Shown: in pieces, positions 1-64,000 of the stretch
Numbering within the stretch: the first letter of the stretch is position 1
How the letters are laid out: each line of letters starts with the position of its first letter
Assembly: GCA_030829985.1 (NCBI GenBank)
Contig: JAURNW010000011.1
Location: 79,086 to 143,085 of the forward strand
Reading direction: 5' to 3'
Origin: Gammaproteobacteria bacterium
GTDB lineage: Bacteria; Pseudomonadota; Gammaproteobacteria; Eutrophobiales; Eutrophobiaceae
Length of the DNA: 64,000 nt
Made by a program: the position numbers and the translations under genes
The notes under the pieces: generated by a model
What the model was told of the DNA's origin: nothing
Database searches by the model: none
Seen by the model: only the letters and a program-made list of their open reading frames with translations

Positions 1-2
1 TA

Positions 3-440
3 ATCAGGCAGGCAGAAGTTAAAGATGATCACAAATTACGCTTTGCTACAAAAGGTTACCTGGAATTTTTGAAACTGGGTGGAAAGCTACGTTATGTTGA
101 TCTCACCACGGGATTACTGCGTAATATTATTCGTCGTCGATTACCTATACTGACCGGGCTTAGTTCAACCTATCTATATAAGGCGAAAAGAGATATTGAT
201 GATGAACCTCTAGGTGATGATATCCGTGGCTACCCGGATGGGCATTTCGTCATTCTGGGCGGTTATCATCGACATGATCGAACCGTGATGATTAGCGATC
301 CTTATGAACCAAATCCAGTATCCGGTTCTTTAACTTATTCTATTAATATAGACCGGGTAATCTGTTCCATCTTATTAGGCGTATTAACTTACGATGCTAA
401 TCTACTGGTCATTCAACCGGCCAATTCCAGGAAAAAATAA
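3..440 (+). CDS. C-terminal fragment of a putative papain/C39-like cysteine-peptidase-domain protein (5' end lies outside the window)
   Basis: The reading frame is open from the window edge. The motif GHFVILGGYHRHDRTVMISDPY resembles the His-containing HF/YVV(L/I) motif of C39-type peptidases. The stop overlaps the start of the next gene (440), suggesting translational coupling. Confidence 0.3.
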   Translation: MRQAEVKDDHKLRFATKGYLEFLKLGGKLRYVDLTTGLLRNIIRRRLPILTGLSSTYLYKAKRDIDDEPLGDDIRGYPDGHFVILGGYHRHDRTVMISDPYEPNPVSGSLTYSINIDRVICSILLGVLTYDANLLVIQPANSRKK

Positions 441-1912
441 TGAATATACTGCTGGTCGTTAACAATCCTAACAACTGGCCGCTGCAGATTCCAGGTGTCA
501 AAGTCGTTGCAGCACGCACCTACCTGACCGATCCTGCTTTTTCGGAAGGTAAAAAAACGAGGGTCTTCAACCTGTGTCGATCCTATAGTTATCAGCGCAC
601 GGGTTATTACGTATCGCTTCTGGCTGCCGCACGCGGACATAAACCCATGCCTGATATCAACACTATCCAGGATCTAAAGTCGCCACATGTCATACAGGCT
701 ATATCAGAAGATATGGAAGAGTTGATAGAGAAAAAACTCGGCCACTTACAATCCAAACGTTTCACCTTGAGTATTTATTTTGGCAGGAATATCGCAAAAC
801 ATTATGACAGTCTTAGTTTGAGGTTGTTTAACTTGTTTCAGGCACCTCTATTACAGGCTAAATTTATAAAAAGGAAAACGTGGCGACTGGAATCAATACG
901 TACTATGACAGTAAACGATATTCCTGAAAATCATCAGGCTATTGTCATCGAAGCCGCATCAAATTATTTTTCAGGACGCAAACGTCGTATTAAAAAAGAT
1001 GCTGCAACGAGATTTGACCTTGCAATTTTGTATGACCCAAATGAGAAAGAACCGCCTTCTGATGAAAAGGCATTAAAAAAATTCCAGAAAGCAGCAGAAT
1101 CTGTCGGTCTTGAGTGCGAATTTATTACCAAAAATGATGTGAATCGTCTGGCTGAATTCGATGGATTATTTATACGCGAAACTACTCTGGTAGATCATCA
1201 CACTTTCCGCTTTGCACAACGTGCTGTAAATGAAGGTCTGATCGTAATGGATGATCCTAATTCAATACTAAAATGTACAAACAAGGTCTATCTGGCTGAG
1301 TTGATGACGAGACATAATATTCCCATACCCAAAACCATGATCGTACATCGCTACAATATTGACCAGATTGAAAAGACATTGGGCTTGCCCTGTATTTTAA
1401 AAAAACCAGACAGTGCATTTTCTATGGGTGTATCTAAAGCGGAGAATCGTGAAGATTTAATCGCAACCGTAAAATCACTACTTGAAGACTCGGATCTGAT
1501 CATAGCACAACAATTCCTGCCGACTAATTTTGACTGGCGTATTGGTATTTGTGATCGTAGACCACTATATGCGTGTCGTTATCACATGGCCGATAAACAC
1601 TGGCAGATTATCAAGCGTGATGCGTCCGGAAATTCCACTAGTGAAGGAAACGCCGATACGATGGCTATCGGTGAAGCACCTGATGAAGTTGTGAGTATCG
1701 CACTAAAAGCGGCAAACCTGATAGGTGATAGCCTTTATGGTGTCGATCTAAAACAGGTGGGACAGAAATTTTATTTAATTGAGATTAATGACAACCCAAG
1801 CATAGACTCCGGTTGCGAGGATCTAGTTCTGAAGGATGCACTCTACCGGGAAATCATGGGTGTGTTTATCAAACGCATCGAGGCTCGAAAACTCGGTTTA
1901 TACGGACGTTAG
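440..1912 (+). CDS. RimK-like ATP-grasp amide ligase with an N-terminal extension of about 200 aa (RLAN-like)
   Basis: The C-terminal half carries ATP-grasp signatures (LPCILKKPDSAFSMGVSK, QQFLPTNFDWRIGICDRRPLYACRYHMADKHWQI) typical of RimK/glutathione-synthetase-fold ligases. The N-terminal domain precedes the grasp fold. Confidence 0.75.
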   Translation: MNILLVVNNPNNWPLQIPGVKVVAARTYLTDPAFSEGKKTRVFNLCRSYSYQRTGYYVSLLAAARGHKPMPDINTIQDLKSPHVIQAISEDMEELIEKKLGHLQSKRFTLSIYFGRNIAKHYDSLSLRLFNLFQAPLLQAKFIKRKTWRLESIRTMTVNDIPENHQAIVIEAASNYFSGRKRRIKKDAATRFDLAILYDPNEKEPPSDEKALKKFQKAAESVGLECEFITKNDVNRLAEFDGLFIRETTLVDHHTFRFAQRAVNEGLIVMDDPNSILKCTNKVYLAELMTRHNIPIPKTMIVHRYNIDQIEKTLGLPCILKKPDSAFSMGVSKAENREDLIATVKSLLEDSDLIIAQQFLPTNFDWRIGICDRRPLYACRYHMADKHWQIIKRDASGNSTSEGNADTMAIGEAPDEVVSIALKAANLIGDSLYGVDLKQVGQKFYLIEINDNPSIDSGCEDLVLKDALYREIMGVFIKRIEARKLGLYGR

Positions 1913-1913
1913 T

Positions 1914-3158
1914 ATGCCAAAGCCACTATCAATCTTTGCCGCCTATGGCATAGAACTCGAATACATGATTGTTGATCGCAAACATATGAATGTGATGCCG
2001 ATCACCGATAAGGTCCTACATCATGTCGCTGGTGAATATCGTAACGAAATAGAACAGGGTGAAATTGCCTGGTCGAATGAACTTGTATTACACGTTATTG
2101 AAACTAAAACCAATGGCCCGGCACAGTCCTTACTAGAAACTCCCGATCATTTTTTAAAAAATATAAGGCATATTCAATCTATTCTTGATGAGATGGGCGC
2201 GCGCCTGATGCCGACTGCCATGCACCCGTGGATGAACCCCTTTAAAGAAACGCAATTATGGCCACATGATTCTAAAGAAATATATGATACCTACAACGGC
2301 ATCTTTAATTGTCAGGGACATGGTTGGTCAAACCTGCAAAGCATGCACATCAACTTGCCATTTGCGAACGATAAGGAGTTTGCTCTATTACATAGTGCAA
2401 TACGAACCATACTTCCCATCTTGCCAGCAATGGCAGCAAGTTCCCCAATAGTTGAAGGCTCATCTACAGGGATCATGGATACACGTCTCGAAGCCTATCG
2501 TCAAAATTCAAAGATTATTCCATCCATTACCGGACTGGTAGTTCCTGAAGCAGTTACGAGCAAAAAAGACTATCAACGCTTGATCCTGAAGCCCATGTAT
2601 AAAGCTATTGCACCGTTTGATAAAGAGAAGATCTTGCAGGATGAATGGTTAAATTCACGTGGGGCCATAGCGCGGTTTGATAGAAATGCGATTGAGATAC
2701 GAGTATTAGACACGCAAGAAACGCCTGCCGTCGATCTGGCCATTGCCAGTTTTATCATCCAGATATTAAAGAAGCTGACTGAAAAAAGCTGGTCTGATGT
2801 CGTCGAACAAAACAATCTGGAGACAACCGCATTATCTCAAATACTGAATAAGGTAATTATCGATGCTGATCAAGCTGTTATAGATGATCGAGACTATCTG
2901 CAATTGTTCTCGTTTCCAGACAAAAAATGCAGTGCACAGGAATTATGGCAACACTGCCGAGAGTCAGTTAATCTGAATACGGGCGAATACGCTGCAGCAA
3001 CTACACCGATTATTGAATTCATTTTAAAAGAAGGCCCGTTAGCCAGACGGATACTCAACGCAACAGGCAAAAGTGTTAAAAAGTCACGACTACATGAAAC
3101 TTATCGTGTGCTCTGTGACGCACTGGTTGATAGAGAATATTTTGTTGGTATCGACTGA
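1914..3158 (+). CDS. GCS2-family (YbdK-like glutamate-cysteine-ligase family 2) carboxylate-amine ligase
   Basis: An ATG at 1914 (MPKPLSIFAAYGIELEYMIVD) lies 1 nt after the upstream stop. The GIELEYMIV motif and overall length match COG2170/GCS2 enzymes. Confidence 0.8.
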   Translation: MPKPLSIFAAYGIELEYMIVDRKHMNVMPITDKVLHHVAGEYRNEIEQGEIAWSNELVLHVIETKTNGPAQSLLETPDHFLKNIRHIQSILDEMGARLMPTAMHPWMNPFKETQLWPHDSKEIYDTYNGIFNCQGHGWSNLQSMHINLPFANDKEFALLHSAIRTILPILPAMAASSPIVEGSSTGIMDTRLEAYRQNSKIIPSITGLVVPEAVTSKKDYQRLILKPMYKAIAPFDKEKILQDEWLNSRGAIARFDRNAIEIRVLDTQETPAVDLAIASFIIQILKKLTEKSWSDVVEQNNLETTALSQILNKVIIDADQAVIDDRDYLQLFSFPDKKCSAQELWQHCRESVNLNTGEYAAATTPIIEFILKEGPLARRILNATGKSVKKSRLHETYRVLCDALVDREYFVGID

Positions 3159-3850
3159 TGAATATCATTATTAGCTGTGAACATGGCGGTAACAAGATTC
3201 CAAAATGCTATCTGCCACTTTTTAAAAATAAAAAAATCCTTTTAAACAGCCATCGTGGATGGGATCCCGGAGCATTGGCCCTTGCTAATAAAATAACTCA
3301 AGATTTATCAGCGCCCTTATATTATTCAACCACCTCTCGTTTATTAATTGATCTCAATCGTTCATTACACCACCCCAAACTATTTTCGGAGTTTAGCAAA
3401 ACTGTAGATGATACTACCCGACAGAAAATAATTGATACTATTTATATACCCTATCGAACCAGAATAACGGAACATATAAAAAAGTTTAAATCAGCAACGA
3501 CACCAACAATGCACCTATCCATCCACTCGTTTACAAGCTCACTGGGTGGTATCGAGCGTTCAGCTGATATTGGCTTACTTTATGATCCGACAAGACAATC
3601 TGAAAAAAACTTTTGTAAAAAATTACAAAAGTCTCTCAAACAGGCTTTTCCTCATCTCATTGTCAGATGTAATTATCCCTACCGAGGCAACGCAAATGGA
3701 TTGACAACATCGCTGCGTCGCCAATTTAATGGAAGAGACTATTCAGGGATTGAAATTGAGATTAATCAAAAACATATTATTGCTAATAATAAAGCATGGT
3801 TGATGATAAAAAAGAAGCTTGGTAATTTAATATTAGATAATGTCAAATAA
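3158..3850 (+). CDS. N-formylglutamate amidohydrolase (FGase) family hydrolase
   Basis: The SCEHGGN motif near the N-terminus is characteristic of the FGase/HutG-like family. The start overlaps the upstream stop (TGATG). Confidence 0.75.
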   Translation: MNIIISCEHGGNKIPKCYLPLFKNKKILLNSHRGWDPGALALANKITQDLSAPLYYSTTSRLLIDLNRSLHHPKLFSEFSKTVDDTTRQKIIDTIYIPYRTRITEHIKKFKSATTPTMHLSIHSFTSSLGGIERSADIGLLYDPTRQSEKNFCKKLQKSLKQAFPHLIVRCNYPYRGNANGLTTSLRRQFNGRDYSGIEIEINQKHIIANNKAWLMIKKKLGNLILDNVK

Positions 3851-3884
3851 GTATTTACTCAATTAAAAGGATAACAATGCTTTA

Positions 3885-4940
3885 ATGTTAGATAATGAAT
3901 TCATAGATTTACTTAAAGCTATCATCCGCCAACCGAGTGTTGTAGGTGCTGAACATTCATTCTTTAGAGTCTTACAGCGTGAGCTTGAAGAAAGAGGTGC
4001 GAAAGTAACCTGGTATGAGGGTTTGTTAGTCGCACAGGGCGATAATCCGTTTAGCACTATGTTTTCGGCACATATCGATCGTCACGGTCTTGTCTGTACT
4101 GGTCCAAATGAATTTCAATTTGCTGCTTTCATTGCAGGCAACAGGACTGATCTGCTAAACAATTCTGTTTCCGAAGAATTGATGTCCAAGGTTACTGAAC
4201 GCTTCCAGTCTGAACCTGTGTTTGCCTACGAACCCTGGTCTGGTGCCTATCGTGGCAATGGCATAATTAAAAATTCTTATGTCTGTGAGAACAGGAACAA
4301 CCTTATATTCGAACTTGAGGGCCTGGATGATGTTGTAGCAGGAACGCCTATCGCCTTTAAAGACAAACTCAAGTTCAACAATGGCCGTCTTGAAGGGCAA
4401 TTAGATAATGTCTTAAGTGCTGCGGCACTGGTTCATTTATTCAGTCTTGGTTTTAAAGGCACTGCGTTTTTCACTGCCCAGGAAGAAGCGGGTAAAAGTT
4501 GGCGTTATTTACTGGAATGGTTTCGCCGCTTTGGTGGCTCAACCAACCGTTTGTTCGTTGTTGATACCAGTCCATTTCCAGACATTAATTCTGCCAATGA
4601 ACAACTCCTGGTATTAAGACAAAAAGATGCCAATGCGCCTTTTAATAAAGAGGCGACTACTCATATTGAAAACTTATGCAGAGAAAATAATTTAAGCTAT
4701 TTATATAAAGACCATTACGTAGAGGCTGATAACGCTCGCCTGCAAAGTCTGGGACAGAAACCACATTCATTAGGCAGTACAGAAATGGGCAGAATAATTG
4801 CGGCATCAAATGGCTTGGTCGACGGCACAACCATTCAAATACCAACTACCGGCTATCACACCATGGAAGAATCTGCCGCGATCGAATCAGTTGAAGCATA
4901 TATAAAACTACTATCTCTTTTAGCGAATAATGTTTCCTAA
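3885..4940 (+). CDS. M42/M20-clan metallopeptidase-like protein
   Basis: The SAHIDRHGLVCTG motif resembles the metal-binding AHxDxxG region of M42 (FrvX-like) aminopeptidases. It is the last gene of the co-directional cluster. Confidence 0.55.
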   Translation: MLDNEFIDLLKAIIRQPSVVGAEHSFFRVLQRELEERGAKVTWYEGLLVAQGDNPFSTMFSAHIDRHGLVCTGPNEFQFAAFIAGNRTDLLNNSVSEELMSKVTERFQSEPVFAYEPWSGAYRGNGIIKNSYVCENRNNLIFELEGLDDVVAGTPIAFKDKLKFNNGRLEGQLDNVLSAAALVHLFSLGFKGTAFFTAQEEAGKSWRYLLEWFRRFGGSTNRLFVVDTSPFPDINSANEQLLVLRQKDANAPFNKEATTHIENLCRENNLSYLYKDHYVEADNARLQSLGQKPHSLGSTEMGRIIAASNGLVDGTTIQIPTTGYHTMEESAAIESVEAYIKLLSLLANNVS

Positions 4941-5283
4941 TCGAGGTAAAACTATTCATACAGCTCATAAATTTTATATTTCTACTTGTTAGTTGCTCAT
5001 TATTTAGCAAATCAGTTTATTAATATTTACGGAGCGTAATTTTTAATAGACCAAGCTTATAAAATGGTCAAGGTTTGTCTGAAGTGGGTGCTTTAGTATA
5101 ACCCGGTTTTTGCGCAGACTTATTTATTAGCTGTTTCGTTCCAACGCTGCAATGCACGTTCATAATAATCATAAACACAATTCTCACAATTACGATTGCA
5201 ACACTCTTCAGTGTCTGGCTTAACGGGTTTTGTAGGGTATTTTTTGTCTTCCGTTCCTTATTCATTCTGGTAGCTAATATTCA

Positions 5284-5715
5284 CTAAATTGTTGCGAATA
5301 AATGCTCACTATTCTTAAATGATTTGAATTCAAGTGCGTTGCCACTCGGGTCCGTGATAAACAAGGTTGCCTGTTCACCGACTTCGCCTTTAAACCTGAT
5401 AGTTGGTTTGATGAGATAATTAATCCCATGCTTATCCAGACGTTCAGCAAATTGATGCCATGCTGCCCACTCCAGTACCAGTCCAAAATGTCTAACGGGG
5501 ACAGACTCACCATCCACCGGATTGGTTTTAACCACGTTCAGTGCTTCCGGTTTAACATGGGCAGAGACTTGATGACCAAAAAAATTAAAATCAATCCAAT
5601 GTGCTGCTTCCCGACCTACAGAACATCCCAACACTTCGGTATAAAAATGCCGTGTAGTTTCAATGTCGCTAACCGGGATTGCAAGGTGAAACACTACAGA
5701 CATATCACCGAACAC
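5284..5715 (-). CDS. VOC/glyoxalase-family protein
   Basis: Small protein of 143 aa. The [21 protein letters not shown] region is typical of the glyoxalase/bleomycin-resistance/dioxygenase fold. Confidence 0.55.
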
Positions 5716-5721
5716 GAGTTG

Positions 5722-6813
5722 TTAGACATTAAATCTGAATAAAATGACATCACCATCCTTAACAATGTACTCCTTACCTTCGGAACGCCACTTGCCGGCA
5801 TCCTTCGCTCCTTGTTCACCTTTATAAGCAATGTAATCATCAAAGGCTGTTACTTCTGCCCGAATAAAACCACGTTCAAAATCAGTATGGATAACGCCCG
5901 CCGATTTTGGAGCAGTAGCACCCACCGGAATTGTCCAGGCACGCACTTCTTTCACACCCGCAGTAAAATAAGTTTGTAGTCCCAGTAACTCATAGCCCGC
6001 TCGAATAATACGATTTAATCCGGGTTCTGCCATGTCCAGGGCATCAAGAAATTCCTGTTTTTCATCTTCTTCCAATTGAGACACTTCTGCCTCAATCGAA
6101 GCACATACAGAAATTAATTGAGCATTTTCGTTCTCAATAAGCGCTTGTATTTTTTCCAGCCATGGATTGGATTCAAGCCCATCTTCTTCAACATTGGCTA
6201 TATAGAGTGTTGGTTTCTGTGTAAGTAAATGCAGATTTTTTATGCTTTCAATATCGTCTTCAGATAAAGCCATTGAACGCACCGGTAAACCCTGATCCAG
6301 ATGGGCCATTATGGTTTCTAATAGTTCTTGTTCCAGTTTAGCGGCCTTGTCACCACTACGAGTCAACTTGGCGGCTTTTTGTAAGGCTTTGGTGATAGTC
6401 TCCTGATCAGCGAGACAGAGTTCAGTATTAATAACCTCTATGTCCGAAAGCGGGTCGACCTTACCTGCAACATGCACAATATTATCATCATCAAAACAAC
6501 GCACCACCTGTGCAATAGCATGTGTCTCACGAATATTGGCAAGAAATTTATTGCCCAAACCTTCACCTTTTGATGCACCTTCAACCAAGCCAGCAATATC
6601 AACAAACTCCATCGTCGTTGGCACAATTTTTTGAGGCTTAACAATACCTGCTAATTGATCTAGTCGAGGATCAGGCATAGCGACTACGCCAACGTGAGGA
6701 TCGATAGTACAGAAAGGATAATTTTCTGCATCTATCGCTGAATTCGTCAACGCATTAAAGAGTGTCGATTTACCCACATTCGGCAAACCAACAATGCCAC
6801 ATTTAAATCCCAT
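5722..6813 (-). CDS. ychF: ribosome-binding ATPase YchF
   Basis: The [24 protein letters not shown]-loop and 363-aa length match Obg-like ATPase YchF. Synteny with pth is conserved. Confidence 0.95.
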
Positions 6814-6828
6814 ACAATGTATTCCGTG

Positions 6829-7437
6829 TTATTGAGCAGACGAATCCGCTTCAGGTTTATTTTTCTTATTCAATTCCGTCATCATTTTATTGAGATTGTC
6901 TTGAAAAAACTGATCGCTCTTTTCAAGAACCGGAACAAAAGATTCAATTATTTTATGTTCTTCATCAGCACTAGCGCGACCAAGCACAAAAGTCACAACT
7001 TTATCCTTACTACCTGGATGACCTACACCAACTCTCAAGCGTAAAAAATCACTGCTGCCGGTGCGTTGAATAATATCGCGCAGGCCATTATGACCACCAT
7101 GACCACCACCTTGTTTGAGTCGAGTTGTACCTGGTTGTAAATCGATTTCATCATGCACAACCAAAACCTGATCCATGGATATTTTGTAATAACTTGCCAA
7201 CGCTTGCACGGCACTGCCACTGTCATTCATATAGGTCTGTGGCTTACACAACCAACAATCTATCGAACCCTTCTGGTATCGACAAATTTCTGACTGGAAT
7301 TTTTTATCGGGAGAAAAACTGAGAGAGAGTTTGTTTGCTAGTGCATCGACAAACCAAAAACCGGCATTGTGTCGGGTCAATAAATATTCGGGGCCTGGAT
7401 TACCCAGGCCCACAATGAGTTTTATAGGTGTAGACAC
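6829..7437 (-). CDS. pth: peptidyl-tRNA hydrolase
   Basis: The KLIVGLGNPGPEYLLTRHNAGF motif is the Pth signature. Confidence 0.9.
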   Translation of the reverse strand: MSTPIKLIVGLGNPGPEYLLTRHNAGFWFVDALANKLSLSFSPDKKFQSEICRYQKGSIDCWLCKPQTYMNDSGSAVQALASYYKISMDQVLVVHDEIDLQPGTTRLKQGGGHGGHNGLRDIIQRTGSSDFLRLRVGVGHPGSKDKVVTFVLGRASADEEHKIIESFVPVLEKSDQFFQDNLNKMMTELNKKNKPEADSSAQ

Positions 7438-7443
7438 ACCGGC

Positions 7444-8121
7444 TTATTCGCTGTCGCTGTCCTTATCTTCCTGCTTGGCAGCGGGCACATCTGCAGCAGC
7501 AATTTCTTCAGCTGCAGCATCTTCCTCTTCGTCAGCTGCGATGACCTTAGGCATATGTACTGCGGCCACCGGTAGTGAATCATCACCACCATGCAAGACA
7601 CTGTATAACTGAACACCTTCAGGCAATTTCAGATCAGACAAATGCACCGTTTCATCAAGCGCAACCTCAAGCATATCGACTTCAATGAATTCTGGAAGGT
7701 CTTTTGGCAAACAAACAATTTCCAGATCAGTCATCATATGACTGATCACGCCGCCATCTTTTTTGACACCAAGACACTTCTCTTCATTGATAAAGTGAAA
7801 TGGGATACGCATGGTGAGTTCTTCTTTTTCGCTGACACGCTGCAAATCGATATGCAATAACGTAGTTTTGTACGGATGACGTTGCAGGTCTTTTAAAACC
7901 ACTTTTTCAGTTGCACTACCAATCTTGAGTGTCAGGATATGTGAATAGAACGCTTCATGCTCCAGGTTATGCATCACTGAGTTATGTTGCAACGTAATCA
8001 TGCTTGCTTCTTTACCAGTACCATAAACGATACCCGGTAATTTGCCGGCACGGCGTAGGCGGCGGCTCGCACCTTTCCCTACATCTGTCCGCGCTTCGGC
8101 GACGAGTTCAAATTCATTCAT
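7444..8121 (-). CDS. rplY: 50S ribosomal protein L25 / general stress protein Ctc
   Basis: The N-terminal L25 domain (VAEARTDVGKGASRRLRRAGKLPGIVYG) is followed by an acidic Ala/Glu-rich tail as in Ctc-type L25. Confidence 0.9.
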   Translation of the reverse strand: MNEFELVAEARTDVGKGASRRLRRAGKLPGIVYGTGKEASMITLQHNSVMHNLEHEAFYSHILTLKIGSATEKVVLKDLQRHPYKTTLLHIDLQRVSEKEELTMRIPFHFINEEKCLGVKKDGGVISHMMTDLEIVCLPKDLPEFIEVDMLEVALDETVHLSDLKLPEGVQLYSVLHGGDDSLPVAAVHMPKVIAADEEEDAAAEEIAAADVPAAKQEDKDSDSE

Positions 8122-8200
8122 TTTATTACTACTCCTTAATATTTTAAGGGTTATTGTTTACCTCCTGAACGCGACCAATCAGGAGAATTTGTGCTAAAAA

Positions 8201-9154
8201 CTAATCCAGAAACATAGAGCTTAGGGATTCGCCTTCTGCAATTCGGCGCATACTCTCAGCTAGCATCGCTGCAACACTAAGTTGACGTATGCGATCACAG
8301 GTTGCTGCATCTGAGCGAAGCGGGATTGTATCTGTTACTACCAATTCATCAAGTCTTGAATTCTCAATATTTTTCACGGCATTGCCGGAAAGCACTGGAT
8401 GAGTACAGTAAGCGACCACTTTTACTGCCCCAAAATCTTTCAAAGCACCGGCGGCATTACATAATGTCCCGGCCGTATCGACCAAATCATCGATAATTAC
8501 ACAGGTTCGACCTTCTACATCACCGATGATATTCATAATCTCGGATTGATTCGGGTTTGGACGACGTTTATCAATAATCGCCAGTTCAGTATCATCAAGC
8601 CGTTTGGCCAGCGCCCGGGCACGTACCACACCGCCAACATCAGGCGAAACTACCATTAAATCGGGGTATTTATGTTTCCATAAATCGCCCAATAGCACTG
8701 GAGATCCATAGACATTGTCTAGCGGGATATCAAAAAAGCCCTGTATCTGATCGGCATGTAAATCAACCGTCAATACACGATCAATACCGGCAGCAGCAAT
8801 CATATTAGCGACCACTTTTGCGGTAATCGGGACACGCGCTGAACGTGAACGTCGATCCTGGCGTGCATAGCCTAAATAAGGGATAACCGCTGTAATTCGA
8901 GTAGCTGAAGCACGTTTCAGGGCATCAGCCATAACCAATAATTCCATCAAATTGTCATTGGTCGGCGCACACACCGGTTGCATGATATAAGCATCGCGGC
9001 CACGGACATTTTCATTTATTTCAACCATGACTTCGCCATCGCTGAAACGGCCCACGGATATCTTACCCAACGGGATATTCAGGTACTCTGCTGACTCAAG
9101 TGCTAATTTCGGGTTTGCGTTACCACTGAACAACATCATGTTGGAGATGGACAT
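8201..9154 (-). CDS. prs: ribose-phosphate pyrophosphokinase
   Basis: The [12 protein letters not shown]...FSDGEV start and the PRPP-binding loop DLVDTAGT identify Prs. Its position between pth/rplY and ispE is conserved. Confidence 0.95.
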
Positions 9155-9185
9155 GAACTTTCGTTCTCCAGACTAATTAAAAAAA

Positions 9186-9262
9186 TGGCTGGGGTACGAG
9201 GACTCGAACCTCGGAATGCATGGATCAAAACCATGTGCCTTAACCAGCTTGGCCATACCCCA
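9186..9262 (-). tRNA. tRNA-Gln (anticodon TTG)
   Basis: The reverse complement reads TGGGGTATGGCCAAGCTGGTTAAGGCACATGGTTTTGATCCATGCATTCCGAGGTTCGAGTCCTCGTACCCCAGCCA. It has a 7-bp acceptor stem, an anticodon stem CATGG/CCATG with loop TTTTGAT, a T-arm GGTTCGAGTCC and a 3' CCA. The same prs-tRNA-Gln-ispE synteny occurs in pseudomonads. Confidence 0.85.
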
Positions 9263-9301
9263 ATTAATCGTTTCTAATATCTTTTTACGAATGAACTGTA
9301 A

Positions 9302-10171
9302 TTATATTCGCTGTCGTTCAGTCGCCAATCGTTCCAATAAGGGTGATTTATTCATCCCTTTTACTACATAGCCTTGCCATGTTTCTGGCAATTGCTCTTT
9401 AACTTGTATTGCTGCATGACTATCTGAGAATGGAGCAAATAAACAGGCACCCGTACCGGTTAGCTTTGCTGGCGCAAATTGCCCCAACCATTCAAGGGCA
9501 TTTGCGACCTCTTTATAGTGTTTTTGCACTACAGATTCACAGTCATTTCTTCCTCCTCTATCGAGGAAGTCGCGTATTGTGATTGGAGGCGTATTCCGTG
9601 TCAAATCCTCTGCATTAAATACTGAGGCAGTCGCAACACTACAACCCGGATGTATAAGCAAATAAATGCATTCTTCCGGTTCAATTGCTGTTAACTCTTC
9701 ACCCACACCTTCAGCCCAGGCCGCATAACCATGCACAAATATCGGCACATCAGCGCCTAGCGACAGACCTATAGCTGCTAATTCGTTACTCGATAAGCCA
9801 CACTGCCATAATTCATTTAAGGCGACCAGGGTCGTTGCCGCATTTGAACTACCACCTCCCAAACCACCGCCAGTTGGAATTATCTTGTTTACGCTGATAT
9901 CAACACCAAGCTTACTACCGGTATGCTCCTTCAAGGATCGTGCAGCTCTGACAACCAGATCATCCTCGGCAGCAACATCGATCAGGGTTGAACTCCGTGT
10001 AACTTTATCTGAATCGAGAATCCTGAGATCAAGCTCATCAATCAGATCAATAAACTGGAAAACTGTTTGCAAGGAATGGTAGCCATCCGGTCGTCGACCC
10101 GTAATATGTAAAAATAAATTGAGTTTTGCCGGTGCCGGCCAGTTAGTACTTAGCAATGTCTCATCCTGCAA
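9302..10171 (-). CDS. ispE: 4-diphosphocytidyl-2-C-methyl-D-erythritol kinase
   Basis: PAPAKLNLFLHITGRRPDGYH and a GHMP-kinase glycine-rich loop (PTGGGLGGGSSNAA). Confidence 0.9.
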   Translation of the reverse strand: MQDETLLSTNWPAPAKLNLFLHITGRRPDGYHSLQTVFQFIDLIDELDLRILDSDKVTRSSTLIDVAAEDDLVVRAARSLKEHTGSKLGVDISVNKIIPTGGGLGGGSSNAATTLVALNELWQCGLSSNELAAIGLSLGADVPIFVHGYAAWAEGVGEELTAIEPEECIYLLIHPGCSVATASVFNAEDLTRNTPPITIRDFLDRGGRNDCESVVQKHYKEVANALEWLGQFAPAKLTGTGACLFAPFSDSHAAIQVKEQLPETWQGYVVKGMNKSPLLERLATERQRI

Positions 10172-10212
10172 ACTTAAATTAACTGATTCTAATTAAAAAA
10201 TATTTAAAAGAA

Positions 10213-10809
10213 TCATTGGATTTTCCAGTCTTGTATGACTAACTTAACCCGAATGTCTTCACTCTCAACAACTAGTTTTTCAGGCAATGAAAAACCTTCG
10301 TGATCTATATAACGTGTGATACTGACATCGAAACCAGACTGTTTAATGTGCGTAAGCCGACCTTGTTCATCAAGTAAAAGAGCACTGAAGCTGATATAGG
10401 GTTCAGGCATTCCGCGTATCCAATACTTTAATCCATTAAGATGTAGTTTCCAGCCGAGTTGTTCATACAATAATTGTTCTGCTGTCCGCGCCATTGTGAA
10501 TTTATTGTCGGGACCCTGCATAATCACACCATCACGCGTACCTTTTAAAATATAAGTGCCTTGCCCTAGCGGTGCGATAACACGTAATTCATAGTTGGCA
10601 AAAGACTGATTCCAGAGTAACGTCGCAGTACCACTATCTTTCTCATTCTTTACTGCCAATCGGCCATTGATATTCCAGGAAGTGATAGTGTTTATCTTTA
10701 GCTGGTGCTCTAACCAAAGTTGTGGTTTTAAATCTGCGGCTATCCTTGGCGCAGAACTACATGCGCCTAGCAGAGGAGCTGCCAGTATCAATGCTAAAAG
10801 TCGAATCAC
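10213..10809 (-). CDS. lolB: outer-membrane lipoprotein LolB
   Basis: Lipobox LLGAC at the N-terminus, about 198 aa, and the conserved position between ispE and a TPR protein. Confidence 0.8.
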   Translation of the reverse strand: MIRLLALILAAPLLGACSSAPRIAADLKPQLWLEHQLKINTITSWNINGRLAVKNEKDSGTATLLWNQSFANYELRVIAPLGQGTYILKGTRDGVIMQGPDNKFTMARTAEQLLYEQLGWKLHLNGLKYWIRGMPEPYISFSALLLDEQGRLTHIKQSGFDVSITRYIDHEGFSLPEKLVVESEDIRVKLVIQDWKIQ

Positions 10810-12608
10810 GGTTTAAATCGTTTGATGACATCCAGTAAACGATCATCAGCTGGCGTATCCTTCAGTGCAGTATCCCAGATTTCTTTCGCTGCCTGTTTAT
10901 CTCCCATCACCCAAAGGACTTCTCCAAGGTGTGCGGCAATTTCAGGATAATTTCTCATCTCAAGCGCCTTTTGTAAATATTTGACTGCTTCGTCCAATCG
11001 TCCGAGACGGTATAACACCCAACCCATACTATCTAATATATAAAAATCACCCGGGCTTAGTTCATATGCGCGTTTTATATAACCATAAGCTTCTTCATAT
11101 CTATCTGTTCGGTCTGCCAGGGTATAACCCAGGGCATTTAATGCGGTAGCATTATTTGCATCTTCCTCGATTATTTTTGTAAGGTCATTTTCAAGAATAT
11201 CAATCTGTCCCATCTTCTCGGCTAGCATAGCCCGGGAATAAAGAATATCAGGGTGGCTTTGTTGCTCGATGGCTTTGTCGAAAATATCCATCGCTTCCTG
11301 ATAGCGTTTTGCGTTGATGAGTATTTCACCTTCAGCCTGAATAAGTATCAGTCGATTCGTATCTGCATTTTGTATGGCTCGAATATTTTCCAGTGCTTTA
11401 TCAACATTGCCTTGCTTGGCCAGAATAAGACTCATCCTAATTCGTGCATCAAGGTAATTCTCACCGCCATTAACACCCTGATATAAATCACTCGCTTTTT
11501 CCAGTTCATCCCTTTCTTCAGCTATGCGACCCAAATAATAGTTGGAATCAAACACACGTTTTTTGAGCTTACCTAAACGTAAGAAATATTTTTCAGCATC
11601 ATCAAATTGATTTGTTTGCAAATAGAGCAAACCGAGTGCATAGAGGACATCAACATTATTAGGGCCTTGTACAGACAGAATTTCAAATTGACGTCGGGCA
11701 TCATCGAATCGCTTTGTCTCAGTCAATAAACGGGCATAGGCCATCCGCAAATTAAAATCATCTTCCTTGTTTTTTAGTGTTGCTTCTGTCCATTCCAATG
11801 CCCTATTTGTCTCACCCTTCTTCTGCAATAAAGAGAGATATGTCATAGCGGCTGCATCATTACCCGGTTTCAATTCAAGTACGCGTTCCAGTAAGTCCTC
11901 GGAACGATCCAAATCACCCATACGCGCAGTAACATGCGCAAAGGCAAACATGGCGTCAGGATCATCCATATGGTTTTCCATCAATCGCTCCATCAATTGT
12001 AAAACCGCAGCTTGATCCTCTTCACGACCAAGAAAATTCGCAATCATCCAGAGCTTTTGGTCGAAATTGCCCTTAGACGCTCCCAGAACGATCTCGAGAT
12101 GGCCTAAAGCTTGCTCAATATTGCCCTGACGCAGGGTCATAACTGTCAGAACCTGATGAGCATCAGGACTCTCAGGATCTACCTCAACCCAAAGAGTAGC
12201 CGCTTCATAGGCAGACTCATCATTACGCGCATAAATAGAGATTCGGGTTGCTCGTTCAATTACGAGAGGATCACGTGTGGATCTGGCAAGATCCAGATAA
12301 TTATCAACTGCGATATCTATTTTACCGCGCTGACCCGCTATTTCTGCCAACAGAATTTTAAAAAGAATGTCTTCAGTAAGCTCAATCTTTGGACGTTTCG
12401 GTAATACTCTTTCAGGTTCAGGCTCCGGCTCGACAACAGCTATTGGTTCAATAGTATTCGGCTCTATAGCGGGTTCAACGCTATCTTGAGGCAGTGTGGT
12501 ACAAGCACCCAATAATAAAAACAGCAAAATTACCGGCAAACTGCTTAGAACTTTATTAATTGAATATCGAAACATGATGTTATTTAACAATTCTCTATTT
12601 TTGATCAT
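10806..12608 (-). CDS. TPR-repeat lipoprotein
   Basis: Signal peptide with lipobox LLLGAC. Multiple TPR-like repeats (ALxxxGxxDxAxxxYxxAL) run throughout the 600 aa. The 3' end overlaps lolB by 4 nt. Confidence 0.75.
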   Translation of the reverse strand: MIKNRELLNNIMFRYSINKVLSSLPVILLFLLLGACTTLPQDSVEPAIEPNTIEPIAVVEPEPEPERVLPKRPKIELTEDILFKILLAEIAGQRGKIDIAVDNYLDLARSTRDPLVIERATRISIYARNDESAYEAATLWVEVDPESPDAHQVLTVMTLRQGNIEQALGHLEIVLGASKGNFDQKLWMIANFLGREEDQAAVLQLMERLMENHMDDPDAMFAFAHVTARMGDLDRSEDLLERVLELKPGNDAAAMTYLSLLQKKGETNRALEWTEATLKNKEDDFNLRMAYARLLTETKRFDDARRQFEILSVQGPNNVDVLYALGLLYLQTNQFDDAEKYFLRLGKLKKRVFDSNYYLGRIAEERDELEKASDLYQGVNGGENYLDARIRMSLILAKQGNVDKALENIRAIQNADTNRLILIQAEGEILINAKRYQEAMDIFDKAIEQQSHPDILYSRAMLAEKMGQIDILENDLTKIIEEDANNATALNALGYTLADRTDRYEEAYGYIKRAYELSPGDFYILDSMGWVLYRLGRLDEAVKYLQKALEMRNYPEIAAHLGEVLWVMGDKQAAKEIWDTALKDTPADDRLLDVIKRFKP

Positions 12609-12832
12609 TTTGTCAGATCAGGGCTAAAAATAATACTGCGTATGGTTTATCAAGTAGTTATTAAGATAAACTTACTATACTTGATTCAATCCTGGTTCAT
12701 TTGTTCAGTCAGGCCAGACAATCAATATTTTATGTCCAGATAATTGAAAACAATAATTAATCTGATTTTTCTTGTATTCATCCACAGCATGGCACAGAAT
12801 TTTCATATAGATATCATTTAATTACCAATACC

Positions 12833-14113
12833 ATGACACTTATTGCCTACGGAATTAACCACGCGACCGCACCGATTGAAGTTCGGGAAAAAGTTAGCTT
12901 TGGGAATGATATCGTGTCTGAAGCCCTGCATGAGCTGAAGCACCAGAATGGGGTGCATGAAGCCGCTATACTCTCCACCTGTAATCGTACTGAAATTTAT
13001 TGTAGTGTCGATCAACAGGACAGCCATAATCCGATAGCGTGGCTACACAATTTTCATGGTATGAAACAGGATCTGCTGCGGCCCTTCTTATACAAACACC
13101 CGGATCAAAATGCGGTACGGCATATGTTACGAGTGGCTAGCGGTCTCGATTCGATGGTCTTGGGTGAAACTCAGGTTTTAGGTCAGTTAAAACAAGCTTA
13201 CCAAAGTGCGATCAGCGCGGGTAGTATCGGTCATCAGTTAAACCGTTTGTTCCAACATTCTTTCCATGTTGCAAAAGAAGTAAGAAGTAATACGGCTATA
13301 GGTAATCATCCAGTCTCGGTAGCTTATGCAGCGGTTCGTCTGGCACAACAGATCTTTGGTGATTTAAAAGGCCAAACCGCACTATTGATCGGTGCCGGTG
13401 AAACAATTGAGCTAGCCGCTAAACACCTATATGAAAATGGTCTAACACGCATGATTATTGCGAACCGAACATTGGAACGTTCGCAACGACTGGCAAATGA
13501 ATATTCTGTTTATGCAATTCAGATTGGTGATATTCCCAAACATCTGGCAGAAGCCGACATCGTCATTTCATCTACTGCCAGTCAATTACCTATTCTTGGT
13601 AAAGGTGCGGTTGAAAGTGCAATTAAAGCCAGAAAACATAAGCCCATGTTTATGGTTGATATCGCGGTGCCACGCGATATCGAAGTTGAAGTCGGCGATA
13701 TGGATGATGTTTATCTATATAGTGTCGATGATTTAAAAAACATGGTGCAGGAGAATCTTAAAAACCGGCAAGCGGCTGCAATACAGGCAGAAAAAATTAT
13801 TGATACTCAAGCTCAAGAGTTTATGGATTGGTTACATTCACTCGATGCAGTATCAACTATTCGAGCATTACGCGGACAAGCCGAGCAGATACAGGAAGAT
13901 GTTATCCAAAGAGGATTAACGAAACTGCGAAATGGTGCCGATCCGGAAACTATTCTAATAGAGACTGCCAGAAGTCTGACAAATAAATTAATGCATGTAC
14001 CCAGCTCCAGATTAAGAAACGCCAGCACTCAAAACAGAGACGATTTATTACAGGCTGCCGAAGAGTTATATAACCTCAAACAAAGTTCCATCCCTGAAGA
14101 TAAAGAACAGTAG
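12833..14113 (+). CDS. hemA: glutamyl-tRNA reductase
   Basis: MTLIAYGINHATAPIEVREK and the active-site STCNRTE motif identify HemA. An NAD(P)-binding GAGE motif is present. Confidence 0.95.
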   Translation: MTLIAYGINHATAPIEVREKVSFGNDIVSEALHELKHQNGVHEAAILSTCNRTEIYCSVDQQDSHNPIAWLHNFHGMKQDLLRPFLYKHPDQNAVRHMLRVASGLDSMVLGETQVLGQLKQAYQSAISAGSIGHQLNRLFQHSFHVAKEVRSNTAIGNHPVSVAYAAVRLAQQIFGDLKGQTALLIGAGETIELAAKHLYENGLTRMIIANRTLERSQRLANEYSVYAIQIGDIPKHLAEADIVISSTASQLPILGKGAVESAIKARKHKPMFMVDIAVPRDIEVEVGDMDDVYLYSVDDLKNMVQENLKNRQAAAIQAEKIIDTQAQEFMDWLHSLDAVSTIRALRGQAEQIQEDVIQRGLTKLRNGADPETILIETARSLTNKLMHVPSSRLRNASTQNRDDLLQAAEELYNLKQSSIPEDKEQ

Positions 14114-14187
14114 CTACTTCAAAAGCTACCAGTAAAATAAATCGCCGGGTCAGGCATGAATTTCAATATCTATTACACTAATTAATT

Positions 14188-15267
14188 ATGAAAGAATCAT
14201 TACATTTAAAACTCGAAAAATTATTAGACAGACAGGAAGAACTGGACGGTTTACTTTCCGATCCAGACGTCATTAATAACCAAAATAAATTTCGCGAGCT
14301 ATCGCAGGAATATGCTGAAGTACGTCCTATCGTCAGTTGCTTTAATGAATATCGAAAAACATCTGCAGATATTAAAAATGCAACGGAGATGTTAAAAGAC
14401 AGTGACAAGGAAATGCAGGAACTTGCTAATGAAGAACTTAAAGAAGCTGAAGCAAGACACGAACATCTGGAAAGTGAATTACAACTATTACTGTTGCCTA
14501 AAGATCCAGCTGATAACAGTAACATCTTTCTTGAAATACGTGCGGGTACCGGCGGCGAAGAAGCAGCATTGTTTGCCGGTGACTTGATGCGTATGTATAC
14601 CCGTTACGCTGAAACAAGAGGTTGGAAGATTGAGCATATCAGTGCGGCTGAGAGTGATCTGGAGGGTTATAAAGAAGTCATTATGCGCATCATCGGTGAA
14701 GGGGCCTATTCAAGACTGAAGTTCGAATCTGGCGCACATCGCGTACAACGTGTACCCGAGACTGAATCACAAGGTCGTATACATACTTCAGCATGCACAG
14801 TTGCAATATTGCCGGAAGCTGATGAGGTTAATGAGGTTACTATCAACCCGGCTGATCTTCGCATTGATACGTTTCGTGCTTCTGGCGCTGGCGGGCAACA
14901 TGTTAATAAAACTGATTCCGCAATCCGTATTACCCACATTCCGACCAATACTGTGATTGAATGTCAGGATGAACGTTCGCAGCATAAAAACAAGGCACGT
15001 GCGATGTCATTATTACAAGCCAAGCTTCTTAGCAGTGAACGTGATAAACAACAAAGCGAACAAGCGGAAAATCGACGCAATCTGGTCGGCAGCGGCGATC
15101 GTTCTGAACGTATTCGCACCTATAACTTTCCGCAAGGCCGCGTCACCGACCATAGAATTAACTTAACCCTTTATCAACTCGATGAATTTCTGGAAGGTAA
15201 TGTTGATATGATAATTGATCCCCTGATCAGTGAATATCAGGCCGATTTACTTGCTTCAATAAATTAA
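14188..15267 (+). CDS. prfA: peptide chain release factor 1
   Basis: GGQ motif ([19 protein letters not shown]) and the RF1-type domain. The hemA-prfA-prmC order is conserved. Confidence 0.95.
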
Positions 15268-15295
15268 TAACCGATTAACAAAACTAATTAACCTT

Positions 15296-16132
15296 ATGCA
15301 AATCGTTGATGCGCTCAAGCATGCAAGACGACAACTATCATTATCAGATAGTGCAAGAATAGATGCAGAAAGTTTACTATGTTCAATACTGAGATGTGAG
15401 CGCAGCAAACTTTACGCATATCCGGAACAAGTATTACGCGATGAAGAACTGGATGCATTTAATGAATTGCTTGTGCTACGCGCCGAAGGACATCCTGTCG
15501 CTCACCTGACCGGCCAAAAAGAATTCTGGTCACTCGACTTAAAGGTAAGTCATGACGCCTTGATACCAAGGCCTGAAACTGAATTATTAGTCGAGACCGC
15601 ATTGGCACTGATTCCCGAAGATAAACAAACAAAACTACTGGAACTAGGCACTGGTACAGGTGCCATCTCAATAGCTATCGCATCTGAACGCAACAGAATA
15701 AATATAACGGCAACGGATTTAAGTGAAAAAGCACTAATCCTCGCAGAAGAGAATGCAAGCTTGCACCTCCTCAACAATATTATTTTTAAAAAAGCCGATT
15801 GGTTCACCTTCCCGGACATCGATAGATATGATCTGATCATCAGTAACCCGCCTTATATTTGTACTAATGACCCACATCTGAAACGGGGTGATGTGCAGTT
15901 TGAACCGATAAGCGCATTAGTGTCCGGAACAGATGGTCTGGAAGATATTCGAATTATTATTCAACAAGCGCAACACTATTTGAATGCCCGGGGTTGGTTG
16001 TTGCTGGAACATGGATATAATCAAGCTGCACAGATCAGGCAACTATTGATTGATAACGGCTATACGGCAAATGCTACAGTTAAAGACTATAGTGGAATAG
16101 AACGGGTCAGTATGGGACAACTCGCGAACTGA
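15296..16132 (+). CDS. prmC: release-factor glutamine N5-methyltransferase PrmC/HemK
   Basis: NPPY motif (IISNPPYI) and the SAM-binding LELGTGTGAIS motif. Confidence 0.9.
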   Translation: MQIVDALKHARRQLSLSDSARIDAESLLCSILRCERSKLYAYPEQVLRDEELDAFNELLVLRAEGHPVAHLTGQKEFWSLDLKVSHDALIPRPETELLVETALALIPEDKQTKLLELGTGTGAISIAIASERNRINITATDLSEKALILAEENASLHLLNNIIFKKADWFTFPDIDRYDLIISNPPYICTNDPHLKRGDVQFEPISALVSGTDGLEDIRIIIQQAQHYLNARGWLLLEHGYNQAAQIRQLLIDNGYTANATVKDYSGIERVSMGQLAN

Positions 16133-16163
16133 GCAAGAACAACAAACCTGAATGAGTTAACTT

Positions 16164-16910
16164 ATGAACGACGAACAACTCCTGAGATACAGCCGCCAAA
16201 TGATGCTGCCTGAGATCGATGCTGCGGGTCAGGAGAAACTCAGCGAATCACGAGTATTAATCGTCGGCCTGGGTGGATTGGGCTCACCCGTTTCAATCTA
16301 TCTGGCCAGTGCCGGTGTGGGTAATATAGTACTGGTCGATTTCGATAAAGTTGATATCAGCAATCTGCAACGACAAATAGTACATACAACGCCAGACATT
16401 GGCCGTCTAAAGATCGACTCTGCAAAAGAACATCTGCAGGCTATCAACCCGGACGTTAAAATTGATTGTATTGATCATGCATTGGAAGCAAAAGAACTGG
16501 TCAACGAGGCAACAAAAGCAGATGTAATCGTTGATGCTTCCGATAATTTTCAAACGCGATTCGCTTTGAATGAAGCCTCTGTAAAAACAAAAACACCTCT
16601 GGTCTCAGGTGCGGCTATTCGATTTGAGGGTCAGGTTACTGTTTTTGATCCGCGGGATGAGACATCACCCTGCTATCGCTGTCTATACGGTGATGATGTT
16701 GCTACTCAGGAGACCTGCACTGCTAATGGTGTGATAGCACCACTATTAGGAATTATTGGGAGTATACAGGCGAATGAAACCTTGAAGTTATTAATGGGTA
16801 TTGGCGAGACCTTGCAAGGAAAGTTGTTATTGCTTGATTCACTCTATATGGATCTGAATCAGGCTATACTGAAAAAAGATCCGGCCTGCCCTGTTTGCAA
16901 CATATCCTGA
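16164..16910 (+). CDS. moeB: molybdopterin-synthase adenylyltransferase MoeB (ThiF family)
   Basis: ThiF/MoeB nucleotide-binding VLIVGLGGLGSP, two CxxC pairs (CYRC, CPVC), and position after prmC. Confidence 0.85.
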   Translation: MNDEQLLRYSRQMMLPEIDAAGQEKLSESRVLIVGLGGLGSPVSIYLASAGVGNIVLVDFDKVDISNLQRQIVHTTPDIGRLKIDSAKEHLQAINPDVKIDCIDHALEAKELVNEATKADVIVDASDNFQTRFALNEASVKTKTPLVSGAAIRFEGQVTVFDPRDETSPCYRCLYGDDVATQETCTANGVIAPLLGIIGSIQANETLKLLMGIGETLQGKLLLLDSLYMDLNQAILKKDPACPVCNIS

Positions 16911-17010
16911 TCTAATTACCCGCTTATTCATCAATTACTATTTATAAAGTCTCAATGCTGCGATAATACAAATTTGAGATTGACTAATATTACAGCGAGT
17001 TAATAAGCAG

Positions 17011-18375
17011 ATGATAGAATTTGATCCTCTTGTCCTTGCCCGTATCCAGTTCGCACTGAATATTAGCTTTCATATTTTATTCCCTACTATTTCGATTGGC
17101 CTGTGCTGGATACTGCTATTCTTTCGAACCCGTTTTACCATGTCCGGTGATAAAAGCTGGGAATTTGCCTATAACTTCTGGGTAAAGATCTTTGCGCTTA
17201 CGTTCGCATTAGGCGTGGTATCAGGTATCACCATGAGTTTTCAGTTTGGTACCAATTGGCCGGGTTATATGACCAGGGTTGGCAATATTGCCGGGCCACT
17301 ACTCGGTTTTGAAGTTCTCACCGCGTTTTTTCTTGAGGCCTCTTTTCTCGGCATAATGCTCTTCGGCAAAAACCGGGTTTCAAACCGCTTACATCTCACC
17401 TCCTGTTCACTGGTAGCAATCGGCACATCGCTTTCAGCTTTCTGGATTCTTAGTCTAAATTCATGGATGCAGACACCCGCTGGCTATTTGATTGAAGATG
17501 GCGTGTTTATCGTTGAGAACTGGTGGGACGTTGTCTTTAATCCTTCATTCCCCTATCGCATGGCACATATGTTTGTCGCGTCATTGCTAACCAGTGCGTT
17601 TCTCATTATAGGTGTTAGTGCCTGGCGTATTAGAAGCAAAGTCGATGGCCCGGCAACCAAGAAAGTCATGTTAACGGGTGTTGTCCTGGCTGCCGTCTTG
17701 GCACCATTGCAGATCGTCATTGGTGACTTTCATGGTCTAAATACACTGGAACACCAACCAGCCAAGATCGCAGCGATAGAAGCAATTTGGGAAACCGAAC
17801 AAGGAGCAGCATTGACCCTGTTTGGTTTTCCTGATGAAACGGAGAAAAAAACTCACTGGGCCATCAAGGTACCCAAAATGGCGAGTTTGATCCTCACCCA
17901 TGAGCTTGATGGTGAATTAAAAGGCCTCGACGAATTTGAAGGAACACATCCACCGGTTGCTACCGTATTCTGGGCATTTCGAATCATGGTGGGTATCGGC
18001 AGTTTGATGTTACTGGTCTCATGGTGGGCATGCTGGGTATTACTACGCGGCAAGGAGCCAGGTAAACCATTACTCGCGGTCATGTCTTACATGGCCTTCT
18101 CTGGTTGGATTGCGGTGCTTGCCGGTTGGTATGTTACTGAAGTGGGCCGCCAACCGTGGATCGTTTATGGTGCAATCAGAACCAGTGAGATAGTCGCAGA
18201 TCACCCTGCCGCAACACTCATGGGCACCTTATTTGGCTATGGCTTTATTTATGTCTTCTTATTGTTCTCCTATATTGGCGCGGTTCGCTACCTGGCAACA
18301 AAGCCGGCGCAGTCCTTAACCACGCCACAGGAATATCCTAAAGGTTCATCATCATTATCTGGAGGAGATTACTAA
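17011..18375 (+). CDS. cioA: cytochrome bd-type quinol oxidase subunit I (short Q-loop, CioA-like)
   Basis: N-terminus FALNISFHILFPTISIGL with the conserved His, and a 454-aa length with no long Q-loop. This is typical of cyanide-insensitive CioA/CydA. Confidence 0.9.
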   Translation: MIEFDPLVLARIQFALNISFHILFPTISIGLCWILLFFRTRFTMSGDKSWEFAYNFWVKIFALTFALGVVSGITMSFQFGTNWPGYMTRVGNIAGPLLGFEVLTAFFLEASFLGIMLFGKNRVSNRLHLTSCSLVAIGTSLSAFWILSLNSWMQTPAGYLIEDGVFIVENWWDVVFNPSFPYRMAHMFVASLLTSAFLIIGVSAWRIRSKVDGPATKKVMLTGVVLAAVLAPLQIVIGDFHGLNTLEHQPAKIAAIEAIWETEQGAALTLFGFPDETEKKTHWAIKVPKMASLILTHELDGELKGLDEFEGTHPPVATVFWAFRIMVGIGSLMLLVSWWACWVLLRGKEPGKPLLAVMSYMAFSGWIAVLAGWYVTEVGRQPWIVYGAIRTSEIVADHPAATLMGTLFGYGFIYVFLLFSYIGAVRYLATKPAQSLTTPQEYPKGSSSLSGGDY

Positions 18376-19367
18376 TGGAATACTGGTTACCGGTTTTTTT
18401 TGCCGCAGCAATGGGTTTTGCCATGCTCGTTTATGTGGTCCTCGATGGTTACGATTTGGGCGTAGGCATGTTGCTACCCGCGGCAAGCGAAGAAGAAAAA
18501 GACATGATGATCGCTTCGATTGGTCCTTTCTGGGATGCAAATGAAACCTGGATTGTGCTTGGTGTTGGCGTGTTGTTAATCGCATTTCCCAAAGCACATG
18601 GCTTGATACTTACCTCACTTTATCTACCTGTTACGATCATGCTCATGGGTTTAATCCTGAGAGGTGTATCGTTCGACTTTAGAGTGAAAGCACAGGACTC
18701 ACATAAAACAATGTGGAATACATTATTCTTTATGGGTTCTTTGATTGCCGCAGCTTCACAAGGCTGGATGTTGGGCTCGTATGTAACGGGATTATTAAAT
18801 ACGCCTATGAGCTGGCTGTTTTCTTTTTTAATTGCATTAAGCTTACCTGCACTTTATATCATGCTGGGGGCAGCATGGTTGCTGATGAAGACAGAAGGAG
18901 ATTTATTCCTGAAATCGATTACCTGGGCAAAGAAAGCAATCCTTCCAGTAGGCCTTGGTTTACTCCTGATCTCGATCGCAACACCTATCGTCAGTGCAGA
19001 GATTGCAGCAAAATGGTTTAGCATGCCGAACATCATCATCCTGTTACCCATACCTCTTTTCTGCCTAATCTTATATGCAGGCATTCTTTGGTTACTGCGT
19101 AATGACAGTATGCTTAAGGCCGGTTATTCGTGGCTGATATTTGTCGCTCTGGTCTTAATCTGCTTGTTATCCGCATTCGGATTGGCATTTAGTATCTTCC
19201 CGGACATCGTCATCGGTAAAATGGATATCTGGGAAGCTGCATCATCTGTAGCAGCACTGAAAGTTATCTTTGTTGGAACCGTGATTACCTTACCAGCGAT
19301 TATCGGTTACTCGATCTTTATCTATAAAATATTTCACGGCAAGGCAACGCACCTGAGTTACGAGTAA
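18375..19367 (+). CDS. cioB: cytochrome bd-type quinol oxidase subunit II
   Basis: Polytopic 330-aa membrane protein starting MEYWLPVFFAAAMGFAMLVYVVLDGYDLGVG (CydB signature). Its ATG overlaps the cioA stop. Confidence 0.85.
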   Translation: MEYWLPVFFAAAMGFAMLVYVVLDGYDLGVGMLLPAASEEEKDMMIASIGPFWDANETWIVLGVGVLLIAFPKAHGLILTSLYLPVTIMLMGLILRGVSFDFRVKAQDSHKTMWNTLFFMGSLIAAASQGWMLGSYVTGLLNTPMSWLFSFLIALSLPALYIMLGAAWLLMKTEGDLFLKSITWAKKAILPVGLGLLLISIATPIVSAEIAAKWFSMPNIIILLPIPLFCLILYAGILWLLRNDSMLKAGYSWLIFVALVLICLLSAFGLAFSIFPDIVIGKMDIWEAASSVAALKVIFVGTVITLPAIIGYSIFIYKIFHGKATHLSYE

Positions 19368-19390
19368 ACAGTTATATTTTTAACTTTAGC

Positions 19391-19819
19391 TTATTCAACT
19401 GTAATCGTTATTTTTTCAGACAAGACTGGTTTGTCGTGCGGGACATGTGCGAAATTACCCAATAACAATTGCAGGGTATGTTTGCCCGGAATCAAGGTTA
19501 ATTCCGTTTCAGTTTGTCCGCCACCGAAGTGTTTGATGTGATCTGTAGCAGGCAATGGCATATTCATGTCTGGCAGTTCTGTTGTATCAATCAAGAGGTG
19601 ATGGTGCCCGGTATTTTCCTTTTCAGTACCTGCCGGTGCAACGCCCATACCGGAGAGACCAAACACTACTTTGAAATTTTGCGACACCGTTTGGCCATCT
19701 GTTGGTGTAATAATATAAGCATTCGCATTTTCGGGAGAGGTTGATTTAATTGATTCGGCACTGAATGCACTGGTCATCATTGCCAAACACAATATTGAAG
19801 TAACTATTAATTTATTCAT
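19391..19819 (-). CDS. small secreted protein (possibly DUF4399-like)
   Basis: Signal peptide MNKLIVTSILCLAMMTSAFSA, 142 aa, and a His-rich HHHLLID motif. Function unknown. Confidence 0.35.
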   Translation of the reverse strand: MNKLIVTSILCLAMMTSAFSAESIKSTSPENANAYIITPTDGQTVSQNFKVVFGLSGMGVAPAGTEKENTGHHHLLIDTTELPDMNMPLPATDHIKHFGGGQTETELTLIPGKHTLQLLLGNFAHVPHDKPVLSEKITITVE

Positions 19820-19920
19820 GTAATGCTCCCTTAATTATTGATTGTTGCTTGATATTTCGAGTATTAATACAACCCGCAGTTAATCCTGTTGCTCAGGATC
19901 TGAGCTCTATTAGTATAGTT

Positions 19921-21457
19921 TTAATCAACAAGTTCATTCGCTTGTTCTCTTAATTTAAATTTTTGTATCTTTCCAGTGGAAGTCTTTGGTAATGAACTGA
20001 AGATGATTGTTTTTGGTGCTTTAAAATGCTCAATATGTTCACGACAAAATTCGATCAGCTCTTTTGCACTCAAGTCTTGCCCTTCTTTTAAAGTAACAAA
20101 GGCGCAAGCAGTTTCTCCCCATTTTTCATCCGGCCTTGCAACAACTGCTGCCTCCAAAACTTTTGGGTGACGATATAAAACACCTTCCACTTCAATACTG
20201 GAAATATTCTCTCCACCAGAAATGATAATATCCTTGGATCGATCCTTAATCTGGATATAACCATCTTCATGCCACACTGCCAGATCGCCACTATGAAACC
20301 AGCCCCCTTTCAAGGCCTCATCAGTTGTACCGGGATTTTTCAGATAGCCTTTCATTACAATATTACCCTGAAACATAATCTCACCGATGGTATTGCCATC
20401 TTTCGCAACGGGTTCCATCGTATCAGGATCGGCAACTATCAAACCCTCCAGCATCGGATAGCCTACACCTTGTCGGGATTTAAGTTTAGATTGCTCTGCA
20501 AAATGCAAGCTATCCCATTCACTATGCCAGGCACAACCTGCTGCAGGACCGTAGGTTTCGGTCAAACCATAAACATGTGTGACATCAAAACCGATTTTCT
20601 GCATGGCTTCCATCACTGCTGCCGGTGGAGCCGCACCGGCTGTCATTACCTTTACTTTATGATCGAGGCTCTGCTTCAAATCATCTGCAGCATTCACCAT
20701 CAGGTTTAATACAATCGGGGCACCTGAAAGATGGTCCACCTTTTCTTTTTTTATCAGATTATAAATCGCATCTTCGCGAACCTTACGTAAACAGACATTC
20801 GTTCCAGCAGTTGCAGCAACTGTCCATGCAAAACACCATCCGTTACAGTGAAACATAGGCAGGGTCCAGAGATAAGTCGGATGCATTGGCATTTGCCAAA
20901 ACATCATATTGGAAACCGCATTCAGATACGCGCCACGATGATGGTAAACCACGCCTTTGGGTTCGCCCGTTGTGCCCGAAGTATAGTTAAGACTAATCGC
21001 ATCCCATTCATCATCTGGTAAAGACCATTCAAAATCAGATGAGCCTTGTTGAAGGAATGCTTCATATTCAATCTCACCCAATAATTCACCACCATCATAC
21101 TGAGGATCATCAACATCAATCGGAATTGAGACGAATATTAAGCGCGTTAAGGACACCTCCCGCCATTGCAACACCAAAATGAGCTTCTACCATCGCCGGC
21201 ACATTCGGTAACATAACAGCAACCGCGCCACCTTTGCTTACGCCATATTTCTGTAAAGCTGAAGCCAGTCTTCGACAACGCACATAAGTTTCTGACCATT
21301 GATAACGTATATCGCCGTAAATGATCGAATATTGTTGGGGATAAACAAAGGCCGCTCGTTGCAAAAAGGTTAGCGGCGAAAGCGCTGTATAGTTTGCGGA
21401 ATTTTTACCCAAACCCACTTCGTAAATATGATCAGGATTCATCTCAATTAAATACAA
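19921..21457 (-). pseudogene. disrupted AMP-dependent acyl-CoA synthetase (DmdB/medium-chain acyl-CoA ligase-like): frameshift plus apparent internal deletion
   Basis: An N-terminal ORF (21116-21457: ...MLPNVPAMVEAHFGVAMAGGVLNALNIRLNSD*) and a C-terminal ORF in another frame (19921-21177: ...IPIDVDDPQY...YTSGTTGEPKGVVYHHRG...) together make a single AMP-binding enzyme. The junction lacks the roughly 30 aa normally found between the LN(T/I)RL motif and the (I/V)DVDDP region, and the frames differ. Confidence 0.5.
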
Positions 21458-21766
21458 GTCATTAATATGGGTAGATTATATCGCATATGCAATTATTCAT
21501 CGCCGCTCAGTGTTGAAAAAAGGCCTTAAAATAGCAATGTAAATAGACCGATATGGAAATTATGCTTTTATAACCATACTATTAAAACTGGAGTATAATT
21601 TCGATATATTGAAAAAAATCATCATATACAAAGTATTTACAATTCAATGGCATTATTCGAGAAAACGAAAGCCCATTACATCAGTAATGCCATATACCCC
21701 AAGTAATGCTTCGCAAGAGTCATCAGTTGGATAAACACTATAGTGACGATAAAGGAGAATTAATCG

Positions 21767-22684
21767 GTGAAAGATTTCGACCTTGATTTCAAGTTTAAAG
21801 ACATCGTGGAATCTGCAAATGACATAATTATTGTTACTAAACCTGTAAACAACGACGTTACCAAGCAAACAATTGTTTACGTAAACTCGGCATTTACACG
21901 ATTAACGGGGTACTCATCTGAGGAAGTCGTTGGAAAAACTTCACAACTACTAGAGCTGTTTAAAGATGAGGTTGTCAGAAAAGACATCGAAAAAAAATTG
22001 ACGGAAAAGATGCCTGTAAAAAGAACTATCGAGACCACTAACAAGAGTGGAGAAACGTTACTTTTAGATTTAAGTATGTTGCCGTTAAAGGATGATAACG
22101 GCGAGGGAAACTATTTTGTTTCAATTGAAAGAGATATAACAAAAGAAAAAAGTCTATTTATTGAACTTGAAAAATTATCAAAAACTGACCCGTTAACGGG
22201 TCTAAGTAACCGACGGGAACTAATAGAATATACTGAAATTGAGTTTGCGCGTGCCAATAGAGAAAATAAAGGTATATACATTCTCATTATAGATTTAGAT
22301 TATTTCAAAAAAATAAATGATACCTATGGTCATTCCGTTGGTGATCGGGTGTTAATAGAAGTTTCAAAAGCGTTATCAAGTCAAACTCGTATCTATGATA
22401 TGGCAGCTAGAATAGGTGGTGAAGAATTCTGTGTTCTCTTATCTAAAGTTGAGCATAAATTTGCATTGCAAGCTGCAGAAAGAATCAGGAAGTCCATTTC
22501 AGATATTGTTGTTTATGATGATGATGAGAATTTAATAAAGATAACAGCAAGTATCGGCGTTGCATATAATCAGCCAGGAGAAAGCGTTGATTCTGTCATT
22601 AAACATGCAGATACAGCCTTATATCAGGCAAAGGCTAAAGGTAGAAACTGTGTAGTTGAATATCAGGCTGATAAAAAGACTTAA
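21767..22684 (+). CDS. PAS-domain diguanylate cyclase (GGDEF)
   Basis: GGEEF active site (RIGGEEFCVL), an upstream RxxD-like I-site region and an N-terminal PAS-like segment. Probable GTG start at 21767. Confidence 0.85.
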   Translation: MKDFDLDFKFKDIVESANDIIIVTKPVNNDVTKQTIVYVNSAFTRLTGYSSEEVVGKTSQLLELFKDEVVRKDIEKKLTEKMPVKRTIETTNKSGETLLLDLSMLPLKDDNGEGNYFVSIERDITKEKSLFIELEKLSKTDPLTGLSNRRELIEYTEIEFARANRENKGIYILIIDLDYFKKINDTYGHSVGDRVLIEVSKALSSQTRIYDMAARIGGEEFCVLLSKVEHKFALQAAERIRKSISDIVVYDDDENLIKITASIGVAYNQPGESVDSVIKHADTALYQAKAKGRNCVVEYQADKKT

Positions 22685-22692
22685 TCTTTGTA

Positions 22693-23145
22693 TCAAATAA
22701 GTAGATCACCGAACCCCCACAAAAATGTCCCGGTTATCAATAAGGACATTTCCAGCACGCCGAGTGAAAATTTCAGTTTTTGTGTGAGCTCTTCAGCCTG
22801 TTTTTCATAAGCCTCATTAATCCCTTCAATTTCCTTATCAGTTGCTTCTTTATCTAATCCTTCTTCAGCAAGACGGGCTCTGGCACAGGCTAGTGAATTG
22901 CGCTTTTGTCGTTTTAAACGACTCAGAATTATTTGTTCCTGGACAATAACGCTCAAACCAGACCAGATACCCAATATCACAATGAGACACCCCGCCCGCG
23001 TCAACCACTCAGTTCCCATGAATTCAATCCGGGACAGAAAGATGCCCGATACAATCAAACATATTGCGACAATCCAGAGCAGGATTTGATGATGACGTGA
23101 TTGCATAAAAGAATCTTGAATGGTCAATTTTTTCTCCAATTTCAA
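22693..23145 (-). CDS. hypothetical membrane protein with a C-terminal coiled-coil segment
   Basis: 150-aa ORF with 2-3 predicted TM helices (LLWIVAICLIVSGIFL, CLIVILGIWSGLSVIV) and a charged helical stretch. No recognisable family. Confidence 0.35.
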   Translation of the reverse strand: MKLEKKLTIQDSFMQSRHHQILLWIVAICLIVSGIFLSRIEFMGTEWLTRAGCLIVILGIWSGLSVIVQEQIILSRLKRQKRNSLACARARLAEEGLDKEATDKEIEGINEAYEKQAEELTQKLKFSLGVLEMSLLITGTFLWGFGDLLI

Positions 23146-23443
23146 TCTATAACAGTGTGATAAATTATTGTGTGCAATAAAGTGTTTACCTCATTTTACA
23201 CTGTTCTGTTTTATTCGCTTATTAAACTACATCAGAGTGATTCGGATAATCGATATTTTTATCTGCGGTTATTCAAATATTACTCAATACTATTATCTTT
23301 AATTTTATGTTGGCGAATCGCATCATGCATTACATCAGTGTGGTGATTAAAGAAATTATTATGTCGCACTTTGAAAAAACAGGGATAAGTGTCATTCAAT
23401 GAAAGCAATGACTGTTCTGATGCAATCTATTTACTTGAGAAAT

Positions 23444-23944
23444 TTATAAACCTTGATCTCGTGTTCTTACCCATGTTTGCTGAATAATATAGGCGTCATA
23501 ACTGGCCCGATGTCTTTTTAAGTCCATTTCTGCAAGTATTTTATCCTTCGTATCATGCCAAATAGCCATTTGTGGTTCAGACAGAATCATTTCGAGGGGA
23601 CTGGTAGAAAACTTTGGCTCTATACTGCACTCATAAAATAATTTGAGTATCCATGGCTTGTCGACCACCCAGCCATCGGTATACACCGTCTTACCATCCA
23701 ATAGTTCATTCAACTCATTAGCAACTTCATGCAAAGGTTTGCCGTAGCTTTCAAGAATATCTCTTGGAATACGATGTACCCCTTCTGCGTCATCATCCCA
23801 ATGCGTCCAATCTTCATGAGGCAACAATAAACTGCAGTATTTCTGTCCGTCTTCCAACGCTATACCAATTTCAATCGGATAACTTTCCGGACCAAAGCCG
23901 GAGGCTTCTACATCAATAATGAGTGGCTCTGAAATCAATTTCAT
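23444..23944 (-). CDS. DEDDh-family 3'-5' exonuclease (DnaQ-like fold)
   Basis: Exo I DVEASG, Exo II YTDGWVVDKPW and Exo III HRASYDAY motifs within 166 aa. Confidence 0.6.
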   Translation of the reverse strand: MKLISEPLIIDVEASGFGPESYPIEIGIALEDGQKYCSLLLPHEDWTHWDDDAEGVHRIPRDILESYGKPLHEVANELNELLDGKTVYTDGWVVDKPWILKLFYECSIEPKFSTSPLEMILSEPQMAIWHDTKDKILAEMDLKRHRASYDAYIIQQTWVRTRDQGL

Positions 23945-24152
23945 GAATCGTACTTACCTCGAATTGAATGATGTTTTCTTGGGTTTATTTAATTACCTAA
24001 CAGGTATAGGGACTTTATAACATAGAATTCTGTAAGTCAGAATGTTCAGATCTAATCTGAACTGAAATAAAATATTTTGCACCAATATGGAACGGCGATG
24101 AGATTAAACAGTGTTTGTGATTAGCCTGATTTACTGACTGTATCAGGAAAAT

Positions 24153-25211
24153 CTAATACGTATAAGACAATGATATCGAACCAAAACTTTGACCGTTACT
24201 TTGCCCTTTGTATTCCTTGGATCGAAATACTTGCGCATAAGACAACTTTATATTCTTTATAACAAAACTTGAACCGAGTACAAATTCACCAACCAGCGAT
24301 TTTTTATCAACGCTATGACTATCACTGAATGTATTACCATCAAGAAAAATATCGCGTAGAACCCAGCGACCATTGGTCGCAGCAAAAACATAAAAACTTA
24401 ATGCATTTTTGCCCTGTTGATAACGTGGATCAGTTGCATCGGTAGGTGCGTTGGTATTACCAGCAGGCCGAATTAGTGCTGACCCAAAATCAGTAGGAAT
24501 ATTCCAGCCAAAACGAAATTCCGCACCGGACGTCAAATTGGTAAAGACATTACCCAGTGCGACACCGCCATGAATGATGGTATCAAAACCAAACATACCG
24601 ACAATATCATTCCGCCTGATTATACGTTGTTTGCGATCATAAATTAATGCCAGACCAACTTCTGTATCAAGCTGGTTGTCCCAGCCATTTGCTTTATCAA
24701 TACCACGAATCGAATGTACTAAATCCTGAGCTTCTTGCGCTAATGAAAAATCACCAACTAAGCCCAACTGAATCTCAAAACTATCCAGTCGTCTTTGATT
24801 CTTGCTATAAAATGCAACGTCACCATACAACCAACCTGCATAAGGTCGTTCATTCACTACAAGATTACGACTTACAATATCTTGCGGGGTAAACATCTTT
24901 TGCCCGAACGAAAAGGATAAATGCCGTTGTCTATCAGGATCATCACTGAATGGCAGCATGTTGATAAAGTTTCGAGCTTGTCGACCAAGAAAAGTATCTT
25001 GCTTAAACCATTCAAGATCTTCAAACCATTTTAGTTCAGGAGAGATCCAGTTAAGTTGTATCCCATTGGTATAAAATCGATCAGTATCCGCGAATAGATC
25101 ATTTTCGTAACCAAGACTAAAGGTCCATGATTCATGTGGTGGCTTATCAGCAAGTGCCGATGTTGAAAAACAAAGTAAACTAAATAATAAACTTGTCGTT
25201 CTAAAATACAT
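24153..25211 (-). CDS. outer-membrane beta-barrel protein, LpxR-family lipid A deacylase-like
   Basis: Signal peptide MYFRTTSLLFSLLCFSTSALA, alternating amphipathic beta-strands and a C-terminal aromatic residue (...SLSYTY). The start codon overlaps the dgkA stop (TAATG). The LpxR assignment comes from overall resemblance only. Confidence 0.5.
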   Translation of the reverse strand: MYFRTTSLLFSLLCFSTSALADKPPHESWTFSLGYENDLFADTDRFYTNGIQLNWISPELKWFEDLEWFKQDTFLGRQARNFINMLPFSDDPDRQRHLSFSFGQKMFTPQDIVSRNLVVNERPYAGWLYGDVAFYSKNQRRLDSFEIQLGLVGDFSLAQEAQDLVHSIRGIDKANGWDNQLDTEVGLALIYDRKQRIIRRNDIVGMFGFDTIIHGGVALGNVFTNLTSGAEFRFGWNIPTDFGSALIRPAGNTNAPTDATDPRYQQGKNALSFYVFAATNGRWVLRDIFLDGNTFSDSHSVDKKSLVGEFVLGSSFVIKNIKLSYAQVFRSKEYKGQSNGQSFGSISLSYTY

Positions 25212-25573
25212 TAATAAATCAGTATCAATACCCAAACTATCGCAGCATTGACCAGGGACAATAAAACTGCCGATGAGCCTATATCTTTTGCACGACCTGA
25301 TAATTCATGATGATCCGTGCCTACCCTGTCAGTAATCGCTTCAATACCAGTATTCAATAATTCAACGATCAATATTAAAAGTATCACGCTAACTAATATT
25401 GCTTTTTCTAAACCAGTGTCACCCAGATATAAACCGAGAGGGATAGTAAAAATGGCAAGCAAGATTTCCTGTCGAAACGCTGCTTCATTTGCGTAGGCAG
25501 CTTTAAATCCCTGCCATGAATATTGTGTTGCCTTGATTAGCCGGGTAATACCCTGAGGACCTTGTACAGCCAT
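25211..25573 (-). CDS. dgkA: diacylglycerol kinase
   Basis: 120-aa three-TM protein with FRQEILLAIF...ELLNTGIEAITDRV, characteristic of DgkA. Confidence 0.9.
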   Translation of the reverse strand: MAVQGPQGITRLIKATQYSWQGFKAAYANEAAFRQEILLAIFTIPLGLYLGDTGLEKAILVSVILLILIVELLNTGIEAITDRVGTDHHELSGRAKDIGSSAVLLSLVNAAIVWVLILIY

Positions 25574-25706
25574 ATCAATTAAAGTAATAAGTCCTTAATT
25601 ATGTTTTTTGTTCTTGTCTTTTCATTCTCATAAAATGAGAATCATTTGATTAAATCTAAACTGAATAACGATTTTCACCAGCAATGAAGATAGAAAAAAC
25701 GCTGCT

Positions 25707-26204
25707 CTATAGCGCTGCAAGTGCAGTATCGTAATCAGGCTCTTCCGCAATCTCAGGCACCAGTTCTGAATGAATAACCTTATCATTCTCATCGATGACC
25801 ACAACTGCACGAGTAGTAATTCCGGCCAGTGGTCCATCTTCAATCAACACCCCATAGTCTTTGGCGAATTTTCGTGATCGCATCATAGATAGTGTAATAA
25901 TATTATTTGTACTTTCCGCTTTACAAAAACGTGACATGGCGAAGGGCAAATCAGCAGAAATCATCAACAGTACAGCATCCGGTTTTTGTTTTGCTGCTTT
26001 ATTAAACTTTTTAGTAGAGGTGGCACAGGTTGGAGTATCCAGACTAGGCACAATATTTAATAACTTTTTCTTTCCCTTATAGGTCGCGAGTGAGACATTA
26101 TTCAGCGCTGAATCTACCAGGGAAAAATCAGGCGCAACATCACCAACCCTTGGTAATTCGCCATTGGTGTGCGTTTCTGTGCCTCTCAATGTTACTATGG
26201 CCAT
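25707..26204 (-). CDS. tpx: thiol peroxidase (atypical 2-Cys peroxiredoxin)
   Basis: LNIVPSLDTPTCATSTKKFN with the peroxidatic Cys. 165 aa. Confidence 0.9.
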   Translation of the reverse strand: MAIVTLRGTETHTNGELPRVGDVAPDFSLVDSALNNVSLATYKGKKKLLNIVPSLDTPTCATSTKKFNKAAKQKPDAVLLMISADLPFAMSRFCKAESTNNIITLSMMRSRKFAKDYGVLIEDGPLAGITTRAVVVIDENDKVIHSELVPEIAEEPDYDTALAAL

Positions 26205-26210
26205 ATTGGT

Positions 26211-26600
26211 TTAACCTTCTTCAGTTAATTCGGAATAACTTTCGGCATCAATCAAATCATCTAGTTCTGCATCATCAATTGCTTTTATTACAAATATCCA
26301 TCCATCACTATAGGGCTCTGCATTAATTAATTCTGGCGCATCTTCCAGCGCGGAATTAACTTCGATAATAATGCCGCTCAATGGGCAATTGATATCTGAG
26401 GTTGATTTAACCGACTCAACCACAGCACATTCATCGGTCTGGCCATACTCACGATCGATTTCCGGTGTTCCTATGTAAACGACATCACCCAACTGGTCCT
26501 GAGCAAAGTCTGTAATACCAACGCGATAGGTATTCTCACCGAGATCCTCCACCCAGACATGACTATTCGTGTATTTTAAATCAGCAGGTACGCTATGCAT
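26211..26600 (-). CDS. gcvH: glycine cleavage system H protein
   Basis: Lipoyl-lysine motif VESVKSTSDI, 129 aa and an acidic C-terminus. Confidence 0.9.
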   Translation of the reverse strand: MHSVPADLKYTNSHVWVEDLGENTYRVGITDFAQDQLGDVVYIGTPEIDREYGQTDECAVVESVKSTSDINCPLSGIIIEVNSALEDAPELINAEPYSDGWIFVIKAIDDAELDDLIDAESYSELTEEG

Positions 26601-26685
26601 GAAATTTGCCCACTCTATAATTTAATATTATTGATGTTTATTGAGCTAAGATTAATCCTAGTTTAAGACAGGGAACGATTATTCG

Positions 26686-27747
26686 CTACCTGCCCCTTGG
26701 CTTTTTTTCAGGAAATATAACGAGATGATCAATCTCCACTCGGATCCCTATAGCTTCATTAATCGGATGGTCGTGATGGCTAGGCACCAGACTTAGCAAC
26801 TGTAAACCACTATCGAGTTCAAGTGTATATAAAAACTCAGCCCCTCTAAAGGCCTTGTCAATGACTCTCGCGGTCATGTGACTGTCATCATCATGCAAAA
26901 TATCGTCAGGCCTGATTAATACGCGCACTGTTTCGCCTAATTCTGTTTCATGAGAGACAGGACTTTGAATAATGCCAACTTCAGTTTGGACTTCTTTAGC
27001 ATTAATCACTTCTCCACTGATAAAAACACCCTCACCAATAAACTTGGCGACTACTGATGTTTGTGGTTCGTGATACAGATTAATCGCGGTATCCCATTGT
27101 AATAATTGACCTTCATTCATAACACCAATGACATCCGCCATGGCAAATGCTTCAAGTTGATTATGTGTAACCATGATAGTGGTAATACCATCTTTCTTTA
27201 ATATCTGACGTAATTCGCGCGCAATTTGTTCGCGTAGTTCAACATCAAGACTGGCGAATGGTTCGTCGAGTAACAAGACTCCCGGACGTGGCGCCATCGC
27301 GCGTGCCAGAGCAACACGCTGTTGTTGTCCACCTGATAAATTATGTGGGTATTTATTGAGATGATTTTCCAGCGATAGTAGAGCCACAAGTTCATCTAAT
27401 CGTTGTTTTACCAACGATGCATTGAGCTTCCTTAAACCAAAGATAATATTATCTTTTACACTCATGTGCGGAAATAAAGCATAATCCTGAAACACCATCC
27501 CGATATTACGTTGTTCTACCGGGAGATAATGTGTCGCATTACTGACCCTGACTCCTTTAATCCAGACCTCGCCCTGATATTGTTTTTCAAACCCGGCAAT
27601 ACAGCGCAATAGTGTTGTTTTGCCGCAGCCACTAGCTCCAAGCAAACATGCAATTTCAGCTTCATTCACACCAAAGGAAATATCTTCCAGTATAGGTCGA
27701 CCTTCTATGGCTAAAGAGACATCTTTAATTTCTATAGCGTTATTCAT
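26686..27747 (-). CDS. fbpC: Fe(3+)-type ABC transporter ATP-binding protein (FbpC/PotA-like)
   Basis: Walker A GASGCGKTT, signature LSGGQQQRVALARA and Walker B LLLDEP, plus a C-terminal TOBE-like domain. Co-operonic with an FbpB-like permease. Confidence 0.85.
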   Translation of the reverse strand: MNNAIEIKDVSLAIEGRPILEDISFGVNEAEIACLLGASGCGKTTLLRCIAGFEKQYQGEVWIKGVRVSNATHYLPVEQRNIGMVFQDYALFPHMSVKDNIIFGLRKLNASLVKQRLDELVALLSLENHLNKYPHNLSGGQQQRVALARAMAPRPGVLLLDEPFASLDVELREQIARELRQILKKDGITTIMVTHNQLEAFAMADVIGVMNEGQLLQWDTAINLYHEPQTSVVAKFIGEGVFISGEVINAKEVQTEVGIIQSPVSHETELGETVRVLIRPDDILHDDDSHMTARVIDKAFRGAEFLYTLELDSGLQLLSLVPSHHDHPINEAIGIRVEIDHLVIFPEKKPRGR

Positions 27748-29444
27748 TGTGATGATTTATTACCTGGACGCGATTTTGAAATTGAATTACTAATTAGAAT
27801 AACCGGAATAATACCGGCCATAACAATGGCAAGCGCAGGTACAGCTGCATCAGCCAGTAATTCCTCATTAGCGAGTTCATAAGTACGCACCGCTAGCGTA
27901 TTAAAGTTAAAAGGTCGCAGTATAAGGGTTGCAGGTAATTCTTTAAGTACATCCACAAACACCAGTAATAACGCCGTTAATAAACTGCCACGCATCATTG
28001 GCATATGAATGCGTTTTACGATATTCGCTGGTACCATACCGGCGGTCTTGGCAACCTCATCCATGACTGGTTTGATTTTGCCCAGCGCAGCTTCGGAAGT
28101 ATTGATAGATACGGCAAGGAAACGTACCAGATAGGCAAAAATCAATGTAAAGACTGTACCACTAATCAATAAACCACTATTTATATTGAAATTATCCATC
28201 AGGATTCTATCTAATGTGTTATCAAACCAGGCAAACGGTATTAACACACCAACAGCGATGACAGTGCCGGGGATTGCATAACCCATGCTGACAAACCGCA
28301 CCATCATTCTATTAATTACTGACTGACTGTTTCTATTTGAATATGCCATAAACAAGGCAATAAAAAGCGCAAGGATAGAGGTTATAAACGCCAGCAACAA
28401 ACTATTGAACAATAAAGCATAGAAGTCTTTACCCAAAACACTGGAATAAGTATCCAGCGACCAATTGATTAGCAAACCTACTGGAATAATAAAACCAAAG
28501 ACCACGGGTGCGGCACATACTGACAATGCAATTGTACCTTGGCCCTTACTTAATTGCTGTTGCATTAACCTGCTGTATCGACTGCTGGTATGATGATAAC
28601 GCGCCTGTCTTCTCGAACGTTTTTCCAGATATAAAAAAAAGACAACAAACACCAGCAACAGCGCAGACAATTGTGCAGCCGCCATACTATTGCCCAAGCC
28701 GAACCAGGTTCTGAATATACCTGTCGTAAAAGCAGACACCCCAAAATATTGGACAGTGCCATAATCAGCAAGTGTCTCCATCACAACCAGAGATAAACCC
28801 ACCATGATAGCGGGTCGCGCTAGTGGTAAAGCAACACGTCTGAACGCATCAACCGTGTTACAACCGAGAGTGCGAGAAACTTCGAGCACACAGATTGATT
28901 GTTCTATAAACGCAGCACGTGCCAATAAATAAATGTAAGGATATAAAACCAACGATAACATTGCTATCGCCCCACCCAATGACCGGACTTCGGGGAACCA
29001 GTAATCTCGGTAATGCCAACCGGTGAGTGCCCTTATCATAGTTTGAAATGGTCCGGCCACATCCAGTGCGCCCGTGTAACTATAGGCAATAATATAAGCG
29101 GGTATAGACATAGGCAGTAACAATGCCCATTCAAGTTGCCGACTCATCGGAAACCGATACATGGTAACCATCCATGCCGGAATCACACCAAGTAGTAAAC
29201 TGAAGAAACCAACCCCGATTAATAATGCAAGTGAATTACCTATATAGTCAGTTAAAACAGTATCGCTTAAATGCGTCCACACTTCTTTTTCTGGAAAAAG
29301 TATTGAACCAAAAACAACGGCTAAAGGAATACTAAAGAGTAATGAAACTAATACTAATAGCGTATTCCATTTAGTTGCATTGAATGAACGCGTTTTAAAT
29401 TCAGATGCATTTGATAACGCTTGCGCGGCACGGGTAACAAGCAT
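27744..29444 (-). CDS. fbpB: iron(III) ABC transporter permease (duplicated transmembrane domain, FbpB/HitB-like)
   Basis: 566-aa protein with two tandem six-TM permease modules. Overlaps fbpC by 4 nt. Confidence 0.85.
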   Translation of the reverse strand: MLVTRAAQALSNASEFKTRSFNATKWNTLLVLVSLLFSIPLAVVFGSILFPEKEVWTHLSDTVLTDYIGNSLALLIGVGFFSLLLGVIPAWMVTMYRFPMSRQLEWALLLPMSIPAYIIAYSYTGALDVAGPFQTMIRALTGWHYRDYWFPEVRSLGGAIAMLSLVLYPYIYLLARAAFIEQSICVLEVSRTLGCNTVDAFRRVALPLARPAIMVGLSLVVMETLADYGTVQYFGVSAFTTGIFRTWFGLGNSMAAAQLSALLLVFVVFFLYLEKRSRRQARYHHTSSRYSRLMQQQLSKGQGTIALSVCAAPVVFGFIIPVGLLINWSLDTYSSVLGKDFYALLFNSLLLAFITSILALFIALFMAYSNRNSQSVINRMMVRFVSMGYAIPGTVIAVGVLIPFAWFDNTLDRILMDNFNINSGLLISGTVFTLIFAYLVRFLAVSINTSEAALGKIKPVMDEVAKTAGMVPANIVKRIHMPMMRGSLLTALLLVFVDVLKELPATLILRPFNFNTLAVRTYELANEELLADAAVPALAIVMAGIIPVILISNSISKSRPGNKSSQ

Positions 29445-29456
29445 ATCTATTCAGAC

Positions 29457-30461
29457 TTACTTCCAGCCGACTCGATCCATCAGCAAAACACTATCTCTAT
29501 TGTATTTCCCCAGCAAACTGAGATTAAGCTTATCAGCCTTGAAGTCACCCCAACTTTTCAGAATTGAACTACTATCGATAGCAAGATTAATCGAAAATTC
29601 ATAGTTGGTATCTGCATACCAATGTTGCGCATAATCACTTACTAGAAATTCAAGCAATTGGATCGCTTCTTTTTTATTCTTTGATGGTTTTAAGATCCCT
29701 GCACCACTGACATTCATGTGCGCACCCCGACCCGCTTGATCCGGCCAGAACAATTTTATTTTCTTTGCTGCCTCAACTTCATCTTCCTGATTAGACGCCA
29801 GCATACCTGCCAGATAATAGGTATTAACCAATGCAACATCACACACTTCAGCAGCGACTGCTTTTATTTGATCACGATCACCGCCCTTCGGTTTTCTGGC
29901 AAAATTCTTAACCAGACCCGCAGCCCAGGCTTCTGTCTTTTCAAGGCCTTCATTAGCAATCATTGCGGCAACGAGTGATTGATTGTAAACATTGGATGAT
30001 GATCGTACACAGATACGATCTTTCCATTTTTTGTTTGCCAGATCAGCATAGTTTGATAGCTCGGAAGCCTTAACTCGATCCGGCGCATAGATGATCACCC
30101 GTGAGCGTAAGGATAAACCAAACCATTGCTTATCACTGTCTCGATAATACTCAGGAATTGCTTTATCTAATACATCAGAATCAGTCTGTTGAAATAGACC
30201 GCTTTCTTTGGCTCTGATCAAGCGTGCAACATCAACAGTTAACAAAATATCCGCTGGTGAATTTCTACCTTCCACTTCCAGTCTCTTTAATAATGTATCT
30301 GCTTCGCCGGTCACCAGGTTGACTTGAATACCGGTCTCTTTGGTGAACTGGTCAAACAATGGTTTTATCAAGGCTTCTTTTCTGGCTGAATAGACATTGA
30401 CTTCTGCAGCGAATGATAATTGCTGTATAAATAATAGACTGATCAATAATAATTTATTCAT
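29457..30461 (-). CDS. fbpA: Fe(3+) ABC transporter periplasmic substrate-binding protein (FbpA/AfuA-like)
   Basis: Signal peptide followed by VNVYSARKEALIKPLFDQFTKETGIQVNLVTG, typical of FbpA/FutA family binding proteins. Confidence 0.8.
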   Translation of the reverse strand: MNKLLLISLLFIQQLSFAAEVNVYSARKEALIKPLFDQFTKETGIQVNLVTGEADTLLKRLEVEGRNSPADILLTVDVARLIRAKESGLFQQTDSDVLDKAIPEYYRDSDKQWFGLSLRSRVIIYAPDRVKASELSNYADLANKKWKDRICVRSSSNVYNQSLVAAMIANEGLEKTEAWAAGLVKNFARKPKGGDRDQIKAVAAEVCDVALVNTYYLAGMLASNQEDEVEAAKKIKLFWPDQAGRGAHMNVSGAGILKPSKNKKEAIQLLEFLVSDYAQHWYADTNYEFSINLAIDSSSILKSWGDFKADKLNLSLLGKYNRDSVLLMDRVGWK

Positions 30462-30493
30462 GGTGTGCCAGATTCGCTAATAATTTTTATATT

Positions 30494-30513
30494 ATAAATG
30501 ATTATGAATTACA
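30494..30513. promoter_or_regulatory. Fur-box-like site upstream of fbpA
   Basis: TATAAATGATTATGAATTAC, an array of GATAAT-like hexamers 35-50 bp upstream of the fbpA start. Confidence 0.45.
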
Positions 30514-30854
30514 TGTATTTGTAAACTTCTTACCTATAAATATATATTGGTCAATATATTTAGTATGAGAATATTAAGCAGGCTTTTACATACTTTTAAA
30601 TCTGACTTGGCAGTTATTTTTTTATACATACAGGCAAGAGAAGTTCGCACTAAAAAGCGACCTTAACCACAACCAAAGGCGCGTATCATCATACGATAAT
30701 TTTTAATATGTAAACTTCGCAAAACTTAGCCCATTTCTAATCATCCCGACTCAGCCACAGCCACTTCACTCAACCTCACAGTCAAATGACTTTCGCGCTG
30801 CATATTACTAATTTGAAATCCACACTGGTTGAGACCAAGCTAGTAAATAATTAC

Positions 30855-33113
30855 CTACATTTCTACCTGAAAACCAACATACCAGGTTCTTGGGGCGTCT
30901 GGACGTGGCCCGTGTGGTTGACGAGAAACAATGTACTCTTCTTCAAATAAATTCTGTATACCCGCAAATATTTGCAGATCTGTTTTAACGTCGTAATAGG
31001 CGGCAATATCAACAATTTTATAAGAATCAGTCTTACCAAAACGTGCATCAGCAGCACCAAGCCCGTTCACTTCAGCGCTAGCGTTATTTGCACTGGTAAA
31101 CGTTTCATCTACAAAACTGGCCCTGACAGAAGCACCCCACCGAGAAAACTTAACAGCACTACCCACAGTCACCTGATACTCCGGAATATAAGGTACTTTG
31201 TTGCCTGCACTACCAAAACTAAATATGGACTCAGCGTCCGTTGAGCTTGAATTGTTTTGCTGTTCGGCTTCAGTATAGGTGAACGCAACTGAGTATGGAT
31301 TGCTAAAAGACCAATCTTTCGCCAAGCCTAAATCAAACTGTCCGGATAATTCGAGACCCAAGGACTCAACTTCACCAAAGTTTTCGTCATTGCCAGTACC
31401 CGTACCACCGATATTATTAACCACGATTAAATCTTCAAACTCGGTAAAGAAACCAACTGCTTCTGCTGTAAGGACTTGGTTACTACTGGCATATCGAAGT
31501 CCAATCTCATAGCTGGTACTGGTCTCTTCTTCAAGGTTATTGTTTATAGCACCACCCGGTGAAGGAGGTGAAAAACCAAAGTGAATGCCACCGAAGGCTT
31601 GCAATTCACTAGTAATGTTATAGCCGATACCGATACCACCACCCAACATGTCCAGATCATTATCTCTAGTTGTTCCCGCATTATAATCAACGCGTTCTAG
31701 ATCGAGATATTCATAGCGAATACCCGGAGTAAACCACCAATCACCGAGTTCAACTCGATCTTCCAAATAGAACGCCAATGCGGTTACTTCATCTTCTCTA
31801 TCAGCCTGCGAACCGAGTGTGCCATATGTAACACTGGTAATTGCTCCTGTTGCATCTTGATTGTAAACATCATCTTGTTGGAAACGATCCTCCTGATCTC
31901 GATGATAACGAACACCTAAAGTCAGCTCGTGCTTTAACACAGAAGTATCAAAACGAAGATTCGCTTCACTTTGTATTCCGGTTGAATAATATTCACGATT
32001 ATTAGCTCGTACACGTAGGCCACAAGCTAGATTCCCTTGCAGGCATTGTAATCCAGCACCGTTTTGGTTTCCCGCTAAGGCAGCAGACAAACTATCATTA
32101 GCCGCTAAGCCGCCAGCAGCGGCACGAATATCATTTAATTTGTACCAATTACGGGCAAACTTGTTGTAGTAAGCCGTTGTAACCAAATCAAAATTTTCTG
32201 TCGGTGAAATAAAATAGCGTAGGTAGCTACGATGTTGCTCGCGTTCGATTTTGTCGAAACGAGATGCTGAATAACGCCTGTCAGGATCGGCGCGAAAATC
32301 TGCAGTGCTTAACCCCAGGTATGTCTCGTCTGCCTCAGAATCTGTAAAACCATATTTAACTTCGAAGCGTTGATATATCTCTGTTGAAGGCTCCCATGCA
32401 AGTTTGATCATAGGTTCAATATTTTGAAAACCAGTATCGTCCCTGTCGTTAAAACCGGGAGCGGCATCAATGGTTTTAAAACCATCGACGCCTCTGAAGT
32501 AACCTTCAAATATAAAACTAAATCGACCCACCGCAGTCTCCAAAGCATTGCCATGAAACGCGTGTGTACGGTATTCGTTGTCTTCGCCATACTGCGCTCG
32601 TAAGAACGTACGTTGGTCAGACGGTATTGGTGTGGACAGGTAATTGATCGCACCACCCGTTGTATGTGGTCCATATTTAATTTGACTACTTCCTTTTAAA
32701 ACTTCGAGGCCACTCATACGACCAGTCGTTGGAGAATAATAAGCTGAAGGCGCTGCATAAGGTGCAGGAGCAGCGAGGACACCATCTTCCATGAGTGTTA
32801 CTTTTGCACTACGTGTGGTATCAACCCCTCGCAAACTAATGTTAGGAAATAAACCATAGCCACCTTCTTCACGAATATAGACACCAGGTACCTGACGGAG
32901 AGTACGGTTGATATCATCATAGGAAAATTCTCTAATTGATTCATAATCGATGTAATGCGCTGAACCGGGGATAGTATATACAGCAGATGGATCACCGATG
33001 ATACTTACCTGAGATAATATTTCAGTTTCTTCTGCCATTACCAACAATTGAGAAGCTGAACATAAAATAGTGACCACCAAACTATTACGAAATGGCGTAT
33101 TAAAAAAGTTCAT
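30855..33113 (-). CDS. TonB-dependent outer-membrane receptor (iron-regulated)
   Basis: Signal peptide, TonB box ETEILSQVSIIG, plug and a 22-strand barrel of 752 aa. A Fur box lies in its upstream region. It sits between the fbp transporter and bfd/bfr. Confidence 0.9.
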   Translation of the reverse strand: MNFFNTPFRNSLVVTILCSASQLLVMAEETEILSQVSIIGDPSAVYTIPGSAHYIDYESIREFSYDDINRTLRQVPGVYIREEGGYGLFPNISLRGVDTTRSAKVTLMEDGVLAAPAPYAAPSAYYSPTTGRMSGLEVLKGSSQIKYGPHTTGGAINYLSTPIPSDQRTFLRAQYGEDNEYRTHAFHGNALETAVGRFSFIFEGYFRGVDGFKTIDAAPGFNDRDDTGFQNIEPMIKLAWEPSTEIYQRFEVKYGFTDSEADETYLGLSTADFRADPDRRYSASRFDKIEREQHRSYLRYFISPTENFDLVTTAYYNKFARNWYKLNDIRAAAGGLAANDSLSAALAGNQNGAGLQCLQGNLACGLRVRANNREYYSTGIQSEANLRFDTSVLKHELTLGVRYHRDQEDRFQQDDVYNQDATGAITSVTYGTLGSQADREDEVTALAFYLEDRVELGDWWFTPGIRYEYLDLERVDYNAGTTRDNDLDMLGGGIGIGYNITSELQAFGGIHFGFSPPSPGGAINNNLEEETSTSYEIGLRYASSNQVLTAEAVGFFTEFEDLIVVNNIGGTGTGNDENFGEVESLGLELSGQFDLGLAKDWSFSNPYSVAFTYTEAEQQNNSSSTDAESIFSFGSAGNKVPYIPEYQVTVGSAVKFSRWGASVRASFVDETFTSANNASAEVNGLGAADARFGKTDSYKIVDIAAYYDVKTDLQIFAGIQNLFEEEYIVSRQPHGPRPDAPRTWYVGFQVEM

Positions 33114-33176
33114 ATATATTCCCCAAAAAAGATTATTGCGTGTAATTACCCGGCTTAGTTACAAATCTACATAAAA

Positions 33177-33195
33177 GTAATGAGAATCATTAACA
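33177..33195. promoter_or_regulatory. Fur box upstream of the TonB-dependent receptor gene
   Basis: GTAATGAGAATCATTAACA matches the 19-bp Fur consensus GATAATGATAATCATTATC at about 15 of 19 positions. It lies 65-80 bp upstream of the receptor start. Confidence 0.6.
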
Positions 33196-33249
33196 TTTAA
33201 AGGCTGTGACTATTTTAAAAAATTAAACAGTTAAGGAATTAAATGTGCT

Positions 33250-33447
33250 CTAAATACTGAAAGGATTAGCAGAATGCATTTGCGATTCCATCGCGCGATC
33301 CAAACACGCAGTGGCATCGCAGATACAAGAGCCACACTGATTGCTCACACCCAGACTTGTTTCCAAGTGATGTAAACAATTTGCACCGTTTTTTACGGCT
33401 TTCTTTATGTCCGTTTCGGTTACCGCATTACAAACACAGATATACAT
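33250..33447 (-). CDS. bfd: bacterioferritin-associated ferredoxin
   Basis: 65-aa protein MYICVCNAVTETDI... with four Cys in a [2Fe-2S] Bfd-like arrangement. Adjacent to bfr. Confidence 0.85.
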   Translation of the reverse strand: MYICVCNAVTETDIKKAVKNGANCLHHLETSLGVSNQCGSCICDATACLDRAMESQMHSANPFSI

Positions 33448-33496
33448 GGTCAGTTCTCAATAGCTTCTTTCATAACTTTTAATAGTAATTGTAGTA

Positions 33497-33515
33497 GTAA
33501 TGAGAATTGTTATCA
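33497..33515. promoter_or_regulatory. Fur-box-like site upstream of bfd
   Basis: GTAATGAGAATTGTTATCA matches the Fur consensus at about 13 of 19 positions. Its first 11 nt are identical to the receptor-associated site. Confidence 0.45.
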
Positions 33516-33568
33516 AGTATGAATTAATAAAAAACCCTTCTCTAATTAAAGCAAGGGTTTTCAGTAAC

Positions 33569-34033
33569 TTACATTTTTGACTGTAGGTAGTTTTCCAATC
33601 CGACCTTGGAAATCAGCCCTAATTGAGTTTCTAGCCAGTCGACATGTTCCTCTTCGCTTTCCAAAATTTCTTCAAATAATTCTCTGGAGATATAGTCCTG
33701 TATAGATTCGCAATACTTTATTGCGTCTTTCAAATCCGGAAGCGCATCCATCTCCAGCGCAAGATCCGCCTCAAGCATTTCTTCCGGGTTCTCCCCGATT
33801 CTGAGTTTCCCCAAATCCTGTAGATTAGGTAGGCCTTCCAGAAAAAGTACCCGTTCAATTAATTTATCCGCATGCTTCATTTCATCAATTGATTCTTCAT
33901 GCTCGTGTTCGGCAAGTTCTTTTAAGCCGGCATCTTTATACATGCGTGAATGCAAAAAATATTGGTTGATTGCAGTTAATTCATTTTTAAGTACTACGTT
34001 GAGATGTTTTATGACCTGCTTATCGCCTTGCAT
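33569..34033 (-). CDS. bfr: bacterioferritin
   Basis: [36 protein letters not shown] with ferroxidase-centre Glu/His residues. 154 aa. Confidence 0.9.
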
Positions 34034-34118
34034 AGAGCTTAGTCCTTTGTGGAAGAATAAGATTTTAATAATAGAGATAACGTTTAACTTGTCAATGTTT
34101 AAACCATTGATTTAAATT

Positions 34119-34137
34119 GATAATTATTACCATTTGC
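34119..34137. promoter_or_regulatory. Fur-box-like site in the bfr / lemA divergent intergenic region
   Basis: GATAATTATTACCATTTGC matches the Fur consensus at about 14 of 19 positions. Confidence 0.5.
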
Positions 34138-34217
34138 ATTAATTTATTGAGCAGATTTATTGCCGGGTATAAAGTCCCTGCTTTGGCATTAGCCCAACCA
34201 ACCTCAGGAGAAGTGTA

Positions 34218-34790
34218 ATGGACGTTTCCAGTATTATCTTTCTAGGTCTGCTAGCCGCATTAGTGATGTACATGGTCACACTTTATAATAATTTAGTGTC
34301 ACTAAAACATAATGTAGCCAAGGCCTGGTCAAACATTGATGTGCTATTGAAACAACGCCATGACGAATTGCCTAAACTGGTTGAGACATGCAAGCAATAC
34401 ATGGGCTTCGAACAGGAAACACTTGAAAAAGTTATGCAGGCACGTTCCGCAGTTGCCACTGCAAGAGAACGTGGAGATGTCTCATCATTAGGTCCGGCAG
34501 AAAGTCAGTTGAGGATGGGGCTTGGTAATTTATTCGCAGTGGCTGAGGCTTACCCTGAACTTAAGGCCAATGAAACCTTCAGCCATTTGCAACAACGAAT
34601 TTCAGGTCTGGAAGATTCCATAGCCGACCGGCGTGAATTTTACAATGAATCAGTCAACGCCAATAACGTTCGCATAGAACAATTTCCCGATGTCATCATC
34701 GCACGACTGATGGGATTTACGGCGCGGGATTTACTCGTATTTAGTGATGAAGAAATAAAGGATGTCGATGTAAAAGCACTGTTTGGTTAA
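34218..34790 (+). CDS. lemA: LemA-family membrane protein
   Basis: N-terminal TM helix followed by the conserved LemA core (YNNLVSLKHNVAKAWSNIDVLLKQRHDELPKLV...). Confidence 0.9.
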   Translation: MDVSSIIFLGLLAALVMYMVTLYNNLVSLKHNVAKAWSNIDVLLKQRHDELPKLVETCKQYMGFEQETLEKVMQARSAVATARERGDVSSLGPAESQLRMGLGNLFAVAEAYPELKANETFSHLQQRISGLEDSIADRREFYNESVNANNVRIEQFPDVIIARLMGFTARDLLVFSDEEIKDVDVKALFG

Positions 34791-34796
34791 AACAAC

Positions 34797-35756
34797 ATGT
34801 TCGATGTGTTTCCCGCGCTAAAGGAATGGGTACAACGGGCACCTGCCGATGATTTCTGGCTATGGGCAACTGGTCTTCTTATCGTTGCCATTATCAGCTT
34901 TTACTTTTCCTTTATGACACTGCATCGTAAACGCATTATCGAAGACACGCCTACCTCAAAAATACGTTCCGCGGCACAAGGCTATGTGGAGTTAGTAGGT
35001 TATGGCCAGTTGATGGACGGCCAACCTATCGTCGCACCGTTAACAGAAACAATTTGCACCTGGTATGACTATAAAATAGAAGAGTATCGACGATCTGGTA
35101 AACGTAGTTATTGGGCAACGATCAAAAGTGAGACGAGCACAGAACTGTTTCTTATTAAAGATGAAACAGGGCAATGTATCATCGATCCGGAAGGCGCACA
35201 TGTTACTGTTGTCAATAAAGAGACCTGGTACGGCGGTGAACCAAACCCAATGTGCAGACCGTTATCGGCCAAAACCAAAAAACCATTTCTCTCCAGGCTT
35301 GGTTGGAATCGACGTTATCGATATACAGAAAAACGTTTGCATAATGAGGAAAGTCTTTATGCCATAGGCCTCTATAAAACGGTCGGTGGGTCGGGAGCCA
35401 GGCTTGATGTAAACGAAGATGTGCGAGAATTAGTGCGCGAGTGGAAAGCAGATACTGAAGCATTAATGAAAAAGTTCGATACAAACAACGATGGTGAAAT
35501 AGACCTGGAAGAATGGCAACAAGTCAGAGATGAAGCATTCAAACAAGTATTGGAAAAACACGGTGAACAAAAAAACCTGCCACCCATAAATATCATGAAT
35601 AAAACGAATGATAAACGCCGACCCTTTATCCTGTCCGCTATAGAACAGGATGACCTGACTCAGCAATTACATATTTATTCTGTATTATCATTATCTCTGT
35701 TTATACTATGCGGCAGTCTTTCCACCTTGCTGATTAGTATTCGTCTTGCGGCTTAG
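34797..35756 (+). CDS. membrane protein with GIDE-like domain and a canonical EF-hand Ca2+-binding loop
   Basis: N- and C-terminal TM helices, a central roughly 150-aa domain (GYVELVGYGQL...TWYDYKIEEYRR...) resembling the GIDE family often found next to lemA, and the EF-hand loop DTNNDGEIDLEE. Confidence 0.5.
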   Translation: MFDVFPALKEWVQRAPADDFWLWATGLLIVAIISFYFSFMTLHRKRIIEDTPTSKIRSAAQGYVELVGYGQLMDGQPIVAPLTETICTWYDYKIEEYRRSGKRSYWATIKSETSTELFLIKDETGQCIIDPEGAHVTVVNKETWYGGEPNPMCRPLSAKTKKPFLSRLGWNRRYRYTEKRLHNEESLYAIGLYKTVGGSGARLDVNEDVRELVREWKADTEALMKKFDTNNDGEIDLEEWQQVRDEAFKQVLEKHGEQKNLPPINIMNKTNDKRRPFILSAIEQDDLTQQLHIYSVLSLSLFILCGSLSTLLISIRLAA

Positions 35757-35810
35757 GTCTTATTTACAAACTATCTTGAAATAATAATTATTAAACCAAT
35801 ATCGATTTAT

Positions 35811-37850
35811 ATGAAAAACCCACTAATACATACAGAAGGGCTTCCAGCCTTTGATTCGATTCAGGCATCACACCTTGAACCGGCCATCGATCAACTCTTA
35901 TCCGAAAACAGAGACACGGTTCGATCACTGTTAACGAACACAAAAGTTTACAGCTGGGATAATTTACTGCAAAACCTGGAAGACATGGATGACCGTCTAA
36001 ATCGCGCTTGGTCACCGGCCAGCCATCTGCATTCGGTTGCCGATAGTGATCAATTGCGTGAGGCATATAATGTCTGCCTTGAAAAACTCTCGGATTATTC
36101 AACCGAGATGGGGCAAAATGAAGACTTGTTTCATGCCTATGAACAGATTGCTGCGAGTGATGATTTTAAATCATTAACAGTTGCTCAACAAAAAATCATT
36201 ACTAATGCCTTACGTGACTTTCAGCTATCCGGTATTGCTCTCAATACCGAAGCTAAAGAGCGTTACAAGGTAATTCAACAAAAGCTATCAAAACTGCAAA
36301 CTCGTTTTGAAGAAAATTTGCTTGATGCAACACAAGCCTGGAAAAAGCTGATCACCAACCCTGATGAATTATCAGGACTACCAGAATCGTGTCTCTCCCT
36401 TGCCGCACAAACAGCAAAAAGCGCCGATAAAGAAGGTTGGTTATTCACACTCGAGTTCCCGTCCTATATGCCCGTGATGCAATACGCAGATAACGCTAAT
36501 TTGAGACGGGAAATTTATGAAGCTTACGTCACACGTGCATCTGATAAAGGCCCGAATGCGGGTGAATTTGATAACAGCACGATCATGGTTGAGATTCTTA
36601 AGTATCGAACTGAAAAAGCCAAACTACTTGGTTTTGAAAGCTATGCACATTATTCACTTGCTACAAAAATGGCGGATAACCCGGATGAAGTACTGGGATT
36701 TTTAAATGACCTGGCTGAACGTACAAACAAGTACGCAAAACAGGAATTTGAAGAATTAAAACAATTTGCAAAAGAAACTAAAAATCTATCCGAACTGGAG
36801 GCCTGGGACGTTGCTTACTACTCTGAGAAATTAAGGCAGAAAAAATTTGATATATCGCAAGAAGCATTGCGTCCTTATTTTCCGGCAGATCAAGTTATTC
36901 AAGGTTTATTTGCTATCACCAGTAAACTCTATGATGTCAATATTAAGCAACGTGAAGGTGTTCAGGTCTGGCACAAAGATGTGATGTTTTTTGATATTCT
37001 AAATCCTCAGGGAGACTTAAGGGGAAGCTTTTATCTTGATCTCTATGCCCGTCAACATAAACGGGGTGGGGCATGGATGGATGAATGTGTTGTTAGAAAA
37101 AAATCCGGTAATGGCATACAGAACCCGGTTGCCTATTTGACCTGTAACTTCACCCCACCAGTGACTGATAAACCAGCCCTGTTAACACATGATGAAGTTG
37201 TGACCTTATTTCATGAGTTTGGGCATGGCTTACATCACATGATGACGCGTGTTGAATATAGCGGCGCATCTGGAATTAATGGCGTGCCCTGGGATGCCGT
37301 AGAGCTCCCCAGTCAATTTATGGAAAACTGGTGCTGGGAAAAAGAAGCGCTCGATCTGTTTGCCCGGCATATCGATACCGGCGAACTTATAGATGATGAT
37401 TTATTTGAGAAAATGACTCGAGCCAGAACATTTCAGGCTGGAATGCAGATGGTAAGGCAACTGGAATTTGCCTTGTTTGACTATCGTTTACATATGGAAT
37501 TTGCCACAAACGAGTCGCTTGATATACAAGACTTACTCAACAAGGTTCGTGCAAATGTCGCTGTGACCAAGGCGCCTGAAATAAATCGTTTCCAACATAG
37601 CTTTGCCCATATCTTTGCCGGCGGCTATGCAGCCGGTTACTATAGCTATAAATGGGCTGAAGTTTTATCGGCTGATGCCTTTTCCAAATTCGAGGAAAGA
37701 GGTATCTTTGATAAAAAGACGGGAATAGAATTCCTGCAATCGATTCTTGAACAGGGAGGCAGTCGTGAGCCGATGGATCTATTTATTGAATTTCGTGGAC
37801 GCAAACCAAGTATTGAACCTTTACTGAGGCACTCTGGAATTACAGCATAA
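35811..37850 (+). CDS. prlC: oligopeptidase A (M3 family)
   Basis: HEFGHGLHHM zinc motif. 679 aa with M3A family architecture. Confidence 0.9.
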   Translation: MKNPLIHTEGLPAFDSIQASHLEPAIDQLLSENRDTVRSLLTNTKVYSWDNLLQNLEDMDDRLNRAWSPASHLHSVADSDQLREAYNVCLEKLSDYSTEMGQNEDLFHAYEQIAASDDFKSLTVAQQKIITNALRDFQLSGIALNTEAKERYKVIQQKLSKLQTRFEENLLDATQAWKKLITNPDELSGLPESCLSLAAQTAKSADKEGWLFTLEFPSYMPVMQYADNANLRREIYEAYVTRASDKGPNAGEFDNSTIMVEILKYRTEKAKLLGFESYAHYSLATKMADNPDEVLGFLNDLAERTNKYAKQEFEELKQFAKETKNLSELEAWDVAYYSEKLRQKKFDISQEALRPYFPADQVIQGLFAITSKLYDVNIKQREGVQVWHKDVMFFDILNPQGDLRGSFYLDLYARQHKRGGAWMDECVVRKKSGNGIQNPVAYLTCNFTPPVTDKPALLTHDEVVTLFHEFGHGLHHMMTRVEYSGASGINGVPWDAVELPSQFMENWCWEKEALDLFARHIDTGELIDDDLFEKMTRARTFQAGMQMVRQLEFALFDYRLHMEFATNESLDIQDLLNKVRANVAVTKAPEINRFQHSFAHIFAGGYAAGYYSYKWAEVLSADAFSKFEERGIFDKKTGIEFLQSILEQGGSREPMDLFIEFRGRKPSIEPLLRHSGITA

Positions 37851-37859
37851 GGATAAATA

Positions 37860-38576
37860 ATGCATAAGGTCATAATTAATTACATACTATTCAGCGTTTT
37901 ATTGATGCTGGCCGTCATGGTCAAGGCAGAAACCGTGTATGTGATCGATGAATTAAAAATTGGCCTGCATGAAGACAGGAGTATTGATAGTCCAATTATT
38001 AAACTCGTAACCAGTGGTTCCGAGTTGTCGGTCATTGAGCGAGATAATGAGTTAGTGCTTGTTCAGGGAAGTGATGGTATTCGTGGTTGGGTAAATAACA
38101 AATATATTGTTACTGAAAAGCCCGGGAAATCATATGTAGCTGAACTCGAAAAAAATAATACAGCCTTAAAAAAACAAATCGAATTATTAAAGACAACAAA
38201 CGATACGCCTACTGATAATACAGAGGCACAAAAAGTACTGGAACAACAGTTAAACTCGGAAAGATTGAAAGCAGGAGAACTTCAGGCTCAACTTGCCGAT
38301 CTCAGAACTAATATTGCTGACATCGATGATTCAGGAAAATTACTCAACGATATTGAGTCTTTAAAACAGGAGAATCAGCAATTGCTTGAACAGCTTGAGT
38401 CATCAGGCATTGAAGTCGTGATGGATTCAAACTCTTTGAGTCAAAATTCATTTTCAATTGGAAACTGGAAAAAAATTGGCATAACGCTACTTATTGTTTT
38501 TCTAATAGGTATAGCTGGTGGTATCTTTCTTCTCGACTTATATAATCGGCGTCGGCATGGTGGTTTTCGAGTTTGA
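37860..38576 (+). CDS. YgiM-like tail-anchored SH3-domain protein
   Basis: Signal peptide, bacterial SH3-like region (VYVIDELKIGLHEDRS...GIRGWVNNKYI), a long coiled coil (ELEKNNTALKKQIELLK...), and a C-terminal TM anchor. Confidence 0.55.
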   Translation: MHKVIINYILFSVLLMLAVMVKAETVYVIDELKIGLHEDRSIDSPIIKLVTSGSELSVIERDNELVLVQGSDGIRGWVNNKYIVTEKPGKSYVAELEKNNTALKKQIELLKTTNDTPTDNTEAQKVLEQQLNSERLKAGELQAQLADLRTNIADIDDSGKLLNDIESLKQENQQLLEQLESSGIEVVMDSNSLSQNSFSIGNWKKIGITLLIVFLIGIAGGIFLLDLYNRRRHGGFRV

Positions 38577-38623
38577 TTAGTTTTTTCTGTATTTAAATAA
38601 TTTAATTAAAACTTTTTATACCT

Positions 38624-39394
38624 GTGTTCAAAATTGCAACCTGGAATGTCAATTCGCTCAAAGTCAGGCTACCGCATGTTTTACACTGGCTTGAGACTGC
38701 AAAGCCTGACGTATTAGCTTTACAGGAAACCAAGACTGTTGATGAGAACTTTCCGGAAGAGGCCATCAAGGAAGTTGGTTATCACGTCAGTTATATTGGT
38801 CAAAAAACATATAATGGCGTTACGACCATCTGTAAGTCGCCGATTGAAACAATAGCAACCGCCATACCCGATTATCATGATGAACAACGTCGCGTATTGG
38901 CTGTTAATACAAATGAAGTAACTGTATTAAATCTCTATGTTCCAAATGGATCGGAGGTCGATTCAGAAAAATACCATTACAAACTGGAATGGTTTTCAAA
39001 GCTACAACCCTTTGTCAAGCAACTAAAATCCAAAAATGACCGTGTCATCATTCTCGGAGATTTTAATATTGCTCCAGAAGATCAAGACGTTCATGCACCT
39101 GATGAATGGATAGGGAGTGTGCTTGTTAGCCAACCCGAACGCGACGAATTTAACAAACTGATCAAACATGGGTTTAGTGATTGTTTCAGATTATTTGATC
39201 AACCGGAAAAGAGCTTCTCATGGTGGGATTATCGTGCAGCCGGGTTTAGACGGGATCGTGGTCTACGGATAGATCACATACTTGCTTCTGATGCATTAGT
39301 GGGGAGTTGCCGTGCATGTTACATCGATAAAGAGCCACGCAAACTTGAACGCCCATCAGATCACACCCCTGTAGTTGCAGAATTTGAATTTTAA
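38624..39394 (+). CDS. xthA: exodeoxyribonuclease III
   Basis: MFKIATWNVNSLKVRLPHVLHWL and C-terminal SDHTPV motifs of the ExoIII/APE family. Confidence 0.9.
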   Translation: MFKIATWNVNSLKVRLPHVLHWLETAKPDVLALQETKTVDENFPEEAIKEVGYHVSYIGQKTYNGVTTICKSPIETIATAIPDYHDEQRRVLAVNTNEVTVLNLYVPNGSEVDSEKYHYKLEWFSKLQPFVKQLKSKNDRVIILGDFNIAPEDQDVHAPDEWIGSVLVSQPERDEFNKLIKHGFSDCFRLFDQPEKSFSWWDYRAAGFRRDRGLRIDHILASDALVGSCRACYIDKEPRKLERPSDHTPVVAEFEF

Positions 39395-39595
39395 CCTGGT
39401 TGTTATCATTAATACCTGTTGAATTCACTGTGTTAAGAAGTCGTGTTTCTTGGTCAAATTCATGACACGACAGAATGAATATGGTCGAAATCATGAAAAA
39501 ACGGCAATCTTGCATGGAACAGGATTGCGAAACAGTTTGCTTTGTCTTAAACTCCCCGCCCCTGATTGACTATTAGACTATTAGAGTAAAACAAG

Positions 39596-39802
39596 ATGAA
39601 AGCAGACATACACCCAAGTTATGATGAAGTTGCCGTAAAATGTAGTTGTGGCAATACCTTCACAACCCGTTCTACACATACTGGTGAACTCTACCTTGAT
39701 GTTTGCTCTGAATGCCATCCATTCTATACCGGTAAGCAAAAAATGCTCGATACTGCCGGACGAGTTGATAAATTCCGCCGTAAATATGGCATGTCGAAAT
39801 GA
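39596..39802 (+). CDS. rpmE: 50S ribosomal protein L31
   Basis: [27 protein letters not shown]...[13 protein letters not shown] with a Zn-ribbon CxxC...CxxC. 68 aa. Confidence 0.9.
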
Positions 39803-40622
39803 TTTGAAGTTTAACGATCAAACTCAAAAAAACGCTCTTTACGGGCGTTTTTTTATACCTTTAATATTAGTCCTGATTTGCCAGCCAAGCTATGCAGATG
39901 ATCTTTCAAATCAATCTTGTGTAAGTACACACTTCGATGAAAAAGCCTATATTGATTATATCATTGATGGTGATACCGTTGTTTTAAAGGATAAAAGGCA
40001 CGTTCGATTGATAGGGATTAATACACCAGAAATAAGCCACAATGAAAAGCCCTCCGAAGCAGGTGCAATCAAGGCACGAATTGAACTTATAAAGCTGCTT
40101 CAAGACCAGTCACACATCCAGTTGTTATACGGACAAGAGCGCTACGATCGTCATGGCAGAACACTGGCTCATCTGTTCCTGAACGACGGCACCAATATAC
40201 AGGCTCAATTGCTCAAGTCCGGTCTCGCGATGCCACTAAGAATTCCGCCAAACCTGTTATATGCGGATTGTTATAATTTACTTGGCCAATTTGCTAAAGA
40301 ACGCGGCCATGGCCTATGGACCCGGTCTCGCTACAAAACTCGTGAAGTCTCGTCGCTCAACGGTAGTGAAAAAGGCTTTTATTTCATCAGGGGCAGGGTA
40401 AAACGAATATCAAAAAGCCAATCCGCAATTTGGCTCAATTTAAATAACAATGTGGCTATTAAAATATCGAGGAATGATTTAAATTATTTTAATAGAACTC
40501 AACTAGATTCATTGAAAGATAAAATTATCGAAGCCAGTGGATGGCTATATTCTCATAAAGGGCGATTACGAATGCGTCTTCGACACCAACTGGATTTAAA
40601 CCTTGCAAAAACACAAGATTGA
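39786..40622 (+). CDS. secreted thermonuclease (SNase-like) with C-terminal extension; start codon uncertain
   Basis: The SNase core ([12 protein letters not shown]...RLIGINTPE...[13 protein letters not shown]) is preceded by a signal-peptide-like segment [16 protein letters not shown]. The only in-frame ATG (39786) overlaps the last 17 nt of rpmE and reads through the rpmE terminator. A non-ATG start downstream is possible. Confidence 0.6.
39832..39855 (+). terminator. rho-independent terminator downstream of rpmE
   Basis: Stem ACGCTC/GGGCGT (one G-U pair), loop TTTAC, followed by TTTTTTT. Confidence 0.6.
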
Positions 40623-40653
40623 ACTGACTTATAATACTGTCAGTCCTCGAATC

Positions 40654-49333: not shown

Positions 49334-50539
49334 TTAATTTCCTACTGCCAGATTATTCGGAGTACTATCTTTTTCATTTAATTTGTCAAATGTATGTTGA
49401 GCGATCATTAATTCTTCATTGGTGGGAATAACACAAACTTTGATAGAACTGTTGCGCGTAGATATAACAGGACTATTTTCATCATTGGCTCGATTATCTA
49501 TTTCAACACCTAACCAGGTAAGTTCAGCACAAATACGTTTACGAATTTCATTCGCGTTTTCACCTATACCGGCAGTGAAGACCAGCCCATCAAGACCTTT
49601 TAACAATGCTACTAAAGAACCCACTTCCCTTATTATACGGTGCACATATAAATCTATGGCTTGCTTCGCAGTTAATTCCGGGCTTTTTAATAATAAAGAC
49701 ATATCGTTACTAATTTTCGACACACCCAATAAACCGGATTTCTTATAGAGCAGGTCGGTTAGTTGTTGTGCACTCATATTCTTTTCTTCTAATAGAAAAA
49801 GAATAACACCAGCATCAATCGAACCGCACCTTGTACCCATCATCAATCCATCGAGCGCGCTAAACCCCATAGTGCTATCAATACTTCGGCATTGATCGAG
49901 TGCACACAGGCTGGAACCATTGCCTAAGTGTGCAACAATAACTTTACCGGAAGATAATTCAGGTTCAGTTTGTTTTAATCTAGTCGCAATATATTCATAA
50001 GACAATCCATGAAAACCGTAACGCCGGATACCTTGTTCATAATATTCATCGGGCAAAGCAAATTGATTGTTTGGTTTTTCATGGCTCGAATGGAAGGCGG
50101 TATCAAAACAGGCCACCTGTGGTATTGCTTTATTAATCTGTTTCAAAGATTCAATAGCAGCAAGATTATAAGCCTGATGCAATGGAGCAAGTGGTTCCAG
50201 TTTTTTCAACTGTTCTAAAATACCGGGCGTAACGACTGTTGGCGAAAAAAAATGATTACCGCCATGTACAACACGATGGCCAACAAACAAATCCTTATTA
50301 CTATCGAGTTTTGACTCTAACCAATCAAATAAATATTTCAACGCCGAAAGGTGATCCGCTGTTTTCAATAAATCAGTAAATTTCTGGTTTTTAGAACTGC
50401 TTACAGTAAAACAAGCGTTTGATCCTAAACCTGATATTTGTCCTTTATACAAATCAGTCAGCGCACCTTCCTGTTCATCGAAAAGACTAAACTTGATGCT
50501 CGACGAACCACTATTCAGAACCAGGATCTGACAAATCAT
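49334..50539 (-). CDS. ackA: acetate (short-chain acid) kinase
   Basis: ILVLNSGSSSIKFSLF N-terminus and the DTAFH and EELMIA-type motifs of acetokinases. The ATG at 50539 overlaps the upstream pta stop (ATGA). Confidence 0.85.
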   Translation of the reverse strand: MICQILVLNSGSSSIKFSLFDEQEGALTDLYKGQISGLGSNACFTVSSSKNQKFTDLLKTADHLSALKYLFDWLESKLDSNKDLFVGHRVVHGGNHFFSPTVVTPGILEQLKKLEPLAPLHQAYNLAAIESLKQINKAIPQVACFDTAFHSSHEKPNNQFALPDEYYEQGIRRYGFHGLSYEYIATRLKQTEPELSSGKVIVAHLGNGSSLCALDQCRSIDSTMGFSALDGLMMGTRCGSIDAGVILFLLEEKNMSAQQLTDLLYKKSGLLGVSKISNDMSLLLKSPELTAKQAIDLYVHRIIREVGSLVALLKGLDGLVFTAGIGENANEIRKRICAELTWLGVEIDNRANDENSPVISTRNSSIKVCVIPTNEELMIAQHTFDKLNEKDSTPNNLAVGN

Positions 50540-51939
50540 ATCAATAACTTTTTCTGATGATGAGCATAAAGGATGGCAAGAGAACAAGAAGCCATCCGTT
50601 CAATGGCAGAATCAGCTCGACTGGTCAGAATGACCGGCAATCGCGCCCCCATGACAATACCGGAGCCTTGTGCATCCGCTAAGTAAGTTAACTGCTTGGC
50701 TAGTATATTTGCTGCTTCAAGATTGGGAGCAACCAGGATATCTGCCTGGCCAGCAACTTCAGAAACAATCCCTTTGGCTTTTGTTGCCATCAGTGAGACA
50801 GCATTATCGAATGCTAATGGTCCATCCAAAAGACCGCCTGTAATCTGCCCGCGATCTGCCATCTTGCATAGCGCGGCTGCTATCAAAGTAGAATTGATAT
50901 CTGTAGTAATCGTTTCGACTGCTGATAATAAAGCAACCTTTGGCAACTCTATGCCTAATGCATTAGCAAGATCGATTGCATTTTGTACAATATCACGCAT
51001 AACTTCGAGTGTAGGCGCGATATTGATAGCTGCATCGGTGACCAATAAAGGTCTTGGGTAAGTCGGCACATCAAAAGCAAAAACGTGACTAATTCGTCTC
51101 TCAGAACGGATGCCTTTATCTTTATGTACTACCGCTCTCATTAGTTCATCTGTATGCAAGCTACCTTTCATCAAGGCCTCAACTTTGCCCGCGCGCGCTA
51201 ACTCAACAGCTTTTTCTGCAGCTTCATGACTATGTTCAACATCAATCATCGGAATATCTTTAATATCCAACCCAAACTCTTCAGCGATTGATAAAATTTT
51301 ATCTTTCGGCCCAATCAATGTAGGTAATATTAAATTTGTCTCTGCAGCTTCTACTGCGCCGCGAAGAGCATATTCGCTACAAGGGTGTACAACTGCTGTG
51401 GGCAATGGATCTAAAAGATGGGTGGCATCAAATAATTCTCTTAAGTGACCACGTTCAGCGATACGAACATTTGGCAATACAAACCTGGGGCGTTTTATCT
51501 TTTTTACCGGAGCAATGACATCAGCCTCACCTTCGATAACAACTTTGCCTTGCTGATTAGTACACAAACAATCGAAGACAACCCTGTTATTACCAGGTTC
51601 TTTGTTTTTAGCTGTGACCTTCACCGTTAGCACATCACCCAGAACAACCGGTCGTTTAAAGCGTAACGACTGTCCAAGATATATTGTGCCCGGACCAGGC
51701 AAAATAGTGCCAAGGACAGTTGAGATCAAAGCACCACCCCAAAGACCATGTGCAATCACTTCATGAAACATGCTGTCTTTAGCGTATTCTTCATCCAGAT
51801 GCGCCGGATTAACATCACCACTCATGACGGCGAACAACTGGATATCTTTTTCAGTTAAGCGGCGATCTATACTGGCAGACTCGCCAATTTCAATTTCATC
51901 GAAACAGCGATTAACTATCAAGTCCTGTGTTTTACTCAC
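50536..51939 (-). CDS. bifunctional MaoC-like (R)-hydratase / phosphate acyltransferase (PTA/PTB) fusion
   Basis: The N-terminal roughly 150 aa have a hot-dog (MaoC) fold (NPAHLDEEYAKDSMFHEVIAHGL). The C-terminal roughly 300 aa form a PTA_PTB domain. Confidence 0.8.
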   Translation of the reverse strand: MSKTQDLIVNRCFDEIEIGESASIDRRLTEKDIQLFAVMSGDVNPAHLDEEYAKDSMFHEVIAHGLWGGALISTVLGTILPGPGTIYLGQSLRFKRPVVLGDVLTVKVTAKNKEPGNNRVVFDCLCTNQQGKVVIEGEADVIAPVKKIKRPRFVLPNVRIAERGHLRELFDATHLLDPLPTAVVHPCSEYALRGAVEAAETNLILPTLIGPKDKILSIAEEFGLDIKDIPMIDVEHSHEAAEKAVELARAGKVEALMKGSLHTDELMRAVVHKDKGIRSERRISHVFAFDVPTYPRPLLVTDAAINIAPTLEVMRDIVQNAIDLANALGIELPKVALLSAVETITTDINSTLIAAALCKMADRGQITGGLLDGPLAFDNAVSLMATKAKGIVSEVAGQADILVAPNLEAANILAKQLTYLADAQGSGIVMGARLPVILTSRADSAIERMASCSLAILYAHHQKKLLI

Positions 51940-52284
51940 TACTGTTCATTACTCCATAATAAATACTGCAGCTATTCTAGCATATTTTGTCACAAAAATG
52001 CTGCGGCGCGACAATTACATTTAGACTTACTCTAAATGATTGTGGCTCTGGAAAACAAAGAGGGTCAGATAAGAATCAAAATAATAGTTATCGATATTTT
52101 TTGTTAGTCACTAAAATATTCAGCACGCTTATTAGCATTTTCTATAATAACTTTCCGTAGTCCATTATTCGCTCCACTCCATGCGATAATCTCTGTGAAG
52201 CTCAGTAACATCCCAAACAAATATCGTTATTATCCAAACAGCAATTCCTTATGCATGGTGATTGAACGTTGTTACTGTCATCAT

Positions 52285-53016
52285 TCATTTTGATTCGAAG
52301 ACGACTGACTTCCAATTTTGATAAAACAATCTGGCTGTCGTATTAAATTCAGTCATATATTCAAGCGCTTCTTTTTGCAGCTTCTCTGTTGCATTAACAC
52401 CCAATACATTTTCCAGTGATTTTTTATAAGCAGGAATAGCGCTCCAATCAGAAATAGTTGTTTGAATAATTTCCTGATGATACTGCATGCTAAAAACCTG
52501 TGAGCCTAATGACAGTGATTGAATACCACATTGATCTGATTCAGCTAAAATTTCCATTTCATCCGGTGCAGTTATTACTTCAGCGGCATGCCATTGCAAA
52601 CACGACATCGATTCTGGCAAGTTTTCATAAAAAGGACTGTGTTTGCCCGCTTCTGTTTTTTGAATTTGTAATACACCTACTTCCGGCACAGCAGCAGGAC
52701 TAACCTCACCACCCAAAGCATCGGCTAGTAGTTGATGACCCAGACAAATTCCAACATAGGGCATTTTTAACTCATTTACTGCCTTTCTAATCGCATCCTT
52801 TTCCTCAATAAGCCAGGGATATTTTTCTTCCTCCCAAACATCCATAGGCCCACCCATAACCCACAAGGCATCAAAATCTGATAACTCAGGAATTGAGTCT
52901 CCCTCATCCAGTTCCACCACATGCCATTTAATCCCGTCTTCTTTAAAATAATCACGGAAGATACCCGGGTGCTCGATACGGAGGTGTTGGAAAACTAATA
53001 TGTGTTCAATATTCAT
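52285..53016 (-). CDS. class-I glutamine amidotransferase-like protein
   Basis: GATase1 fold with the nucleophile Cys in VGICLGHQLL and the LQWH His. Last gene of the long minus-strand operon. Confidence 0.6.
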   Translation of the reverse strand: MNIEHILVFQHLRIEHPGIFRDYFKEDGIKWHVVELDEGDSIPELSDFDALWVMGGPMDVWEEEKYPWLIEEKDAIRKAVNELKMPYVGICLGHQLLADALGGEVSPAAVPEVGVLQIQKTEAGKHSPFYENLPESMSCLQWHAAEVITAPDEMEILAESDQCGIQSLSLGSQVFSMQYHQEIIQTTISDWSAIPAYKKSLENVLGVNATEKLQKEALEYMTEFNTTARLFYQNWKSVVFESK

Positions 53017-53018
53017 AT

Positions 53019-53840
53019 TCAGTGAATCAGCGTTGTTAACACTTTACGGAAATCTGCGTGCTCTGGCCGCCACCGGGTTCGCGTCATTGTAATTGTATTG
53101 TCACAGCGGCGTCCGCTGCCCCGTGCATTATCATTTTGATCAAACTCAGGTAAGGCTTGTTTTAATTGTTGTGCCAGAAAGGAATAATAATCATAGCGTT
53201 TAACCGGATTACCATCACAAGCAAGTTCGCGAAATTCAGGCTGATCCATTTCGCTAACACGTTTTATTAATTGAGCACCATCATCAACATGAATCAGATT
53301 AAGCCAGCCATCAGGATCACCACTGATTGCCTCACCATTAATTATTCCGTTTTTTCCTATGACGCGATCCGGACCATAGATACCGGCAAAACGAACGACG
53401 ACTCCATTTTTGATATTAGCCAACCAGTCCTGCTCAATATTGTATTGTCTTTCTGCTCGTTCACTATCGATATTAACTTCACTATCTGCATCTACTATTC
53501 GATCAACATTGCCGTACACAACGGTTGATGAAACCAGAATGGCTCTTTTAATGGTGAATTGATTTAGCCGTTGAATAAAATCGGTAAACACAGTGCGATC
53601 GACTTGCCTGGGTGTTACCAGAAAATAAATCAGAAGTTCTTGTTTGTCAGGCAGGTTAGCCAGATTAGACCAGCTCTCTTTATTATTTATGTCGAGAGTT
53701 AATGCTTGAACGTTTTTCGCACTGCCAGCTTCATATATTTTCCGGGCTCTGTTTGTGACATAGCATTGTTGCCCACTCAAAAAACCAAGCAATCGTTTTC
53801 CTAAATAGCCGCAACCGATTATTAAACTAATAGATTCCAT
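53019..53840 (-). CDS. NAD(P)-binding epimerase/dehydratase-like (atypical SDR) protein
   Basis: Rossmann GxxGxxG at the N-terminus (IIGCGYLGKRL). 273 aa. The stop is 2 nt from the downstream GATase. Confidence 0.55.
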   Translation of the reverse strand: MESISLIIGCGYLGKRLLGFLSGQQCYVTNRARKIYEAGSAKNVQALTLDINNKESWSNLANLPDKQELLIYFLVTPRQVDRTVFTDFIQRLNQFTIKRAILVSSTVVYGNVDRIVDADSEVNIDSERAERQYNIEQDWLANIKNGVVVRFAGIYGPDRVIGKNGIINGEAISGDPDGWLNLIHVDDGAQLIKRVSEMDQPEFRELACDGNPVKRYDYYSFLAQQLKQALPEFDQNDNARGSGRRCDNTITMTRTRWRPEHADFRKVLTTLIH

Positions 53841-53899
53841 ATAATTTAAATATTAAAAGAGGGGATTATCACATGGTAGACAGGACTAAAGGAAATGAA

Positions 53900-54658
53900 C
53901 TATTTGTTAGCTGTCAATGTCTGTTGTTCCACATTCTTGTATTTAATAACAACATTAAAATTATCACCCTTGTAATCACGCATATTAGAAACACCTTCAA
54001 ATATGCGTAAGGCAGGCTTGTTATTATCATAGTAGAGCTTCAATGTGCCTGCGATGACGCGCACAAAGAAACTATTCGGCTCGATATTTATTAGTCTAAG
54101 TGTACGGCCATTCTTATCAACAACAGTCTCCTGATAGATTCTAAAGTTCATAAAATCCAGCATGCTTGGCACCAGGAATTCTCGTTTGAATTTTTTACCT
54201 GCTTTTAATTCATCCCAATGGGCAATAATAAAATTATCAAAACCGGCATCACTGATCGAATCCTCTTTATATTTTATTAATGCTTCTTTTTGCGTTTCAG
54301 CTTGCGATTCACTAAATATGACTTCATATTTATTTTCTGTATAACGTGTTTTTTCTTTATGGCCTGTTTTGATATTTTCTAAAGAAAACTCGGGCATAAA
54401 TTGACTAGTACTAAAATCAGCCGTTTTTTTAGCAATTATATTTTCATCAATATCTTTATAAATAACCTCAGATCGTAAAAGAACGCCGTCATTGAATGTT
54501 TCATAATGATTTTCCGTATAAAGTAAATTATCGGTATCACGGTCGTAGGCATAACCCACCCGCGTCGGACTATCACCCGCAAAAACCGGAAGGACCATCA
54601 AAGACAGGTATATTAAAAATACTATTTTCTGCATCAGGTTTATTTTATTGTCGTGCAC
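53900..54658 (-). CDS. secreted hypothetical protein
   Basis: Signal peptide IVFLIYLSLMVLPVFAG, 252 aa, Lys/Asp-rich with no recognisable motif. Overlaps the upstream small membrane-protein gene by 19 nt. Confidence 0.4.
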   Translation of the reverse strand: MHDNKINLMQKIVFLIYLSLMVLPVFAGDSPTRVGYAYDRDTDNLLYTENHYETFNDGVLLRSEVIYKDIDENIIAKKTADFSTSQFMPEFSLENIKTGHKEKTRYTENKYEVIFSESQAETQKEALIKYKEDSISDAGFDNFIIAHWDELKAGKKFKREFLVPSMLDFMNFRIYQETVVDKNGRTLRLINIEPNSFFVRVIAGTLKLYYDNNKPALRIFEGVSNMRDYKGDNFNVVIKYKNVEQQTLTANK

Positions 54659-55005
54659 TCACCTAGCCAGAACTTCATCATATTCCCTTCTGCGTCATAA
54701 ACTGCCTTGATGATATACACACAGGACAACATATTGCCGAGCAACAGCACCAGTAATGACCAAGCAAAAGCGACGACTTTATTGTCTTCTCTCCACATAA
54801 TCCAGAATGAAAAAAGTAAAAGGCCTAAATATAAATCGACTAGTGTCACCATTCCCCAGGCCATATCAACCAATGCAGCTCCTTCTTTGAAAAAATCACC
54901 ATAGATCAATGCATAAAAGATAATCGACAACATAATTAACAGGCCACCACAAGCAATTACAATCGGTATTGATACGGCCTTATACTTTCTAGAAATGGCG
55001 ATCAT
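54640..55005 (-). CDS. small integral membrane protein (three TM)
   Basis: 121 aa with three hydrophobic helices. Overlaps the DUF1295 gene by 4 nt. Confidence 0.4.
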   Translation of the reverse strand: MIAISRKYKAVSIPIVIACGGLLIMLSIIFYALIYGDFFKEGAALVDMAWGMVTLVDLYLGLLLFSFWIMWREDNKVVAFAWSLLVLLLGNMLSCVYIIKAVYDAEGNMMKFWLGECTTIK

Positions 55006-55808
55006 TTTAATTCCTTTGGCGGTAACGGAAAAAACATACTCGTTGTTTTTTGATATTCCCTATAGGTATCGCCTCGGCTTCGTATTGATTGTTGCTCCGT
55101 ATAGGGAACGCCGGTTATCCGAGTAATAAAAACATAGATGACTACTAACCCGGTCCAGGTTAACCACCAGTAATCGCTACCGCAACCTATTAAAACAAAT
55201 GCCCACCATTGCAACCATTCAAAGAAATAATTTGGATGCCTTGAATAACGCCAAAAACCTTTATCACAAACAAGTCCTTTATTAGCAGAGTTCATTCTGA
55301 AACGATGGAGTTGTTGATCACTTAGTAATTCGCCAGCGATTGCAATGCACCAGATCAGAACACCTAAAATATCTAACAACTCGAGGCCAGTATCAGAGTT
55401 GCGTGACGCAGCCCAGAACGGCAGGGCAAAGAGTAATGTCCAACTGGCTTGAACCTGAAAAAAAACAAACATAACCGGCTGGGCATACTTGCCACAATAC
55501 TGCCGCATGTAACGATAACGCCCATCTTCGACTTCATTTATGACCCGATTATATAAATAAAAACCCAGTCGAAATCCCCAGAAAATTGCCATTGCAATTA
55601 TTAGCCATTGCCGCGCTTCATTCGGAATATCATCTGCCAGTATCAACCAAACACCCACTAACGGCGTTAAGAATGACCAGGCCACATCAACTATGCCTGC
55701 GTTTTCAGTTTTATATTGCACCATCCATAACAACAACATAACAACCGCACTGAAAGCCCATGCATATAAAAAGATTGAAGTAAGTGCCATATTAATTACC
55801 CGTTCCAT
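55002..55808 (-). CDS. DUF1295-family membrane protein (steroid-5-alpha-reductase/ICMT-like fold)
   Basis: Polytopic 268-aa protein with the C-terminal RHPNYFFEWLQWWAF motif typical of DUF1295/ICMT-like proteins. This family recurs in CFA-synthase-like lipid clusters. Confidence 0.7.
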   Translation of the reverse strand: MERVINMALTSIFLYAWAFSAVVMLLLWMVQYKTENAGIVDVAWSFLTPLVGVWLILADDIPNEARQWLIIAMAIFWGFRLGFYLYNRVINEVEDGRYRYMRQYCGKYAQPVMFVFFQVQASWTLLFALPFWAASRNSDTGLELLDILGVLIWCIAIAGELLSDQQLHRFRMNSANKGLVCDKGFWRYSRHPNYFFEWLQWWAFVLIGCGSDYWWLTWTGLVVIYVFITRITGVPYTEQQSIRSRGDTYREYQKTTSMFFPLPPKELK

Positions 55809-56340
55809 TTACCAAAATCTGGTTTTTAGATGCTTGATGTTTGTATATTAGTTCAGAAATAAATATCAATAGCGGCATCACACAGGTCCACATAAATCCA
55901 ATAATAATCAGGGAAGAATTATCAGAAAGATTGATAGCGCCTAGTCTATCTCCTGCTGCATAGGCAAGAGGTCCTGCTATGCATGCCATTAAAGCGGATA
56001 ATAAATAGCGCCCTTTAAGCCAGGAGAGAGAGTAATTAATTGTTGCCGCAAGGTTAATCCAGAGACAGACCATCCACATCGGCGAAGGACCACCGAATAA
56101 AGCTGGCTCGGGAAATACAATTACGTCCTTATAGACCAGAAACGAATCAAGTAAATAACCAATTACAGCAGCACTAATTAATACTTCAAATTCGAATACG
56201 CGTTTATCACCAATGATATAGAGATGTATGAAAACCCATAATAATGTGTAGATCACTCCAACATAAGGCAGTCCATTCGCTGCCGAGATGATCGTCACAA
56301 ACCATGCTATTTGAAACAGTATGAAATTACTGACATTCAT
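55792..56340 (-). CDS. integral membrane protein (five TM) of the lipid cluster
   Basis: 182 aa and hydrophobic throughout. Overlaps flanking genes, indicating operon membership. Confidence 0.45.
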   Translation of the reverse strand: MNVSNFILFQIAWFVTIISAANGLPYVGVIYTLLWVFIHLYIIGDKRVFEFEVLISAAVIGYLLDSFLVYKDVIVFPEPALFGGPSPMWMVCLWINLAATINYSLSWLKGRYLLSALMACIAGPLAYAAGDRLGAINLSDNSSLIIIGFMWTCVMPLLIFISELIYKHQASKNQILVNGTGN

Positions 56341-56341
56341 T

Positions 56342-57622
56342 TTATAAATGCACCGATGAGTCCGCTCTCGTTAACGCTTCTCTTCCATAAGCCGGTTTAT
56401 TCATTAGCATTTGCACGACACCAGTATAACATTCGATGAATCCGGCTTCGCAGTACGCCAGGTAATATTCCCATAAGTGAATAAAATCATCACCATAACC
56501 ATACTGCTTAACATCATCCAGTCTAGCCATGAAGTTTTCCCGCCAAATCTTTAATGTCTTCGCATAGTGAAGACCAAAACCTTCGATGTTGTTAACCCGC
56601 AAATCTGAAGACTCAGTGATGGCATTGAGCATTGCTGTCAATGAAGGAACACAACTGCCTGGAAAAACAAACTGCTGTATAAAATCCGAGGTTTTAAGAT
56701 ATTGCGTATACCGCTGATCCGGCATCGTGATCGCCTGAACTAACATTTGACCGTCATTTTTTAACAAGGATGCGCAACTGGAAAAATAGGCAGGCAAATA
56801 TTCATGGCCAACAGCTTCTATCATTTCTATAGAAACAAGTTTGTCGAATTTTCCTGTCAAATCACGATAGTCACATAGTTTGATATCTATCCGATCATCC
56901 AAACCCTGTTCTTGTATGCGTTGTTTGGCAAGCCCATATTGTTCTTTAGAAATCGTTATTGTAGTGACGTGACAACCATAATTTTTTGCCGCATGAATGG
57001 AGAAGCTGCCCCAACCACTACCGATCTCAATTAAACGGTGATGCGGTTTTAAATCCAGCTTGCGGCAAATTCGGTCCAGTTTTTCAATTGATGCATCCTC
57101 AAGAGTTGATTGTTCATTCAGAAAAAAACCGGATGAGTAGGTCATGGTTTTGTCGAGGAACAACTGGAACATGTCATTACCAAGATCATAGTGCGCATGA
57201 ATATTCTCCTGACTACCCTGACGCGTGTTACTTCTGGCTTTATGTCTACGTCGTAACCACCAGTTGCCTAGTGAAGCCAACCCTGATTCAAGCTCGTCAG
57301 TATGGTCAAGATTCCTGACCATCATTTGAAACAACCCAACCAGATTGTCACAGCGCCAATAGCCGTCTCGATAGGCGCTTGCGGCGCCGTTACTACCCGC
57401 CAACAAAACGTCTATATAAAAACGCATGTCCTTAATTTCAATTGTGATATCTGCTGGCAGGGCTGAATCCGTTTGCCAATGGTCAAACGGGTCATTAATG
57501 GCGATACAACCCGATGGCAGGCCGCTGATTTTTTTTCTTATCAGTTTTTTAGCCAGCAATAGAAACGAGCTTGCGAATGACGTCATCTTCAAGTCATTTT
57601 GTTTTAGCGTTGTCGATCTCAT
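56342..57622 (-). CDS. cyclopropane-fatty-acyl-phospholipid-synthase-family SAM-dependent methyltransferase
   Basis: SAM-binding LIEIGSGWGSF motif and CFA-synthase-like N- and C-terminal regions. Start taken at the ATG overlapping the upstream stop (ATGA). Confidence 0.8.
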   Translation of the reverse strand: MRSTTLKQNDLKMTSFASSFLLLAKKLIRKKISGLPSGCIAINDPFDHWQTDSALPADITIEIKDMRFYIDVLLAGSNGAASAYRDGYWRCDNLVGLFQMMVRNLDHTDELESGLASLGNWWLRRRHKARSNTRQGSQENIHAHYDLGNDMFQLFLDKTMTYSSGFFLNEQSTLEDASIEKLDRICRKLDLKPHHRLIEIGSGWGSFSIHAAKNYGCHVTTITISKEQYGLAKQRIQEQGLDDRIDIKLCDYRDLTGKFDKLVSIEMIEAVGHEYLPAYFSSCASLLKNDGQMLVQAITMPDQRYTQYLKTSDFIQQFVFPGSCVPSLTAMLNAITESSDLRVNNIEGFGLHYAKTLKIWRENFMARLDDVKQYGYGDDFIHLWEYYLAYCEAGFIECYTGVVQMLMNKPAYGREALTRADSSVHL

Positions 57623-58383
57623 CGATTTGTCTCTTGTGTTAAATGTTTTGGGTGAGAATAAAATGGTGTTTTTTTGAACCAGAGCTTCATGGCTTGCCAA
57701 TAAATCGCCGCAATAACCTTCATCGTCATTACGGGATACATAAATAAAACTCGAGCAAGTTGGAGTCGATTGATGGGTTGTCTGGTTAAATTCATCGTTG
57801 CATTGAAAACTTTTTTACCATTTTCAAAACTATTCATATTAACTTTCAGTACTTCATCAGGCTTCGGCAAATGCCATTCATAGGATTGACCCATATCCAT
57901 AAACGGCGAAACATGAAACGCCTTTGCAAAAGAATAGGACGATTTGCCTTCTTGTATTTCATTACTGTCAAGCACATAACAGTGCGTCTCACCCCATGGC
58001 GTGTTATGGACTTCGGCAACAATATATTCGAGCTCGATATCTTCATCATTCCAACAATAGTAAAAACTAACCGGATTCATGCAGTAACCAAAATAACGCA
58101 AATGTGTTAGTAATCGTATTGGTCCTGAATGGTCCTTACCTGTTTCCTGTTTGATGATCTGACGTACACTTTCATCAAGAGCAACGCCTGCATCACCAGC
58201 ATGATCCTTACGTCTGAACCAGGCAAATGCAAAACGCCTTGCCGACCAGAATAAATAGGGATCAAACAACTTTGGTAACTCAGCCAGGTCCAGGTACATC
58301 ATGTACAATTTGTATTTAAAATAATGCTTATGCGGCATGAAGCGACCATGCGAAACCCGGCCTTCATAGATATAACTATTCAT
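57619..58383 (-). CDS. DUF1365-family protein
   Basis: About 255 aa, YIYEGRVSHGRFMPHKHYFKYKLYMMYLDLAELP, typical of DUF1365 proteins encoded next to CFA-synthase-like and FAD-oxidoreductase genes. The start overlaps the upstream stop. Confidence 0.7.
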   Translation of the reverse strand: MNSYIYEGRVSHGRFMPHKHYFKYKLYMMYLDLAELPKLFDPYLFWSARRFAFAWFRRKDHAGDAGVALDESVRQIIKQETGKDHSGPIRLLTHLRYFGYCMNPVSFYYCWNDEDIELEYIVAEVHNTPWGETHCYVLDSNEIQEGKSSYSFAKAFHVSPFMDMGQSYEWHLPKPDEVLKVNMNSFENGKKVFNATMNLTRQPINRLQLARVLFMYPVMTMKVIAAIYWQAMKLWFKKTPFYSHPKHLTQETNR

Positions 58384-59633
58384 GCGGCCAACGCCTGATC
58401 GTAAGCAGCGCATACTGCAATGGCACTACGGACACCATCCTCATGAAAACCATAGCCCCAATAGGCACCACAATATGAAATGCCTCGACGTCGAATCAGT
58501 TTATGGTGATCTGCTTGTACCGCATCTCTACCTGGTTGAAACACCGGATGATGGTAATGTATCCGTCGTATAACTTTGTATGGATCAATCTGCTCAGCCT
58601 GATTAAGTGAAACACTATAGGTGTTATCACTCTCAATCCCCTGCAACATATTCATGTTATAGGTAACTGCCACATGATTATTTTCAGTCGCCGGAATACG
58701 ATAGTTCCAACTGGCCCAGGTTCGCTTATTTTTGGGCAACACATTAGTGTCTGTATGCAGTATCGCTTCGTTATCTTGATACTCAAACAGATCCAACATG
58801 CTGATTTCCTCAGCTTCAATATTGCTAACCAGTCGACGACTCGTATCAGCATGGGTAGCAAGAACGACTTCATCAAATGTTTCTATTCTGCCATCTGCCG
58901 TAGTTAGCTCAACATGATTATGCTTTCTGGTTACATTGGTAACCCCGCAATTCAGGTTAATCTTTTTGGCAAAATCTCTCGTAAGTGGCTTGATATATTG
59001 ATAGGAACCACCTACAACAGTTCTCCATTGCGGACGGTGGTTAACTTGTAACATGCAATGGTTATCCAGAAACTCGAGTACAAACTTGATTGGGAATTGA
59101 CGAAACTTTGCCGCCGGACATGACCATAAAGAAGCGCCTAATGGCACTAGATAATATTCAATAAAGCTGGTGGAGTATTTATTTTTTTCGGCATATTCAG
59201 CCACTGTAGTTTTATCATTCATGCCATTATGAAGTTCTGTCGGAGCATTATCATTAAAGCGCATGATTTCTTTTAGCATGCGCCAGAATGTTGGACTAAA
59301 TATATTTTTTCGCTGACTAAAAACGCGATTAAGATCCGTTCCATTGTATTCCAGCAAAGTCTTTTCACAATGCACGCTGAAGCTCATGTCTGACTCACGA
59401 CTTTCGACGTCCAGCATTTCAAACAATTGACACAAGCATGGATAATTTTGTTCATTGAAAACAATAAAACCCGTATCAACAGGTATTGTTCTTTCGTCTT
59501 CATTAACAATAACAGTATTAGTGTGCCCACCAATATAATGATTCGCTTCGAAGACTTGAATCTCATGTTCACGATTCAGCAAATAGGCTGCTGTTAAACC
59601 CGAAATACCAGTACCAACAATTGCGATTTTCAT
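58380..59633 (-). CDS. FAD/NAD(P)-binding oxidoreductase (amine-oxidase/phytoene-desaturase-like)
   Basis: N-terminal dinucleotide-binding motif KIAIVGTGISGLTAAYLL...VFEANHYIGGHT. 417 aa. Confidence 0.8.
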   Translation of the reverse strand: MKIAIVGTGISGLTAAYLLNREHEIQVFEANHYIGGHTNTVIVNEDERTIPVDTGFIVFNEQNYPCLCQLFEMLDVESRESDMSFSVHCEKTLLEYNGTDLNRVFSQRKNIFSPTFWRMLKEIMRFNDNAPTELHNGMNDKTTVAEYAEKNKYSTSFIEYYLVPLGASLWSCPAAKFRQFPIKFVLEFLDNHCMLQVNHRPQWRTVVGGSYQYIKPLTRDFAKKINLNCGVTNVTRKHNHVELTTADGRIETFDEVVLATHADTSRRLVSNIEAEEISMLDLFEYQDNEAILHTDTNVLPKNKRTWASWNYRIPATENNHVAVTYNMNMLQGIESDNTYSVSLNQAEQIDPYKVIRRIHYHHPVFQPGRDAVQADHHKLIRRRGISYCGAYWGYGFHEDGVRSAIAVCAAYDQALAA

Positions 59634-60571
59634 TGCTGTTGACCTTCTTTCAGTATATGCAAGGGCACCGGTTTTAAATCTTTTGCCAACCCAAATGTTG
59701 CGAACATTTTTATTAAAATAAAACTAACATCAAGTTCACCACGATAAAAACCTTGTCGGGTTGCTGCCGGGTAACGATGGTGATTGTTATGCCAGCCTTC
59801 GCCCAGCGTTAATAAAGCCAGCCAGACATTATTACGACTGTCATCACCAGTATTAAAACGGCGCTTGCCAAATACATGCGCCAGCGAGTTTATGGTATAG
59901 GTGGCATGATAAAGAACGACCGTTGAAACAAAACCACCCCAGAACAGTAATTGCAAGCCGTTCGTATTTAACCCAGGATGATTAATAGAAAGAAAGTTTC
60001 CCAGAAGAAAACAACAACAAAACATTAAAAGGAAGGGTATCCAGTCAACTCTTTCCAATAATTTTAATTCAGGGTAACGCAACAGGTCTTTGATACGATC
60101 ATCGTGTAAAGGAAAATTTCCACGTCGCAAGAACCAGAGAAGATGACTATTAAGAAACCCGTTTTTTGGAGAATGCGGATCAGTATGTGTATCTGAGTTG
60201 ATATGATGGCCGCGATGATGACTTGCCCACCAAAGTGGTCCACGTTGTCCAGCCGTACAACCGGCAACTGCCATTAAAAATTGTATCGGGCGTGAAACGC
60301 TGTAGCTGCGATGTGAAAAATACCGATGATAGAATGCGGTAATGAAAAACATCCGACTGAAATAAAGAAAAACAGCCAGAATAACTGCTGCCCAACTCAC
60401 ACCAACATAGAGCACGCCAAGACATGCTATATGTATCATGATAAATACAATCAGCCTGAAACTATCAATCTTTTGTTTCTGTTGTTCATTTAATCCCTCA
60501 TATATTGATGACTCATTAAACAACCAACAACATAGTTTCTGAAACAAGGATAATTTATTTTGTGCTTTCAA
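59630..60571 (-). CDS. membrane fatty-acid (acyl-lipid/acyl-CoA) desaturase
   Basis: Three His boxes (HRYFSH, HHRGHH, HNNHH) and hydrophobic TM segments. First gene of the operon. Confidence 0.8.
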   Translation of the reverse strand: MKAQNKLSLFQKLCCWLFNESSIYEGLNEQQKQKIDSFRLIVFIMIHIACLGVLYVGVSWAAVILAVFLYFSRMFFITAFYHRYFSHRSYSVSRPIQFLMAVAGCTAGQRGPLWWASHHRGHHINSDTHTDPHSPKNGFLNSHLLWFLRRGNFPLHDDRIKDLLRYPELKLLERVDWIPFLLMFCCCFLLGNFLSINHPGLNTNGLQLLFWGGFVSTVVLYHATYTINSLAHVFGKRRFNTGDDSRNNVWLALLTLGEGWHNNHHRYPAATRQGFYRGELDVSFILIKMFATFGLAKDLKPVPLHILKEGQQQ

Positions 60572-60641
60572 TTCTGTTCTCGTAGAGATTTTTCATCTTA
60601 ATTAGTGTAGGCGGGCGGATGTGTATAACTGGTCTAGCAAG

Positions 60642-60660
60642 TGTGAAGATTATGTGAAGA
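60642..60660. promoter_or_regulatory. direct repeat TGTGAAGA-N3-TGTGAAGA (11-bp register) upstream of the desaturase operon
   Basis: Two perfect 8-mers start 11 bp apart, 70-90 bp upstream of the desaturase start codon and immediately downstream of the histidine-kinase gene. This is the geometry of an OmpR-family response-regulator site. Confidence 0.4.
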
Positions 60661-60677
60661 ACCTGCTATTATTGTTT

Positions 60678-61994
60678 TCAGTAGATAGCGGCATTGGAAA
60701 ATTCGACCGTAACCTTGGTCCCATAACCGAGTTGAGTATCGATATCGATAGGCCAATTAAACCGATCCGAAAGCATCTTGACGATGGTTAATCCTACACC
60801 ATAGCCACCACGACGCTTATTCTTGCCTTGTTTAAACGGCTTAAACATTTGCTCAACATCATCTTTATGCATGCCGATACCACTGTCTTCAATAATCAAA
60901 TTATCACCCGAAATAAGAATATTGACATTACCCTCATCAGTATAAGAGAACGCATTACGGATAAGGTTACCGATCAGGACTGACAGAACTTTGTCGGATC
61001 CATTTACAAACAATTTATTCTTTTCTTCAAAACCTACCTTTACTGGTTTGTTCAACAGAAGATCGTTTGTTCTATCTATTTCTTCAGAAACAACATCATT
61101 GATGCAAACCGGTTCTGACGATAGTTCCCTGTCTGATTCTCTCGCAAGTATTAACAACGCTTCAATCAATTCCTCCATATCCGCTGCATTTTTCTTTATA
61201 CGTAGTAATGGCCTGATTTGTGCCTCACTCAGTGAGTCATCCTCCAATAAAAAATCAGAGGCAATTTTTATAACCGTAATAGGACTGCGTAATTCATGAC
61301 TCGCATCACGCGTGAAATTTCGTTCTCGAACTACAAATGAGACTATTCTATCTGATAGATCCGATAATGCCTGCGCTAAAACAGCAACTTCCTGATCAAC
61401 ATTGTCAGGTAAAGCCGATTTTAATTTTTCAGAAAATTCTTCACTACTTGGATCGAGTTCTTCTAATGTTTTCGCTAATTTTATGATTGGTGATACCGCT
61501 TGTGACAATAAACGATATGAAACCCAACCAGATAAATAAATAACGATAAGAAAGCCGGCGAGTGGGAAGATACCAAAAAACAGAGCCAACTCACTGACCT
61601 GCTGACCATCAAATTCCAGATAGAGCGTATGACCATCGTGCTCTGATACATGCACGATATAAAAATCTGAATGACTATCGCTTAACTTATGCAGTCCGGG
61701 ATTCAGGTTAAAAATTTCTGTGGGGATTATTTTATCTCCCGGATTTAAATAACCATTCAAATTATAAGTATCAGGCCGCGGTGCATTTTTATCGGTATCA
61801 AATCGGGCCCAATAATGTGATGCTTCATCATCCAGAGCGCGTTGAATCAGGATATCGCCTATTACGAACCGGGCCGCATAAACACCCAACAATGCAACCA
61901 CACTGATTAAGACAGCCTGTAAAATAAAGGCGTTTAATAAACGTTGGTTAATTCCTGTATCAGTCTTCATCAGGATCGACCAGCCGGAAGCCAC
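60678..61994 (-). CDS. sensor histidine kinase
   Basis: Two TM segments flank a periplasmic region. The H-box is SHELRSPIT, and the N, G1 (DSGIGM) and G2 (GYGVGLT) boxes are present. Confidence 0.85.
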   Translation of the reverse strand: MASGWSILMKTDTGINQRLLNAFILQAVLISVVALLGVYAARFVIGDILIQRALDDEASHYWARFDTDKNAPRPDTYNLNGYLNPGDKIIPTEIFNLNPGLHKLSDSHSDFYIVHVSEHDGHTLYLEFDGQQVSELALFFGIFPLAGFLIVIYLSGWVSYRLLSQAVSPIIKLAKTLEELDPSSEEFSEKLKSALPDNVDQEVAVLAQALSDLSDRIVSFVVRERNFTRDASHELRSPITVIKIASDFLLEDDSLSEAQIRPLLRIKKNAADMEELIEALLILARESDRELSSEPVCINDVVSEEIDRTNDLLLNKPVKVGFEEKNKLFVNGSDKVLSVLIGNLIRNAFSYTDEGNVNILISGDNLIIEDSGIGMHKDDVEQMFKPFKQGKNKRRGGYGVGLTIVKMLSDRFNWPIDIDTQLGYGTKVTVEFSNAAIY

Positions 61995-62661
61995 TGTTTT
62001 GCATGGTTTCCATCAATGGTTTGCTAAACGGTTTGTCGATTGATTTTCTCAGATTGTACATGTGGCTTCGCAGGGTATCACTGTCGGGCAAAATATCTCC
62101 CCAGATTTGTCGTTCGATCTCACGTCTGCTAACTACACGTGGCGAAGCATGCATCAATATTTTTAATATTTTTAAACCTATGGGGGTTAGCTTGATGGGT
62201 TTATTAGCCCGTGTAACCTCCAACGTTCCTGAGTCGAATATCAAATCAGCAACCTGCAACTTTTCAGGGCTCAGCAATCCACGCTGTCTTCGTATTAATG
62301 CCCTTAGTCTCGCCTCCAGTTCTTTAATCTCGAATGGCTTAACCAGATAATCATCGGCGCCCGCATCTAACCCGGCAATTTTATCCTGTAATGTATCTCT
62401 AGCCGTCAAGATTAATATCGGTACGGCACGTTTCGCCTGATTGCGTATTTTTTCCAATACGGCGATACCGTCCATTCCCGGCAGCATTTGATCAAGGATA
62501 ATCGCATCGTAATCATTGCTTACGGCAAGATGTAAACCGGTAATGCCATCGGCGGCATGGTCCATCACGTAATCGGAACGTTCCATGTATTCACATATCA
62601 TTTCTGCGATATCTTGATGGTCTTCAATCAACAATAGATGACCTTGAGTGTTAGTAGGCAT
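61960..62661 (-). CDS. OmpR-family DNA-binding response regulator
   Basis: Receiver domain (LLIEDHQDIAEM...IILDQMLPGMDG) and a C-terminal winged-helix trans_reg_C domain. Confidence 0.85.
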   Translation of the reverse strand: MPTNTQGHLLLIEDHQDIAEMICEYMERSDYVMDHAADGITGLHLAVSNDYDAIILDQMLPGMDGIAVLEKIRNQAKRAVPILILTARDTLQDKIAGLDAGADDYLVKPFEIKELEARLRALIRRQRGLLSPEKLQVADLIFDSGTLEVTRANKPIKLTPIGLKILKILMHASPRVVSRREIERQIWGDILPDSDTLRSHMYNLRKSIDKPFSKPLMETMQNSGFRLVDPDED

Positions 62662-63036
62662 GCTCAGACCCTGAGGATTAAATATTTAGCATTACACAGC
62701 AACGGATGTGATGACTACGTGAAATTGCATAATTTTCTTGCTGAAGGCCTATAGATTCGTCGCTAAAGCTATTCATGGGGTAAATTGAAGCGTATAAGAG
62801 CAATTAGTAAACTCGAATTAACCGCTCATGTGGGCAAACCTCTTTAATTCAAGCTTATTCTTTACCATTTTGTGTAATACAGCATAAGTGTTTCAAGGAA
62901 GTAAAGCGGTGTTTGGGTGATTTCAGTTATCTAGTGAATTTATCAAGTAGCGGTATGACCAGTTTATTAGGTATACTTTTGCCTCTGGAATCGAGACACT
63001 CCGGAATTATCGGACAATTACCCTTGGGGATGAGTA

Positions 63037-63843
63037 ATGAGTAAAGAACAAGATAAAATATTTTTCAGAAATTTTTCACTGGCACTAGGCGTCATCGCCG
63101 TCATGATGGTGGTATTTTTTGTCGTCGCACAATTTGCTGCTTCAGATGATGAGGCAGAAGCTAAAATGCGTGCCGTAAAAGTAGCTGAGATTACTAAACC
63201 GGTAGGACAAGTTACTGCCGTTGGTGAAGAGGTAGAAATGGCTGCTGAAGAAATGACCGCCTCTACAGCTGGGGAAGCAAGTGGCGATGTAGGTAAAACA
63301 GTTTATGACGGACTCTGTGTTAATTGTCACGGTATCCCGGCAATGGCATCCATGATTCCACAAACGGGTGACGCGGCTGCTTGGGCTGCCCGCGTAGAAA
63401 AGGGCAAGGATACGCTCTATGACCATGCCATTAATGGTTTTGTCGGAGAGATGGGAATGATGCCTGCCAGAGGCAGCAACCCTAAACTGACAGATGACGA
63501 GGTCAAAGCCGCCGTAGATCACATGTTAGCTCAACTTGATGCAACGCCTGCCGCTGAATCAACTGAAATCGCGGCTGCTGATAGTGATGCTGGCAAAACT
63601 GTTTATGATGGCTTATGTGTAAACTGCCATGGTATAGCGGCATTAGCCTCTATGATTCCACAAACGGGGGATGCAACTGCATGGGGTCCACGCATCGAGA
63701 AAGGCATGGATACTCTGTATGACCATGCAATCAATGGTTTTGTTGGGGAGTTAGGGATGATGCCGGGCAAAGGCGGCAACATAAAACTCAGCGATGATGA
63801 AGTTAAAGCTGCCGTAGATTACATGGTGAACCAGACTAAATAA
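63037..63843 (+). CDS. membrane-anchored diheme c-type cytochrome (tandem c5-like domains)
   Basis: N-terminal TM anchor and two roughly 85%-identical modules, each with CVNCHG haem-binding sites (KTVYDGLCVNCHGI...). Confidence 0.8.
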   Translation: MSKEQDKIFFRNFSLALGVIAVMMVVFFVVAQFAASDDEAEAKMRAVKVAEITKPVGQVTAVGEEVEMAAEEMTASTAGEASGDVGKTVYDGLCVNCHGIPAMASMIPQTGDAAAWAARVEKGKDTLYDHAINGFVGEMGMMPARGSNPKLTDDEVKAAVDHMLAQLDATPAAESTEIAAADSDAGKTVYDGLCVNCHGIAALASMIPQTGDATAWGPRIEKGMDTLYDHAINGFVGELGMMPGKGGNIKLSDDEVKAAVDYMVNQTK

Positions 63844-63892
63844 TCATTATCGGGAATAGGCTAAACCTATTCCATCGACAACAAATACAATA

Positions 63893-63919
63893 AAGGGAGC
63901 TGATGCTCCCTTTATTTTT
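63893..63919 (+). terminator. rho-independent terminator after the cytochrome c gene
   Basis: Stem AAGGGAGC/GCTCCCTT with loop TGAT, followed by TTTATTTTT. It is preceded by a second perfect hairpin GGAATAGG/CCTATTCC at 63853-63873. Confidence 0.75.
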
Positions 63920-64000
63920 CAACATTATTTAAGTCTTAAGCCAGCCTGATAGGACTCTTCAGATAATTCATCCCAGCCTTCATAACTGGTCCTAAAGGTT

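Follow-up and report, generated by a model that had tools for sequence, protein, structure and literature searches.

Gene neighbourhoods in which an RLAN-RimK-like ATP-grasp ligase lies beside a GCS2-family ligase, an N-formylglutamate-amidohydrolase-like (FGase) enzyme and a peptidase were reportedly predicted by comparative genomics by Iyer, Abhiman, Burroughs and Aravind in 2009. The Pfam family RLAN (PF14401), a domain that Pfam describes as uncharacterised, presumably derives from that work. Another ligase encoded together with a peptidase is RimK, by which ribosomal protein S6 is poly-α-glutamylated, a protease (RimB) acting in trimming. RimB, a peptidase encoded alongside RimK, trims what that ligase has made, and the two proteins bind each other (PMC12239564). 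The locus described here lies at the beginning of a 64,000-nucleotide stretch of bacterial DNA (the window, i.e. the whole stretch that was analysed). In the searchable literature we found no experimental paper on this family, nor any product or role, in agreement with an earlier note on the same DNA that regarded neither product nor role as established.

Operon structure and the encoded enzymes

The listing of open reading frames gives five genes between 3 and 4940, all on the plus strand and packed end to end. Read directly from the sequence, genes 1 and 2 overlap in TAATG at 438-442, gene 2 ends with TAG at 1910-1912 and is separated by one base from the ATG of gene 3 at 1914, and genes 3 and 4 overlap in TGATG at 3156-3160. 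Between the TAA of gene 4 (3848-3850) and the ATG of gene 5 at 3885 lie 34 nt that include AAGGA. The overlaps of stop and start codons suggest that the genes are co-translated. Upstream of 69 the first open reading frame (69..440) meets no stop codon as far as base 3, and this gene is thus truncated by the window edge. The complete operon was found on identical public contigs, from which the missing upstream DNA was recovered; the first gene is now complete, with 238 codons. On its 5′ side the operon is preceded by a terminator-like hairpin and then 266 nt of spacer, upstream of which lie trpEGDC and an SGL gene. The earlier note had described the open reading frames and junctions correctly, and its five domain assignments (C39-like, RLAN with RimK-like ATP-grasp, GCS2, FGase and a weak M42) hold in Pfam searches. 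Its statement that there is neither an NRPS nor an obvious precursor ORF is likewise borne out; no NRPS is present, and no precursor is conserved across the related loci.

Gene 1 encodes a C39-like cysteine peptidase of papain fold. The window contains its C-terminal 145 codons (3..440, plus strand; residues 94-238 of 238) including the catalytic His174 (243-245) and Asp192 (297-299), and Gln12 and Cys18 are encoded upstream of the window edge. The call of a C39/papain-like domain had been made on the fragment, which scores 17.5 bits against Pfam C39_2, under the cut-off of 24. The full-length protein has the C39 fold with the Gln/Cys/His/Asp set intact and scores 39.4 bits against C39_2 and 28.1 bits against C39 (cut-off 22), and the call stands. 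Only C39 families were matched in the Pfam scan, with no match to Phytochelatin. It lacks the link to an ABC exporter and to a double-glycine leader peptide that marks bacteriocin-processing peptidases; the protein is stand-alone at 238 aa, and there is no conserved ABC transporter or small ORF nearby.

The 490-aa product of gene 2 begins with an RLAN domain (440..1009, plus strand; residues 1-190), scoring 165.8 bits in Pfam against a cut-off of 25 over residues 25-171. This identifies the N-terminal extension of about 200 aa to which the earlier note had drawn attention. On modelling, RLAN is predicted to be a reduced ATP-grasp-like fold, probably without catalytic activity. The RimK-like ATP-grasp domain that follows (1010..1912, plus strand; residues 191-490; Pfam RimK, E = 5.3e-11, 42.9 bits against a cut-off of 21) appears to be catalytically intact, in that none of K321, D436, E448 and N450 varies among 80 homologues. 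On alignment with RimK, R246, R374 and N450 correspond to R64, R189 and N262 respectively. R246, the counterpart of the arginine by which RimK holds its acidic acceptor, is invariant in the 80 sequences, and the metal-site asparagine of RimK is conserved as N450. R374 is invariant only in a 13-sequence alignment of closer relatives; across the 80 sequences its conservation drops under 93%. Among NCBIfam families the nearest are rimK_fam, LysX and MptN, each scoring under its cut-off, and the closest named relatives are the glutamate ligases RimK, LysX, MptN and CofF. The earlier note considered that its interpretation would be weakened if the ligase were an orthologue of RimK with rpsF-type context, and this was rejected. 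The protein scores 24.2 bits against 331 for NF007764, and 62.4 bits against 143.4 for TIGR00768 (rimK_fam); it is 490 aa in length with RLAN, and its gene neighbours are C39-like, GCS2 and FGase, without rpsF or the retropepsin gene rimB.

Gene 3 (1914..3158, plus strand) encodes a GCS2-family carboxylate-amine ligase of 414 aa (Pfam GCS2, E = 1.4e-25, 90.7 bits against a cut-off of 21). Its start is taken as 1914, as called on the public contigs; the longest ORF begins at 1836. All 64 homologues compared retain E14, E16, E56, H104, H136, E261 and R263, so that the conserved acidic metal ligands of the family are present as E14, E16, E56 and E261. Assignment to the YbdK subfamily was rejected (TIGR02050, 61.8 bits against a cut-off of 176.4), as was equivalence to GshA, for which every NCBIfam model scored far under its cut-off.

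Gene 4 (3158..3850, plus strand) encodes an FGase-family, i.e. N-formylglutamate-amidohydrolase-like, protein of 230 aa with the FGase domain and fold (Pfam FGase, E = 3.6e-24, 86.6 bits against a cut-off of 28.9). The closest solved chain is Atu2144 (2odf; E = 5.7e-19), and 37 homologues share H9, D36, H119, H123, E199 and E201 without exception. HutG was rejected (TIGR02017, 18.1 bits against 278.75), and hut genes are absent nearby. Putative catalytic and metal-ligand residues are invariant in all four proteins. Since all four lie under the curated cut-offs (RimK, YbdK, HutG), substrate specificity is not transferable to them. When the five window proteins were compared with PADLOC models, the peptidase gave a 17-bit match at the level of chance and the other four gave no match.

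Conservation of the module

At least 596 related loci were found in a collection in which each species is represented by a single genome. Neighbourhood counts are taken from the best 80 of these, drawn from about a dozen named lineages, and 63 of the 80 are fully flanked. The order C39-like, RLAN-ATP-grasp, GCS2 is retained in 54 of the 63 fully flanked loci; it continues into FGase in 35 and is found as the three genes in 19, and in five the ligase is alone. FGase is present in 36 of the 63 (~57%), and is dispensable in 43%. The C39-like gene adjoins that of the ligase in 69 of 78 loci, and GCS2 is next after the ligase in 62 of 70. The genes are always in the same order and on the same strand, with median gaps along the module of ~5, 2 and -2 nt, and median identity across lineages is 58% for the ligase and 56% for the peptidase. 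The arrangement is no chance juxtaposition; dozens of distant genomes repeat it, in order and in strand. The core is three genes (C39-like, RLAN-ATP-grasp and GCS2), and FGase, which had been taken as a core component, is a frequent accessory. Co-conservation and co-directionality, on which the earlier interpretation depended, hold for genes 1-4 in about a dozen lineages, and fail for gene 5.

Five loci have a class-II (Ntn) GATase_4 gene adjoining the module. It is next to FGase in two (L080 and L067), replaces FGase in one (L043) and lies 5′ of the C39 gene in the other two (L008 and L009). Elsewhere RLAN ligases occur in fusion with a RimI-like GNAT and stand alone, and since solo copies exist (5/63 loci; P. 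aeruginosa) the ligase is not strictly dependent on its partners. The solo copy of P. aeruginosa adjoins glutamate/aspartate ABC transporter genes and ggt, and one variant has a CitMHS/DcuC-type carrier gene in front of that of a GNAT-RLAN ligase. No small-ORF family near the module is common to more than four loci, those four being near-identical and of Thiobacillus type. No conserved transporter, regulator or defence signature was found beside the module in the related loci, and neither the window locus nor the related loci have rpsF, rimB or lysW-type context. We note that the window locus combines an RLAN domain above threshold, an intact-looking RimK-like ATP-grasp domain, and a neighbourhood of GCS2, papain-fold and (often) FGase genes, i.e. 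all the features of an RLAN module.

Proposed function and its alternatives

We give about an even chance to the proposal that genes 1-4 (3..3850) form a cytoplasmic, ribosome-independent amide-ligase/hydrolase module that makes and trims a small glutamate-containing amide or peptide. The making and trimming of such a product, as the earlier note had it, agrees with the chemistry of these families. The GCS2 protein would form an amide, at the expense of ATP, between an amine and a carboxylate, for which the γ-carboxyl of glutamate is the most plausible candidate, and the RimK-like ligase would add glutamate (or another amino acid) to the free C-terminal carboxylate of a small acidic acceptor. 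Cutting, transfer or trimming of these amide bonds would fall to the thiol enzyme of C39 type and to the FGase-like enzyme, and the net effect would be to set the level or length of a small glutamate-containing peptide or amide inside the cell. Such logic may be likened to the synthesis of glutathione, NAAG and NAGGN, and to the RimK/RimB ligase-protease pair.

The kinship of the ligase with glutamate ligases and the conservation of R246 and N450 point to glutamate chemistry on a small molecule, as do the GATase_4 neighbours in five loci. The GNAT-RLAN fusion is a self-contained arrangement that would suit an N-acyl-dipeptide synthetase and points the same way, and we count the lack of a conserved small ORF, transporter or regulator in this direction also. 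Against this, the chemical steps are all drawn from family membership, the ligase is found alone in some genomes, and identities of 55-60% across distant lineages are unusually high for a secondary-metabolite enzyme. Moreover C39 peptidases, RimK and LysX act on peptides or proteins and not on metabolites, which would suit protein modification equally well.

Modification of a protein or peptide is the likeliest alternative, though we think it rather unlikely. The RLAN-RimK-like ligase would place glutamates on the C-terminal end of one particular protein, in the way that RimK acts on S6 and LysX on LysW, the C39-like enzyme would trim in the manner of RimB, and GCS2 with the FGase-like enzyme would make and break isopeptides in the manner of PafA and Dop. 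The nearest solved or named relatives of the ligase (RimK, LysX/ArgX) indeed target protein C-termini, and papain-type folds of the C39-like group and its kin (PCAT1, UfSP, PeiR) cut peptides, ubiquitin-like tags and isopeptides. The overlapping and usually adjacent peptidase and ligase genes parallel RimB-RimK, and the high conservation of both proteins between lineages would suit a conserved macromolecular target. Yet no gene for a small protein or other target is conserved in or beside the module, rpsF, rimB and lysW-type context is absent, and characterised GCS2, FGase and GATase_4 members work on small molecules; the GNAT-fused and solo variants also resemble self-contained small-molecule synthetases.

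A broader and more speculative proposal, which we hold to be improbable, is of a widespread bacterial system for tagging proteins or editing their tails. The RLAN pseudo-ligase would recruit a protein, the RimK-like domain would add C-terminal glutamates, an amine would be joined to this tail by GCS2 in PafA-like fashion, and the C39-like and FGase-like enzymes would reverse this. If true, there would be a code like that of Pup or of tubulin glutamylation in at least 10 bacterial phyla. A second novel possibility is that the module makes a hitherto undescribed glutamyl peptide akin to glutathione or NAAG, which would be common in environmental bacteria.

A mainly catabolic or salvage role is very unlikely. 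The C39-like and FGase-like enzymes (here with the M42-like protein) would degrade imported or endogenous glutamyl or N-acyl-glutamate peptides, and the ligases would re-use or activate the pieces. Two to three hydrolases are encoded, and the glutamate/aspartate transporter genes and ggt beside the P. aeruginosa solo copy, like the carrier gene before one GNAT-RLAN ligase, would fit such a role. However, the conserved core has two ATP-consuming ligases to one hydrolase, no transporter is conserved with the module, FGase is missing from 43% of loci, and the M42-like gene is outside the unit.

It is just as doubtful that all five genes are one functional system, as the earlier note had proposed. 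Gene 5 (3885..4940, plus strand) encodes an M42-like metallopeptidase homologue of 351 aa, scoring 24.5 bits against Pfam Peptidase_M42, barely over the cut-off of 23.2 and in the C-terminal half only. A single-sequence search of the PDB gave nothing beyond a marginal 13.7 bits for TET1, an M42 peptidase (E = 0.21; residues 6-76), and a PDB profile search matched no M42 chain. Across 12 homologues H63, D65, D174, E200, E201, D227 and H325 do not vary, and they resemble the M42 co-catalytic pattern (HxD, D, EE, D, H), the equivalence being one of motifs alone. Gene 5 is co-directional with its own Shine-Dalgarno sequence in the 34-nt gap, there is no terminator-like site between genes 4 and 5, and in the NAGGN osmolyte system, too, a RimK-like ligase is accompanied by an M42 peptidase. 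Gene 5 is probably co-transcribed with genes 1-4 here. But it adjoins the module in just one of 80 loci (L007, the nearest relative, 93% identical), its homologues (80-94% identical across proteobacterial classes) occur without the module in five other genomes, each in a different context, and its product matches no NCBIfam family at E ≤ 0.01, so that TIGR03106 is unmatched. The conserved unit therefore has four genes, and gene 5 is a neighbour acquired in this lineage.

Least probable by far is a RiPP/graspetide-type cluster, in which the ATP-grasp enzyme would modify a ribosomal precursor and the C39 peptidase remove its leader: C39 domains classically cleave double-glycine leaders and the RiPP ligases CdnC, PsnB and MdnC are among the lower-scoring fold matches, but a small ORF is conserved in no more than the four Thiobacillus-type loci, an ABC transporter is neither fused nor adjacent, and the ligase belongs to the RimK/LysX clade and not that of the graspetides.

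Relation to known systems

Glutathione and other γ-glutamyl pathways employ a GCS-type ligase (GshA, EgtA), an ATP-grasp ligase (GshB), a class-II GATase (EgtC) and a papain-fold transpeptidase (phytochelatin synthase). The window proteins lie under the GshA, GshB and YbdK thresholds, and the peptidase differs in having no Phytochelatin match. In butirosin biosynthesis a protective group is handled by BtrJ (ATP-grasp), BtrH (papain-fold transferase) and BtrG (γ-glutamyl removal). The window module has no carrier protein or aminoglycoside genes, and the peptidase matches this fold more weakly than it does C39 domains.

RIMKLA and RIMKLB make NAAG and β-citrylglutamate, and we take the NAGGN system (Ngg/AsnO/M42) to pair the RimK-like ligase of TIGR03103 with the M42 peptidase of TIGR03106. 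The window module shares with these a RimK-like ligase and the logic of making a small peptide with a cap. Some members of the RLAN family are GNAT fusions, and as in the NAGGN system an amidotransferase/hydrolase and an M42-type peptidase are near the ligase. None of TIGR03103, TIGR03104 and TIGR03106 matches a window protein at E ≤ 0.01 in NCBIfam, and TIGR03103 reaches only 19 bits against 569, on the GNAT part of one RLAN fusion. The resemblance is one of analogous logic and not of membership.

Like RimK-RimB, the window locus has a RimK-clade ATP-grasp ligase and a co-encoded peptidase, and the ATP/Mg residues and acceptor-binding arginine of RimK are conserved in its ligase (PMC12239564; PMC10092738). 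It differs in that the ligase is non-orthologous and carries RLAN as an additional module of 190 aa, the peptidase is papain-like in fold where RimB is a retropepsin, and there is a GCS2 ligase and no link to rpsF.

The closest agreement is with the neighbourhoods predicted in 2009. The architecture of RLAN with a RimK-like ATP-grasp ligase is the same, and GCS2, the FGase-like enzyme, the papain-fold peptidase, the occasional class-II GATase and the GNAT-fused variants have been re-derived here. The window locus is a member of this predicted kind, from which it differs in nothing essential. What is new is the quantified distinction between a three-gene core and an accessory FGase, the exclusion of the M42-like gene, and the assignment of the RLAN fold as a degenerate, apparently inactive copy of ATP-grasp.

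Organization of the gene unit

The six-frame list of open reading frames and direct reading of the junctions confirm the five closely packed, co-directional genes that the earlier note described as an amide-ligase/hydrolase operon. All lie on the plus strand. The frame of gene 1, encoding a C39-like peptidase, runs uninterrupted from base 3, ends with the stop codon at 438-440 and is truncated by the edge of the window. Gene 2 (440..1912), encoding a ligase of 490 aa with an N-terminal RLAN domain (residues 1-190) and an ATP-grasp domain (residues 191-490), starts within the sequence TAATG; gene 3 (1914..3158; GCS2) starts one base past the TAG at 1910-1912, and gene 4 (3158..3850; FGase) within TGATG. 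Gene 5 (3885..4940; M42-like) is preceded by a 34-nt spacer with the sequence AAGGA. The G+C content is even over the operon region at 36-44%, so that there is no mark of an island.

Downstream, the genes for a glyoxalase, ychF, pth, rplY and prs are on the opposite strand, converging on the operon. A 343-nt AT-rich spacer (4941-5283) lies between the converging M42-like and glyoxalase-family genes, and no terminator-like site was found in it on either strand. A tRNA-Gln (anticodon UUG; 9186-9262, minus strand) is located directly upstream of prs in the prs-rplY-pth-ychF block, and is the sole Rfam or ARAGORN match within the 64-kb window.

The ligase is identical to a database protein found on 17 public contigs. 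Gene 1 is complete on locus L001 (GCA_040265035.1; the window position is the L001 position minus 9561), where it is a 238-aa open reading frame at 9285-10001. The full-length protein scores 39.4 bits with Peptidase_C39_2 and 28.1 bits with Peptidase_C39, both above the Pfam thresholds; the fragment in the window is below that for C39_2. Upstream of gene 1 on L001 are trpEGDC and an SGL-family gene, then a terminator-like hairpin (L001 about 9028-9083) and a 266-nt AT-rich spacer, so that gene 1 is most likely the first of the unit. The spacer contains a weak sigma-70-like site (L001 9211-9238), and a scan for the promoter consensus was no richer than in shuffled sequence. Rfam gave nothing credible upstream of or within the operon, the sole match being a chance 24-bit miRNA on the terminator hairpin.

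Conservation of the module

When one genome per species was scanned, at least 596 related loci came up, of which the best 80 were kept. Neighbouring genes were mapped by tblastn with the five window proteins, replacing a clustering of open reading frames that was confounded by antisense frames in GC-rich loci. Among these best 80 of at least 596, the C39-like gene is directly upstream of the ligase in 69/78 loci, GCS2 is directly downstream in 62/70, and FGase comes next after GCS2 in 36/63. In the 63 of these 80 with full flanks the complete pattern C39-ligase-GCS2-FGase is present in 35 loci and C39-ligase-GCS2 in 19, while the ligase stands alone in five and other partial sets occur in four. 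Gene order and strand are invariable in the mapped loci of this best 80. Close packing is a conserved feature too, with median extrapolated distances between the genes of about 5, 2 and -2 nt. We thus distinguish a core (C39-like, RLAN-ATP-grasp ligase and GCS2) from FGase as an accessory gene, the four together forming the module.

The carriers among the best 80 of at least 596 loci include Gamma-, Beta- and Alphaproteobacteria, Planctomycetota, Nitrospirota/Thermodesulfovibrionia, Desulfobulbaceae, Acidobacteriota, Verrucomicrobiota, Bacteroidota/Balneolaceae, Tectomicrobia, Sumerlaeota and Spirochaetia, and between these lineages the ligase is still 55-60% identical. Median identity in the same 80 is 48-58% for the three core genes. 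An important cellular role is implied, since the core is kept together at this level in carriers as far apart as Gammaproteobacteria and Planctomycetota, Nitrospirota, Acidobacteriota, Bacteroidota and Verrucomicrobiota. Cultured carriers are Thiobacillus thioparus DSM 505, Nitrosomonas communis Nm44, Blastopirellula marina DSM 3645, Pontibacter burrus and Legionella adelaidensis; in the last of these RefSeq annotates the trio 'RimK family protein', 'glutamate-cysteine ligase family protein' and 'N-formylglutamate amidohydrolase'.

In five of the best 80 loci a class-II (Ntn) GATase_4 gene adjoins the module, lying beside FGase (L080, L067), replacing it (L043) or upstream of the C39 gene (L008, L009). 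Genes beyond the 3' side of the module differ between loci and are unrelated, and no recurrent transporter, regulator or small open reading frame was found near the module among the mapped loci. Apparent C39-RLAN and RLAN-ATP-grasp-GCS2 fusions occur in metagenomic gene calls (P0381, P0404, P0417, P0450, P0465). True fusions of the genes are one possibility, but frameshift artefacts where stop and start codons overlap could look the same, and these proteins were therefore left out of the evidence.

The M42-like gene is a lineage-specific neighbour that lies outside the module. Among the best 80 of at least 596 loci it follows the module in L007 alone, a 93%-identical relative. In five genomes it is found alone, in five different contexts, with no RLAN, GCS2 or FGase genes nearby. 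No terminator-like site was found in front of it, so here it may well be co-transcribed with genes 1-4. Of the five-gene unit put forward in the earlier note, then, four genes (the three core genes plus FGase) are conserved together and the fifth falls away.

The M42 assignment of this protein is itself marginal, at 24.5 bits with Peptidase_M42 against a Pfam cut-off of 23.2. An NCBIfam search gave no family, a single-sequence search of the PDB reached no further than the M42 peptidase TET1, at a marginal 13.7 bits, and the family profile matched no M42 chain among PDB sequences, with chance-level TenA matches only. Residues H63-x-D65, D174, E200-E201, D227 and H325 are invariant in the homologues, a set of motifs that would match the arrangement of metal ligands in clan MH peptidases. 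Homologues 80-94% identical are present in Cycloclasticus, Psychromonas, Pseudoalteromonas, Psychrosphaera, Thiomicrorhabdus, Mariprofundus and Nitrosomonas; this conservation spans Gamma-, Beta- and Zetaproteobacteria, and is unusually strong for an uncharacterised peptidase-like protein.

The enzymes and the RLAN domain

Pfam assigns RLAN (6.9e-49) and RimK ATP-grasp domains to gene 2, GCS2 (1.4e-25) to gene 3 and FGase (3.6e-24) to gene 4. Alignments of homologues from the related loci reveal invariant residues in each enzyme: Q12, C18, H174 and D192 in the C39-like peptidase (65 sequences); K321, D436, E448, N450 and many others in the ATP-grasp ligase (80 sequences); E14, E16, E56, H104, H136, E261 and R263 in GCS2 (64 sequences); and H9, D36, H119, H123, E199 and E201 in FGase (37 sequences). 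Judged by these residues all four enzymes look active.

Orthology to characterised enzymes was rejected, as every curated NCBIfam cut-off was missed by a wide margin: the scores were 62 bits against 143 for rimK_fam, 60 against 276 for LysX, 62 against 176 for the YbdK family and 18 against 279 for hutG. Function cannot therefore be transferred from RimK, YbdK/GshA or HutG. The RimK equivalog gave 24 bits against 331, so the circumstance that the earlier note held would weaken its case, i.e. a RimK orthologue in an rpsF-type context, does not apply. The ligase should not be labelled 'RimK' or 'glutathione synthase' in annotation.

Contacts to poly-glutamate and ADP have been reported for Pseudomonas RimK, in a paper that contains no discussion of RLAN proteins (PMC10092738). 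On alignment to RimK structures, R64 of RimK corresponds to R246 of the ligase, invariant in 80 sequences, and N262 to N450. R189 aligns with R374, which is invariant only in a 13-sequence alignment and varies in more distant members. These equivalences would be compatible with an acidic acceptor carrying a free carboxylate.

Structure prediction gave a good model of the C39-like protein, with a pLDDT of 85.5. A Foldseek search with the RLAN model returned ATP-grasp enzymes as 50/50 of the best hits, with probability near 1 and query TM-scores of 0.5-0.59; the alignments cover the whole target with large deletions, and about 161 residues aligned in each comparison with a solved ATP-grasp fold. 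The best-conserved residues of RLAN are N44, Y51, Q52, G55-Y57, R65, F114, G115, P136 and W148; unlike the C-terminal half, these include none of the acidic Asp/Glu/Asn metal-site type. RLAN is thus probably a shrunken, inactive ATP-grasp copy, which would make the ligase a tandem of pseudo-ligase and ligase. At the level of sequence, a test for internal duplication in which hhalign compared the RLAN profile with the protein's own ATP-grasp half was not significant (2.7% probability, one 39-column local match), so that only the predicted fold relates RLAN to ATP-grasp. A degenerate ATP-grasp fold suggests that RLAN may be a pseudo-enzyme domain that recruits substrate or is regulatory.

Proposed role and relation to known systems

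The module is a tightly coupled, conserved gene set with intact catalytic residues. By family it comprises two ATP-dependent carboxylate-amine ligases of unlike fold, together with a thiol enzyme (peptidase or transferase) and a metallo-amidohydrolase. To our knowledge all the characterised relatives of these enzymes handle glutamate. RimK, LysX, MptN and CofF either attach glutamate or draw on its carboxylate, GCS2 and EgtA form gamma-glutamyl amides, FGase splits N-acyl-glutamate, and EgtC-type GATase_4 takes off gamma-glutamyl groups. In the mapped loci, moreover, the module is not accompanied by any conserved gene for a precursor, carrier or exporter. On these grounds the simplest model is that a small amide or peptide containing glutamate is built up and cut back in the cytoplasm, in a cycle, and to this we would give an even chance. 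GCS2 would cap or initiate the product and the RimK-like domain extend it, and its shortening or transfer would fall to the C39-like and FGase-like enzymes. Encoding a ligase together with an antagonistic peptidase has a precedent in RimK-RimB (PMC12239564).

Modification of a protein C-terminus would accord with the peptide-directed nature of the relatives and with the very high conservation, but no target gene is conserved with the module and we consider this unlikely. Salvage or catabolism seems to us decidedly improbable. A defence system was rejected on the PADLOC result, and a RiPP precursor on the clustering of small ORFs in the related loci.

RLAN ligases are also found outside the module. 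An exhaustive search for the domain gave 815 clusters at 50% identity, mostly ligases of about 490 aa. Solo ligases occur beside unrelated genes in some Gallionellaceae and Nitrosomonadales. Some loci of these groups are without C39, GCS2 and FGase genes and have, upstream of the solo ligase and in the same direction, a gene for a LonB/LonC-like protease (L030 4049-6487, and two more loci). The solo RLAN-ATP-grasp protein of P. aeruginosa (L097 6863-8452, NZ_CP133752.1; 529 aa, 41% identical) is annotated 'RimK family alpha-L-glutamate ligase', and its gene adjoins pagP, glutamate/aspartate ABC transporter genes and ggt; NZ_CP133752.1 is labelled a plasmid, though it has chromosomal-type genes. 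From its position and gene order this is probably PA1345. PA1345 is still hypothetical in recent papers, one of which predicts a Cpx-box at -69. No experimental or functional work on RLAN proteins, the gene set or PA1345 was found in the full-text literature searched.

Some RLAN proteins of 636-646 aa have the architecture RimI-like GNAT-RLAN-ATP-grasp, and their genes are without C39, GCS2 or FGase partners (L091-L096; P0467/P0492). Ahead of the fusion gene, L091 and L092 have a gene for a CitMHS/DcuC-type carrier and one for a second GNAT. An acetyltransferase with a RimK-like ligase makes small N-acyl dipeptides in Ngg (NAGGN) and in NAT8L plus RIMKLA (NAAG). The fusions resemble Ngg in this arrangement, but a GNAT fusion scored only 19 bits against 569 with TIGR03103; they are therefore not orthologues, and membership of the NAGGN system was rejected.

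Nothing at the source locus is exceptional; the module is widely conserved and had already been flagged by comparative genomics. The reading in the earlier note is supported in part, for a conserved module of four genes rather than five. The defined unit, its active-looking enzymes and the cultured carriers narrow the experimental target. Neighbourhoods of RLAN, GCS2, FGase and peptidase genes were reportedly predicted by comparative genomics by Iyer et al. in 2009, and the Pfam entry for RLAN is said to state likewise. The locus is no artefact, nor is it of a new kind; it belongs with these predicted yet uncharacterised systems, to which we add the division into core and accessory genes, the removal of the M42-like gene from the unit, the probable ATP-grasp-like fold of RLAN and a list of cultured carriers.

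Follow-up and report, generated by a model that had tools for sequence, protein, structure and literature searches.

A putative methyl-furan-type lipid-modification operon that appears to be under OmpR-type two-component control in a marine gammaproteobacterium

Results

Operon organization

Ten tightly packed, co-directional genes (g1 to g10) in the genome of an uncultured marine gammaproteobacterium probably form an operon that modifies membrane lipids in the manner of bacterial methyl-furan fatty acid pathways, with an arrangement specific to the lineage. The operon appears, from its neighborhood and a recurring predicted box, to be under its own OmpR-type two-component system. Judging from gene order among relatives, the conserved unit is the response regulator and histidine kinase genes together with g1 to g8. 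The stretch of DNA analyzed (64 kb; hereafter the window) carries all ten originally predicted minus-strand genes as open reading frames (10/10 at 52285-60571), and the same ten are annotated on the same MAG contig in the public record GCA_040265035.1 (Table 1).

From the coordinates and public gene starts, neighbors from g1 to g8 overlap or lie no more than 5 nt apart, with 4-nt overlaps of the ATGA type at g1/g2, g2/g3, g3/g4 and g6/g7. Gaps of 59 nt and 2 nt follow g8 and g9, respectively, 345 nt lie downstream of g10, and the kinase gene is separated from g1 by 106 nt. Promoter and terminator scans, themselves uninformative, revealed no convincing terminator within the operon. The starts of g3 (254 aa) and g4 (426 aa) were corrected, and the lengths of homologs indicate that the g8 product most likely has 244 aa. 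Crude hydropathy was consistent with the membrane and secreted assignments. Pfam searches with each reading frame recovered the expected DUF1365, DUF1295, CMAS and Amino_oxidase families, and gave family names to two proteins previously described only by their five (g5, DUF2878) and three (g7, DUF1475) transmembrane helices.

Table 1. Features of the operon and its upstream region, in window coordinates.
Feature	Position	Strand	Assignment	Basis or remark
Box 1	62707..62722	-	Direct repeat TCACGTAGTCATCACA; predicted autoregulatory site	45 nt upstream of response-regulator start codon
Response regulator	61960..62661	-	OmpR/PhoB family, 233 aa	Pfam Response_reg, Trans_reg_C
Sensor histidine kinase	60678..61994	-	430-438 aa	Pfam HisKA, HATPase_c
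Box 2	60642..60657	-	Direct repeat TCACATAATCTTCACA; predicted operon promoter	Kinase-g1 gap, 70 nt upstream of g1 start
g1	59630..60571	-	Integral-membrane di-iron desaturase, stearoyl-CoA (delta-9 type) family	Pfam FA_desaturase
g2	58380..59633	-	FAD-dependent amine-oxidase/phytoene-desaturase-like oxidoreductase, UfaD-type	Pfam Amino_oxidase, NAD_binding_8
g3	57619..58383	-	DUF1365 protein, UfaO-type	Pfam DUF1365, 282 bits
g4	56342..57622	-	CFA-synthase-family SAM methyltransferase, cluster-linked UfaM-like clade	Pfam CMAS, 290 bits
g5	55792..56340	-	DUF2878 membrane protein	Pfam DUF2878, 128 bits
g6	55002..55808	-	DUF1295 membrane protein, steroid-5-alpha-reductase/ICMT-like superfamily	Pfam DUF1295, 210 bits
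g7	54640..55005	-	Small 3-TM protein	Pfam DUF1475, 29.9 bits (cutoff 22.3)
g8	53900..54634	-	Secreted orphan protein	Predicted LolA-like lipid-carrier beta fold
g9	53019..53840	-	Atypical NAD(P)-binding epimerase/dehydratase-like protein	Variable tail gene
g10	52285..53016	-	Stand-alone class-I glutamine amidotransferase-like protein	Variable tail gene; Pfam GATase

Core triad, desaturase and accessory genes

The order FAD oxidoreductase-DUF1365-methylase is colinear with the contiguous ufaD-ufaO-ufaM genes of Rhodopseudomonas palustris (RPA2569-2571), which yield methyl-furan fatty acids and encode an FAD enzyme, a DUF1365 protein and a CFA-synthase-like methylase, respectively (Lemke et al. 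2020, PMC7380195). The families, this gene order and the published work agree with the original prediction that the triad is of the UfaM/UfaD/UfaO type, and the ECF sigma control that it mentions for Rhodobacter corresponds to sigmaE-ChrR in R. sphaeroides (PMC7380195). The g2 product is 34-41% identical to the FAD proteins of sigmaE-ChrR clusters in Pseudoalteromonas, Mesorhizobium, Legionella and Paracoccus; the corresponding value for g3 and the DUF1365 proteins of cultured sigmaE-type clusters is only 24-38%, with Paracoccus at 24%. Ahead of the triad, g1 carries the His boxes HRYFSH, HHRGHH and HNNHH and aligns with mouse SCD1 (4ymk; E=2e-35 across residues 39-302), from which neither regiospecificity nor substrate can be read.

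Behind the triad, g5 occupies a position also seen in Legionella and Pseudoalteromonas clusters, where DUF2878 likewise comes after the methylase. The g6 product has, besides DUF1295, a weaker match to Steroid_dh and weak matches to the ERG4/ERG24 reductase families; DUF1295 also resembles ICMT/PEMT methyltransferases. The g8 product matches no Pfam family, begins with a signal-like helix, and belongs to an orphan periplasmic family of 47 members. For g9, the Pfam Epimerase match is sub-threshold and PDB 3gpi is matched at E=4.5e-12; the classical SDR genes that sigmaE clusters carry are not its homologs. The Cys/His-x-Glu triad of g10 is intact, with GICLGHQ and YHQE motifs in the PDB alignment.

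We examined co-conservation across 80 related loci, which represent at least six phyla. DUF1365 (80/80), the FAD gene (73/80) and the methylase (69/80) are nearly universal, followed by DUF1295 (48/80) and DUF2878 (39/80), in line with the predicted co-conservation of the neighbors; DUF1475 is present in 6/80. An SCD-type desaturase occurs in 39/80, always on the strand of the FAD gene and directly upstream of it in 37, the other two having the order FAD-Des-DUF1365. Extension of the triad by a desaturase and further genes is less special than the original prediction implied, since the desaturase, DUF2878 and DUF1295 are widespread and Stenotrophomonas maltophilia has a comparable cluster (PMC11832516). 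The whole array from response regulator to g8, including DUF1475, is found in three relatives (L097-L099), with g8 at 46-49% identity. Of the proposed ten-gene unit, g1 to g8 are conserved, together with the regulator and kinase genes; the SDR-like g9 and the amidotransferase-like g10 are kept, among the 80 loci, only in the nearest relative (L005), and L097-L099 have an alpha/beta hydrolase or nothing in place of g9.

The g4 methylase

By its sequence, g4 is not a plain Cfa and belongs with the cluster-linked, UfaM-like methylases. It scores below all three NCBIfam Cfa equivalog cutoffs (282/600, 271/400 and 246/650 bits). A methylase tree, built by neighbor joining only, grouped g4, the cluster-linked methylases and Halomonas UfaM in one clade (89.5% bootstrap), with a tighter gammaproteobacterial clade containing g4 and Halomonas UfaM (96.5%) and a separate clade of canonical Cfa (87.5%); the Halomonas methylase sequence was stitched by hand from an OCR-damaged supplement. 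By tblastn, g4 matched Halomonas ufaM at 42% identity (154 bits) and Halomonas cfa at 27% (89 bits). The bicarbonate ligand H266 of Cfa is replaced by Gln in g4 and Halomonas UfaM, as in 63/63 related cluster methylases and 4/4 cultured cluster methylases, whereas every Cfa compared has His. The motif Q-A-I-T-x-x-D-Q-R is common to g4 and Halomonas UfaM. Relative to E. coli Cfa (PDB 6bqc), g4 shares the CMAS fold family, the SAM-binding core and the bicarbonate-site residues E239, I268 and Y317, but has Ser at the position of C139, and E. coli cfa lacks the operon context of g4. The original prediction had named a methyltransferase within the canonical Cfa clade, with neighbors not co-conserved, as evidence against itself; g4 instead lies outside that clade, beside the functionally tested Halomonas UfaM, and its neighbors are co-conserved.

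Two-component system and direct-repeat box

The operon had been proposed to sit under a two-component system, and the upstream OmpR-type regulator and kinase genes were confirmed. Neither product reaches an NCBIfam cutoff for a named equivalog. Hydropathy places kinase transmembrane helices at residues 23-41 and 136-154, around a periplasmic stretch of ~95 aa. Regulator orthologs (55-83% identity) adjoin lipid genes in six of the related loci (L005, L006, L007, L010, L013 and L015), and L097-L099 have regulator genes at the corresponding position. The regulator is also 43% identical to one beside an Acinetobacter plasmid cluster of the order desaturase-FAD-DUF1365-methylase-DUF1295.

Control is supported by a conserved predicted cis element, TCACR-N6-TCACR. 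It has just two matches in the window (0.47 expected), both at predicted promoters and on the gene strand, and a TATACA -10-like hexamer comes after box 2. The box recurs at equivalent places in about 10 orthologous loci. In the six loci above and in L097 and L098, 31-52 nt separate it from the orthologous regulator gene downstream, and L066 likewise has it ahead of its regulator gene. Equivalent copies precede the first of the lipid genes in L007 and L011, as do copies with a single mismatch in L006, L097 and L099; L005 and L098 have at this position a degenerate box or none that was detected. On the Acinetobacter plasmid, the same box precedes a lipocalin-desaturase operon.

Proposed pathway

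Homology and synteny suggest a five-step scheme. The kinase would phosphorylate the regulator, which would bind the 11-bp-period direct repeat both in its own promoter and in the one ahead of g1. The O2-dependent desaturase g1 would place a cis double bond in a saturated acyl chain of a membrane lipid and so supply the mono-unsaturated substrate. Using SAM, g4 would convert the cis-alkene not to a cyclopropane but to a methyl-branched trans-alkene, g2 would introduce a second double bond to give a conjugated methyl-diene, and g3 would insert an oxygen atom from O2 and close the furan ring. The predicted product is a mono-methyl rather than a dimethyl furan fatty acid, because a second (FufM-like) methylase is absent from the operon. 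DUF2878, DUF1295, DUF1475 and g8 may be conserved accessories that handle, further reduce or traffic the modified lipid, which is a guess, and g9 and g10 may be co-transcribed passengers specific to the genus-level lineage.

Discussion

[quoted passage not shown] Cluster position alone is therefore no proof of UfaM function. Compared by description, the window operon shares the three families with R. sphaeroides and R. palustris, has the gene order of the latter, and continues with a DUF2878-sized gene where R. sphaeroides has RSP1088. It differs in its OmpR-type system in place of sigmaE-ChrR, in the desaturase ahead of the triad and the DUF1295, DUF1475 and LolA-like proteins behind it, and, from R. 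sphaeroides, in lacking a classical SDR gene (RSP1087 type) and an adjacent photolyase gene; identity to alphaproteobacterial cluster proteins is just 24-40%. Halomonas sp. YLGW01 also has a contiguous gammaproteobacterial triad, of which the methylase alone was functionally tested, ufaM producing 11-methyl-12-octadecenoate in E. coli; the description there includes neither a desaturase nor a two-component system nor accessory genes (PMC12089945).

The nine-gene, desaturase-containing cluster smlt2375-smlt2367 of S. maltophilia belongs to a sigmaEc-ChrR regulon, is co-induced 165-700-fold as one unit, and alters superoxide tolerance when deleted; its authors made no link to furan fatty acids (PMC11832516). 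By description, it likewise begins with an acyl-CoA-type desaturase, followed by an FAD oxidoreductase, a hypothetical protein and a CFA-family methylase, and includes two inner-membrane proteins and one periplasmic protein. However, an ECF sigma/anti-sigma pair drives it, it has a second CFA-family methylase and a lipocalin that are missing here, and it is without DUF1475 and g8-type proteins. A two-component system encoded beside its target, the membrane fatty-acid desaturase gene Des, is known in Bacillus subtilis. There, DesR is NarL-type and DesK is a multi-pass thermosensor without a periplasmic domain, whereas the window encodes an OmpR-type regulator and a kinase with two transmembrane helices and a periplasmic loop, and the predicted regulated unit is a lipid-modification operon of eight to ten genes.

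That g4 might be an ordinary cyclopropane fatty acid synthase with functionally unrelated chance neighbors is suggested by its best PDB matches, which are cyclopropane synthases, by its Pfam family, and by the database name of its relatives ([quoted passage not shown]). This is very improbable: the missed cutoffs, the tree and the His-to-Gln replacement throughout the clade contradict it, as do neighbors that are co-conserved across phyla and joined by translationally coupled junctions. A less remote though still unlikely reading is that the same families modify acyl chains to a non-furan end product, with a DUF1365 role other than furan closure. The end product might be a conjugated methyl-diene, or else a saturated or mono-unsaturated fatty acid with a mid-chain methyl branch; in the latter case DUF1295 would serve as enoyl reductase for the methyl-alkene. 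The reductase-like matches and frequent retention of DUF1295 and the divergence of g3 favor this reading, and Nitrospira, planctomycetes and Desulfobacterota, all represented among the related loci, are known for fatty acids with a mid-chain methyl branch. Several R. sphaeroides cluster genes also have no role in furan synthesis, so extended clusters do more than the three-step pathway. On the other hand, no genes accompany the methylase more constantly than those for the FAD enzyme and the DUF1365 protein, and in two tested organisms these enzymes act after methylation to give the diene and the furan (PMC7380195). Many loci have the triad but no DUF1295, and the likeness of DUF1295 to ICMT/PEMT methyltransferases makes a reductase role uncertain. 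A furan product remains the favored reading.

As to regulation, we consider it improbable that g1-g10 escape the adjacent two-component system and answer to some other factor, for example an ECF sigma whose gene lies elsewhere, with the box autoregulatory only or its second copy coincidental. Most of the 80 loci have no regulator gene within 10 kb, cultured clusters use sigmaE-ChrR, and in L005 and L098 the copy ahead of the lipid genes is degenerate or escaped detection. Yet the two copies are the sole matches in 64 kb, the second copy recurs in relatives, neither sigmaE nor ChrR is encoded in the window, and ChrR was found in none of the 80 loci (0/80). In L010, L013 and L015 the kinase gene lies only 10-30 nt from the desaturase gene, and therefore all genes there must share the boxed promoter. 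The Acinetobacter plasmid, with the same regulator type and box, also argues for control by the adjacent system.

Rather than a new kind of system, the operon appears to be a variation on one that is already known and widespread; it begins with a desaturase and is apparently under two-component control instead of the usual stress sigma factor. Particular to it, as read from sequence comparison, are the OmpR-type system with its predicted box, the DUF1475 protein and the putative LolA-like orphan.

Gene content of the locus

Ten open reading frames (g1 to g10) follow one another on the minus strand of the window and are also called as genes in the public record of the same contig, MAG GCA_040265035.1. 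This bears out the ten-gene operon of the original prediction, with the starts of g3, g4 and g8 corrected. Junctions from g1 to g8 are overlaps or gaps of at most 5 nt (a 4-nt overlap for g2/g3); g8 and g9 are 59 nt apart and g9 and g10 2 nt apart, with 106 nt before g1 and 345 nt after g10. Searches with Pfam confirmed the DUF1365, DUF1295, CMAS (CFA-synthase family) and Amino_oxidase assignments, and the two proteins previously described by their five and three transmembrane segments are present and can now be named as DUF2878 (g5) and DUF1475 (g7). An exact-match look-up of the long DUF1365 ORF returned no match; the called g3 begins 10 codons further in. Among the collected genomes, the closest relative at species level is a Thiotrichaceae MAG (locus L005), whose DUF1365 protein is 73% identical. 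Promoter and terminator consensus scans, and RNA folding after g10, gave nothing beyond shuffled expectation.

Beyond the 345-nt gap lie genes for a MaoC-dehydratase/phosphate-acetyltransferase (PTA) fusion, acetate kinase and a FabI-like enoyl reductase, which look like ordinary synteny because purK, purE and the FabI-like gene also follow in locus L097. On either side of the wider region is a di-haem cytochrome c4-like gene; one of the two is divergent and just upstream of the response regulator gene.

Features of the window and of related loci, with Pfam assignments of the operon genes
Feature	Coordinates	Strand	Assignment
Operon, g1-g10	52285-60571	-	ten successive ORFs
g1		-	FA_desaturase
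g2		-	Amino_oxidase / NAD_binding_8
g3		-	DUF1365, 282 bits, model positions 1-234 of 235
g4		-	CMAS, 290 bits, E=3e-86
g5		-	DUF2878
g6		-	DUF1295; weak Steroid_dh match
g7		-	DUF1475
g8		-	no Pfam family
g9		-	Epimerase match below threshold only
g10		-	GATase class I
Response regulator and histidine kinase		-	upstream of g1, same strand; kinase HisKA/HATPase
Box 1, before response regulator gene	62707-62722	-	TCACR-N6-TCACR
Box 2, before g1	60642-60657	-	TCACR-N6-TCACR
MaoC-PTA fusion, acetate kinase, FabI-like gene	48561-51939	-	
CPD-photolyase homolog	45231-46658	-	
Cytochrome c4-like gene	43407-44015	+	di-haem
Cytochrome c4-like gene	63037-63843	+	di-haem
Cluster on Acinetobacter plasmid (L100)	8265-18340		
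MT2-like reading frame of L100	14072-15169		
MT2 (second methylase) of L087	3432-4460		

A core related to furan fatty acid enzymes

Furan fatty acids are radical-scavenging membrane lipids, and to our knowledge the bacterial pathway has been worked out only in two alphaproteobacteria, together with one methylase from Halomonas. In R. sphaeroides, the CFA-synthase-like methylase UfaM (RSP2144, encoded elsewhere) yields 11-methyl-12-trans-18:1, the FAD protein UfaD (RSP1091) yields the 10t,12t methyl-diene, and the DUF1365 protein UfaO (RSP1090) closes the furan using O2; three further genes of that operon, RSP1089 (402 aa), RSP1088 (186 aa) and RSP1087 (245 aa), are dispensable (PMC7380195). 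The contiguous R. palustris genes RPA2571 (ufaD), RPA2570 (ufaO) and RPA2569 (ufaM) are necessary and sufficient, and FufM, 26% identical to UfaM, puts on a second methyl group (PMC7380195). The triad is also consecutive in Halomonas sp. YLGW01, whose ufaM, expressed in E. coli, gives 11-methyl-12-octadecenoate (PMC12089945). The window's order FAD-DUF1365-CMAS-DUF2878 is colinear with these clusters and the families are the same, which upholds the proposal that the core triad is of the UfaM/UfaD/UfaO type.

For the methylase, the alternative was a plain cyclopropane fatty acid synthase (Cfa). Scores of g4 fall under all three NCBIfam cyclopropane-synthase equivalog cutoffs (282/600, 271/400 and 246/650 bits). 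It is 42% identical to Halomonas YLGW01 UfaM (154 bits) versus 27% to Halomonas Cfa (89 bits), both references being taken from Table S1 of PMC12089945, where they carry OCR frameshifts, and stitched by hand. The other reference sequences were Cfa from E. coli, Klebsiella and Ralstonia, stand-alone methylases, the methylases of 80 related loci, and cluster-linked methylases from Legionella, Pseudoalteromonas, and Mesorhizobium and Paracoccus plasmids; the functionally tested UfaM compared was that of Halomonas. In a neighbor-joining tree (41 sequences, 364 columns, 200 bootstraps), all cluster-linked methylases, Halomonas UfaM and g4 formed one clade (89.5% bootstrap), as did the g4-type, Pseudoalteromonas, Legionella and Halomonas UfaM sequences (96.5%). 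Canonical Cfa formed a separate clade (87.5%), and a third paralog, MT2, stood apart at 100%.

The bicarbonate ligands of Cfa matter for cyclopropanation. Those of the E. coli enzyme, C139/E239/H266/I268/Y317, correspond to S/E/Q/I/Y in g4. Glutamine replaces H266 in 63 of 63 g4-type sequences, 4 of 4 methylases of cultured clusters and Halomonas UfaM (LQAITIRDQRF in the latter versus VQAITMPDQRY in g4); His266 is retained in all Cfa, stand-alone and MT2 sequences compared. The equivalog scores, the ligand changes including H266 to Gln, and the tree position together rule out a plain Cfa, as originally predicted. By its CMAS domain and its greater closeness to the tested Halomonas UfaM than to Cfa, g4 is a predicted UfaM-type fatty-acyl methylase.

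The stand-alone CMAS methylases (about 440 aa; L090, L091, L092 and L096) are a separate, widespread family that keeps His266. Their gene directly follows an ECF-type sigma factor gene on Rhodobacterales plasmids, and fabI on a Halomonas plasmid (L096).

The remaining enzymes are likewise assigned by family. Mouse SCD1 aligns with g1 over residues 39-302 (E=2e-35) with the three His boxes in register, and g1 stays under the cutoff of the NCBIfam DesA equivalog (84/400 bits); its His boxes and homology to the four-TM core place it as a predicted membrane desaturase of the stearoyl-CoA (delta-9 type) family. The g2 protein, 34-41% identical to the FAD genes of cultured clusters, is a putative UfaD-type enzyme, being an amine-oxidase/phytoene-desaturase-like FAD protein encoded next to a DUF1365 gene, an adjacency seen in 73 of the 80 loci. 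A DUF1365 domain spanning the whole protein makes g3 a putative UfaO-type protein. Its fold model is a calycin-like barrel, with invariant His and Cys residues; the DUF1365 proteins of cultured sigmaE-type clusters are just 24-38% identical to it. The DUF1365 family comprises 6270 representatives (50% identity level, E<=1e-3). One 674-aa protein (P0313) has its DUF1365 region at residues 419-672, which suggests a natural fusion, possibly with an FAD enzyme.

Conservation of the gene cluster

Species-representative genomes were scanned with a DUF1365 alignment, and neighbors were counted by homology mapping in the 80 related loci, all at least 48% identical. These come from Gammaproteobacteria, Betaproteobacteria, Nitrospirota, Planctomycetota, Acidobacteriota, Gemmatimonadota, Desulfobacterota and others. 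The FAD oxidoreductase is present in 73/80 and the methylase in 69/80, and most loci lacking either end at contig edges. Other neighbors are DUF1295 (48/80), the desaturase, DUF2878 and MT2 (39/80 each), photolyase (16/80, within 10 kb), lipocalin (15/80), response regulator (10/80), histidine kinase (9/80), DUF1475 (6/80) and a sigma factor (3/80); ChrR is found in 0/80, and g8, g9 and g10 in one locus each, L005 only. Where the desaturase gene occurs, it shares the strand of the FAD gene in 39/39 loci and is directly upstream of it in 37/39. By these counts, the triad constitutes a recurrent module together with the desaturase and the membrane proteins DUF2878 and DUF1295.

MT2 (for example in L009, L015, L019, L041, L056 and L087) is about 25% identical to g4, has His at Cfa position 266 and Phe at 268, and lies mostly beside DUF1295, usually with DUF2878 near. 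Given this identity and its pairing with DUF1295 in Mesorhizobium, MT2 is probably a FufM-type second methylase. No MT2 homolog was found in the 64-kb window. Two kinds of DUF1295 were observed: one g6-like (45-79% identical), downstream of the methylase and DUF2878, the other MT2-associated, upstream and 27-35% identical.

In cultured organisms, the classical order is sigmaE-ChrR, photolyase, SDR, FAD, DUF1365, CFA-family methylase and DUF2878, and some clusters add DUF1295, chalcone-isomerase-like or DUF3833 genes. A literature search for a furan cluster linked to a desaturase or a two-component system had a sole match, in S. maltophilia (PMC11832516). There, the nine genes smlt2375-2367 encode a periplasmic hypothetical protein, an acyl-CoA desaturase, an FAD oxidoreductase, a hypothetical protein, CfaS2, two inner-membrane hypothetical proteins, CfaS1 and a lipocalin; they are up 165-700-fold in a chrR mutant, dependent on sigmaEc, and their deletion reverts that mutant's raised menadione tolerance and ceftazidime susceptibility (PMC11832516). 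The authors interpreted this as membrane lipid modification, with furan fatty acids unmentioned (PMC11832516). The desaturase-extended form has thus already been seen experimentally. Singlet oxygen induces CFA-synthase-like, DUF1365 and DUF1295 genes together in Chlamydomonas (PMC4067076), which fits a functional link among these families.

A cultured counterpart lies on the Acinetobacter pseudolwoffii plasmid NZ_CP084301.1 (L100). Its order is lipocalin, acyl-CoA desaturase (52% identical to g1), FAD oxidoreductase (39%), DUF1365 protein (32%), Gln-type methylase (45%), DUF1295 protein (39%), an MT2-like stretch and a kinase (26%), with a regulator, 43% identical to that of the window, on the opposite strand. 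No annotation covers the MT2-like reading frame, which could be a pseudogene. Plasmids like this one are found in several species of Acinetobacter.

The operon tail

The g8 family comprises 47 proteins among 5.8 billion. Three relatives, just 46-49% identical to g8, lie in the same array of response regulator, histidine kinase, desaturase, FAD, DUF1365, CMAS, DUF2878, DUF1295, DUF1475 and g8, followed by an alpha/beta hydrolase (two cases) or no gene. Because the array is the same at such divergence and the tails differ, the two regulatory genes and g1 to g8 are a conserved unit of this lineage, with g9 and g10 variable. Of the ten genes first described as one lipid-modification operon, g9 and g10, conserved no further than the nearest relative, were rejected as integral members of the pathway.

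Sequence searches of Pfam and PDB with g8 gave no match, and the informative match came from a fold search alone. This LolA-like model makes g8 a candidate periplasmic lipid carrier. Descent from the lipocalin, chalcone-isomerase-like or DUF3833 proteins that are periplasmic partners elsewhere was rejected (hhalign probabilities <1%). The g9 protein resembles an uncharacterized NAD-dependent epimerase/dehydratase, 3gpi (E=4.5e-12), and is distinct from the classical SDR that sigmaE clusters carry; in g10, a stand-alone GATase1, the Cys and His-x-Glu triad is intact.

Regulation

The gap between the kinase gene and g1 holds TCACATAATCTTCACA, and the region before the response regulator gene holds TCACGTAGTCATCACA. 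These are the sole two matches to the direct repeat TCACR-N6-TCACR (the box) in the 64 kb, both on the gene strand, with 0.47 expected by chance. In L005, L006, L007, L010, L013, L015, L097 and L098, a box precedes the orthologous regulator gene by 31-52 nt, and L066 also has one upstream of its regulator gene; a TAATAT-like hexamer usually follows the regulator-gene box after about 17 nt. L007 and L011 have a second box before the first lipid gene, as do L006, L097 and L099 with one mismatch. The kinase gene abuts the desaturase gene in L010, L013 and L015, and therefore one boxed promoter must serve all genes there. On the Acinetobacter plasmid, boxes precede the lipocalin gene and the regulator's operon, and a one-mismatch box precedes the desaturase gene.

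Direct repeats of about 11-bp period over the -35 region are the usual OmpR/PhoB binding mode. A receiver plus winged-helix regulator, a HisKA kinase and repeats of that period as predicted sites at the target promoters point to OmpR/PhoB-type control, in agreement with the two-component system first proposed for this operon. Neither the regulator nor the kinase reached a named NCBIfam equivalog.

No homolog of sigmaE, ChrR or the classical SDR was found in the 64-kb window. The locus is not a singlet-oxygen cluster of the sigmaE-ChrR type: it has no adjacent sigma factor, ChrR or photolyase, and g9 is not a classical SDR. Photolyase is a classical neighbor of these lipid genes in sigmaE-ChrR clusters. 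A CPD-photolyase homolog (NCBIfam PRK10674, 380 bits, short of the 506-bit cutoff) is encoded some 5.6 kb past g10, with purK/purE, the FabI-like gene, acetate kinase and the MaoC-PTA fusion between it and the operon.

Proposed pathway

With homology and synteny as the basis of every enzymatic step, the reading we find most likely, with moderate confidence, is that the operon serves to form a mono-methyl furan fatty acid on membrane lipids and is governed by the two-component system next to it. The desaturase would act first. The UfaM-type g4 would then produce a methyl-branched trans-alkene (11-methyl-12-trans-18:1) rather than a cyclopropane, the UfaD-type g2 would convert the methyl-monoene to the conjugated 10t,12t methyl-diene, and the UfaO-type g3 would close the furan ring by O2-dependent oxygen insertion, with DUF2878, DUF1295, DUF1475 and g8 as conserved accessories.

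A possible alternative is that the end product of DUF1295-containing clusters is a different one, for instance a methyl-branched or reduced species. The furan reading is weakened by the divergence of g3 from cultured DUF1365 proteins, and by the dispensability in R. sphaeroides of the cluster-encoded paralog RSP1089; the families and order of the triad, the methylase placement and the co-conservation indicate that the original furan/methylated fatty acid reading is essentially right. It seems unlikely that the desaturase-primed, two-component-controlled clusters are a distinct pathway, more than a re-wired furan fatty acid operon. If they were, cells could use the desaturase to build the heterocyclic lipid directly out of saturated chains whenever it is needed. 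Further processing of the product, such as a reduction, would fall to DUF1295 and DUF1475, and the LolA-like g8 would ferry the modified lipid over the periplasm to the outer membrane. The kinase would then respond to a membrane or oxidant signal that has no relation to singlet oxygen.

Returning to the furan reading, the core is assigned to the furan fatty acid system, and the addition of a desaturase and DUF membrane proteins to it is a common arrangement that earlier work has described. The locus reveals no new kind of system. Particular here are the probable two-component control with a recognizable predicted box, DUF1475, the LolA-like protein and the variable two-gene tail. Gln in place of Cfa His266 is a signature by which the cluster-linked, UfaM-like methylases can be told apart from the cyclopropane synthases in this comparison, and a cultured, plasmid-borne version is now at hand for experiments, along with a predicted regulator site. 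The enzyme triad is spread across many uncultured phyla, and a dedicated desaturase gene often precedes it; a cell so equipped would not need unsaturated chains to be present beforehand. On Acinetobacter plasmids and in one lineage of gammaproteobacteria, a two-component system appears to have taken over its control from an ECF sigma factor.
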